Assembly (NCBI GenBank): GCA_951406725.2
Contig: OX597814.1
Location: 97,154,001 to 97,218,000, forward strand
Source of the DNA: Octopus vulgaris
Taxonomy: Eukaryota
Length of the DNA: 64,000 bases
Direction of reading: 5' to 3'
Shown piece after piece: positions 1 through 64,000 of the stretch; the stretch's first letter is position 1, and every line of letters begins with the position of its first letter. The translations under genes and the position numbers were made by a program. The notes under the pieces were generated by a model. That model saw only the letters and a program-made list of their open reading frames with translations, made no database searches and was not told the origin of the DNA.

Positions 1-3000
1 TTGACTTTCACCTCATTCGTCTGGAGTTATTACTACATGCAACTGTAATATATTTGGGACTGGTTCAAATAACTACACACTTTCTGAAAATTAGCAACCT
101 TGTATCAAAGTTAGAACTCTTTATTAACTAGCAATAACAAAACATCATAATTTTTTTCCCCTTTTTTTGTTCAATCAAACTTTATAGTAGCAATTATTTA
201 TTAAATCTAATCTTGGGTAACAAAATATGTACTCTGTATGCTTATGTAAGTATGACTTGTACATATTGTCTTTAATAAGCACTAACGATCAAAATCATCA
301 CTGCATGTGATGGACAATATTATTGTTATATTGTTCAGTAAAACTGTTAAGTAGTAAAAAGACCAAATAAAATGTAGCTATGTATGCTAAATGAAGGACA
401 GTAGAGAGGATATAAATTCCCTAACAAGCTATTATTTATACATAATAGACATGTGTGTGTGTGTGCATTGCATGCATATATTTAGGTGTTGTAGTTATGT
501 TACACACTATGTTCTTAAGCAAATCTACAATCAAAGCTTTTCCAGCAAAGCTTTTCATATTTGCTTAGACGGTATATCAAAGATTACAAAATCTGGTGTA
601 TTTGCACCATAACATTTTAAAATTTCCATTTTTCAGAGGCAAGGAAGTAATAAGGAGTGATAGCTACTATTTCTAGCAAGTCAGGCAACAATATGGAGGC
701 TTCTGCTTTCATTTCTGTGGAAATGTTTGATCTTCTTGGTCTATGTGGATCATACAGATGAATGAGCATGATTGCCTTGCCTTGCCATTTCTTTCTGGTT
801 ACTGTTGTTTACATATGTATTGTACTGCCAAGTGCAATAGTGGATGTTAATCATCATCATCATCATCATCGTTTAGCGTCCGTTTTCCATGCTAGCATGG
901 GTTGGACGGGTCAACTGGGGTCTGTGAAGCTGGAAGGCTTCGTCAGGCCCAGTCAGATCTGGCAGTGTTTCTACGGCTGGATGCCCTTCCTAACGCCAAC
1001 CACTCCGCGAGTGTAGTGGGTGTTTTTTACATGGTAATTTCCTGATCAGTTATATGCCGTAACCAGGAATATACTACTCAACTATATAAAAGTGTGTGTG
1101 TGTGAGTTCATGTACATATGTATCTTTGTCCTCTACCGCTGCTTGACAATTGGTACAGGTTTGCTCATATCTCTTTAACTTAGCAGTTCAGCAAAAGACA
1201 CCAACAATACTTAAAAATAAGTACTGGGGTTAATTTGTTTGAGTAAACCCTTTAAGACAATGTTCCAGCTTGGCAAAGTCAATGACTGAAACAAGTGAAA
1301 GATAACACACTCAGAGAAAGGACAGCTCCCATGATTCATGTAGGAAGGAGTATAATTATTCCTCAGCCAGAAAATCTGTTAATAAATGTGGGTGCAAATT
1401 TATTTAATTTTGTAGTATTTCAAGTATTGATAAATTTCAATATTTTATGCTTTTTACTTCTATTTATAACCAATTTCATATGCATCACAGTTCACATAAA
1501 AGAGCTATATTATGCATAACTTTTTAAAAATACAATTCCATTATTGATCTCAAGTGAATTTTGGCTAATAAGCACATTTTAAAACTGATATTTAACCTTT
1601 TAGCGGTTCATATTATTCTGTGAAATGTAATGCTTATTTAGTCACATTTTGAATTATTCATGCATTATCTTGTAGCTTTGAGATTTCAATGATACCATTG
1701 TTTATTCTTAGAATGACTCTGTAGGGTAGGTGTGAGAGGCCAGATCTGGCCAGTTTGAACATAAAACAGATAGAATATTTGGGCTGGATGTAGCCAGTTT
1801 AAATGCTAAAAGGTTAAACAAAATTTTAATAATTACACACGTCACTCCAGTGGATTTCAGAAGATAAAATTATATCATCAAACTTTTTTGTTAAGGAGCA
1901 TCGCAAACTCCTCTTAATATCTTCACTAAACAAAACAAGTATGGTTGTTTTATAAAATCAATCTAAATTCATGATCATTTTATATATATGTATATATCAT
2001 CATCATTGTTTAACGTCCGTTTTGGGAAATACAATGAGGCAGATTTTCTACAGCCAAATGAGATGCTCTTTCTCTTGTCAATAAAGGTAATATTTGCTCT
2101 AGCCCTTTGAACATGGACAGCACAATGGTCAGAAATATTTTCAAAGATTGTAGATGACTGACACTATCTGTACAATAGTGATGTTTGTTTAATCCTTTAG
2201 TATTCTGATTACTCTTGTCAAATGTAATGCTTATTTACTCACAATGTTTTGAATTAATCATAAATTATCTCAAAGCTTCAAGATTTCAATGATGTGATTG
2301 TTTACTTTTAGAATGACATTGTAGGGTTAAGCGTGAGAGGACAGATCTGGGTGATTTGAATATAAAATAGGTAGAATATTTGAAGTGGATATGGCCAGTT
2401 TGAATGCTAAAGGATTCATACATCCAAGACCTAAGGCCAAACAAGATGACAGATAAAGTTTACCATTCAAGACCAAATATAGTCCAATGGGTTGCTGCTT
2501 TGGTTTCTGTCTGGTAAAAGACACTTGCCCAAAGTACTGCACACTGGGATCAAACCTAGAACCATATGTGAAAAAAGTAAACTTCTTTCCACATGACCAT
2601 GTCTGGTGAGGAATTTCTATCTTCTATACTATGTATTATGCACAGCTACATTCAGTTTAAAGTGAGTTCTTTTATTTTCAAATTAGCAGTTGTATCACTG
2701 CATATAATGATGTCTCTTTCATACAAAGAAAACAAGAAATAAATCATATGACACTTATATTTTGGAACAATATAATGAATGACAGCATTTACTAAGTATA
2801 GAAATTTTTTTCTGTAGAATTAATGAAGTGTCTATAGATAATAATGTAAATAAAGTTCAGAGTGCTGACGTCCTATGAAAAGTCAACAACCACTCTGAAT
2901 GCATAAAAGAATTTGGAATCAACTTAGATTTTATTATTGCAAGCTGGCAGAATTGTTAGTACATCAGATGAACTGCTTTACAGCATTCCTTTCAGTTCTT

Positions 3001-3735
3001 CACAGTCTGAGTTCAAATTCTGCAAAGGCCAACTTTACCACTCATCCCTTTTGGGGTCAATAAAATAAATACCAGTTGAGCACTGGGGTTGTTAACTAGC
3101 CCCCTCCCCAAAAATTTCAGGCCTTGTGACCAAAGCAGAAAGAATTATTATTAATAGTACTAATTTTATTATCCTATTTACCGTACTGGTAGTAACCATG
3201 AGTCAAAAGGTTACCAATGACATTGCATTATGTACTTCAAAAAATCACATTGAACTATTTCTCTGAATAACTAAAGAGATTACAAGTACAAGGAAACTGG
3301 TGTTGGTTGCTTAATCTGCTGCAAAGAACAGTCAAATTACCCTTAAATCACATGCTTCCATCTTAAAAAAGAAAGGGTTATACTGGTCTAAGTATACTGT
3401 AGCTGAAATACAAACAATAGGATCGTGACTGACATCCATTTGATTATAGATCTACTTGATCAAAACTGAGCTGATACTAAGCAACAAACATCAATATCAG
3501 TATGCATTGACAAAAATCAATTCAATAAATTTCACAACAGTTTGGGCGAGGCTCTATGATTAATGGAGAAGTAATGAGAAGTGCATTGGAAATACTGGAA
3601 ATAGGGGTAATACAAAAAATATGTAAGAAGAACAGCAGAGAGAATGGTGGGAGGTTACATGAAAAAGCAACAAAAGAAAAGGGGAGAAGTAAAAGGAAAT
3701 ACATACACACATATTGAAGTAGGTATACATAAATG

Positions 3736-3766
<31 letters not shown>

Positions 3767-4638
3767 ATATGCAACATGATACATCATCAACTTTGTGACA
3801 TCTACTTTTCCATGTATGCATGGATCAGATAGAGTTTATTGAGGCAGATTTCCTATGGTTGGATGCCCTTACCTGTTTTCAACCCTTACCTATTTTCAAG
3901 CGAAGTAATATTCCTCATTGTCAGACCAGACATGTTTTTTTGCAGAATATTGGAAATGAATGACTCAGCTTGCATGACTGTGACACCCATTTGCAACAAT
4001 CATGCAATGTCAAGGCAAAGGCACACACATATACACACTCACACATGTGCATCTCTCTCTCTCATATATATGTGTGTGTGTGTGTGTATGTGTGTGTGTG
4101 TGTGTGTGTGTGTCCAAAGACGCCTGTTGTGATGTCCTGTTATTATTATTATTGTTTTTTCATATTATTTCTGTATTTATATTCATGTAATATCGTCTGT
4201 TTTTCCGTCCTTGTTTTGTATACATTCAAAGCTTTTTTTCCAAGGAATCTAATGCTCTTAGCTTAGTTTTTCCTTGGGGCTGGCCAGATTGGAGCAATCT
4301 CAAGATTAATCAGCTGAAATTGTTCTAATAAAGGAATTATATGACCATTATTTTAAGTTGTTTCTTTATCATCATCATCGTTTAATGTCCGTTTTCCATG
4401 CTGGCATGGGTTCGATGGTTTGCCTGGGGACTGGCAAGCCAGTTGGCTGCACCTAGCTCCAATCTAATCTGGCAAGGTTTCTACAGCTGGATGCCCTTCC
4501 TAACGCCAACCACTCCAAGAGTGTAGTGGGTGCTTTTTACAGCCGCCAACATGGGAGTCAGTCAGGCGGCACTGGTATTGACCATGCTCGGGGGAAGGGA
4601 CTGAAACGTGTGTGTGTGTATACACATACACAAACATA

Positions 4639-5878
4639 TGGTGCGATAGGTAAATTGTCACCATTTTATATTTTTAATTTTCCACATGTGCATTGTTTGT
4701 TTTTTTATTTTTTCGACTACACAGTATAGTAGGGTCTATTGGGCACTGTCTGTGAGAAAAACATCACCATGATGCAATTCACTCTGCCAGAAATTTGGAA
4801 ACGACATGCTGTACTGCTTGGCATTTGCACTGGAAGCTCCAATATGAACATTTCGGAGTATTTGGGTGTCAATCTGAGGACATTGCAGAGAATTTGGAAA
4901 GAGTTTGATGAGCCTAATGGTGATTACGAAGATACAGTAGCTTGGAAAACTTATTCTGATAAGAAAAGAACTCCTGTATTTGTTGGTGAGATCCAGGCCA
5001 TGATTGACAATAATCCCTTTAAGTCAATCAAGTCCACTGCTAGGGGTATGGGAGTGTCTGAGTTTCTTATCAGGCAGGTAGTGCATGAAGACATTCGGTA
5101 TTCCTCACACAAGATAAGAAAAGGCCAATTTTTATCCCAAGCCATCAAGAACAAGAGGAAAGACTGCACTACAAAGCTTTTGAACAAACTCAAGCATCCC
5201 CTCCAACGAAACATGTTTTTGTTCTCAGACGAGAAAAATTTCTGCCAGGATCAGATGGTGAACAGACAGAACAACTGTTGGCTTGCTGTGTTCCCAAAAC
5301 ATGTCCCAAGTGTGATAAAAATCAAATATCCAGTCAACATCATAGTGTTTGGAGTGATCGCTAGTGATGGCAACATTAAGCCTCCATTCTTCTTCCTACA
5401 TGGTCTCAGACTCAACACAGAGGCCTACATCAAGTGCCTGGAGGAGGTAGTATTGCACTAAGTCAAGAGGGTGGTTGCTAGAAAACCCTATGTTTGGCAA
5501 CAGGAGTCTGTATCATGCCACACAAGCAGGAGAACCCAGTCGTGGCTGTCAGATAATTTCTGTGACCACATCAACCCAACCACCTGGTCATCAAACACCC
5601 CAGACTGCAACTCCCTTGATTATTACATGTGGAGTGCAGTTGAGTGAGAGACCAACAAAATTCCTTATAATACCAAAGATGAACTGAAGGCAAGGATTAT
5701 GGCAGCATTCACCAACTTAAACAAAGAGGCCATCCAGAGGAGTTGCAGGAGATTCCGAAATCATCTGGAGGCCGTGGTCGAAGCCAATGGCAATTTTATT
5801 GAGTAAATTTACTCTTTAGTAGATATTTTTATGTAATTTTGGTAAATATAACTGTTAGACGACAACTTATTCACCACA

Positions 5879-5881
<3 letters not shown>
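4639..5881 (+). mobile_element. Decayed IS630-Tc1-mariner element, DD37D (maT) family
   Basis: ORF 4739-5461 contains FSDEKNF. After an in-frame stop it continues as WQQESVSCH...TPDCNSLDYYMW...EANGNFIE* (~5806), with 37 residues between the 2nd (D->E) and 3rd acidic sites. Degenerate ~26-bp TIRs (tggtgcgataggtaaattgtcacc / gacgacaacttattcaccacatca) are flanked by TA. Confidence 0.9.
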
Positions 5882-6181
<300 letters not shown>

Positions 6182-8943
6182 CATGTCTTCTTTCAGTTTC
6201 ATCTACCTAGTCCACTCACAAGGCTTTGGCCAGCCTAGAGTTATAACCAAGGTACAACATAGTTGGACTGAACCGAAACCATAAAGTTGGGATGCATACT
6301 TCTTAACCATACACTCATGCCAGCAATACCTACACACAAATGCAAAAACGCAAGTGAGAAAGATGATAGAGAGGAGAAATTAGATGTCAAAAATTTTTTT
6401 AAAAAACCCTTTGAATAAGAAAAAAGAGGAAATGACTGAGATCATGAAAATGTATCAGATGTGTAATTGGCTAACAGATAATTTTAGCATTAGAAGGGCA
6501 GTAATTTTAAAAGAAGATCTTGAAAGAAATTGAACCTTTTTTTCTGAGAACAAAGGAGGACATTTGGTTTATGAACAAAATGTCACAAATGACTACGTAG
6601 GATAAAGCAAGTATTGTAGGTTAAGGATAGACACCTAAATATTAGTTTAGGTTACAACTACAGGAAATTAATTTGATACTGCAGTGATCTCTGAAAGTTG
6701 CATTGTTACATATCAAATTAAATGGTAAGGTTTCTATATAATATAGGTTTAAAAAACAACCAACTCATTCTGAAATATAATCTGATTTGTATGGTAGCTG
6801 TATTTAAGTGAACAGAAGGCAGTTTTCAAATTTCTATTGATCAAACCAATACACAGTACTTACCAGTGTATTACACTGCTTATCTTATGTTCCAGTATGG
6901 AAAGATTTTGTATGTGCGTGTGCATATGAGACAGCTTTCAAAACATGACTTGGATATAACATACATTCACATCATGTAAAATAATATGAAATAGGATTTA
7001 ATTTGATAAGGCAGTAAATTGTTCTACAGTGAACTACATTCAGATAATAAATAAATATTTTAATACAATAGCTTCACTGGATCTCAAAATTAGGTTAAGG
7101 TATGTATCTATTTTTCTGAAGTTACTTTCTTTCCACTAGTCCGTCCATTAGAGTCTATGTTACACCATCTTCATATACTAATAGAAAAAAAATGGATGAA
7201 AATCAAAAATCCTATATTCATCATTTGAAAAATGTAGCTAAATAATGTTTCGTTTGCATGGGATGGTAGTAGGGAGTGTACTTAACATTTCAAACAAAGA
7301 AAGATAGCAACCACAGCCCTTTTCAAAGTCATTGAGATTACAGGAAGGAAAGGAGTATCCTTAGATCAGAAACTTAAATGGAACATTTGCAACAGAATGA
7401 ACTCTCTTAAAGGCACCCAAGAGCTAGTTGGTGGTGTTATACTAGGTGACAGATTAAATCTACCCATCCAATCAAAAATATAAATGGTCCCCTCAATGTG
7501 TTCCAACAGTCTCTAATTAACAGATATCACTCATAAACGCATTAATCATGCTGGGGTGCCAAAGGTACATGCAGTAGGATGGAACCCAAATCCATGTAGT
7601 TGCAAAGCAAACTTCTTAACCACACTGCCATGCCTGTGAACAATTGACATATAAATGTTATCAATGGGGCCCAGGCAAACCCAAAGAGCAAACCTTTGAT
7701 GATATGAAAAATTCAACTTAAAAAAAAAAAATTAACTTCTCAAAGTTAGTTATAATTTTTAATTGATGCTCTGATAACTCTTAAGCTCTGCCATAAGATT
7801 TTTTCTTTTAGAAAAGTCAATATGAATGTTATTAACCTAGTAAGTGTAACAGTTGTTTTGGGTTATGCTATTCTAATTATACAAAACGAAACAAAATTAT
7901 TTCCTATTGATCAAGTCTATGCACAAAATTTACCAATGTATTTTCTTAATGAATCAAATTAATCAAATTAAAAAAAGTCATTTGTTTTAATTCAGCTGTA
8001 CCTCATGTATTATCTAGAAGTTAGTAATTGAAGTTGAATGACATGATGTGACAAAAACACTAATGAGGTTGGGTGTTAATAAACAAACGAGGGACAGAGA
8101 GAAAAGGGTAAACAAACTGAGAGAATGATGGTGAATATAGGAAAGAAAGAGGGAAACGAAGAGAAAGGAATGGAGGCAGACAGAGGGGGGAGAGATAGAG
8201 AGGGTTCAAAAGAGAAAAAGAAAAAGAAAGACTAAAATTTCAGTTAACTTTCTGACATGACCACATAAAGCAATCTATTCTCTTTTATCATTCATTTCAA
8301 TCATCATTAAACTGCAACTATGCTGGGGCACCATCTTGCAGGGTTTAGTTGAACAAATCGACCCCAGTACTTATTTTTCAAATATGGTATTTATTTTATT
8401 GCTCTCTTTTGCTAAACTGCTAAGTTACAAGGGACATAAACAACCAACACTGGTTGTCAAACAGTGGTTGGGGGACAAACACACACACACTTTTGCATAT
8501 AAAATTAAATAAACGACAAAGGAACAAGAAATTATGCAATGAACTTGTGCATATATATATAAAATCAGTTGCTTACTCCAATATTTTTCTCAATCGGGTG
8601 CGATCTACTAGCGAAAATCTATCAATGTGTTGGCTGAATTATATTTATTTTATTTTATCTAGTTTCAGCTCACGAGCTGTGACCATGCTGGGGCACTGCC
8701 ATGTGTGGCCATGCTGGGGCACTGCCATTATATATATATAATGGATGCAAGGAGTAGGATATTGGGACAACATATACAGTGAAGGTGTAGCTGTTTGGGA
8801 AGAAGTTTACTTTCAAACTACATGGTCAAAGGTTCAGTTCCTCTGTGTGGGGCCTTGGGCAAGTGTCTTCTTCTATAGTCCCAGGTTGACCAAAGCTTTG
8901 TGAGTGGATTTGGTAGGCAGAAACTGAAAGAAGCCCATCACAT

Positions 8944-8990
<47 letters not shown>

Positions 8991-9349
8991 TATACATATG
9001 TATGTATGTATGTGTATGAGTGTGTATGTGCTTGTGTCCCGTTGTTTCGATGGCATGTGAAAGCTGTAAATGAACGTCACTGTAATACAAGCAACATCAT
9101 TCATTTCCAATAACCTGCATTAACATCTAGTCCAATATTACCTTGCTTGGAAAAAGATGAGGGTCAGTGACATGAAGGGCATGCAGCGGTAAAAAATCTG
9201 CTTCAATAAACTCCAAACAACCAATGCAAGCATGGAAAAGTGGATATTAAAACAATGACAAGAACCATGATTGACACTGATATTTACTGGTCATGTTTAG
9301 TAAAATAAGTATCAGTAATATACTTGGGTTGGTGAAAGCTATTATACAA

Positions 9350-9545
9350 GAGTTTCTACATAGTCACTGGCCTGCAAGAAATACCCACCTGGTTTCCTTA
9401 AAATGACATTTTGTCATCATAAAAAAGGGGAAGCACACTATATAATGTAGCCCTTGATATACTGTGTAAAAATAACTTCATATCATGCTGGAATGCCTTT
9501 TATCATAAGCTTGCTTAATTAGGGCTTATCTGGGGCTAAACACAA
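9350..9545 (+). repeat. Dispersed repeat family F ending ...ctggggctaaacaacaac (representative copy)
   Basis: Motifs gctagaaatagcagccaaatctccctcaaatcacaccctac and ggaatgcctttgatcataggtctgct recur at ~3290, 14120, 23310, 30910, 34655, 41820, 49905, 50100, 50280, 52750 and 55905. Confidence 0.75.
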
Positions 9546-9561
9546 ATGGCTTCGTGTTTAA

Positions 9562-9778
9562 CCCTTTAGTGTTCAGATTACTCTGTCAAATGTAATGCTC
9601 ATTTATTCACATTGTTTTGAATTAATCCTGCATTATTTCATAGCTCCATGATGTTGATGATGTAGCTGCTTATTTTTGGAATGACATGGCTGGGAAGGTG
9701 TAAGAGGCCAGATCTGGCCAGTTTAAACATAAAACAGAGTTTTGGGGGTTGGATATGGCCAGTTTAAATGCTAAAGGG
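9562..9778. mobile_element. piggyBac-type MITE (TTAA TSD, CCCTTTAG...CTAAAGGG termini)
   Basis: TTAA|CCCTTTAGT...GCTAAAGGG|TTAA. Copies at 1596-1813, ~2192-2415, 20126-20324 (reversed), 28503-29264 (with two nested SINEs) and 43587-43807. Confidence 0.85.
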
Positions 9779-9924
9779 TTAAAACATCCTTATTAATATT
9801 TCCTGAAATTCATCTTAACTAGTTTTATCTAGATTTTTATCAACTTAAATTTCATTTGATATATTAAAACTGCTTCAGAAAACAAGCTGACAAAGGAATA
9901 AACAATTATCATATGAACTTCATT

Positions 9925-10006
9925 AGCTTACAGCTATTTCTGTTATAAGATGCTGTGGACTCATAGTAGAGTGATTGAGTGACAACTTATTAGCTTTATC
10001 AGAGCC
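9925..10006 (-). ncRNA. Type I hammerhead motif (G8->A), same family as 20590-20670
   Basis: GGCU CUGAUAA agcuaauaag...cuuauaaca GAAA UAGCUG UA AGCU. Combining the two copies restores CUGAUGA and GAAACAGCUGUA. Confidence 0.6.
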
Positions 10007-10761
10007 TTGAATAATAAGTGCAGTCATCTCATTTTCTTATTACCACTCTGTATGCGATTAACGCTTCACTCTGAAGCATGCGTATATTGAATTCTACACC
10101 AGGGTTATTAGTCATGCAATACCTAAGTGAAATATTAAAACTGCTTATATATAACATGATTAGTCAGCAAAGTAACCTTGTTAGTGCTTGTATTATGAAA
10201 AGATGCACCCAGTACACACTGTATAAATAATTGGCAAATTAGCAGAGAAAGTGTAGGCATGACAAGAAACTGTACCTAGTACACATTATGAATTGATTAG
10301 TGGTAAGAAAAGCATTCAGCTGTAGAAGATTAGTTGAATAACACATATGAGAACCAGCTAATGGGCGCAATAATAAACAACTCAGATCACAATGCATTCA
10401 ACTTGTTTCACTAAGGAAAGTAGACATAAATAATGGTGATGACAGGTGGTTGATGATTAGTATTTGTACAATCTATTTTCTTTTTTTCAAAATATAGAAC
10501 TTTATAACAATTACACGAAAAAAATAAAACTAATAGCCACAAATATGAAAGATGGATAATTATGTTTTATTTTTTACTCGTTTCAGTCATTTGACTGTGG
10601 TTATGCTGGGGCACTGCCTTGAAGAAATTTTTGGTCAAATGAATAGACCCCAGTACTTTTGTTTTAAGCCTGGTACTACTGATCTCTTTTGCTAAACCAC
10701 TAGATTACAGGGATGTAAACACACCAGCAATGGCTGTCAAACAGTGGTGTGGAAGATAAAG

Positions 10762-11131
<370 letters not shown>

Positions 11132-11325
11132 TGGGCTTCTTTCAGTTTCCATCTACCACAAGGCTTTAGTCAGCCTGAGGTTATAGTAGAAGACACTTGC
11201 CCAAGGTGCCATGCAGTGGAACTGAGCCTGGAATCATGTGGTTGGGAAGCAAGCTTCTAACCACACAGCCATGCCTGCACCTACAATTGTGCATTTATAA
11301 AAGAAAAAAATTACAACTCTCTTAC

Positions 11326-11472
11326 CTTATTGAGTTTTCCCAGGGCTGATATTAAATCAGCCCATTCACTGGTTGTTTCAAAGTATTTCAGAGCCTTTTC
11401 GACTTGCGATATGTACGAGCGATACTTAGAGTCTCCGAGGAGCTCACACTCCTCCACAGTAAGCATACTCAT
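11326..11472 (-). CDS. DOP1: First coding exon (49 codons) of protein dopey-1 / DOP1 homologue (Dopey N-terminal domain); remaining exons not found, presumably beyond position 1
   Basis: Manual translation [49 protein letters not shown] closely matches the conserved Dopey N-terminus (vertebrate DOP1[47 protein letters not shown], recalled). Ends in a phase-0 donor AAG|GTAAGA at 11326/11325. Plausible acceptor tttgtag| at 11501 gives a 29-nt UTR portion. Confidence 0.93.
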
Positions 11473-13850
11473 TTTGACTTTTTTTGGTTTCTTTCAATAT
11501 TCTACAAATATAAATTAATTTACTTGGTAAGTATTAATATTCCTGATCTGAGGTTTCTGAAATTTAATATTAAATATTTGTTTTCATCAAATAAAATGTG
11601 TTTTATGAAAAACAAACAAATTTTATAGATATAATGTAGGATAACTTTTGGGGTTGATCTGTAAAAAGACATTATAGTAACCTCTTCCCTCTAGAGTCTT
11701 GTGTACCTTATACAAGTTTTAACCTCTCTAGACTACTATATCAGGGGGTATGGTGAAGTACAAAGTCTAGAGGAACAAAGAAAAATATGTCATATATTTA
11801 CAAAGGCTGTGATAGTAGATCATGGCTTTGATTGTCTTGGTCATTTCACCATTCATATCTTACTATAAAGATCCTGAGTACAACATTTAACTGCACCTAG
11901 TTTCCTCACTCCTAGTTCTGTAGAATGACACTAGATTGACTAGGGCTATCCCTACAGATTCTGGTATGTGGTCTTCCAACCCTGCCAATCCTGTCAAACT
12001 GTTTAAGCTATGTCAGCAAATAAAAATAAAACATACTCAAATGATGATATTTCTACTAGAAAGACTAATAAAATTTTTCACCATAAACGTAATTTCATTT
12101 TAAAATCTTAACTACAGCGAATTACTCCAGACCTTGAAATACTGTTTAAATTACACCTTTCATCTCTATATGGAAACTTCTTGAGAGCAAACTGTCAAAT
12201 TCTGATTTATATATCATTATAAATTAAAGAACAGGAAGATATTGTCAAGTCTCATCAACTTATAATCAAGTAACAACATTATATAACAATAGTCTTACTT
12301 TCAGCAGACACCAGTATAATATTTTTTCCCTAAAAAAATCAGCAACATGATGATGGTACCAGTTGAAGATTTAAATATCACCTTCATAAGTCTCCCCCAT
12401 CTCCATTTCCATCAGGCTATATAATCTGTAAAGACCAGACCTCCTCTCTACTACTTACAGATACATCAACTTCAAATATATATCCACAAACACTGAAAAC
12501 ATTAATACAATGTAAACACTAAATGAAACAAAATGTAGACCAGTTATTAGTCTATCATGTTGGAAAACAAAAACGGATTGAACCAATTAAAAAGCTTGTT
12601 ATTCATATTAATTAAATTGGAAATAGCATTTTACTTGCAAACAATAGTGCATTTGTTACATCAAATATCATTTTAATTAGTTCATCAACATAAGTTTATT
12701 CTGTTTTATGCTTGGCAAACTCATTATAGAAAAACCTAAATTATATTATACACAACATAATTACTAACATCAAACTCATAAACATCAAGTTGATAGATAC
12801 TCCCCAACTTGTGATTCTATTGATAATATCTAGAATGTTATAAATCATAGATCACTGGTTTAGATCTTCGGTGTAATGATTGAACACAACTCCTAATAAT
12901 CATAATTTTCTTTAACATCAATCAAATATACAGTCTGCTAACTCTGTTTCATTAATTCAATAAATACACTGAACAAATAACTCATCATTGTTACATAATA
13001 ATCCTTGTTGGACTCAATCAGATTTACAAAGCAGGCATAAAAAAAATCCCACTTTTTCTCTAAATTTCATAATTATATAAAGAGACTTGTGAATGATGCC
13101 TTAATGAATTTAGAAGTAAGTCTAAAATTCAGTTATCTATCTCAACTTTTTTGTTACTAATCCACCTTGAGATTGCCCTTGAAATTAGTTAAAACCTTCC
13201 TTCAAAATTTCATGTTAACTTCTGTTCCAAACACCAGCTTCATAATGACAAAGCTATTTTGCTAAATTCTTCGTTATTTTCAAAATTAATTAAAACAAAG
13301 CAGACTATTTCAACAGAAATATGGTAGCAAAAAGGTTAAAGTAATTATTGCTTACATGCTCCTTTGCATCAGCATGCTTGTTTCTGTCTTCTTTCTTGTA
13401 CCCCCCCTCTCTCTCTCTTCTCACATACCTCTTCTATAGCAAGAAACCTGTTTCTGCTTCTTGGTCTCTCTGTTACACTAACCTTTCATCATCTGACACA
13501 AGTTCCCCTCCTCAAATGCTACTGCCCCTCTCAAAACTCCTTGTCTTGTGATTTACTTAGTGACCCTGCCAGTGCTGGCGCCATGTAAAAAGCATTCAGT
13601 CCACACTGTAAAGTGGTTGATATCTGGAAGGGCATCCAGCTGTAAAAATCATGCCAAAACTAACCTCACCTGTGCCAGTGCTATGTAAAAAGCATTGAGT
13701 CCACTCTGCAGAGTGGTTGGTTTTAGGAAGGGCATCCAACCATAAAGCCCCTACCAAAGCAGACACAGTAGCTTGGGGTAGTCGTCTACCTGGCCAGCTC
13801 TTGTCAATTGTCCTACCTATGCATGCATAGAAGACAGACATTAAATGATG

Positions 13851-13890
<40 letters not shown>

Positions 13891-14723
13891 CACAAATTAC
13901 TTTTAAAATATTTATATACTTTAGCTTCTTATAGTAATGCCGTTTTTAAGATCACTTTTCATGAGTTACATTAGTAGCTAAAATAAGGTCTTAAAAAAAC
14001 AATACTATAATAATTAGCTAAATTAGAAGCAGAGGCTTGTAATTTATTTTACATGTATTTACCACAGATGAACATACTTTTATCTCTCATTGTTCTCTAG
14101 CTCATTATTAAAATAAGTGTGTTGGCCACACAATTGCTTGGTCTGTTAGCAATCATATCTCTCTAAATTCTCATAAAGAAAATAAGCAGACTAGATAACA
14201 TGATCCTAAGATACACTGTCTCAGAGAAAAGGAAAAAAAAAAAAGAGTCATCATGATTGGAATACTTTTAATTAATTATAAATCTGCTTGATCAGAACTG
14301 ACCAAATGATAACAATAACTGAAGGAGGAACAGCATATGTATTAGAAATTTATAATAAAAATATAACAGTACAAAATTTAAAAGTGGATTAAAGCATTAT
14401 TTAATATAGATTGCTATTTTCAAGAGATCTAGATTTTTTTAAAATTTGCTCTTATGCTTACAGGTCCCTCATTTCAACAGTATTGTGTATATCTGTATAA
14501 AATCAATATTCAGTTGAAGCAGTATACAATTTCAGAATGGTGGAATACTTCTGTAGTTAACCAAATGAATTAAAATGATTGAGACAATAGATGAAGTTTG
14601 TTAAAGTAACAATGAAATATCCTTTCCTTTCATTTTATCATTTGATAGGATTGCATTTGAAAGTATTTTGTATTTTTTTAAGGATTTTGTTGAAAACATA
14701 AAATACATAAAACAATTAATTAC

Positions 14724-14852
14724 CAAAATATCCAAAGGAATATGCAAGTACAGTCATGGTCTCGATTGCTTGAGAATTTCAGTTTCATTACAGCATTAAC
14801 AAGTTCACCAGGGCATAAAAATCAAGTGATTTTCCCATTTCAGTAATGAAAG
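14724..14852 (-). other. Candidate 129-nt non-coding (5'UTR) exon of the dopey gene
   Basis: Strong acceptor ttcttttttttttttccag| at 14852 and donor TTG|GTAATT at 14724. All three frames contain stops. Confidence 0.35.
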
Positions 14853-17469
14853 CTGGAAAAAAAAAAAGAAAATATCTTATGCAAGAGACCAAATAAATTG
14901 TGATCAATAACGATAAGTGGGTCTATAACTACAAACAATATCATGTATTCTTGAAAATGTGCTCATAAAGATTTTCACAAATGAAGCTTGTTTCTGTTTC
15001 TTGTTGTAATACATTTGGGAGCATATATCAGTTCATGCAGCTTGAACTCCTAAAATACTTCAATTCTTTAGTGATTAAAATTAACTGGATAGGGACAGCT
15101 TGACTTTTGATGCAAGTAGAAACTTCTGAGGGTGTTACTTTGATTTAAGTCATGAAAATAAGCAGAAAGTAACAATCACAATCAAAAACAAAAAAATACT
15201 TCTACAACTATTAGCAAAAATGAAAATAAAAATTGAATTGCATGTATTAAAAATACAGTAATTAACAAAAAAAAAAAGAAAAGCTATTCATAGACTGGAC
15301 AGGTATCATTACTTTGCTTATACTCCTGGATCATCTGAGACAAGAATGTTGCAATGTACCTCATTTTGCCTATCTGGATTACTGCAGATAAGTTGGGGTT
15401 CTTTCAATGTTCTATCTTGTAATGTACTGATTTGAAGTGGTTATTCACCACAAAGGTAAGTATTCAGACACAAGGGGTGAATACAATGAACAGAGCAGCC
15501 ACTTGCATATTTCAGCAACTACATACAACTGAAGATGATCTGTCTGATGTAGACATTACAAGACTGGTGTACAAGAAACATTCATTGAGAGGAAGTAACT
15601 TCAATTAATGAGATAGCAAGGTAAATGGCTGTCAGTGTGTAGACATGCTTGTGTCAGTGTATAAATGTATAAAAAAAATATTTTTTTATCATCAACTAAT
15701 TTAAAGTAGTCAACTTTACAAAGGCAGGTGTCAGATAATAGTTGTAATCAATTACATAGCAAAAAGATTTCGTCCAGAATATAAATGTTACAACAGAATG
15801 TACCCAAAGTTGCTGGAAGCTTAATTTCATTTTTAATAGGCTACAACCAAAGAACAGATTCTTACAAACTCACTAACACACAAACTGTTAAACACTGACA
15901 TGTTAACAATGTAAAGAACTACATACTAACTACACACACACACACAATGGACACAGAATAACAATAACAAGGAAAGCAAGAAGAGGAAAACAGTTATAAA
16001 AATACACTAATCCCAGGTGGCTTTCCATTATTGCCACAAGAATAATAATTTAAAACTCTGGAACTGAAGAACATATTCTATATAAACTGATGATAAATGA
16101 AGTGGTTAAAGTAATTTTATGAAACACACTCGTCAAAGGAAGGATCTAACAGATTGTAGCAAAGTTGGGTTAATATTCATAATAACATTAAGATGGCGAG
16201 CTGACAGACTCATTAACAAGCCAGGCAAAATGCTTAGCATCATTCATACATTCTGTGTTCAAATTTTGTTGAGGTTAAATTTACTTTTCATCCATTCAAG
16301 ATCAATAAAATAAGTACGAGTTGAGTACTGGAGTCAATGTAATCAACTTAATCCTTCCCCCAAAGTTGCTGGCCTTGTGCCAAAATCTGAAACCAATATT
16401 TGTAACAACATTAGTAGATTTATCAAGGGTTTTGTCAAGTTAATAATCACACATGTAATGTATGAACTGAGAGAGAGAGAGAGAGAGGAGGGCAAGGGCT
16501 TTGCGTGTGCACATGAGCATTGTGCTGAGTTAATACTGAGTACTGGCACTGTGTTGTTTATGATGACAAGGGTTCCAGTTGATCCGACCAATGGAACAGC
16601 CTGCTAGTGAAATAAACATGCAAATGGTTGAGCACACCACAAACATGTGTACCCTTAATGTAGTTCTTTAGGGAGATTCAGCATGACACAGAGTATGACC
16701 AGGCTAGCCCTTTGAAATATAGGTACTACTCATTTTTGCCATCTGAGTGGACTAGAGCAATGTGAAATAAAGTGTATTGCTCAAGGACACAATCTGTTGC
16801 TGGAAATCGAACTCATGATCTTATGATTATAAGCTGAATACCCTAGCCACTAAGCCATGCACCTTCACTCACATATATGTATACATATATATATATTATG
16901 TATATCCTTTTATATATTGAGCATATTGCATTGTATGACAGCTGCACTGCATAAATACTGTGTAAGCATTGTGCTGCTGTGTGCATGTTGTGTTGTATTG
17001 TGTCATGTAGTGGTGTACAAGTTGTATCATTGTTTCATCACATCAGTGCCTGTGCTGCATCTGTTACATTGCATTAGTGTCACAATATGTGATGTGTGAG
17101 ACTAAAATGAATGAGAAGAAATTGGTCAAAACCAAATGAATTTAGTCTTTGTGTCAAAAACTTGTCTGAGACCATTGTAAAATTTTTTGTCTTCATTGAG
17201 GAGTCTTGAAATTGTGCACTCATTGAGCTTGATCAAGGTTACCTATGTACTAAAGAAGAATTGTTACAAATGGGCCCTCCAACCCACATATCAAACATGT
17301 TAGAATAGTTGCAGGTGGAAAATGTTACTCGACATGTGGACTTCATACAAGAGATCTGAGACCATATCAATCATCAGTGTAGATTGAGATAAAAGGATAA
17401 CAGTATGGTCACTGCAATACTAAATATGGATTGTACATGTCTAATCCACTCCATTGTGCTTGATGTTGA

Positions 17470-18100
17470 ACACCTAAAGGCTACATCTATGAGAATACTA
17501 AGGTGAGCCAAACAATTAATAACATTTGATTTCAATATTATGTATGTCAAGGGAATGCTGATGTGTCTTCTTAGGTATATTTTAGCCCACAACCACAGCA
17601 AACTAGCTTAGATAATGTTCAATTAATTAATAGACAAAATAAGAACTGATGTATTGTATTTTCAACAATCTTGCTTAACACATGCATGATGCAACACTAG
17701 GCAAAATCCTTTCCAGAGGGGAAAGGAAAGAATGTTTAAAATAACTGTTTCACTGATGGAAGACCTTGTAAGAATATCAAACATTGATTAACTGGAAAAC
17801 AGTCTTATTGGTAATGGTAATCATAATGTTCTGCCTGAAGTATCTAGCAATTAAATCATTAAAAGTGTTCATAATGATATCCATTATAGCTTTATTGCTA
17901 CACACAACTGCCTAAGTCTTGAAGTATCTTGGCCTGGCTATTCATGGGTATAAACATGTGGTACTGAAAAAGTTGTCAAAAGAACAAGCTTTATTGGATC
18001 AGGGATTTAGATCACTGGAGTTGTGTACACAAAGATCATGGTACCAAATTACTGTTTACAGTAGATTTCTTTTGAGAGTGACCAGAGGTTATTAATGTTT
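17470..18100 (+). pseudogene. Ty3/Gypsy LTR-retrotransposon pol remnant (RNase H end plus integrase zinc-finger region)
   Basis: Degenerate translation MRILR*AKQLITFDFNIMYVKG..NADVS (cf. RxxRWxxxLxxYDFxIxYxxGxxNxxADALSR), then ENSLIGNGNHNVLPEV...IIKSVHNDIHYSFIATHNCLSLEVSWPGYS...KSCQK (HHCC region). Confidence 0.75.
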
Positions 18101-18583
18101 TTCAGAACAAAAGTTCACTCAGCTCTCCTATTATTGTCTCCTATTTTCCATCACACTATATGTGTAATGAGGGATAAGTACTGAACCTGTTCGTATTCAA
18201 TCTACCTACTGTCACCCTTCTTTTTTTTTGTTAGCCTTTAATCTCTCTCTCTCTTTTCCATTAATCATTCTCTTATCATTCATTGTTAACATCTGACCCA
18301 TGCAGACATGGAAAAATGAACGTTAAAATGAAGGTGATGATGATGTTACTTTTTTACCTTCACCTATCTCTAGTGCACCACTCACTCCTTCTCTTCATTA
18401 CCATCTCATCTATTACCCAATCTTTCTCCAATCATTGTGCCAACCATTCTTCTCTGCCTCAGTAAAAATGGATGACACTGGATCCATGTGTATTCAATCC
18501 CTTCCTACCATACCCTTCTTTCTTGCTAACTGTCACTCACTCACAATACTCCCTCCTCTATAATTCATAATAGACATCCATCA

Positions 18584-18623
<40 letters not shown>

Positions 18624-20589
18624 GTCTTTTGCCATTACGCTTCCTATTACCATTCACTTTGTCTTTTATCATCATCCATCTTTACTGCTACTGATCACCC
18701 TCTCTCTCTTTCATTCTCATTAATCCCATCTTACTTTGAATGAGTGGAAACAATGCAGAAAGGACTCTTCAGTTTTACTGAGGATGGAAATCCTTCAAGT
18801 GTTTGTGCCACAATAAAATGCACCTAGTAACTCAATAAAATGATTGACATTAGGAAGGCACCCAGCTATAGAAAACAGTCCTAAAATGAGCTGTATGAGT
18901 AAAAGGTGGTCTCTAACTCAACTAAGAGTGCAGTAACTCCAAATAGAAACCAACAATATGAACCATCCCACTTACACCATCATGGAAAAATGCAAAATCA
19001 TGATGACAACAATGCCAGTGACAAAATTACAGCAGTAACATCAATAGCCTCAATGGCCACAAACATTGTGGATGAATGTCTAGCAACAGTGATATGCGAA
19101 AAGGAATGGCAACTCTCACACTCTGACTGAATTTGTCTTCTCTGATTTACTGTAGCCACTAGTAGAATCTACAAGCTTATAGAAATGGATGGGACAGTGG
19201 ACAAAAAGCAATAAGTCAAGATTGCAACACTCCACCTATTACAGTTCATCACTGCAAGTCATTAAATGGGAGGAGACATAGCTTATCAAGAACAATAGAT
19301 TTATTATTCGATCATGCTTAGTTATTTGACTATCTTCATGTCAAAGGTCTGGGTAGAGCTAACCCATGCTAAACAAAAATGTTTAATCTGCTTCCTCTAT
19401 CTTACCAAAGGCCAAAAAATAATGGATAATAAATAGATAGTTGTCAAACAGCAGACTAATATGTCTTGTAAATATTCAACATTGTAAACATCAAGAAGGT
19501 TGTCCTATATTAGACAAGATCTTACATAAAATGACACCAAATTGCAGTTATTCATTTTAACTACCTACTATAATTTTCCATTTAATTTATTCTTAGATTC
19601 TTATTTCACATCAATATTACTCTCAATATATAGTTTTTACTTAATAGGTTTTTAGCAGAACCATTTTCCTAAGATTACCATGCACACACACACATGCATG
19701 CACACATAAAAAGTGTAAACAGAATAAATACTTTAAAAATTATAGATTTAGACAGAGTGAAGACTGATAAGAAGAATAATACAATTGTGTCTTTGGTGAA
19801 TTGGGTTAATGTTTAAAGATGCAGCAGCTGTTATTGATTATACTTTTTTTTTCCCTCAAAAACATATTTTACAAAATCCCTGGTCCTATATCAAATAAAA
19901 CATGTACTGATAATTCAACTTAGAATTATAAATTAGTGGAGTATTTTTGTAATGAGAGAGGCATTTAGATTAATGCTTAGAGTTAAAGAGTGAAAGAAAG
20001 AAGGAAACGGAGAATAGGAGAGAAAAAACACGTTTTTTGGGGGTTTTTTTATGATTCTGCTTCGCCATAGCATAACAACCCAATAAATAGTTGTTAGAAT
20101 TCAGTATAGTTATACATCAATTTCACCCCTTAGCATTTAAACTGGCCATATCTGGCACAAATATTCGACCTGTTTTATGTTTAAACTGGCCAAATCTGGC
20201 CTCTCACACCTACCCTGCAATGTCAATCTCAAGAAAATCATATCATCAAAATCTTGAAGCAGCAAAATAATGCATAATTAATTCAAAACAATGTGAATAA
20301 ATTAGTAATCTGGATACTAAAGGGTTAAATGAACGGGTCATATCCTCACCCCTACTAAATGCATCATATGTGCCTTAATGTAGCCAACTATATATTTAAA
20401 TGTTTCCTGCACTAAAGCAACACTTCATTCTAACAGCGCTGAGAACATTATAAGATGTTGCACTCAATCCAGTTACAGAAACAGCTGTTAGCTAATAAAA
20501 GTGATTCTGTAACTCCTGCTCTTTTGTCAGCAATTTATTAATTAATAATTATATATATAGTACATAAATAAATTGAACTTCATATTCAA

Positions 20590-20670
20590 GGCTTCAATGA
20601 AACTATAAGGTGTTACTCAGACGCTCAACTATGAGTCCACTGCATCTTATAGCTGAAACAGCTGTAAGCT
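20590..20670 (+). ncRNA. Type I hammerhead motif with long stem II (core decayed), in a dispersed repeat at 20575-20712
   Basis: GGCU ucAAUGA aacuauaagGUG...CAUcuuauagcu GAAAC AGCU GUA AGCU. Homologous to the 9890-10015 copy. Confidence 0.6.
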
Positions 20671-20711
20671 AATGAAGTTCATCAGATAATCATTTATTCC
20701 TTTGTTATTTT

Positions 20712-20771
<60 letters not shown>

Positions 20772-20927
20772 TGATGGTTTGTTGCCAACTTAATGTGGCA
20801 GTCCCAGGAAAGGGAAGAATGCTACTGCTATTTAGCCCCAGGAAACATCGTTTCCGGTTGGCTATATGACACAAGCATTGTGTTGTTAATTTTCAAACAG
20901 GGAAGATAAGCACCTCCACCCAGCACC

Positions 20928-20966
20928 CAGAGACAAGTTTCAGAGTTATTGCTCTTCATCTGTCTG
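20928..20966 (-). ncRNA. Minimal type I hammerhead motif (U4->A) within a 339-bp partial tandem unit (20771-21198)
   Basis: CAGA CAGAUGA AGAG caauaa CUCU GAAAC uu GUC UCUG. Perfect stems I and II and a GUC cleavage triplet. Confidence 0.7.
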
Positions 20967-21199
20967 AAGTAGCTTGGTTTGCTAACAGTTGATGCTTATT
21001 CACCTTTGAAAACATAGGATTTCAAGTGAAATAAATCCACTGACCTACAAAATTAGAAATATTGCATTTCTAAATCTCTGAGAGACTTATACAGTAGCAG
21101 TATGATAAAGTGATGGTTTATTGCCAACTTAATGTGGCAGTCCCAGAAAAGGGAAGGATGCTACTACTATTTAGCCCCGTAAAGAGCAATAACTCTGAG

Positions 21200-21352
21200 A
21201 TACACCAAACAGACGCATAGCATGTTGCTTAGTCAAATTAGCCCATCATTTATTCCACAAATATTTTGTTGTCAGTGCTGTACTTTCCCATATCTGTATT
21301 ATATACAAACTATGCCAATTTAATCCCGAGCAACGCCGGGTATCTCTGCTAG
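21200..21352 (+). mobile_element. Helitron 3' terminus fragment
   Basis: Hairpin cccgagcaacgccggg followed 8 nt later by CTAG|T (21349-21352). Left boundary is approximate. Confidence 0.7.
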
Positions 21353-21494
21353 TATATAAAAAATTTTTTTCCCTTTAAGTTAGGATTAATATTCCGTCAA
21401 ATAATTATTATATATATATATAATGTATATGAATATCTATTATATAAATTGGACATGGGTGATTATTGTACTCTTTCTTGTCTTGAGGTTCACA

Positions 21495-21736
21495 TTTATG
21501 GTGCATCTAGAAAAACAAGTAAGGAGTCGATATCCTCCATCATCATCACTACAAGAACTGGAGACTGTTTTAGCTGAAGAATGGATAAAAATTCCTTTGG
21601 AAACAATTCAAACTTTGTATGAGTCCATACCTCGTTGAATTCAAACTGTAATTACTGCCAAAGGTGCTCTTATACCATATTAAAATTAATTTGTTTGAAA
21701 TTTTAAGATGTTTCCATTATTTTGTCCAACCCCAGT

Positions 21737-21737
<1 letters not shown>
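21495..21737 (+). mobile_element. 3' fragment of a Tc1-like transposon
   Basis: LEKQVRSRYPPSSSLQELETVLAEEWIKIPLETIQTLYESIPR*IQTVITAKGALIPY* resembles a Tc1 transposase C-terminus. Followed by a TIR-like end ttttgtccaaccccag|ta. Confidence 0.8.
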
Positions 21738-21818
<81 letters not shown>

Positions 21819-21959
21819 ATGTATTTATATATATATGTATGAATATACATATGTATATATTTATGTATGTATATATGTATGTAATATATGTATGTAACCT
21901 GTGGGGGTTATGTGATTTTTGAACGCACTGAAAAGCTGTCCAGTCAGCGCTGTGTCTAA

Positions 21960-22600
21960 CATGACCCATCATCTGAAATGTTGACACCTCCTTCAGGTTT
22001 GTTGTCCTACATCGCTCATAAAGTAAATTTGGAGAAACTGTGGTTGTTCATTTGTGGGTAACAGGGAACCAATGAGGTGACAGGCTTGCCTTTGAACTTT
22101 GACGTCAGCGTAAATTCAGGTTTATCTATCTTCTTAGATGCACCAAACAATGTCATTTGCAGAGTTGTATTGTCTGATATTGTTCAGAAAATCCTTTGAC
22201 TAGATGGAAATGCTTTCTAGAAGAGCCATAAGAGGTTGAGAAGGAGCTGGTAGTGCTGGCAATGTTACCTGACCGCTTGAGCAGCGCATACCATTAGTTT
22301 CATTTGAAAACTCTACAGAAATGGCAATTTGTGTTTAGCACACCAATTTGGACAGAGTGATCATTTTTACAAGAATGGGATGGATCATATCTAAAAACAG
22401 CTTCAGGAGTTATGAAGAATGAATTTGTACATAGTCTGTTTCTGAGAGCTATTCTATTGGACCTCTATCTAATCATGCATTTGCTGATCTTGAGATAATC
22501 TCATATAGCTTCTCTCTTCAGAGTCTCGCCTTCAGTTTTCTACAATCCTCCTTGCCTTATACTTGTTTCTAGAGAGATTACGTCTTTCTTTGGTGGCATA
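21960..22600 (-). pseudogene. Helitron RepHel N-terminal coding remnant
   Basis: Manual minus-strand translation with frameshifts: MPPKK..., AVFRYDPS...VQIGVLNTNCHFCRVFK, ETNGMRCSSGQVTLPALPAPSQPLMALL, FLNNIRQYNSA, QMTLFGA, KVQRQACHLIGSLLP..EQPQFLQIYF. These are characteristic Helitron motifs (CxxC/CC zinc finger, IRxYNSAFQMTSFG, FKVQGQVYHRIGSLLP, FLQIYF). Confidence 0.85.
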
Positions 22601-23639
22601 TTTTTTCCTATATTGTAAACAAAAAATGATGAACATAGAAAGAAATTATACATTAATCCTCATTTTTGTAAGCAGTTGTATCTATAAAAATTTGTTTGAA
22701 GAGAGCAGAAACTTAAAGAGAAAGCAAAAAGAATAGAGAAAGAAAGTGAAAGATGAATGTACATCTATATGAAATGGATGTATGTGTGTGCGTGCATGCG
22801 CATGTGTGAGAGAAAGAGGCTGAGAAACAGAGATAGAGTGAGTGAGTGAAGGTGTGTGCCATGATGATTGATGTCTTTTAAGGTACACACACATATATAG
22901 AAAATGTGATGTCATCATATAAAATGTTTATGATAGTGGATTTATGGAAACGATTGTTAAATTTTTGAAATGTGAGTATGTGAATGGAAATTAAGTTTAA
23001 TTTGTAGCCGAAATAGTACTGAATCTTTTAATACCCCATACGTCAAAATCTGTAACTCGGTTTTGGAATGCATATAGGATATGGATATATATATATATAT
23101 ATATATATAGGACAGTATCTCACATTACAATAGAGATGTAATACTGAAATAGTGTAAGAGATAAGAGATTGGTCTGGGCTTGCATTAGGCAAGAAGTTGG
23201 AAATTTTTTTGGGCCCATCACACTGCATGGATCTTGGCTTTTGTATTTGATGCCTGTTGCTTTAAGTATTTTATTTCAATTTTATGTATGTATAATAAGC
23301 CAATAAGGGAGACCCCTACATGGTAGCTAGATCTGGTAGAAATAGCAGCCAAAACTCCCTCCAAACACCCTACTGTCTTAATCTGATAATTTTGCCTATC
23401 ATGTAGTTTGAATGAGAAATTGTAACCAAAGATTAAGATTATTAATCCCAAAATTTTACGAGTTTTAATAGCAATCAATTTTTTTCTCTTTTTTGCTTAA
23501 TTAATAGTATTTCATGTCAGATGTAAAGGTGAAGAGGGTTAACTTGGATGGTGTTAAGTAGTGGAGATGTTGGTGATTGTATGTGGTGGGTACTTTTGAC
23601 TGTTTCTTCTCAATAAGGATAATTGATTGATAACGAATC

Positions 23640-23975
23640 TTAACACAATATATATACAACTTCAAGCGGAATTGGACGTCATAAGAGAGACAGCATAGCA
23701 ACGGTTTTGGCTGACTGTCATCCTGTTCTTCCCCTTGTTGCTAGCAAAATGGTATATGCTGGCTGTCAGAGCAACTGGCTGATTTTAATGGTGGAACAAA
23801 CAGGACAAAAAGATTACAAAAATAGCGATTCTCACTTCGAAACTAACAATTTTGAAAATCTTAATGCCTCACTCTCTCATGAATCCATCTATAAAATTTC
23901 AGTGCAATCAGATGAACAATACTCAAGTTATAAGTGCACAAACAGACAGAACGGATTTTATATATATATATATAT
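23640..23975 (-). mobile_element. Probable Helitron 5' terminal region, likely of the same element as 21960-22600
   Basis: Minus strand begins (TA)n-TAAAATCCGTTCTGTCTGTTTGTGCACTTATAACT..., a typical Helitron 5' end. Same orientation as, and upstream of, the RepHel remnant. Confidence 0.5.
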
Positions 23976-25281
23976 ATACACATAAAGAGCTTCCTTCAGT
24001 TTCCATCTACCAAATCCAAACCCAGATTACTATCAAGAAACAGATTTTTAAATAATAATAATAATAATGATGATTTCAAATTTTGGCATAAGGCCAGCAA
24101 TTTCAGAGGAAGGGGTAAGTCGATTTTATTAACCCTGAAATAATGAAAGGCAATGGTGACCTTGGTGGAATTTGAACTTGGAATGTAAAGACAAACAAAA
24201 TACTGCTAAGCATTTTGCACAGTGTGAATATAACATTTTTATCACATTTCCTTTCAGGTTGTTATGGGTTTGTAAATATCTACGTAACACAATCTGAATC
24301 TTGCACCACCTTATCTATAAGACTGAAGTTTCTTAGGAATAGCTGAAGTACTTTGCATCAACACTATTTTTATTAAAAATAACAGAATAAATGGTCAAGT
24401 TTGGCAGTATTTGAACTCTAAGCCAAATGAAACAAACCTAAATACTGCAAAGTTCTACTTTCTCACCAAGCATCACAAAACTTGAAAACACAGATAATTG
24501 AATAAATTTTATTTGCTTTTTTTTTTTTTTAATAAAATATATAAGAAACAAAAGTACTCAATATACAAAATAAAATGTACTTAATATTATCTTTCCTCAT
24601 GTTTATGATAAGAAAAATTATTCTGTATGTTTATATAATCAATGAATAATAGTAATAATAATAAAATATGTGATATACATATATACTGCTCAGTTAGAAT
24701 TAGTTTTTATATAGAAAAGAATTCTTTCACATTAGGAAACATTGATAATGCATGTCATAAATATCATATTATATGGTGGTGAAATGTGGACAATGAAGAA
24801 CAGCAGCAGAATGAAAGAAAAACTAAATATGATGGATGAATAATGTCTGTTGAAGGGAGGCTGATATCTATTCTGGAAGTATTGACACTGTTATAATCTT
24901 GTTTAAGCAATTTCAACAGGTGGCAACAAAGGGTGTTATATATTTAGTAAACAATCTAATAAGTTAGCAAAGGGACTGGCAAATAAAGGCATTAAATATA
25001 ATGTATAGACACAAATTTAACACAGTGGTTCTCAATCTTTTGTAGTTCAACAACCCCTTTTATCGAATGGTATTTTACAAATGCTTCTTCCTACATTTTG
25101 TAGGAAAAAACAAATAGAGGTTAATTTTACACAGGGTTTTATTATCCATATTTTCTCACAGAATGAAATGATAATGTGCTGCTGTTGGATGCTTATGTTT
25201 GGTACGGTTGACTGGACAGTCAACCAGTTTTGGTGACCATAAGTTTTGGCACTGGAGGACAATGCATGCACATGTATGCAG

Positions 25282-25317
<36 letters not shown>

Positions 25318-25770
25318 AGAGAGAGAGAGAGAGAGAATGCATGTACCTACAAACATAAATTGAAGCTCACACACATAAACAGAGAGAGGGGGACAAGAGA
25401 AATATTAAAATACCTGATGTTAAATCAGTATTGAATCAACAATGCCATATAGACACTGCCAAAACATTTTATACTCATTTTCTCATCCTGTCATATCCAT
25501 TATGTACCCCTTTTAAGATATTTACATGGACTAGTGCCCTCTAAATTAAATTCTCATAGAAACTATGAAAGATAGCAAGGGCTTACTTAACAAAATTATA
25601 TTATACCCTGGCACACCATAAGTTGGGTTTCTGCTCATTGATAGGACAATGTCCAACTCACATTTTAATCCCAATGAAGCTTGCTCTGAAAATGTTTGAC
25701 TCTTTTGATATCAATCACCTGAAACCATTCCTGATCCTATATACAAAGTCCTTGTTTGTAAAGTGATCTA

Positions 25771-27027
25771 TCAGGGTCAGTAAAAAGTAAGCAATGTTTT
25801 GAAACATGAAATTCATCGTAATATATTTCAACAATGTGGAAATTTGATCCATCAAAGTAAGTACCATTACAATCAACACATTTTTGCCAATGAGTTACAA
25901 GTCTGTTTATTCTGGTAACATAAAACTCTGGAGTTCTGGAGCTGATGAACTCTGAACACACTTTCAGCATCAGTTTGATTTTTTGAACTCTTTCTCTCCC
26001 AGGAAACCATCAAGCTGCTTGAAAAAGTGGTAGTCAGTAGGAGAAAGGTCTGGGGAATAAGATGGGTGGAGGAGAACTTCATCGCCAAGTTCTCTCAACT
26101 TCTGGAGAGTCATTAGTGAAACGTGTGGTCAAACATTGTCATGAAGAATTATCAGCCCTCTTCTGTTGACCAGTCTGAGATGGAAGAGTAACAATCTTTC
26201 ACTCATTTTGGCTATCTCATGGCAATATGTTTCTGCAGTATTGGTTTTTCTGGGTTTTAAGAAGTTATAGTGGATGAGTCCAGCAGTACACCACCAAACA
26301 GTCACCATAACCTTCTTTTTGAAGAGTTCAGGTTTAAGGAAGGCTTTCGGTGCTTCATTTTGGTCTAGCCACTGTGAAAAATTTTTATTATTGTACAGAA
26401 TCCACTTTTCATCGCAAGTTACAATACAATTGATAAATGAATTGGTTTGGTTATGGAAAAGAAGAGATGAACAAATTTCATATCTGCGCATTTTCTGATT
26501 TTCATTCAAATTGTGTGGTACCCATTTGTCAAACAATTTTTGATTTTCCGATCATATGCAAATAGTCGCATGCAGTTTTCCGGCTAACTTGAAATTCTTT
26601 TGCCAGTTCTTGAGTGGTTCTATGTGGATCTTTCTCAATGATGGTCATCAATGATAGATAGCCATCCACTATGCTCATGAACTTCAACGCTCAGGTCTCC
26701 ACTACAAAATCGTTTAAACCATTTTTGAGCTGACCACTCACTGGTCATTTCCTCACCAGATGTTTCGTTGATATCACAAGCAGTTACATCCATTTTTGAA
26801 GTTGAATAGCAAAACTGCTAGAATATTGCGCTTTGGCAGTTCCATTTCATATGATTGTAACAATGGTAAAAAAAAATATCAGTTAATTTAGTGATGCATT
26901 TGGACAAGTCTGTGTCTGTATTATCAGACAATTTTTTTTTAAATGTTTAAAAAAATTCAAAACACTGCAAAAATCTGGTACAAATTCTTCATGGTTCAAA
27001 ACATTGCTTACCTTTCACTCAACCTAA
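25771..27027 (-). mobile_element. Decayed mariner (DD34D) element, frameshifted transposase
   Basis: ORF fragments contain WVPHNL, TCDEKW, LHDNV and YSPDLSPTDYHFF. ~40-bp TIRs (tcagggtcagtaaaaagtaagcaatgttttgaaacatg / catggttcaaaacattgcttacctttcactcaacctaa). ~1.26 kb. Confidence 0.92.
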
Positions 27028-30000
27028 CAAATTTAAACCTCCCATTAAAATTCCATATCAAATCATATTCCAAATACCAGCATAATAATGACAAAGTCAT
27101 TTTGATAAATTTTTCATTATTCTAAAATTTAACTGAAGCAAAGGCATTATATTTCAACATAATTATATAAGAAAAGGGTTTAAATGTAACATTTGTACTT
27201 AGTCTAAATATTGTATTACTAACTAAACTCAAAAACTCTCTAAACACCCAGTGCCATCTTGACATTTATTGCACCCTTTTGAATTCACAACACCCCAAAA
27301 AAGATCAGGAAAGTGCCACTGACATTAAGAACTATTGCTCCAACAAAACTATCAGTTATACAATTCACAATGGATAGACACTAGAGAAGAAAGTCGATGA
27401 AACAGATGAATATAAAAGATGCTGAAGACCTCATAGTTATATTTCTTTTTTTCTTTAGTCGCTGCAGCTTGAGAGCTAAAGAGCTGTTTCAGTCATTGGA
27501 CCAGGGCCATGCTAGAATACCACATTGGAAGGGAATGGTTTAGTCAAACAAATCAACTACAGTACTTCTAAGTACAGTATTTCTAAGCCTGGTGCTTATT
27601 CTATCAGTCTCTTTTGCAGAACTACTGTTATGGGGACATAAACAAACCAACACCAGTTGTCAAGTAACGGAGGCAAACACAGAGAGATATACACACACAT
27701 ACATGATAGACTTCTTTCAGTTTCTATCTACAAAATCCACTCACAAGGTTTTGGTCGGTGCAGAGCCACAAAGGTATTTTTGCACTTCATTTTTCAGAAT
27801 ATTGACATTTTAATAGTTTTGTCAAAAATTTAATATAACCTTTACTCTAAGTCAAAAAATAAATAAATAAATTCAGATTATCACATTACTCAAATTAAAA
27901 AAAAAATAAATAAAAATAAAAAAAGAAAGTTCTTTTCCCTCTGAACATTTCAAAGTAAAAAGACACTACATATTATCAAAATCAATTATCAGCCTGAATA
28001 ACAATAGCAAGGCTTTAACATGGGTAACCAAAAATAGTGACTCAGCATTGAGCTGGTAGCCAATTACATAAGTAGTTTGGTCACTTTCACTATATGTCTA
28101 AGATGATATTTAACAGTTTACTAATCAAACACCCTATCAAAAATTCAGACAAGTAGCTATGTTACTGTGGTTTTCATTCAAGCCAGATAAGCAGCAGACA
28201 AAATATTAATTAAAATTAGTTTTTTTTATATAATAAGCTTTCAGTTGAAGGTAACATACACATACATATCTATACACATACCATATACACACCCACCCAA
28301 AATTCCTTTTGCCTGTGACTAAGTTCCACCTGACAGCTTATGCAACCAGTTTTCATATAACATCAGGTGACACTTTAAATACCAGCTTAAATGAATTTTA
28401 TAATAAATCTAAAACCTACTTTTAGTATTGAATCATCCCCTCCACCAGTATTCATATAACAACCTAAATCTAATACATATATATTTACTATCATCTTGTT
28501 TAACTCCTTAGCATTCAGATTACTTTATCAAGAGTGATGTTTATTTTTTCTTTAACTTGTTTCAGTCATTTGACTGCAGCTATGCCGGATGAACACCTTA
28601 AAGGGTTTTAGTAAAAAAAAAATCAACCCCAGGACTTACTCTTTGTAAGCCTAGTACTTATTCTATTGGTCTCTTTTGCCGAACTGCTAGGTTATGGGGA
28701 CAAACACAGACACATATAAATACATATATATGTGTGTGTGTGTGATGAGTTTCTTTCAGTTTACACCTAGAAATCTACTCACAAGGCTTTTGTTGGCCTG
28801 AGGCTACAGTAGAAGACACTTTCCCAGGTACCACATGGTGGGACTGAACCTGGAATCATGTGGTTGGGAAAGAAGCTTCTTACTACACAGCCATGCCTAT
28901 ATATATATATATATGTGTGTGTATGTGTGACGGGCTTCTCTCAGTTTTTGTCTACCAAATCCACTTACAAGGCTTTGGCTGATCTGAGGGTATAGTAGAA
29001 GACACTTGCCCAAGGTGTCACACAGTGGGACTGAACCCAGAACCATGTGGTTGGGAAGCAAGCTTCTTACCACACTGCCATGCTTGCTCACATTTAAAAA
29101 ATTTAGTCATGTATTATCTTGTAGCTTTGAAATTTTGAAGATGTGATTGTTTATTTTTAGATTAACATTTTAGGGTAGGTGTGAGAAACTGAATTTAGCT
29201 GGCTTCAGCATAAAACAGATAGAATATTTTGGCCAGATATAGCTGATTTAAATGCTAAAGGGCTAAACAGTTACTTTGCTAGAGAATGTAACTGTCAGCT
29301 GTTCACAGCCAAAGGATTATGGTAACACTCCTTACTGAGATTTAAAGAATTCAGTGAGAATTCATGCAGTTCTGTTAACACTGTTTGCTGTAGATCTTTT
29401 GTTTTCACGCATGTGTGTTGTGCTCATGAGCAAGACACTTTATTTCATGCTGCTCTAGTTCACTGAGCTGTATAAATGAGCTGCGACATCACTGGTGCCA
29501 AGCTGTATCAGTCTTTGTCTTCCCCTTGGGTAACATTGGTAGTGTTGAGAGGGGAGGCTGGTATGCATGGGCAACTGCTGGTCTTCCATAAACAACCTTG
29601 CCTGGACTTGTGTCTAGGAGGGGAACTTTCTAGGTGTAATCCCATGGTCATTCATGACTGATGGAGGTCTTTACCTTTTATCCTTTTATATATACAAAAC
29701 ACAAGCTAAGTAACATTATGGCTGTCCATTATTGTCATTTCCCCCCCACCCTCTCTCTCTCATACAAAATTTCTTCTTCTCCACAACCCATCTTCCTAAC
29801 ATCCCTCCATCTCACCACTCACAGCACTCGTGTGTCTGTCCACATACACTTCATGTCCTTACATACTACACACCCTACTGTTCCAACACCACCTATTTCT
29901 TTCTTTTTCTCTCTCTAACTTTCTCCTCCCTTGTCCTATTAGGGTAGCCAAATTTCACCCCTATAGTATAACTATCTTTGTCCCTCTATTATACTCTAAC

Positions 30001-32389
30001 TTCTCACCTGACACACAGCCACTTCCCTTGGTTCCACTCCGACATGCAAATTACTTGGCAACCTCACTGGTGCTGATGTATCATAAAAAGCACCAGGGCT
30101 GGTGCCATGTAAACAGCACCTATGTTGGTGTCATGTAAAAAGCACCCATGCTGGTGCCACATAAAAACACTCTGTACACATTGTAAAGTGGTTAGTGTTA
30201 GAAAGGGCATCTAGCCATAGAAACCATACCAAAACAGACCAATGGAACCTGCTGCAACTCTTCAACTGGTCAGCTCCTGCCAAACCATCCAACCCATGCC
30301 AGCATAGAAAACAGCCATTAAATGATGATGAACTTATATATATATATATATATATTATATGTGTGAGTATGTGTGTATATATGAAGGTTTGAGTGTATGT
30401 GTATATATATATATCCTATATGTTGGCTTAGATTAAAACACTTCCTTCCCTTTTACCACAGATGTTTGACAATATGAAAGCTCATCCATTGCTTATCAAC
30501 TGGAGTTAAGGAGCCATATGTATATAAATGCCTATGAAATAACTTATGATAAGAGTTTTATAAGTGGAGCTGACAATCCATTCATTTCTATTCCAGCCAG
30601 TGTACAATTTCATACACTTACACTGCAATTCTCCCATCACTACTTTGGCCAGTATGGTGAAATCTTTGTTTTGCTGGTGAAATCATAAGATTAAAACCAG
30701 TTTTGCCTAGATAGTTGCCAAAATAATTCAATCAGTCATTGATTAAAATTTGTTTTTTCTTCACTGCATGATTTTTATAGTCAGCTTTTTAATACTCCTT
30801 GCATTATGAATTAATACTAAATTAAGTATTAGTTACAATGTTTGGCTAATGATTCAAATATAACCAGGCCTGATTACATCTACAAGTACTAACAATTTAT
30901 GAGTCAATAAAGGAACCTCAATACAGTCATTCAACCTGCTAGAGATAGCAACAAAATCTCCCTCAAGTCACATCCTATTGTCTTACACACAAAATGTAAT
31001 TATAGATATAAAAAATGACAGGCTAGTCAATTCTGGAATGCCTCTGATCACAGAGCCACTTGATCAGGATAGACTTGAGGTATAACAAGAGTTTTATGTA
31101 TTATTTCCAATTTGTCTTCAATATAAATGCCACATATTGGAATCAACAAGTATATGGTTCTTAATAATCAACTTCCTTCATACAATTATTATTCTAAGAA
31201 ACAGAACAAAAATTACAAGGATACATGCAGCAACCTAATGATAAGAAAATGCACCATTAATCTTAGATCAGACTATAGCACCTTGTATCAAGGGCATTTC
31301 AACACCACAGATTTGCTAAGCATGTCCAACAATAATAAAACGCAGAAGGAAAAAAGAAATAGGACACAAACTGAAGTTGTTACAGGGTGTGGCACTGAGT
31401 AATTTATTCTGAAAATTTATCTTAATACTAGTGAAGTGGGATTGGAAATAATTTTTGTCTGACATGCTTTTAAATTAGAGAAGAAAGCTTACAAACAACC
31501 TCAGTCACATAAACTAAATGAGGAAAAGTAAATAAATTCAAAAATTAAGACACATGCTAGTAAAAGAAATCAAGGAACCTTGCAGTGTATGTCGTGTTAG
31601 GTTTTGGAAGCTGCTTACAAAACTTGGGCTATTTTAAGAAATATTTTTGAAAATTAGGTCTGATACATTAGAGCGATAATTTTCTGCTGACTGAATGACT
31701 AAGTAGAAACTCAAGAGAATGTCAACAAACTATAGTAATTACACACATAGCTGCATCAGTTAAAAACACTAAAATATTAACTGATCTAATTCTATTATCT
31801 ACTATATAGTAATGAAAAAAAAAATTAATATAATCTGTTTTATCCAAACTAATTCATATATTGATTTAATTTAATTTAGAAATAACAGATCTAACATACA
31901 CGTGATAGAGTAATTAATCAATTCTGAGATGTTAGTATAATACCATGTGTTTAGTAATTATAACTATCATTCAATTGCCTTTCATCAATAAACAGGAAAT
32001 CTACTTCTAATTTTTATTAAGATGTATATAACAGAGTACTGATTTATGTTAGGATTCCAGATAATGTCATGGGATTATGATTAGCAGCATCAATATTTAA
32101 TGTCCATTTTCCATGCTTGGCATGGACTGGACAACTTGACAGGAACTGTCAAGGCTAGAGGGCTGCACCTGGTTCCATAGTCTGTTTTGGCTTGGTTTCT
32201 ACAGCTGGATGCCCTTCCTAATACCAACCACTTTACAGAGTATACTAGGTGCTTATGTAAAAAAACAAAATGATGAAAGGATATTAGGGGAATGAACATG
32301 AGTACAAAAAATGAAAGCAAGTTCAAATCTTAAATTTATTAAATATAGACAATGGTGTTATTTAAAAATATTTCAGTAAATTCTTATTA

Positions 32390-32605
32390 ATCCTTTTGCT
32401 ATATTTTTACTGAAATATATTACTTTTGTATTAGTAAATTTTCAAATTAATGATGAGTTTAGTAAAATAACTATCATTATTAAACTGGTGTTTGGATCAT
32501 AAATTGAATGTGAAATTTCCATTGGTTTACAATTAGATCACTTTAAAACAAGAAGTTTGTATCGTAGAACCAGGGGCAGTCTCAGGTGAGTTGGTATCAA
32601 AAGGG
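32390..32605. mobile_element. Second TTAA-flanked MITE family
   Basis: ttaa-tccttttgcta...tatcaaaaggg. Reverse-oriented homologues at ~13158-13335 and ~27035-27179. Confidence 0.6.
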
Positions 32606-33067
32606 TGAAAGCAAACTTCAGTACATTCCATGCGAGAGGAATTCATTGTAGTTAAATGATACATTGGCTAGCTTTCATAATCAAATTCAATGGCAGAGTG
32701 AACTAATATGACTTGTGGAACTTGGTCTTCAGAGTGAAAATTCCCAAATGACCAGAAACCTATTTTGACAGACAGTTTAACTGAGGCAATTTAAAAAAAA
32801 AAAATGTTCTGTCCAAAGACAGAAACATACTGAAATACCAACAACAAATTTGATTCATGGGCTATGAAATCACCTCAATATAAGCTTTATTTTTGGCCAT
32901 TTCAAACTTACCAAGTCATAATAATTCTGATATAGTTAATAATGTATAAAAATGTCCACTACAGAAAAAGAATCAAGGTAAGACATTGAAAAAACTTTAA
33001 TGTAAATAATGTTTTGACAATGGTTATGCTAGGCTGTGGAATTTTAGACAACCTTATACATCTAGAT

Positions 33068-33407
33068 CAGTGGTTCTCAACCAGGGTCCACATGGTCCCT
33101 GGTAGTCCATATAAGATTTTGGTGGGTCTACGCAAATAAAATAGCCAACTGGGGATCCACAGTAGTATTTTAAAGGTTCATGAAAAGTTTTGCTTTAGCT
33201 GTATTTATTGCAAGAAACAGCTCAGTTTGTTTCTCTAATGTTTTACATGGTACAACCTACACAAGTTAATGTATAAAAAGCAAAATAGGAGTTTTGAAAG
33301 AAGTATATATAAAACAAGTTTTTAAACATTGAATGGCTATGGAGGTGTCACCAGAATAAAATAGTAATTAAAGGAGTCAATAGGTAAAAAATGATTGAGA
33401 ACCATTG
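33068..33407. mobile_element. hAT (Charlie-like) MITE
   Basis: TIRs cagtggttctcaacc / gattgagaaccattg. 8-bp flanks atctagat / gtacagat (5/8 match). A similar terminus is at ~25023. Confidence 0.7.
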
Positions 33408-35534
33408 GTACAGATGAATGCATACATTTTGCCTTTATATGACATGCAGTTAGATCTATGCAGATAAGGTTGTCTAAAATTCATCATCATCATTTAATGC
33501 TAACTTTTCCATGATTGTATGGGTCAAGTGGAAGTTGATGAGGCTGATTTTCTACAACCAGAGGTCCTTCTTGTTACCAAACCTAACATGCTTCTATGGA
33601 AGATTAGAAATGAACACCACAGCTTGTATGATAGTAATGTTTGTTTACAACTACTGTGCAATGTCAAGACAAGGAGACAAATACACACATATCTTTTGTT
33701 TTACTTGTTTCAGTCACTGGACAGCAGCCACGCTAGGGCACCACCTTAAAGAGTTAAGGTGAACAAATTGACCCCAGTATTTTATTTAAAGTCTGATACT
33801 TATTCTGCTAAATTATGAGGGATGTAAACAAACCAATACCAATTATCAAGTGGTGAGAGTGGGAGACAAATACAAACATATATACATGTATGAGCTTCCA
33901 TGCAGCTGCTGTCTACCAATTTCACTCACAAGGCATTAGTTGGCCCAGGGCTATAGTAGAAGACAATAGCTCAAAGTGCCATGTAGTGGGACTGAACCTG
34001 AAACCACAAGATAGTAAAGCAAACTTCTTAACCAAACAGCTATGCTTGCACCTACAATGGGCTTCTTTCAGTTTCTATCAAACAAATCACTCACACAGCT
34101 TTGGTTGGCCCAGGAATGTAGTAGAAGACAATTGCCCAAGGCGCCATGCAATGAACTGCAAACCACATGGCTAGGAAGCAAACTCACTAACTATGAAGCA
34201 ATAAGCAACTTAAATGTGAAATGCATTAAAAAAAAAACAAAAAAAAAACTTACTGTTATTGTTAAATTAGTTTCAAACAAACAACCTAAATTACTCGTTT
34301 AGCTAACACCTACTTTTTATACATGTCTGTCTGGCCACATGTGAGCAAAGCAGCTGTACTGTGTTATAAACTTTCTAAGACCAACTACAGAGAGAGATCA
34401 AAAAGTGATGACACAAAAAAGATTGAAGCTGGCTGACCTATAGTTATCAGTTTTGATAGACTGAATATATTAATTATGAATAAGTAAATAGAGCAACACT
34501 TCTGAAGCTGAAGTCTAGATTTCCATTATATTTACAATTATTGGGAGAATAGGCAGGCTAAAACAGAGTGAACAACAAAATATAGCTGAAAGAAAAGCCT
34601 GAGTTAGTAAATTAGATTTGCTCTGAATTTAAAAATAAAATTCACAAGCCAATGAGGAAGACTCTAGGTAGTGTTTCAACTTGCTAGAAATGGTAGTCAT
34701 GTCTTCCTCAAAAACACCCTACCATTTTGAAAGGTGAGAAGGTCATTACTGTAATGCCTTTGATCACAGTTCTGCTGATTAGGGATAACCTGGGGCTAAA
34801 CAACAACACTAGGATTTAAGGAAACTAGTAATAGTTTATGACAACAAAAGCCAGTTCATTAAGAGATAAAAATAAATAGGACACTGCATATGATGGATTT
34901 TGGCTGTCGCTAGTACTGCCTGACTGGCCCTCATGTCAGTGGCATGTAAAAGTACCCACTACACTCTCGGAGTGGTTGGCATTAGGAAGGGCATCCAGCT
35001 GTAGAAACTCTGCCAGATCAGATTGGAGCCTGGTGCAGCCATCTGGCTCACGAGTCCCCAGTCAAACCGGCCAACCCATACCAGCATGGAAAATGGTCGT
35101 TAAATGATGATAACGATGATGATGACTTACTTCATTAAACACATTTCATGATGAAAAGTAAAGTCCTGAAGTGCACAAGTCATCAAACCAAACCTAACTA
35201 AAATATGACAATTTATCAAAATTTCTAGGGCATTTTACTGAAAAACACAAACTACATTCTAAATTGTAATAACTGATTAAGATAGAGCTATCTTTCTTTT
35301 ATCTGTTTCAGCCATTGGGCTGCGGCTATGCCGGGGGCACTGTCTTGAAATGTTTCAGTTGAACAAATCAACCCAAGTACTTTTTTTTTTTAAAGTCTGG
35401 TACTTATTCTATCAAACTCTTTTGCCAAACCACAAAGTCATGGGCTGAAAACAAACCAACACATGTCAAGTGATGTGGAGGAGAAAAACACAGACACACA
35501 AATGTGTGTAAAATCAACTTCATCATTATGTATA

Positions 35535-35587
<53 letters not shown>

Positions 35588-35699
35588 CTTCCGCATAGCT
35601 TCTGTCCACCAAATTTTCTCACAAGGCAGCTGGCCCAGAACTCAAAAGCCATGCAGTTGCAAAGCAAGTTTCTTAACCATATAACCATGCCTACATCTA

Positions 35700-35917
35700 T
35701 GAGGGAGTGCTGAAACGTTCCTCGCTTTGGGTAAAAGAAACCACAGAAGGATCAGTTAATTATGATGTTATTCAACATAATCCCCTCTCAGATTCACACA
35801 CTTATTGCAGTGGTCCTTCAATTTTTCTAAGCCCAGTAAAAGAACTCGGAAGGTTGGGCCTCCAACCCAGGCCTTTCACAATACCCTTAAAGCCAGGAAC
35901 TTTTCAGCATCTCCTCA
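35700..35917. mobile_element. Mariner-derived MITE (~215 bp)
   Basis: TIRs tgagggagtgctgaaacgttcc / ggaacttttcagcatctcctca with TA flanks. Homologues at 10876-11096 and 40504-40690. Confidence 0.85.
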
Positions 35918-35919
35918 TA

Positions 35920-36326
35920 CTCTCTTTTACTTGTTTCAGTCATTTGACTGTGGCCATGCTGGAGCACCACCTTTAATCGAGCAACTTGACCCCGGGATTT
36001 ATTCTTTGTAAGCCCAGTACTTATTCTATCGGTCTCTTTTGCCGAACCGCTAAGTGACAGGAACATAAACACACCAGCATCGGTTGTCAAGCAATGCTAG
36101 GGGGACAAACACAGACACACAAACATACACGCACACACACATATATATATATATACATAAATACGACGGGCTTCTTTCAGTTTCCGTCTACCAAATCCAC
36201 TCACAAGGCTTTGGTCAGCCCAAGGCTATAGTAGAAGAAACTTGCCCAAGGTTCCATGCAGTGGGACTGAACCCGGAACCATGTGGTTGGTAAACAAGCT
36301 AATTACCACACAGCCACTCCTGCGCC
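35920..36326 (-). mobile_element. tRNA-derived SINE family A, near-full-length young copy
   Basis: Head GGCGCAGGAGTGGCTGTGTGG...GGGTTCAGTCCC (A/B boxes), internal (TA/TG)n, and a 3' stem-loop CAGTCaaatGACTGAAACAAGTAAAAGAG. Partial copies at ~1095-1300(+), 6185-6322, 8290-8490, 10575-11282, 27484-27765, 28550-29085, 33700-34190, 35300-35692, 36685-37075, 51150-51335, 58270-58470(+), 60570-60760(+) and 61390-61770. Confidence 0.9.
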
Positions 36327-37799
36327 TATATATATATATAAAATTTATTAAACACAAATTTCCTTAATGGTTTATTCTGCCAATGCACATATTTACATAA
36401 TGTGCATCTTTATAGTTGAGTGCTCTTAATGCTAGTCACTCAAGTGAAACTAATGCTAATTTTTCAGATGAAGCAGTAAATTAATTAATCACGCATGAAA
36501 GATTCAAAAGCAACTGATAATATAAAATGAAATCCTATCAACAAGAAAATTTGGTATTGGATTAAATAATTAAATCAGTATTTTTCAAATAGGTGCCATC
36601 CATTAGAATGCCTTGGGATAACTCAAGAAGCGATATTGTAAAACATGTCCGAAGGAGCATTGGGTTTATTTATCTTTTGTCTTTACACTTGTTTCAGTTA
36701 TGTGACTGCAGCCATGCTGGGGCACCAGCTTGAAAATCTTAGTTGAACAAATTGACATCAATACTGTTTTTTTTTTTTTTTAACCTGGTACTTAATCTAT
36801 CAGTCTCTTTTGCTAAACTGCTAAGTTAAAGGGATGTAAACACACTAACACTAGTTGTCAAAAGATGGGGAATAAACACAGACACAAAGACACACACATA
36901 GATATATTCACACACACATATACACATATGATGGGCTTCCTTCAGTTTCCATCAACCAAATCCCTCTCAAAGAATTCGTCAGCCTCAGACTATAGTAGAA
37001 GACACTTGCTCAAGGTGTCATAGTGAGACTGAACCTGGAACCATGTGGTTGGGAAGGAAGCTTCTTATCACACTTTCCCATGCTTACATAGGTCAGATTG
37101 ATATTTCTGAGATGGATTTTCTATAGCCAGATATCCTTCCTGTTGCTGACTGTTATTTGTTTACAAGTAAGATATTTCCTCATAACCAGATATGTTTTCA
37201 TGGAATGCTAGGAATGAAGAACAATGTTGCATGATGATGTCATTTGTTCACAACTATCACGCCACATCAAAGCAAGGAAATAGTGACACACAAACACACA
37301 CATATATCTATACACGATGGACTTCTTTCAGTTCCTGTCTACCGAATTCATTTGCAAGGCTTTGGTCAGCCTGGGGCTGTAACAGAAGACACCTGCACAA
37401 AGTCGCTATGCAGTAGGATTGAACCAGAATCATGTGATTGGGAAGTAAACTTCTTACCACACACCCATGCCTGTACCTATAACAATATTACTATTATCTT
37501 TTAAATTTCCAGTGTCAACATCTTTTAAGTTGAATGACCCATCCTACAGAGTAATACTTTGGAAATGATGCAAGCAGAGAGAAACAAAGGAACCCTACAA
37601 CAACAAAATCACAAAGCATTTTCCTCAATAAAGACCAATTGTTCTTTCTCATACATCAAAGCAAACATTATTAAACATTATTTCATGAATATTAAGCAAA
37701 GCTTAAACAGAAAGCAAACAGGATAAAGTCCATTAAACTAGTCCAACACAAGAGAAATTAAATATTAAAGTCAATTTTCAAATAATAAGAGACCCAGGA

Positions 37800-38230
37800 A
37801 TAGCTGCATGGTAAGAAGTTAGCTTCCTAACCACATGGCTCCAGATTCAGAACCTCTGTGTGGCACCTTAGGCAAGTGTCTTCTACTATAGCCCCATGCT
37901 GACCAAAGCCTTGTAAATGGATTTGGTAGATGGAAACTGAAAGAAGCCCATTGTATACATGTGTGAGTGTGTCTGTGAGTATGTTTGTGTCTCCTCATCT
38001 TGACATAATGTGATAGTTGTAAAATGAGTGTCACTGTCATACAAGCAGTGTCATTCATTTGCAATATTCAACTAGAACATGTCTGAGAATGGGGAAATTA
38101 AATTTGCCTTGAAACAAGTGAAAATTCACAACTGGCAGGGCACCCAATGAAAGAAAACCCCTCTCAATAAACTCCATCTGACCTATGCAAGTATGGAAAA
38201 GTGGATGCTAAAATGATGCTGATGATGATT
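37800..38230 (+). mobile_element. Chimeric SINE: family A head plus a distinct body plus a family B-type (GAT)n tail
   Basis: Head matches 35920-36326 and tail matches ...gcatggaaaagtggacgttaaa(tga)n. Relatives at ~3785-4030, 8785-9260, 33480-33690, 37075-37475, 40190-40430, 41385-41730, 42340-42700, 48285-48485 and 57735-58245. Confidence 0.75.
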
Positions 38231-39135
38231 AAAAACTGAACATAAAGAAAATCCACTGTGCTAGATCAACACCAGAGAAATTAAACACTAATGGCAATTT
38301 TCAAGTAATAAAATATTACCATTATATATTCATGGCACATAAAAGGCACCATTCAAGTGTGATCGTTACCAGCGTCGCCTTACTGGCACTTGTGCCCATG
38401 CTAGTATAGTGCCAAGAGCACCATCTGAGCGTGATCATTGCCAGAGCAGCTAACTGGCTTCCGTGCTGGTGGCATGTAAAAAGCACCCACTACACTCTCG
38501 GAGTGGTTGGCATTAGGAAGGGCATCGAGCTGTAGAAACTGCCAGATCAAGATTGGAGCCTGGTGCAGCCATCTGGTTCGCCAGACCTCAGTCAAAATTG
38601 TCCAACCCATGCTAGCATGGAAAGCAGACGTTAAACAATGATGATGATGATATGAGACTGAGAATAGTGAAATATAATCAGTATATGAATAATGGTTTCA
38701 GCCCAAGTAATAAGGAGATAACACAATCTTAAAATATTCTTCATGTTATTTACATACCAAAACATTCTATTAATATAAAAAGTATATTTAGTGATTCTCA
38801 GAAGACTCAAGTAAAATTACAAAAATATACAGCTTTTATATTTTATTTTCAAACTATTTTAACAGTTAATGTCTTCCTTCTTAGGGAAAAACTTTGGTAA
38901 GCACATATGTGCTTAATTTACATATGTATCCAGTTAAAATATTTAGAATGGGGACTGTGTGTGTGGGGGGGGGATGCAGCCTTCCAAAAACAAATCTGGA
39001 TTTTGTATTAATGAATACATCTTTATTGAGTACATATGATATTTGATGCTCTTAAATTATTTTTAAGAAACATGTTTAAAAAAATTAGTTAACAGTATTT
39101 ACATTCGTTGGATATTTGTCCTCATCTTGTTTGTT

Positions 39136-39180
39136 AACATAACGTTTCAGCTGATATACCATCCAGCCTTTTTCAGGTGT
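39136..39180 (-). ncRNA. Minimal type I hammerhead ribozyme motif (decayed copy, G8->A)
   Basis: ACAC CUGAAAA a GGCUG gauggtatat CAGCU GAAACGUU aUGU. Confidence 0.7.
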
Positions 39181-39390
39181 GTTGGGGAAATTTCGAACCT
39201 GGGTTCTCATTCCTAAGGTCTTTTTTGATATTATTATTAGTATTGTTCAGGTCACTGCTTGGAATCGAACTCGGAATCTTGGGGTTAGTAGCCTGCGCTC
39301 TCAACCACTATGCCATATGCCTGAACAACAATAATAATAACATCGAAAAAGACCTTAGGAATGAGAACCCAGGTTCGAAATTTCCCCAAC

Positions 39391-39434
39391 ACACCTGAAG
39401 AAGGCTGGAGGGTATATCAGCCGAAATGCTGTGT
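39391..39434 (+). ncRNA. Minimal type I hammerhead ribozyme motif (decayed copy)
   Basis: ACAC CUGAAGA a GGCUG gagggtatat CAGCC GAAA ugcu GUGU. The sister arm has GAAACGUU. Confidence 0.75.
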
Positions 39435-40503
39435 TAACAACAAACAAGATGAGGACAAATATCCGTCAAATGCAAAAAATGTACATAATTCCTCATCTCT
39501 TAAATATAGAACTAAATTAGTAAACAGTTTTATTAACTATCTATATTTTCACAATAAATGAAATCACACTTTCCATATGACATTTTTTTCCTTCATGCAA
39601 TTTTATTGAATTGTACTTAATTCAATGAAGCCATCAAATACATAAAAAAAAAAAAAAAAAAACAAAAACAAGTTCCTTGTACCTGATCTGCAGTATTAAT
39701 TACTCCAGTTAAGTTTGTTGATACATCACTACCCCTCCCCATGACATATATATGATACATACACACATGAATATAAATATACATATGTGTGTGTATTTAT
39801 GTATATATAAATATATATTCCATTTTATATAAATAAATAGAAATAGGGAGTGACTAGTCATGTGGTTAAGATGCTACTCAAATAATATCAAAGTTTAAAC
39901 TTTGCTAGAGCCAACTATATCAGGCCATTTCGGGAGATAAATTGTCTAACAACTTGAGATAAGCAAAAACACACTTAACTGTAAAAACACTTGTCTTAGC
40001 ATGCTCGGTTAGCATGTGAAACATGAAAACCTTTCAACAATATTCAAAACATTTTGATTCATTGCTTTCAAATACGAGACCTGAATAATACAGACTGTTT
40101 GGTTTTCAAAAACATTTTTCAACAGAAGCCTCTAACATACTATGTACAAGTGAATAATATGTACAAAAAAAAATAAATAAAAGGTTGTAATCATTTAATA
40201 TCAAGATGTCCATGTTTACATGGTTCAGACAGAATTTGTTGAGACATATTTTCTAGGACCAGATGCCCTTCTTGTCAACCTGCACCTGTTTCCATGCAAG
40301 GTAATATTTTCTCATAGCTGGGCATGTTTTTCACAGAGGACTGAAAAGGAACCATCTCACCAGTATGATGATGGTGCTCACTTACACAAGCATCACATGA
40401 TATCTAGATAAGGACAAATGCAAACACATACATCAGCAGTGGTGCCCCAGCATGGCTGCAGCCTTCGGGCTGAAACATTTTTAAGGATTTAAGGACATAT
40501 ATA

Positions 40504-40690
40504 TGAGGGGGTGCTGAAAAGTTCCTGGCTCTGGGTAAAAGAAAATAGATGAGGATTAGTTATTTATGATTTTATTCGACATATTCCCCTCTCACAATCA
40601 CACAGCTATTGCAGCAGTCCTGTTTGTTTTAAGCCTCCAACCAGGCCTTTTGCGATACCCTTAAAGCCAGAAACTTTTCAGCACCCACCA
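40504..40690. mobile_element. Mariner-derived MITE
   Basis: TIRs tgagggggtgctgaaaagttcctggct / agccagaaacttttcagcacccacca. Confidence 0.8.
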
Positions 40691-43199
40691 TACTCTCTCT
40701 CACTCACACACATACACACAATGGGATTCCTTCAGTTCCTTCTACCAAATTCACTCAAAAGGCCAGGGTCTATAGTAGAAGACACTAACCCAAGGTGCTG
40801 CACAGTGAGACTGAACCTAAAACCACATGGACAGGAATCACACTTCTCAGACACACAACTTTGCCTGCACTTCTAATATTGCTTTCAGTTTAAAGCAATA
40901 GTATAGAAAAAAAAGTGAAAAAGTGTTATTGTCCTGAGCAAAAACATTAAGCCACATTTGGTGGTGAGGCTCTGGTTTGGGAGTTCAGTTTTGGCAAGTA
41001 TGGAGTTACGCTTTAGTCACCACTACTCAGTTATGCTCTGCCACGGGGTGGTAGTACATGTCAAGGGCCCCAGTTAAGGATAAAACAGAAGGTAGTTCCG
41101 TGGCTAAAGCAGCCAGAACTCAGAAGAGGTCTGGCCTCTAGTTATGTTTCACACAGGTCTATTTTGTGTACTCACAATATCACATGAATCTGTCTCCTTG
41201 CCTAAGGATAGGATAAAGTAAGCCTTGATTCTCAAAGATATGCTTGGGAGAGCAGGAGGCTAATAAAGAAACTTATATAATCAGACAGAAGATACATAGA
41301 AACCACAGCTGTAGCTTTCCTATGAAAAATGCTGACTTTTGGCATGGAGGTTTATGATGGCAGTCTGTAGGCATGACATATTCATCAACATTTGACATCC
41401 ACTTTCCCATGCTTGCACGGGTCAAATGAAATTTATTGAGGCAGATTTTCTATGGCCCAATGCCCTTCCTGTCGCCAACCCTCACCAGTTTCCAAGCAAG
41501 GTAATATTTCCCATGGTCAGATTTGTTTTACATGAAGGACTGGAAATGAACAACACACTAATCTACAACCATCATGTTATATCAAGACAAGCGTATACAC
41601 AAACACATACACAAATACCTACATACAGTGGGCTTCTTTCAGATTCTGTCCACATGGGTCTATAGTCGATGACACCCAAGGTGCTGCACAGTTGGGAAGC
41701 AAGCCTCTTAGCCATACAACCATGCTTACACACATGAAGATAGATACTATTAGCAACAGAAATATCTCAAGTGCTGTGAAATGCTTTGATACCACTGTGG
41801 ATTTATGTATTGCAGCAGTGAGCAAACCTACTAGAAATAGTATCTAAATTTTTTTTCAATCCGTACTCCACTATTTTAATAACTGGATCATAATGAGTAA
41901 AGCTAATCTGAGTGAACTAGCTTATTTATAGATTTTAAATATTCCATGAGGGAGTTTTTTCTGTTAATTCCAAGTGCTTCAGCAATAGAATGCCTTTTGA
42001 TCACAGGTCTGCTCAACTAGAGACAATTTGGGACAAAGCAAAAAACTGACACAAGGTGGATGAAAACTTATGAAGTTCAGTTCTTGCAGGGCTTTTATGC
42101 TTTAATCAAAGAAAGAAAGGTGGTGCTCATGACTTTTTACATGGCCTTCAAGACTGGTTGAAGAAGGAACTTATTCTCAGAACAATAATATACTTTAAAT
42201 GTTTGCAACAGAGTAGACTACACTAAATTAACGTAAGCCAGGAGGCAGTGTTTGACATAATGTGAGGGGTTGAACAATAGAAATAGATCTTGAGAGTGGC
42301 TAGGGATGGAAAGGCTTTGCATTAAATTATATTCACCATCATAACATTCACTTCTCTACGTTTGCATGGGTTGGACAGACTTTATTGAGGCAGAACTTCT
42401 ATGGCTGGATGCTCTACCTGTTTCCAAGCAAGGTATATTTCCCCATAGTCAGACATGTTTTTGTAGAACACTGGAAATGAATGGCACTACTTGTATCACA
42501 GGGACACTCATTTATAACTATCACACAATGTCAAGACAAAGAGACACAAACATACAGCATACATATGATGGGCTTCTTTCAGTTTCCATCTACGAAATCC
42601 ACTCACAAGGCTGTGGTTATCCCAGAGCTACAGTAAAAGACACTCAACAAAGATGCTATATAGTAGAACTGAACCTGAAACTTTGTGACTGGGAAGCCAT
42701 GCGTGCATATTATGTAAATAACAGCAAAGGCTGAAATTAAAAAAAAAAAAACCTTGTTCGATATATTACAAACAAAACTTCTAAAGGTAACATTTGTACA
42801 AGAGTAGGCAGAAAGAGCTTTGTACAAGACAGCATTTTTGTTTAAATCATCAAATATTTATTATTCTTCACTATCAACATTAGAATACCAAGCAGTCATT
42901 TTTGATCCATTTCAATTTTCAATACACAAAGCATAAAAAAGCATACATAAGCACACAAAAGTTAGCAAGTGGGGCTTTCCTGACTTTTGGAACTGTTCTT
43001 TTGATGAATTTTATTATTTGATATTTCATGTAGTTTTTTTTAGGATTTGCACACCTATCCAGAAAAACCATGCAGTTAAAAATGGTCCCTAATGTGAATG
43101 CCTGTGTCGAGTCACTTATAGAAAATGTGATTATGAAGCATATTTCAAACTCTTCCTAAGATAGCTTCTGGAAATCAGAATGACTGCAAGAAAATGACA

Positions 43200-43325
43200 A
43201 GGACAGACACTCCATAACTGGCCCTCTCCTAAAACAACAGTAACATTGCCAGATGGACAAGTGTAGGAATAAGTCTCACTTCATTTGTCAGACATTCAAT
43301 AAAGCATGTTTTTGTGCTCACATAA
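43200..43325 (+). pseudogene. Possible piggyBac transposase C-terminal Cys-rich remnant
   Basis: HCQMDKCRNKSHFICQTFNKACFCAH resembles the piggyBac cysteine-rich domain. No catalytic region recognised. Confidence 0.3.
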
Positions 43326-44942
43326 GAGTGAAAATTGAACTAATAAAAAGTGCATCAAATGCACATGAATAGTGAATGCCTTGAACAGATTTTTATTGAT
43401 TTTAAGAAGTTACAATGTTTACACCATACATTCAGAATAAATTTCATGTGAGATTTTTTTCATGAGTGCAAGCTGCTTCCTTGAATTTAAGTAGTCATGA
43501 ATTATAATGCCAAATGACAGCAAACTGTAAAATAATAAGGTAGAATTGAAGAATAACAATCCCATGGTAAAAAAGAAAAATCTTAACCCTTTAGTGTTAA
43601 AATTACTGTTGAATGTAAAGCTTATTTATTCATATTGTTTTGAATTAGTCATGTATCATCTCATAAATTTGAGATCTTGATGATGTTATTGTCTATATTT
43701 AGAATGATATTGTAGGTGGGTAGGAGTGAGAGTCTAGATCTGGGCAGTTTGAACATAAAACAGGCAACATATTTGGGCCAGATATGGCCAGTTTAAATGC
43801 TGAAGGATTAAGGATTATATGGAAAAAATATATTTTAAGAGGTTAGGAGTGGCTCCTTGGTTCCTCTAGATAGCAAAAACATATCTGGAACTTCTAGTGT
43901 TAAATAAATATTTTGTATATAATATCAATTTCATTATTAACTAAATACTATGCAAAAAAAAACCTAACCACTCATAATTGAATGTTTCTTGCAATTATCA
44001 ATAGTAATAATGGAAAACTTTACCAAATTGATATCAATTAATGCCATGCTATCTAATAGCTCTAGAATAATAACAGAATTCATATGTGTGACATTTGTAC
44101 AATGCAATGACCCAATTGCTATTGAGAAATATGCTAATTGCTTTTGTTTATGTGTAAACCATTACCATGAAGTGGATACAAAAAGAGTAAATTCGTGTAA
44201 ATATGTGCCACTTTCTAATGAATAAATGACACGACTATTATAAATATTTATCAGTGATAAAATAACAGCTATCAATATAAACCATTACTTTTAAGATTCT
44301 TCAAAATTTTTTTTGAAAAACAAAGATGTTTTGTAAACAACTTGCACATGCTAGTGCTACCAGTTGAGAACTCCACATATCGGAAGCCAGCAAGTGTCTG
44401 GGGTCATCAGGTGAGAATGCGCACCGTTTTGGGGCCTACCTCTCGAAGGCATCAATGCGCACCAGCCACCCCGCTCGCTGATATGAATTTAGTAACAATG
44501 TAAAATCATTATTTAAGTTAATGTATTCAATAAACAAATAGTACATTATGAAAGAAAAAAATTTTCATTTGCATCCTTAAATCAAAAATAAACTTTAAAT
44601 ACTTCAGTAAATAAATACACACAGCTGATTGTTTCCTAGTATTTCCATTGGAACTATAGATTGGAAACTTGTGATCTCTGATGTAGGTTTATATATTGTT
44701 ATGCATCTAATTGAGGCATAGCAATATATACAAAACAAAAGGGCGGTGAACTGGTGAACTCCTCAGAGAATTAGTAGAACTTGGTTCTGGCTTTTTACAT
44801 TCTAAGTTCAAGTCCTGCCCAAGATGACTCTATCTTTCATTTATTCAGCATCAATGAAAAACAGCAAGAGTCAAATAGTGGGATTGATGGTATCAACTTA
44901 AACTTCATCCTTTAAAACAGCTGGCCTTGTACCTGACAGAAA

Positions 44943-44996
<54 letters not shown>

Positions 44997-45104
44997 TATA
45001 TATATAACGGGAAGCTTTATGAAAATAAACAAAAGACGAAGGCAGGTGGAATACAAACAAACAATTGTATTAAGTATGGCGCTCAGGAATATAAATAAAA
45101 CAAG

Positions 45105-45142
45105 TCTTTTACGTTTCGAGCCTACGCTCTTCAACAGAAAGA
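45105..45142 (-). ncRNA. Minimal type I hammerhead-like motif with variant core CUGUUGA, in a ~200-bp Penelope-like fragment (45005-45210)
   Basis: UCUUU CUGUUGA a GAGC guag GCUC GAAA CG UA AAAGA. Perfect stem I (5 bp) and stem II (4 bp), with palindromic ACGU in place of stem III. Confidence 0.7.
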
Positions 45143-45302
45143 TACACAGAAAAGAAACACGGAGAGAAACAAGAAAAAAAATGCGTGCAGAAGCTAGCGA
45201 ATCAACAAAAAATATATTATATTATAGGAAAAAGCAAAACTGAGGCAGAATGAGTATCTCAGGTTATTTATAATAATTTAATTAGGGTAAGGTGAATTTG
45301 AA

Positions 45303-45361
45303 GTCTTACAGCCATTTCTGGGTTAGCATGTCCATGTGCTGGGTATTCCATCATCAGAGAC
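45303..45361 (-). ncRNA. Type I hammerhead ribozyme motif with intact CUGAUGA/GAAA core
   Basis: GUCU CUGAUGA UGG...CCA GAAA UGGCUG UA AGAC. Stem I is GUCU/AGAC. UGGCUG could be CpG-decayed palindromic CGGCCG. Confidence 0.75.
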
Positions 45362-45462
45362 AAGGTATGAATATTTTAGACAGGGAAAATTTACAGTTTA
45401 CAAGGAATAAAATATATTCACAGTTTATAAGGAATATCCAGAGGATATGGGTATCCTCTGGT

Positions 45463-45538
45463 GTCTCTAATGATGGAATAACCAGTGTGTGGAGATGCTC
45501 ACCTACCACTTGGGTCATCCCAGAAATGGTTTTAAGAC
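45463..45538 (+). ncRNA. Type I hammerhead motif, decayed (CUAAUGA)
   Basis: GUCU CUAAUGA UGG...CCA GAAA UGGUUU UA AGAC. Inverted sister of 45303-45361. Confidence 0.6.
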
Positions 45539-45811
45539 TTCAAAATTCACCTTACTCTAATTAAATTATTCTAGATGACTTGAGATACTTGTTCTACCTT
45601 GGTTTTGCTTTTTCCTCTAATATATATATACCTGCTATAATGGAACTCTAATACGGATCCCTAGATCCTGTCTCCAAGTTGTGAATTTGGAACCAAATGG
45701 ATGACCAACTATAGCACTTACTCAGTGTACCTATTCGTTTTAATCACGTCACAAGTAAACTAAACCCCCTCATATTTTCTCTCTCTCTCTCTCTCCATAT
45801 ATATATATATA

Positions 45812-46111
45812 TCACCGTGACCGACCAGGCTATCAGATGTAGTTACACATCGCTGGTCACAATGCGTTCGCATTGTTTTAGCCTTCAAATGACGCCACCC
45901 CGCTGGCTAAGCGAGCAGGCCAACAGAAGAAAGAGTGAGAGAAAGTTGTGGTGAAGGAGTACAGCAGGGATCACCACCCCCTGCCAGAGCCTTGTGGAGC
46001 TTTTAGGTGTTTTTGCTCAATAAACATTCACAACGCCCGGTCTAGGAATCGAAACCGCGATCCTACGACTGCGAGTCCACTGCCCTAACCACTAGGCCAT
46101 TGCGCCTCCAC
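45812..46111 (-). mobile_element. tRNA-derived SINE family D
   Basis: Head GGCGCAATGGCCTAGTGGTTAGGGC...GGTTTCGATTCC. Shares its 3' part with 50735-51000. Related tRNA-headed SINEs at ~16520-16865(-) and 29400-29680(+). Confidence 0.8.
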
Positions 46112-46113
46112 AC

Positions 46114-46152
<39 letters not shown>

Positions 46153-46249
46153 AAGCAGTATTAGTTTCAGCTAGTCATGAGTCTATCATTTACACATTTA
46201 TTTATTCAAATGTAATCATCTTAATGATTCAGTTTGATATGCTGATAAG

Positions 46250-46660
46250 GGATAGCCAGGTCTGCTTTACAAGAATGACTCCACTTACTGTCATCTTTTG
46301 TTATTTAGTACTTGACTTCAACATTCTAGGTCTAATCTCACATCTTCCAACAGTTGGTTACACATTCTTGTTTCAATAGGCCATATCTTCCAAATTTCAG
46401 TTACATACAACATAGCATATTTTACAGGATAAACAGTCAAAGAAAGCCTTATGAAAAAAATCTCTAACCTGCTAATGTCAGTTTCAGTAGGAATGAACTT
46501 CTCAGTTGAAGGAAGTAAGAGTTTCAAAAATGTCTTTGTGAACTGTACTTCTAAATCAATGATCCAAATATAATTTTTATTATTTGTTGCATCAATCACA
46601 ACCTTTGTTCCTAGCAAGCTCATTCCCTTAGCTAAGTTAACTAATATCAACCTTAAATGA
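46250..46660 (-). pseudogene. RTE-clade LINE reverse-transcriptase C-terminal remnant
   Basis: ORF 46318-46698 contains ...VKYAMLYVTEIW...ETRMC...VRLDLEC, resembling RTE 'VRSAMLYGSETW...E.RM.RWMC.VRL'. Confidence 0.5.
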
Positions 46661-46759
46661 TGAAATATCCTAAACATCACAACAGGTTTTTCATACACTT
46701 TATATTTTTCTATTTCATTTCATGCTCCATTACAAAAGGAAAGTTTCATCTCATGCTTT

Positions 46760-48200
46760 CAATTGAATGAGTGCTACCTAAAACACCTGAAGAGGACCAT
46801 CAAGAAAATGAAGCTTTAATGCATAGCATTGCTAGGACCATCAGGAAAAGCAGAAGATGCTTTGCTATACTTTGCTATATCACCCAGTCAATAAGCCCCT
46901 TCCTATCTGATACTCCTCAACAAAAACGGCTTTGTAATATATCTGCCGATAAAGCCACTTCATTTGCTTCAAACTTCACACATACACATCATAAAGTGGG
47001 CAAATATTTATCTGTTTATTCATTATGCTGAGTGTCTTTTCTATCATGTTCAAAGTAGATGCTAGAGGTTATCTCCAAGCCTCACTACACTCCTCTTCAA
47101 TCTGTTTCTTTCTACAAAGATTTATCACAATATTAAATCACACTGCACTGTCTTATTCCCAAGAGAAGAAAACCACCAACACTTCCAGCTTATCAAAGGT
47201 GTTGGAAACCACTGCAAACAACCACCTCTTTCTCTCTCTCTTCAGCAACTACATATACAGTTTCAGAGTGAGAGTGGGACTTGCTCAACCACACCACCTA
47301 GCAGCAATCAATTTTGCCCTTAAAAATCAACAAAATCAATTACAAGAGCAGTCATGAGAACATCTTGGCAAAGTTGCCTGCATATGGACTATCACTCCCT
47401 TATTTCATGCACTGTCTGTCTGATACATCACACTATGCTCTGATGGGGATATATGCAACTCATCCTGTATCAACTGTAGTGCATACATAGTTCAGTTATG
47501 TCCATAGGCTTTTCCTCCAGTAAATTAAGATCTTCTCACAGTGACTTCTAACAATATACACTCACATTTTACTTTTCGCTAAGAGAGCTTAGGTAGCACC
47601 TATAACTCAAAGTGCTAAAAATACCAGCTAAACCATCAAATCTCACCCAATATTTAGAGAAATACAATGACAGCTGAGCTGGGACTAAACAGCAACAAAA
47701 ATATTTTCCCATAAATATTCCATGTAATACTCTTGCACCCCACTCTCCCATGATCAATATACAACAATACCTGCTGCTTTACACACACACAAACATCCTA
47801 GAAAGCATCTCTATAAGGCTATTTAGATTGGATAAAGGGCAAAAACAAACTTTCCAAACAACCCTACAAATATAATAGCAAAAATTGCTTCATTAAGGTC
47901 AGAACATATTTTTCAACTTTTATCAGTTGCTGACACCTCTTTCAAAGCTCAGTAAGACTTACAATGTTATACAGCTCCCATATCTGGGACTCTACTATCA
48001 AAACATACCAACTATCTAGACTGCATCCAAAAGAAGGCTGATTAGCAATAACCCTTTTGCTAACATACAATTTCAAACCTACAGCCATTCTGGTCTCCTC
48101 ACCTTGTCTAATCTATTGCTATCACAACAGTCTCTGCTCCTTCTGAAGTTCCTTTCCTTCCCATTCAAGATGAACATTAGCTGTATCAGTCACACCAATA
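46760..48200 (+). pseudogene. CR1/L2-group LINE ORF2 remnant
   Basis: Degenerate blocks SLSKVLETTANNHL, HENILAKLPAYGL, DLLTVTSNNIHS (just before the FADD position), LDCIQKKA and CYHNSLCS, in the expected order. Confidence 0.7.
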
Positions 48201-48807
48201 ATACAGAGCCTGCAAAATTTTAAGAAACTGTTTTTCTTCCTGACAAAGCCATATGTTTTACTGTCTCCTGGCCTTCACTTCACATGATAGATGTAAATGA
48301 ACATCACCACCATACAAGCAGTGTCTTTTGCTTCCAATCGTTCTTGAAAAGTTGCCTGGTCATGAGGAAATATTACCTTGCTTGGAAACAGGTGAGGGTC
48401 AGTGACAGGAAAGACAGTTTATCAACAAATTCCATATGATCCATGCAAGCATGGAAAAGTGGACATTAAAACAAAATTATCATCATTTAATGTCCGTTTT
48501 CCATGCTGGCAAAAGATAGCTTTCTTTTGGATGCAGGAGCTGGCAAACAAGAGTATTGTGCCATACACACACAAATTTAATACACAATATATGGATTTAT
48601 CTAATCCAGCGGTAATCACAAAAAAAGCTCCTTTAGTAGACCAGGCAACAAACCACACAGTCAACTGATACATAGTAGTGTAATGTAGAGTTCTATGCAG
48701 TTGAAATCCAGTAAATCAAATCAGTGTTATGAATATCTACTGGTGAAATAAACATTCATCTCATACCTCCTGACTTTCTTCATATTCTCTCTCTCTCTCT
48801 TTATACA

Positions 48808-48843
<36 letters not shown>

Positions 48844-48859
48844 TATATAAATTAAAAAA

Positions 48860-49140
48860 GCTGCTCACCAACTTAATTACACATACTGACTCGCAGATAA
48901 GCTGTTTCTTCTCTCTCTGCATCTATTGTTACTACACTGGCCTCTACTACTCTAAACTTGAAAACCACAAACAAACCTCCACTTCTCATATCTCATCTCT
49001 CACTCTAGACATTCTCACAGAAAACTGGAATGCTCTCCCAGATCTCACTCTAGGCATTCTTACAGAAAACTGGAATGCCTTCCTTGCCTTTGCTGTAGAT
49101 GCTGACCTACAGATTTTCTAACAAAACATCAAACACTTTA
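48860..49140 (+). mobile_element. LINE (CR1/L2-group) 3' end fragment with an internal ~37-bp tandem duplication
   Basis: Remnants resembling YCYYTGL and WNALP. tctcactctagRcattctYacagaaaactggaatgc occurs twice (~48997 and ~49042). Confidence 0.5.
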
Positions 49141-49314
49141 AACTAAGAGGAGTAATAAAGTTTATGACCACTATCCTCTTTCCTGTAACTAATAAAACAG
49201 AAAACACCAATATGGTTTTGCCCAAATACATTTCATTTAAACTTTGTGCTTACACTTGTTTATCTAAAGTTATTTGGAATCAGTTGACATAAACAGAGGA
49301 ATATATATATATAT

Positions 49315-49627
49315 TACGTAAAAAGCACTATCCGACTCGTGGCCGATGCCAGCGCCGCTTTGAATGGCTTCCGTGCCGGTGGCACGTAAAATACACCAAT
49401 CCGACTGTGGCCGTTGCCAGCCTCGCCTGGCACCTGTGCAGGTGGCACGTAAAAAGCACCCACTACACTCACGGAGTGGTTGGCGTTAGGAAGGGCATCC
49501 AGCTGTAGAAACATTGCCAGATAAGACTGGAGCCTGGTGCAGCCTTCTGGCTTCCCAGATCCCCGGTCGAACCGTCCAACCCATGCTAGCATGGAGAACG
49601 GACGTTAAACGATGATGATGATGATGA
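49315..49627 (+). mobile_element. Repeat family B (RTE-like 3' tail / SINE ending in (GAT)n), young copy
   Basis: Internal repeats of (ggtggc)acgtaaaaagcac, core gttggcgttaggaagggcatccagctgtagaaac, and tail gacgttaaacgatgatgatg. Other copies at ~860-1030(-), 4370-4590(-), 13560-13850, 30060-30330, 32090-32260(-), 34890-35125, 38330-38650 and 51435-51580(-). Confidence 0.85.
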
Positions 49628-52424
49628 TATATATATAAAGAACAGTTGTAACTTGTATTTAAGATATCATTAAATAGAATAAAAAAAACTTGTAAATTGT
49701 AGTGTGTAAAAAATATCTTTCTATTAACAGATACATTTTATAGCACACAACAGTTTATGTTCAACATTTTGTTGAATTTAAGTTCATGAGTATTTTAAAT
49801 GCAAACAGCATTCAAGTAATCTGAATGTAAAACTTTAACAGAATTCAGATATTCACTTCCTATAGCTCAAAAGGATATGAGTCACATCAGTTATAAAATG
49901 AACCAGGATTGCTCAACCTATCAGAAATATTAACCAAGTTTCCCTCAAACTGTCCATTTTACCCATTACTTTGAATAATGTTAGGCCAAATACCACTAAA
50001 AATGATCAAGACTGAAATGCCTTTTATCGGGGGTAAACAACAACCCGGGGTTAAAAAATAACAGGAACCAAATATATTTTCCTAATGCTAGAGCTGAAGA
50101 GGAAGCCTCTATATGAACAATCGATCTGTTAGAAATAACAGTCAAATACCCTCAAATCCAATCCAACTCTCTGAAAGAAAGACATGAAATACCTTTGATC
50201 AGAGGTTTACACAATCTGGGTTGAGATGGGGTTAATCAACAATAACAATTAGTTCATAATATTTTAATGTTTTGAAAACACAATGGAAAATGTGTTATAC
50301 ACTTTAAATCAAGACAAAATGATATTGGCTGGAACATGTCTGCTCAATCAGATGTAGCCTGGGGTTAAACAACAACAAAATTCAAATTGATCTGAACCAT
50401 CTTCACATTCTCTGTTATTAGTTTTCATAATTAATAATTAGTAAATAACTGAGATAGTTAAATAAAGTGACTACACATCAGGGACGTATTTCTGGGTGTG
50501 CTGTATATCCACTGAAGACAGCCATATTACCATAAATAAGCTTACTCAATACTATAATGAAGGATCTAATCCTGTTTATATTGTGGTAGTAATTTTTAGA
50601 TAGCACTGCTCACCTAGTTGTATCATGCCCTGGCACTATCAGAAAATGGGACAGTGACAAAATAAAGTATCATGCAACAAACTCCTAGCCCTTGGGTCAC
50701 TTTTTAACTGTTGCTGATTAAAAATAATGTAGCACTGTATCAGCCAGACTACCAGATGTTATACACCGCTGGTCACAATGCACATCCTTGTGTTGTAGTA
50801 GCTTTTGAATGATGCCATCCTGCTGGGCAGGCCAACATTCCCCTTTGAATAAAATGCCTGTCTGTTGCAGGGTTACAGCTGAGTAGACTGGAGCAATGTG
50901 AAATGAAGTGTTTTGCTTAAGAACACAATGTACTGCCAGCCTAGGAAATGAAACCATTATCTTGCAATTATGAATGCAATGCCCTAACCATGAGGTCCTG
51001 TGTCTTTACTATACACATACACACACACACACTTGTTTTGGGTTCTAGTTATCCTGTTTGTACTATCACAACTGACCTAAGGGTCAGTGACAATCCACCA
51101 GCATATCCCAGTTTTTATTTTTATGGGGAGACACATTCTTTTCTTTTCATTCTTTTACCTGTTCCAGTCATTGCTGTTATGTTGAAGCACCACCTTGAAG
51201 GGCTTAGTTGATCTACCAACTTCAATCAAAAGCATTGGGGTAGCCCTGTGTTGGAGTAGAAGACACTCAAAATGTCATGCAGAGGGACTGAACCGAAATC
51301 CCATGATTGTGAAATGAGTTTCTTAACCACATAGATATGAATGTATGTAAGTATGTATGTATGTACAGTCATTGAAAATTCTTTAAGTGATTTTCTTGCT
51401 GTATAATCTGTTTTCTAATTTAATATGATACACCATCATCATTGTTTAACAATCTGCCTTCCATGCTGGCGTGAGTTGACGATTTGACAGGAGCTGACCA
51501 TGCAGGAGCATGCATCAGACTTGTGTGTCTGTTTTGGCAGTTTTTACAGTTGGATGCCCTTCCTAACACCAACCACCCAGCAGAGATACCCAGAAATAAA
51601 GATTAAGTGGGAAGTTTGGGGCTGTTGATGTAACAATTATCTGCTGTTGTTTTCAGTAACCAACAGGAATAGTTTAGCTTGGTAAGTTGTGTTGAACTGC
51701 TCACCCAGTTTTATGATTTCCTTGATTAAAGTAGCCTCTGTTTCCTCTTCAATGAAAATTACAGAATAAAAAAATGCACTAATGCAATTGAAACAAAGAG
51801 GCTCAGTGTGTGATATAATCAAAGAATTACAAGTGACTTATTCCTTTTCTTTTTTACTTGGTTCAGGAATTGGACTGTGGCCATGCTGGAGCACCACCTT
51901 GGAAAAGGTATCTTAGTGCTTCCGTTATTTTTAAATGTATGCATAACCAAAAGCTCAGTTTATGCATGACAATTCTATTTGCAATCTGTGCTATTTATAG
52001 AAAAAGACTAATGTTTTTATTGGTGGGGGAGGTTAGAGCAGAGTCAGGTTGAGTACTAGATAGCTCAGTGCACACACTATGATAACCACACACCACTGCT
52101 GCACACACGTGTACCATTACCATTCTTCTAAAAGAAAACATAATTCAAATGGGTTAATAAGTTTAAGCCTCATCATTAGCATTCCTTCTGATTCAGAGAT
52201 TACATCAAATATATTTTGTTTCCTTCCCAGACAGTAACGAATGCCTATGTCTATATCTTTATAAGATGACAGAACAAAGGGTGCATGAGACAATATAATT
52301 ATCCTGAAAATAGTCTGTATTCATTCTAAACCACTAAAATCTAAAAATTAGCTTCTTAGTCATAGCCGTTATTGAAATATTGCTAAGATAAGCATATGCT
52401 AACGTTAAACTAATAAACGCCCAT

Positions 52425-52427
<3 letters not shown>

Positions 52428-52487
<60 letters not shown>
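52428..52487. repeat. (GA)n microsatellite
   Basis: Directly visible. Confidence 0.98.
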
Positions 52488-52490
<3 letters not shown>

Positions 52491-53403
52491 TATGAAGAGA
52501 AATATTGTTTTGATAACACTCATAAATTTACAATGATGTGAAGTTAACAATAGAATTCCATCAACTTTCAATAAATATTTCTGATAGATTCATTGGGAAA
52601 TACAAACGCTTTCATTTTATCAAGAATATGAAACGAAATCTCAGTTACTCGCTTTCTTTTCGACATCAATTTTTAAAAATTCTTTATCATTTACGATTAT
52701 TTTTCGTGCTTTACGTTTTTAGAGGGATGTTTTCATAACTCTAAAGTGCACGAGCCTACGAGGCTTCTACCTATTCACCCGAGCTGTTATAAATAGCAGC
52801 CAAATCTTGTTCAAACCATGCCTCAAGTATTATAGAGATTTCAAATTTCACCTTTAATTAATGTAATCTAAGACAAACTACTGCCAAGGCAAAAAAAAAA
52901 AAAAAGGATGGTCACAGGTGAAATACTCAATACAGAGTCCTGAATACCGAACTACGTTAACCAAGGGTTAAATAACCCCCAAACTAATTGTTAACATGTC
53001 AGATCGCGTATTCTTTATCTCCACCGAAATATCCTAGTTACCAAAAGTAAATAAGGACAATTTAAAAGAACTTCAACAAATGTTAACATAAGATAATCTT
53101 GTAAAGTAAATACCCAAACATGAATACACACAAAATTTATTTTGAATACCATACGTAAACGAAAATCTGCAAACATTTTACTGAAACTGTTTCCAAAGAC
53201 TTATTCTGTTTTTGCAATATCCTATTATTCCAAAAGAAAACAACAAGCATTCGTGTAATTCACATTTTATGTGAAAGGCATGCAACATATTTTTAAGAAA
53301 CTTATCACACACAAAAAAGCAATATATATATACACACACACACGTTAACAAATATATATATATAATTCAAACATTCTGACCACTCGCATAAACAGCATTA
53401 TTT

Positions 53404-53461
53404 TAGATAGATAGATGGCTAGATAGCTAGAAAGATAGATAGATAGGTGGATAGATAAATG

Positions 53462-53520
<59 letters not shown>

Positions 53521-53649
53521 GGACGGATAGATAAATGGATAGATAGATAGATAGATAAATGGATAGATAGATAGATGGACGGATAGATAAATGGATAGAT
53601 AGATAAATGGATAGAAAGATAGATAGATAGATGGACGGATAGATAAATG

Positions 53650-53692
<43 letters not shown>
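53404..53692. repeat. (GATA)n microsatellite with GGAT/GGAC variants
   Basis: Directly visible. Confidence 0.97.
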
Positions 53693-53693
<1 letters not shown>

Positions 53694-53969
53694 CAGACAC
53701 TGGGTTGGTGGTGAACGTTTGTTTACAAACGGACCAAAAAAGCACTCAATACACAAAAGTAAAATATAATTATTAGAAGCACAAGCATTTTCAATCATCC
53801 TTCAGTCTGTTCAAATTATAAGAAACAAACGGTCAAGAAGCTTCAGCTACTTATATATATATTTCAAGGATATAAATACCTCTTGAAGAGATGTCAGCAT
53901 ACAAGTTCTTTTTCTTATATATTTATAATAATAAAGCACAATATATTTATAACATTGACCAGAACTTAC

Positions 53970-54500
53970 CGTAATAATTATATTTCCACCATTTTAATAG
54001 GTATACACTTGTATTAATTCCATGAAATAACAGAAACAAATGTCAACCAGCTGAATTGAACGTGTAAAATGTATAAAGTAACATAAGCAGTATTTTTTCA
54101 CTCGTTATATAAACTGATGTGTTTGTAATACTTTGAATGTGTTGGTTATTATATGAGAACTTATACAAAATTGATTGAATGTGCTGCATAAAATGAGTTT
54201 GTATTAAGGAGGTAAAGATAATGATTTGTAAAATCACAGCAGCGTTGTGGTCAGAGTGTGTCCAGGGTCGAAATTATAATATGTAGAGAGTGCATTGGAA
54301 ATACAATTACAGAAGTATATCTATATAGGCTAAGAGATGAAGAATACACAAATATAGTGAACTACTTTAAAAAAAAAAAAAGGATTCTATAATGAGATTT
54401 TGAATAGATAAGTAAACATTAAGACCAGTGGAAGCAACAATAGCTCCCGACAGGCAAGAAACATGATAGCGTTGAAGGTAGCCACGACATGTCAGGATAT
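53970..54500 (-). other. Candidate first non-coding exon of the dopey gene (5' boundary uncertain)
   Basis: Consensus donor ACG|GTAAGT at 53970/53969, in unique CpG-retaining sequence just outside the CpG-depleted domain. Confidence 0.45.
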
Positions 54501-54800
54501 TTGGTTTTGTTGATTACATGTGATGTCACTACGCTCTCTCTCTCTCTCTCTCACACTCTTTCACACACCCTCTCGTATTGTCTCATTTTTCCCTCTTTGG
54601 TATTATCATCCTCTCTTTACTGCCCCGCTCTCTGCTTTTGTCTTTCTTCTTTTCCCTCCCTTTTTTTCTCACCCATTCTTCCTCTCTGTAGAGTTGGACG
54701 GATATCCGGTAATGGTATCAACGATGGGCGGTGCAAAAGGAAACGGAATTCAAACCAAAACACCACTATCATTTCAAACCTCGATTTTCTTAAATTTTTG
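54450..54800 (-). promoter_or_regulatory. Putative promoter region of the dopey gene
   Basis: Repeat-free and CpG-retaining, with a CT-rich tract, GGGCGG at ~54726 and CRE-like TGATGTCA at ~54521. Lies upstream of the 53970 donor. Inferred only. Confidence 0.3.
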
Positions 54801-56589
54801 TATACTTTCATTTTAATCTATTTGTTAGTCTAACATTATGTATGTGTGTGTATATATATATAGACTACATTTTCTCTTGTTACGAATTTTAAAAACTTCC
54901 TCATGTATATTTAATATGGGGTTTTCTTGAGTAATTATAGTATTTTACCTGATTAAATTATACGCTTAAAAAATCTTATATCTTCCTTTTATGTAGAATT
55001 CTCGGTTAACACCCTCAGAATCTTTGCAAATAACGATAGGAATAAAGGTGGGTTTACAACCGAGCTCTTGCCTTTCAGTTTTTTATTATTGACTTGGGAG
55101 TGAAATGAGATGAATTTGTTATATATATATCATTCTGCCAGTCTCGCATCACTAAAGCAGTTATGATAAATTTCTTTCATGATTTCTGTGTTTTGGGGGC
55201 TTTTTTTTTTCTACACTTTCAAATGGCAAGTAGGTAAATAAACTAGTTTCGCACTTGCTTATCAATGGGAAGAAACGTGTAACTTACAATGGCTATTTTA
55301 TCCGTTACTCTTATAAATAAGGACTCGCAACCCTCAATATAAGCCTCTACACGCAGCACGTTTCACTTGGTTTAAAAAAACGTGTCCACCGTTCTGTCCT
55401 CACATCAACCAATATACTGGGAGCTGAGAAGTTCTGCTATGTCGTTTAACCAGATCCTTCATTTGGCAATCTGCAGGCCCCACTTAGGGAAAGGAAGTAT
55501 TCAATAGTTTAGACCTAGGTTAGTGACGATTGTGCACAAACGACTAAAGTCATTAAATCCGTATACACCCATTTTATTTATTTATTAAAACGATGACGTG
55601 TTTGTGGAGGATGTGGTTGTTGTTTTGGGTCGAGCAATTATTTAGGGGTTCCCCCCATCTCAACCCAATGCTTCTAGTTTGTTACTTTGTATTACTTGCA
55701 TTAATATTTTGAATTTTTCAAGCTGGTTTAATCGTGCCATATTATGTATATTTATTTTTAAAAAGGTTCATACACAACTAAGCCTTGTAGTCATCGATTA
55801 TATATATACATCAGGTGCTAACCGATTATGAAAATAGAACTTAATTTACAGGAATAAGTAATAGCAGCTATTACAACCTTTTCAACTAAAACACGAGACA
55901 ACGAGAGATGTGGTCCACCGATCTGTTGAAAATAGCTGCCAAATCTCTCTCAAATCACACCCTACCAGCTATAAAATGTAAAGGACGGAGGCTGATAATG
56001 TAGCCTTGGTTACCCACTAAACAGACTTGATGATTATGGCTGGATGCTAAATTAGTTGCCTATAAAGATGCTCCAGAATGAAGGAATATGGATAACAGTG
56101 AAATTAAGGCTTTTATTCATTCGATTCAAGACTGGCAAAACTAGCACTATTGATATTCAGGCTGAATCTGCTGTCGAATAGTTGATATTTTTCGGGAGAA
56201 CGTGGTTAGGAAAAAAATTCCATATGATTATAGTTCTGGAGATGAAGCTCTCATGGAAGTGTTAAGAACAGAGTACAACATTCGGGGAATGAAACAGTAA
56301 AGGCATTTAAAGAAGGCTAAGTTAACCCAGGACAGTTCACATCAAGCAAACAGATCTATAGCATGCAGGTGATCTGTCATTCCAGATATCCTTTCTACTA
56401 ATAGGCACAAGGCCTGAAATTTTGGAGGAGGGTATAGCCGATTACATCAACCACAGTGCTCAATTTGTACTTAATTTATCGACTTCGAAAGGATCAAAGG
56501 CAACGTTGGCTTCGACGCAAATTGAACATAGAAATTAAAGACAGACGAAATGCCACTAAGCATTTTGTCCTACGTGTTAACGCTTCTTG

Positions 56590-56818
56590 TTTCTTTATTG
56601 CCCACAAGGGGCTAAACATAGAGGGGACAAACAAGGGCAGACAAAGGGACTAAGTCGATTATATCAACCCCAATGCGTAACTGGTACTTAATTTATCGAC
56701 CCCGAAAGGATGACAGGCAAAGTCGACCTCGGCGGAATTTGAACTCAGAACGTAACGGCAGACGAAATACTGCTATGCATTTCGCCCGGCGCGCTAACGC
56801 TTCTGCCAGCTCGCTGCC
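56590..56818 (-). mobile_element. tRNA-derived SINE family C, young CpG-rich copy
   Basis: Head GGCAGCGAGCTGGCAGAAGCGTTAGC...GAGTTCAAATTCCGCCGAGG. Other copies at ~2940-3145, 16190-16390, 24075-24225, 44740-44935, 56400-56585 and 59450-59900. Confidence 0.85.
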
Positions 56819-57989
56819 TTCCGTTGTTCCCGTTATATACCATGCCTCCCATTACTTGAGGATCACACTGCACACCCCGATTTGCAACAATAACTTGTAT
56901 GGGGGACAATGTGACGGTCTGAACGTGTAGTATTCTTTTCATATTTCAGTCTGTTTGCATGTCTATAGATCCTTATGTGGCCACAGTAGAAGTAGAATAG
57001 GCTCAGTAAGAGCATGACAGTTGCTATTTCCTTTCCACTTCTCAGTACAGTGCTTGAGGTTAATAAAGCTATTTAAGACAAGGGTTGAACCCGATACTCG
57101 AGTATTAAATGATCTTGCTCCATTACAACAGCGAATTAATCTCGGGTAGGATAAGCCTACTAATTAGTGTTTTAGTTATGGTTAAGTTAGAGTTCTTTCT
57201 AATGATACAATTTGCATATTGCTTCCCACTCTTTTTGTGTTAGTCTGGTTCTGTTCTCTCACTTTCCTTTCACACTAGTTTCCACAAGCTGTCGTGTTAG
57301 TAGAGATCTAAACACAGATATACACACATGGCCGGTTTTAAAGTACGTATTAAAACAAATTATTTTAAAGTTGTGATGTGTATCATTATCACCCCGAAAG
57401 ATAATGAACAAAACTAAACAAGGCATGTAACTCATGATCCAGTTTATCTGTATTTCAACAGAAACTGTGAGAGGGGCTCTTCAGAAAATGCTTTATTATA
57501 TCTTACTAAGCTATTTCCTTTATACAAATAAAATTCCTACCAAGATTGTATCAACAAAACATATCAAAACAACTTACATTGCAAGTTTTATTAATTTACT
57601 CGTTTTCTTTCTATGGTGAGATTTTGCAAAAAACCTAAAACTGGAGCCAGTCCCTTGCTCTGCCATGCACCGTTCATTATATGCTACAGATGAGTTTATC
57701 CATGTTTTGGCTAATAAATAACTCGTAGAGTATGACTATATGGTTAAGAAGTTTGCTTCGCTAGCATGTGGTCGTGGATTTACTCCCACTGCACACACTT
57801 TGGGAAATGTTTTCTGCTATAGCCCCCAGCCGACCAAATCCTTGTGAGTGGATTTGGTTGGCAAAGTTTTCTGGCACAAATGAATTAGGCCCTAAGATTC
57901 AACATGAAAAATTCCAACAATAAATAAAATTTGAAAATTTTCACTTAATTTTAAAATTTCAAAAAGTGCAACCAAACAGAAAAGATCTT

Positions 57990-58023
<34 letters not shown>

Positions 58024-58670
58024 CATACATACATGCATGCATGTGTTTCTGTCTCCTTGCTATGATTTCATGTGACAGTTGTCCGTTTTCAATCTTTCGT
58101 GAAAACATGTCTGGTCATGGGGAATATTACCTTACTTGGGAACAAGTGAGAGTTGGTGACTGGAAGAGCATCCAACTGTAGATAATCGGCAAATTTTCCT
58201 CAACAAATTCCGTCCGACACAAAGCGATCACGACGACGACGACGATGCGTGTATACATACATATATGCGCGCGCGTACGTTTGTGTTTGTCTTCCACCTC
58301 CACCTCATTTGACAACAGGTGTTGGTGTTTATATCCGACAAAGGAGACCGATAAAGTACATTCCAGGCATGAAAGGAAAATAAGTACTGGAGTGGATTTG
58401 TTCGACTAAACTCTTTAAGGCAGTACCCCAGCATGGTCGCAGTTTAAAGACTGAAGCAAGTGAAAGAAAAGAACTGCCTGAAGCTTATCACACATCTATC
58501 TCACTTATACTCAATACTAAAATGTCTCAGGGGCAGAGATATTTCACAAGATGAAAGAAAAATATTCTGTGTAAAAGCTGACTGAAAACTTTGAAATAAA
58601 GTAATGACAGTTTAAAAGAAAAAAGAACGAAAGATAGATAATCTAAAATTGCTTAATATTTTATCAGACA

Positions 58671-59407
58671 CTAGCAGCATAGCCCGGCGTTGCCCGGGTA
58701 TGTAAGAAACTTTGTCGATAAGCAATGCCCTTTACCTTTTTTGTACTCATTGAACCGTTATTTTGTAAAATGAAGCCTAAAAGGCATTAAGGCATTCAAA
58801 GCACCGTTCCCTTGCATGCATGAAGAAAATCTATGACATTCAAAGTGCATTTTCTGATTTTGTTTAGCACACTCAACCCAGTTCTGCGGTTTTTTTCCAG
58901 TAATAACGTATCCTATTGGAATCATAAGGGCCATATAGCTCCTTGGAGCAGACATGATGCTCGCTGTGAATTTCAAAAAAAATTCCTGCCAATTTGTTAA
59001 AGATATTGTCGAAAATATGTCATCTTGAATTTGAACGCGATTTCCCAAAATGACATGATTTTATCAATTTTTTCTGATGGTAAGGTATTGCATGGAAAAC
59101 TAACGCAAGAATTAAGTTCCTTAGGGTAACATTAAGCTTCACCATGAGTTTGGTGAAAATCGAATGCATGTTGCGAAAACTACAACGGAAAATGTGTTGC
59201 ATATGATAAGCTTAGATTCTAGACCCCATGTCGAATTTATCGATTTTTTTCAGAACTGGGGGAACTTTTCAAAATTTTCGCTGCGTTAGTTTTGAATTAT
59301 GACATTGGGCTATGCGTGTGTCAAGTTTCATCAGAATCGGTTGAAAGCCGTGGTCAGGGTGAGGGTACAACCTGACAGACAACTTGCCTTTTATATATAT
59401 ATAGAGA
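58671..59407 (-). mobile_element. Complete non-autonomous Helitron (~737 bp)
   Basis: Minus strand reads A|TCTCTATATATATATAAAAGGCAAG...cccgggcaacgccggg-ctatgctg-CTAG|T. Has the 5' TC, 3' hairpin plus CTAG, and insertion between A and T with no TSD. Confidence 0.9.
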
Positions 59408-60008
59408 TTTATTTCTTGTCATTTGAAAAGAAATAATAATAATTATAATGGTTTCAAATTTTGCCACAAGGGGAGCAGTTTTGTGGGGGAGGGATGAGTC
59501 AATTACATCGACCCCAGTGTTCAATTAATTACCCTTTCTACTACTGGCGCAAATGCTGAAATTTTTAGGAAGGGGGCTTGTCGATTCTACTAGCTCGCCG
59601 CCTTAATAATAATAATTTTTTCCTACTATAAGCACAATGCCTGAAATTTTAGGGGAGGGAACTAGTCGATTACATCGACCCCAGGGCTCAACTGAGACTT
59701 ATTTTATAGACCTCGAAATCATAAAAGGCAAAGTTGACCTCGACGGAATTTGAACTTAGAACGTCAAGGCAGATGAAATGCCGCCAAGCATTTTGCCTAG
59801 TACTTTGTTCTTCGATTTCGAAAGAATGAAATGCGAAGTTGACCACAGCAGGAGTTGGACTCTGAACGTAAAGAGCTGAAAGAAATGGCGCTTAGCTTTT
59901 TATCTGACAAGTTTGGACCTGTTTCGTGTACAACTGAGATGTATAATGTGAATGAGTGATGCATACTATATGTTAAAGTTATATATGAATAGTTCGGGCC
60001 GCTCGATG

Positions 60009-60486
60009 CTATCTATCTATCTATATATCCGTCCGTCCGTCCGTCCGTCCGTCCGTCCGTCCGTCCGTCCGTCCGTCCGTCCGTCCGTCCGTCCGTCCGT
60101 CCGTCCGTCCGTCCGTCCGTCCGTCCGTCCGTCCGTCCGTCCGTCCGTCCGTCCGTCCGTCCGTCCGTCCGTCCGTCCGTCCGTCCGTCCGTCCGTCCGT
60201 CCGTCCGTCCGTCCGTCCGTCCGTCCGTCCGTCCGTCCGTCCGTCCGTCCGTCCGTCCGTCCGTCCGTCCGTCCGTCCGTCCGTCCGTCCGTCCGTCCGT
60301 CCGTCCGTCCGTCCGTCCGTCCGTCCGTCCGTCCGTCCGTCCGTCCGTCCGTCCGTCCGTCCGTCCGTCCGTCCGTCCGTCCGTCCGTCCGTCCGTCCGT
60401 CCGTCCGTCCGTCCGTCCGTCCGTCCGTCCGTCCGTCCGTCCGTCCGTCCGTCCGTCCGTCCATCCGTCCATCCATCCATCCATCC

Positions 60487-60560
<74 letters not shown>
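60009..60560. repeat. Compound tetranucleotide array (CTAT)n-(CCGT)~108-(CCAT)n-(CTAT)n
   Basis: Pure CCGT from 60029 to 60460. Confidence 0.98.
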
Positions 60561-60561
<1 letters not shown>

Positions 60562-62089
60562 ACTACCCACAATTTGGGAACCGGTGTTGGATTGCTTACG
60601 TACCCATAGCCTAGTGATTTGGCAAAAAGAAATGATAAAATAAGTACCAAACTTTAAAAATAAAAAGCACCAGTGCGATTTGATCAAGTAAATCCTTAAA
60701 TGTCGAGCCCCAGCATAGCCCCAGCATAGCCGCAGCCAGAGACTGAAACAAAGAATAAAAAGAAAATAATAATATATCTAAATGTGACCTGAATAAGCAT
60801 GAATATAACCTCTTTTGAAAGAATCAATACTGGAAATTCCTACACTACAGATAAAATCCAATCCATAGCTAATCGAGTAAACATACTAGATAGACTAATA
60901 ATGATCCTGAACCAAAGTTAATTTATATTTGAACGTATCTTTCATGCTCTGTTTATCTATTTTTCAAACTAACCGATTTATTTTAATCCTTGAACGTAAT
61001 TATAAGTGTAGAATTCATTTTTACAGGTAAAAACATTTAAACTCTCATCAAATTTCATTTAACATTATGTAGTTTTTTTGTGAACCTTAGCTGGTTGATG
61101 AAGAAAACGTTGATATTACCCCTCACACACCTAAACCAACTTTACATCTTGCATAATAAGATTTTTTTAAAGCAAATACAGTTTAGAATTTATGAAAATT
61201 GCATATAATGTGTCAGCGGAAGTTAATATTACCGTCTTTCATTTTGTGACGGACTTGGCGCACAGTCACCCCCTCCCCCGAAACTGATCTTTCTGATTTT
61301 CCGTAAATGTTTTTCTTGTGCACCCCCACCTAACACCTGCACATAAACGCACGCAGATACACATGGATGAAGTCCCATTTTGGAAGTATGTTACTTGTTT
61401 CAGTTATTTGACTGCGGGCATGCTGGAGTACCGCCTTTAGTCGAACAAGTCGACACTAGTACTTATTTTATCGTTGACATTTGTCGAGCCGCTAAGTTAT
61501 GGAGACGTAAACACACCAACATTGGTTGTCTAGCGATGGGACCGGGGGGGGGGGGACAAACACACATATATAAGCCTTGTAAGTGGATTTGGTAGACGGA
61601 AATTGAAAGAAGACCGTTGTATATATATATATATATACGACGGTCTTTGGTCGGCCCGAGGCTATAGTGGAAGTCACTTACCCAAGGTGCGATACAGTCG
61701 ACACTAGTACTTATTCTATCGTTCACGTTTGTCGAGCCTTTAAGTTATGGAGACGTAAACACACCAACATAGGTGCCGAGCAAGTGACTAAACTTGTAGA
61801 TTTAGTTTGGATTAATCCAATGAATTGACAGCAAGGTAATTGCTTCTATCAGTATCGATTACCTTTAAAGCGAAAAAACTAAACCGACATATAAGACAGT
61901 TATGTAATATATATTTGTGTGTACCTCTTTCTCCGTTTGCGCACACACAAACACAAAAATTCTCCAGACATTTAGCTGTTATTTTTAGCATTACGAATTT
62001 CCTGGTGAGGTCTTTACATGCCGTGATCCTTTTGCTGTTTCAGTATAAATTTATGCGCGCGGAAACGGCCGTTCATTTTCGCTTTATAC

Positions 62090-62805
62090 AACGGGATGGG
62101 GTTGCATGAGTGTTTTGGAGTTTTTCATCAGAAATTTAAAAACTAAAATTTGCTCTCCCCCCCACCATATTCTTAATCTCCATATTTTTCGACGTAGATT
62201 CTAAAAAAGAATATCAAATAAGAGTTGAAAATTAAAAATTTGATGGGGAGTGGGAAATAAACATTTTGAAAACGTGTTTTTTTTTTTGCATATTCGGAAT
62301 CTCCGCCATCGTAAACATAGAAATCCATCGAAAAAAAAAAAAAAAACCGGAAAGGTCGGTGACTGTCCGCCCCCTAATCTTCCTTTCTTGAAAAGAGGAA
62401 GGAGATAGAATAGGACTTGTAGAAATTTTATAATCCCGTTAGAGTTATCTCCCCTATAGTTTAATTATACAAACAGTATTCCTTCCTCGTCGGTTAAGTT
62501 ACATTCAGGCAAAATATTTATCATTTCTTTAATATCTACATTTGTGACAAGGGATGGGTTGCAAGAGTGTTGTAGGTCAGTTTGGGAGTTTTTCATAAGA
62601 AATTTAAAAATCACTTTCTTGCTACAAGGTCCAGGGTTTCATCTCACTCTCACGGCACTTTGGGAATTTTCTTCTACAATAGCTTCAGGTCAACCAAAGT
62701 ATATGAATGAAATTGGATTATCAAATAAGAGTTGAAAATTAAAAATTTGATGGGGAGTGGGAAATAAACATTTTGAAAACGTGTTTTTTTTTTTGCATAT
62801 TCCGA
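62090..62805. repeat. Local direct duplication
   Basis: ~85-bp near-identical blocks tatcaaataagagttgaaaattaaaaatttgatggggagtggg...gcatattc at ~62212 and ~62719. A second shared block lies at ~62091 and ~62547. Confidence 0.8.
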
Positions 62806-63739
62806 TTTGAAGTAACTCTCTCTTTTCATCTCACCTAATCGCAAAATCCCTTAAGAAGATTATTGGACGCTACACTTATACTCTAACCAAGCTAGAACAA
62901 GGAGAGAGAGAAAGAGAGAGAGAGAGAGACTACATCTGAATCAGTAATAGAATATTTCAATATTCCTTCGATAAACTTCCAAATTTACTCTTCTCATACA
63001 ACACTTTGCTGATAATTTATCCTGCCAGCATTATCAGAACTTGTTTTCCACCCTAAAAAGTAAGGAGTACTAATTTTAGAAGAAAATTAATATAACATAT
63101 ATATTAATAATAAAATCACATATTTTTCATACAGCGATGAGCAAGAAAAAAAAAATGATCTAAGCAGTACAAGAAACTAAAGCATACAAAAATACGAATG
63201 TAAGTAAAAGAAAAAAAAAAGCCACAGGTAAAAAATCACAAGAGTTTTGTCTGAGTACCATAAATTGTGTCTTTTTATTCTTGTCAAAATTGTGACTTTA
63301 TTACTGTGACTTTTTCCTGTGACTTTATTACCGGTCACCAAAAATAAAATTAGAATACCGATCAAACCACTTGTAATAAAGTTGTTGAAATACAGACAAT
63401 TCCTTGTTATTCAGTTACATAATTAAATGAGAATGATCTCCATAAGTATGAATGCTCATCAGTGAATAAATACAAGATAGAATTTTAATCGGTAGTGAGG
63501 GAAGTGGTCGGATTCATACAGTAGTAACTTGGTCAAACAGCATTTTTATCGTCATCCGTGTGAGTTGTTTTACTCTTGAACAGTGTTTGTGTCATAACGC
63601 TTCCAAAATGATAGTTATAATTTCATTACAATGTCAAAACAAAAGGTATATTAAATGTATAAAAGAAAGGGATGGTAATGATAATCAATATTTGTCTTAA
63701 TTTAACTTTATTAATGATTCGAAGTTGTATATTGATCAG

Positions 63740-64000
63740 TTATGTTATATTTTACATGCTAAATGTTGAGGAAGGAGCAATTTCCATGGCCTTCGCAGGA
63801 TCTTGGCCGATGATATTAGTGTCAATCAATATTCTTCTTGGTCAAAACTTGCAGTAAAAAAACGAGCAGGGAGAGAATTCCAGAGTTGATAGTCTAGGGA
63901 GGAATGAAGGACTGGACATAATGCTTAGTGAGATATCGAAGGGTGAACCAGTGGGTGGCCTAGTGAGAATGATAAGAGGAGGAGAGATCAGTGAGCTAGG
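63740..64000 (-). mobile_element. LINE (CR1/L2-group) 3' end, running off the window
   Basis: Minus strand TKHYVQSFIP...LWNSLPA is typical of an ORF2 C-terminus. Confidence 0.55.

Follow-up and report, generated by a model that had tools for sequence, protein, structure and literature searches.

The octopus tRNA-derived SINE families OK, OR1, and OR2 were reportedly described by Ohshima and Okada in 1994. Like the family analysed here, they have a tRNA-like head with an A box and a B box, are shorter than 700 bp, and are present in tens of thousands of copies. The definition given by SINEBase ties SINEs to the reverse transcriptase (RT) of LINEs.

Insertions of Penelope/Poseidon, Neptune, and Nematis elements are described with a minimal hammerhead ribozyme near the 3' end and an inverted 5'-truncated copy, and also with a 30–40-nt tail at one end, an AT-rich target, and a target duplication (PMC8557442, PMC3846280, PMC11167929). 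The hammerhead, the inverted copy, and the tail recur in the octopus family, and the present copy also has AT-rich flanks and a duplication. Penelope-like insertions often consist of an inverted 5'-truncated copy with a 30–40-bp tail at one end, a tail described as unseen in non-LTR insertion (PMC8557442), and rotifer examples combine the tail with 8–10-bp duplications (PMC3846280). Such palindromes have been ascribed to self-priming on an antisense template (PMC3846280). The Poseidon protein of the anole makes nicks in the two strands of AT-rich DNA and extends both, and reverse transcription starts at two internal sites bounding the tail (PMC11167929). The anole Poseidon hammerhead depends on the protein for cleavage, and insertion in vitro proceeds without it (PMC11167929).

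Non-autonomous derivatives of Penelope are already known, for example Chlamydomonas MRC1 (PMC8557442). MRC1 and the non-LTR retrozymes are non-coding and have been proposed to borrow the enzymes of Penelope-like elements (PMC7761336; bioRxiv 10.64898/2026.07.22.740005; PMC8557442). Animal non-LTR retrozymes carry type I hammerheads, and their defining features are tandem units and circular RNAs. In schistosomes, the repeats Sm-alpha and Sj-alpha likewise combine a tRNA-related Pol III promoter with a type I hammerhead, and are short, non-coding, and of high copy number; they are described as tandem arrays that the ribozyme cuts into monomers (PMC6765202, PMC2770079).

The element studied here lies in a 64,000-nucleotide stretch of Octopus vulgaris DNA (contig OX597814.1), hereafter the window, whose positions are counted from its first letter. 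It occupies 39097–39513 (417 bp) and is flanked on each side by a 15-bp direct repeat; the parts are as follows.

39082–39096, plus strand: target-site duplication, left copy, AT-rich, 15 bp, identical to the right copy in 14 of 15 letters.
39097–39251, minus strand: sense arm of the head-bearing unit, with an AAT-rich linker (~39224–39245), body, hammerhead, and tail-less 3' end.
39136–39180, minus strand: left minimal type I hammerhead, damaged at G8 and the first stem I pair (compare the family majority letters at 39140 and 39171–72).
39250–39321, minus strand: tRNA-like head, with A box at 39305–39315 and B box at 39262–39270; 2 nt are common to each arm.
39320–39477, plus strand: inverted second copy, 5'-truncated at the 3' end of the head, with a 2-nt overlap with the head.
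39391–39435, plus strand: right minimal type I hammerhead, predicted cut between 39430 and 39431, damaged at 39427 and 39429, where the family majority letters restore it.
39478–39513, plus strand: one-sided extension (Penelope-type tail), 36 nt, with family loose ends behind 39483, 39489, and 39513.
39514–39528, plus strand: target-site duplication, right copy, beyond which the family depth is at flank level (48–70 in run X1).

The inverted ~150-bp arms that the first-pass annotation had recognized are confirmed: 39097–39251 and 39320–39477 pair as reverse complements except for 15 mismatches over 155 aligned letters and one 3-nt gap (90% alike). The 417-nt element folds with −249 kcal/mol (z = −30), none of 100 shuffles being equally stable. 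The flanking direct repeat listed in the same annotation is also confirmed: when 44-nt stretches were paired at random, a repeat of at least 15 arose in 4 of 1,988 pairs. The right-arm tail, put at ~37 nt, is indeed one-sided, but measures 36 nt here and ~31–34 nt in the family, whose tail-less ends map near 39483. A tail stretch (39490–39498) is able to pair with the arm (39447–39455) over 9 bp, which would place the tail-less end in a loop, although this stem is weakly supported (z = −1.95; 11 of 200 shuffles are as stable). Poly-A is missing from the element.

No second copy of the element is present within the 64-kb window. Far more frequent interspersed repeat families are found there, which have no significant BLAST match to the element (for example, 35923–36340, 28549–29087, 36687–37473, 38427–38655, 49427–49637, 1591–1818, and 2186–2425). 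The window also contains a transposase remnant with a Pfam Transposase_1 (mariner-type) match (26129–26551, minus strand), another with a weak HTH match (4733–5461, plus strand), and long tetranucleotide microsatellite arrays at ~59990–60600 and 53345–53800.

The head carries an A box and a B box with a 34-nt spacer on the minus strand (39262–39315). The pattern, searched with consensus sequences of the two boxes, has its sole match in the window here and is absent from 100 shuffles, in agreement with the tRNA-like centre proposed at first. ARAGORN and Rfam make no tRNA call on the head, and the term 'tRNA-like' therefore refers to the boxes. The present copy lacks 7 nt of the 5' end of the family head. 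Over the half of the head that holds the A box, the family reaches a depth of 0.43–1.8 million, as against 4.0 million over the B box (X1); many copies may be devoid of the A box, or alignments may be clipped there. The sense strand contains no TTTT, the Pol III terminator, but shuffles give the same result (P ~0.7), and this absence was dropped as evidence on Pol III.

The element has no ORF for RT and GIY-YIG endonuclease, and its open frame has no Pfam match; it is therefore not an autonomous Penelope-like element. The head-bearing unit (~230–270 nt) is short, non-coding, interspersed, and of high copy number, as SINEBase describes for SINEs. The present copy is likely inactive. It is also likely, judging from arm divergence, to be roughly 10–15 million years old: 5% per arm at 0.0036 per million years, a rate taken from PMC13282606, gives ~14 million years if the arms were identical at insertion.

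Each arm contains a minimal type I hammerhead and each is damaged differently, as had been noted. In particular, the left one has lost G8 (39171) and the first stem I pair (39140), and the right one has lost U16.1 (39429) and is changed at 15.2 (39427); positions follow the hammerhead numbering. The right arm (39391–39435) fits the descriptor of the minimal type I hammerhead with one mismatch, a tolerance at which the left arm is not listed, and neither arm matches the hammerhead models of Rfam, Hammerhead_1 included, at E up to 10. A Rfam match to MIR5048 (72.8 bits, threshold 160) merely reflects the long hairpin. The majority letters of the family make up an intact hammerhead core, including the CUGANGA and GAAA motifs, with C at 39427 in 74–84% and T at 39429 in 94–98% of the depth. 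The core sequence derived from the two arms has A at position 7, where 57–78% of the family depth has U. The majority hammerhead has an extra base after position 9, a G10.1–C11.1 pair, and a palindromic stem III, a combination that neither present arm retains. An extra base between 9 and 10.1, the G10.1–C11.1 pair, and palindromic 15.2–16.2 are described for the minimal hammerheads of metazoan Penelope elements (PMC4209133).

The predicted cut lies 52–86 nt from the 3' ends. Processing by the ribozyme is the weakest step of the earlier reading, since the cut would part the promoter head from the priming region and hammerhead cleavage is dispensable in the Penelope element tested in vitro. Joints of the head at the predicted cut (39430–39432) account for three of ten joints and nine of 19 contigs (rough binomial P ~0.002). 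These are not counted as evidence of cleavage, because the 5' end of the head shares a 3-nt word with the same place and the joints are the 15 best-supported of 345. Elsewhere in the window lies another minimal-hammerhead-like motif (45106–45141, minus strand), unrelated to these, in which stem III is palindromic and the core has one mismatch; it is likely a remnant of another Penelope-type family. A weaker match lies at 20928–20966 (minus strand).

Contigs from four public sequencing runs (chosen among 24), three of them DNA-type from organisms A, D, and E, were aligned to 38850–39750. The DNA-type runs yield 41,988, 19,687, and 36,515 matching contigs, respectively. The summed depth over the B box is ~46,000–91,000 times the assumed single-copy level, a depth rather than a copy number and to be read only as 10^4–10^5. 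The single-copy level comes from flank bins for X1 and X7 and from contig depths of 45–65 for X13, whose own flank bins (34–136) would widen the ratio to about 30,000–120,000. The present copy is one decayed member of a very abundant octopus repeat family. The named matches to the family are Octopus, and exact-pattern scans of metagenome contigs, viral contigs, and prokaryote genomes give no match.

The layout of head, arm, inverted arm, and tail recurs across this very large family. The arm-to-head depth ratios are 1.66, 2.17, and 1.46 and the tail-to-head ratios 0.99, 1.61, and 0.81 in the three DNA-type runs, which is what insertions with a single head, two arms, and a single tail would give. 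The join of head, linker, and arm has a depth of 160,000–770,000 in X1, despite the variable AAT repeat. The joint between the head and the inverted arm of the present copy is nearly private, with a depth of 1,944 at 39322 versus 430,000 at 39311 (X1). No contig among those listed spans the whole element. The 15 best-supported of 345 joints include neither a sense head-arm-tail source copy nor an empty site, and the duplication is therefore documented by this one copy, where it is 15 bp long and AT-rich. The fourth run, X15, guessed to be RNA, gives 5,237 contigs with a DNA-like arm-to-head ratio of 1.62, and was discarded as evidence on expression, strand, or editing. A contig of organism D (39490–39627, two differences) was rejected as an orthologous insertion, having just 24 letters inside the element against a bar of 31.

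The outer ends of the family fall into two classes in the three DNA-type runs, one at the tail end (39513 plus three common letters; 396, 290, and 360 contigs) and the other near 39483–39489, without tail (195, 164 + 98, and 193 + 128 contigs among the rows listed, respectively). Long AT-rich flanks of low agreement follow in both classes (median 255 letters). For the head, loose ends lie behind 39321 in all four runs, and its 5' end continues for seven further common nt before becoming variable (median 47–58 letters, agreement 0.47–0.48). Among the 15 best-supported of 345 joints, ten connect the 5' end of the head (39306–39323) to the inverted arm, three connect a head-less arm to the inverted arm, and two are internal deletions. 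Thirteen of these 15 thus show an adjacent inverted, variably 5'-truncated copy, and together with a further contig table they give 12 different landing points from the head end (39369–39477). This pattern indicates a unit of head, linker, arm, and optional tail, the second arm being an inverted copy whose truncation varies. What had been taken for a fixed twin-hammerhead design is better read as one unit plus a second copy truncated variably at insertion.

Both arms of the present copy share letters that are absent from >95% (39181/39390) and >99% (39220/39351) of the family depth, indicating that they derive from a single source or event. The tail is carried by the truncated arm, so snap-back copying of the other arm cannot have produced it. 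At 39484, 15–23% of the depth, and also loose ends behind 39489, point to tail-less ends followed by extra copies of the 9-nt repeat of the arm end; a telomerase-related enzyme that copies the priming site more than once could give rise to these repeats.

The protein searches return many short spurious frames from other copies of the repeat. From 39361, one frame stays open to the end of the tail. The N-termini of one gene model each from Octopus sinensis and O. bimaculoides match the open frame in the right arm, as does a short UniRef entry from O. bimaculoides. In P0003, the O. bimaculoides model, the 5' end of the head is read in sense and is followed by the hammerhead, with 20 of 22 letters compatible (17 in the best of 30 shuffles). 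P0002 residues 1–39 and P0003 residues 1–32, where the annotation of two Octopus gene models places the opening coding segment, come from the repeat family by exonisation or annotation error; one model encodes a protein that by eye is TNF-receptor-like, and the other an isoform of dystrobrevin beta. P0015 is a head-less inverted copy with a tail at each end.

Most protein matches belong to a related sister family, whose looked-up members lie in ENA contigs and which is laid out in the same way, with a tRNA-like head of its own. One chosen pair of sister-family peptides in two frames fits a single DNA with 9% conflicts, compared with at least 27% at other offsets. This pair fixes 101 of 127 positions and requires a single A box and a single B box, which are separated by 54 nt and point away from the arm that follows. 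Peptide markers chosen by eye, applied to a search-selected set of 179 related peptides, place an antisense arm in 27 and an antisense head in 16 ahead of the sense arm. In the same set, 54 peptides, mainly of the sister family, contain at least two tandem units. In P0007, P0074, and P0079, these are direct tandems of ~43 codons (hammerhead to tail end), up to four per frame, located after the body; they hint at retrozyme-like arrays that may grow from a tRNA-headed element. In P0054, P0101, P0030, and P0043, the arm and tail have diverged further, and two of these variants have antisense readings upstream that resemble the head; they hint that there may be more related families. A test for A and B boxes by back-translation of single peptides was uninformative: the A box is found in 13 of 179 peptides versus 18–42 in shuffles, and the 67 matches to B plus A are mostly one repeated body motif.

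These observations make it likely, in our judgement, that the family is a short tRNA-headed parasite copied by Penelope retroelements instead of LINEs, because the inverted truncated copy, the tail, and the duplication match Penelope-like insertions. In such a scheme, a source copy reading head-arm-tail would be transcribed by Pol III from its own A and B boxes. A Penelope protein would bind the arm/tail region in trans and nick both strands of AT-rich DNA ~15 bp apart, and reverse transcription would start inside the RNA at the arm end (~39483) and the tail end (~39513–16), one start per nick. One cDNA would reach the head and the other would stop early, and head-to-head joining via 2–3 nt of homology would generate both the fold-back and the duplication. 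The hammerhead would likely be inherited from a Penelope end, be dimer- or protein-dependent, and probably be dispensable for insertion. Fold-backs could also form by self-priming on an antisense template, the route of PMC3846280, still with Penelope enzymes. The originally proposed integration by Penelope enzymes has its insertion signature but not an autonomous partner: no protein of RT length is found in four protein searches (2, 71, and 0 matches, and the best 120 of 598), nor any autonomous Penelope ORF, and no Pfam match to RT or GIY-YIG is obtained in 18 of the 67 long frames of the window.

Could the short copies instead be by-products of an autonomous Penelope element whose pseudo-LTR begins with a tRNA-like head? 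Such copies need not propagate themselves, and the first priming site of the Penelope mRNA would yield head, arm, and tail only. A Penelope pseudo-LTR plus tail is known to overlap the start of the ORF (PMC11167929, PMC3846280), and the frame from 39361 stays open through the tail in the sister family as well as in the present copy. However, loose ends beyond the tail agree for 3 nt only (agreement 0.44–0.49), no long protein begins with the open frame or an alternative frame, and the heads of the two families differ in A–B spacing (34 and 54 nt). We consider this explanation unlikely. A LINE-dependent tRNA SINE with a captured Penelope end is less probable again, although octopus is rich in LINEs and the short tandem 9-nt repeats at tail-less ends resemble the repeat tails of SINEs and LINEs. 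Its inversions would have to arise by LINE twin priming or DNA rearrangement. LINE twin priming inverts a non-overlapping 5' part, but both arms here copy the same 3' part of the RNA. Moreover, poly-A is missing, and the optional tail is of a kind reported as unseen in non-LTR insertion (PMC8557442).

Another rival is a DNA transposon of the miniature inverted-repeat type, with long inverted repeats at its termini and a tRNA fragment as passenger. Being short and non-coding, with inverted arms, a flanking duplication, and a high copy number, the element resembles one, but its outer ends are unequal owing to the tail, its inner joint differs between copies, and the sister family also forms direct tandems; the variable joints largely refute this reading, to which we give very little credence. 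Even less can be said for a SINE head that by chance came to lie, just once, between a pair of Penelope remnants, which the single copy in the window would allow. The family-wide join of head and linker, the similar depths of head and tail, and the rare letters shared by both arms speak against it, and no loose end leads the head into another body among the 24 listed of 1,598 loose-end rows. Chance nesting, one of the outcomes that the first-pass annotation had held out as overturning its reading, is refuted by the contig alignments unless the aligned contigs are mis-assigned; another of them, a consensus with a broken core, is countered by the intact core of the majority letters.

A tRNA-headed family with the full Penelope signature would be direct structural evidence that telomerase-related Penelope enzymes also carry Pol III SINEs. 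Hitherto, tandem retrozymes are the case for which a Penelope partnership has been put forward, on the grounds of their distribution and of relatedness in sequence (bioRxiv 10.64898/2026.07.22.740005; PMC7761336). Tens of thousands of short copies would record the starts, stops, and joins of Penelope RT, and the origin of Penelope inverted repeats and tails becomes testable by counting.

Each insertion would also be its own hairpin, and the family is a possible major source of octopus double-stranded RNA. By a rough estimate (130 nt per arm, a 2.8-Gb genome, and depth as a proxy for copies), the arms make up 0.4–0.7% of the genome. The hyper-editing rate of octopus is among the two highest of the species tested, and its share of near-perfect double-stranded loci is exceptional at 4.4 × 10^-3, in an analysis from which repeats were excluded (PMC5625713). 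The arm estimate is roughly of the same order as this share, a candidate link to hyper-editing. More tentatively, and with rather more doubt than confidence, we suggest a cephalopod class of Penelope-mobilised Pol III SINEs with at least two families, whose arms, at ~0.4–0.7% of the genome, would feed octopus A-to-I hyper-editing. If so, one family would supply a large share of the double-stranded RNA behind it.

A family so abundant is surely present in Repbase, Dfam, SINEBase, or the library of PMC13282606 under some label; a search of the PMC13282606 supplement gives no match for 'hammerhead' or 'ribozyme'. Among the papers listed by full-text searches of a mainly non-subscription literature, judged by title, opening of the abstract, or selected passages, we found neither a report of hammerheads in octopus repeats nor a tRNA-headed SINE with the Penelope signature of inverted copy and tail. 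The initial view that the combination belongs to no well-described class holds in part, since a tRNA head with a hammerhead is known in schistosomes and its union with the Penelope insertion signature is what was not found.

Compared with Sm-alpha and Sj-alpha, as these are described, the octopus family is set apart by being dispersed, by its minimal hammerhead, and by head-to-head fold-backs with a one-sided tail. Head-to-tail tandem units, which characterize retrozymes and Sm-alpha, are found neither in the present copy nor among the 15 best-supported of 345 joints, and the main text of bioRxiv 10.64898/2026.07.22.740005 on retrozymes contains no occurrence of 'tRNA' or 'promoter'. Endonuclease-bearing Penelope-like elements have randomly truncated coding sequence, whereas the octopus unit has no ORF and a defined tRNA-like 5' end. 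Without claim to strict membership of either group, the family works like a SINE and inserts like Penelope.
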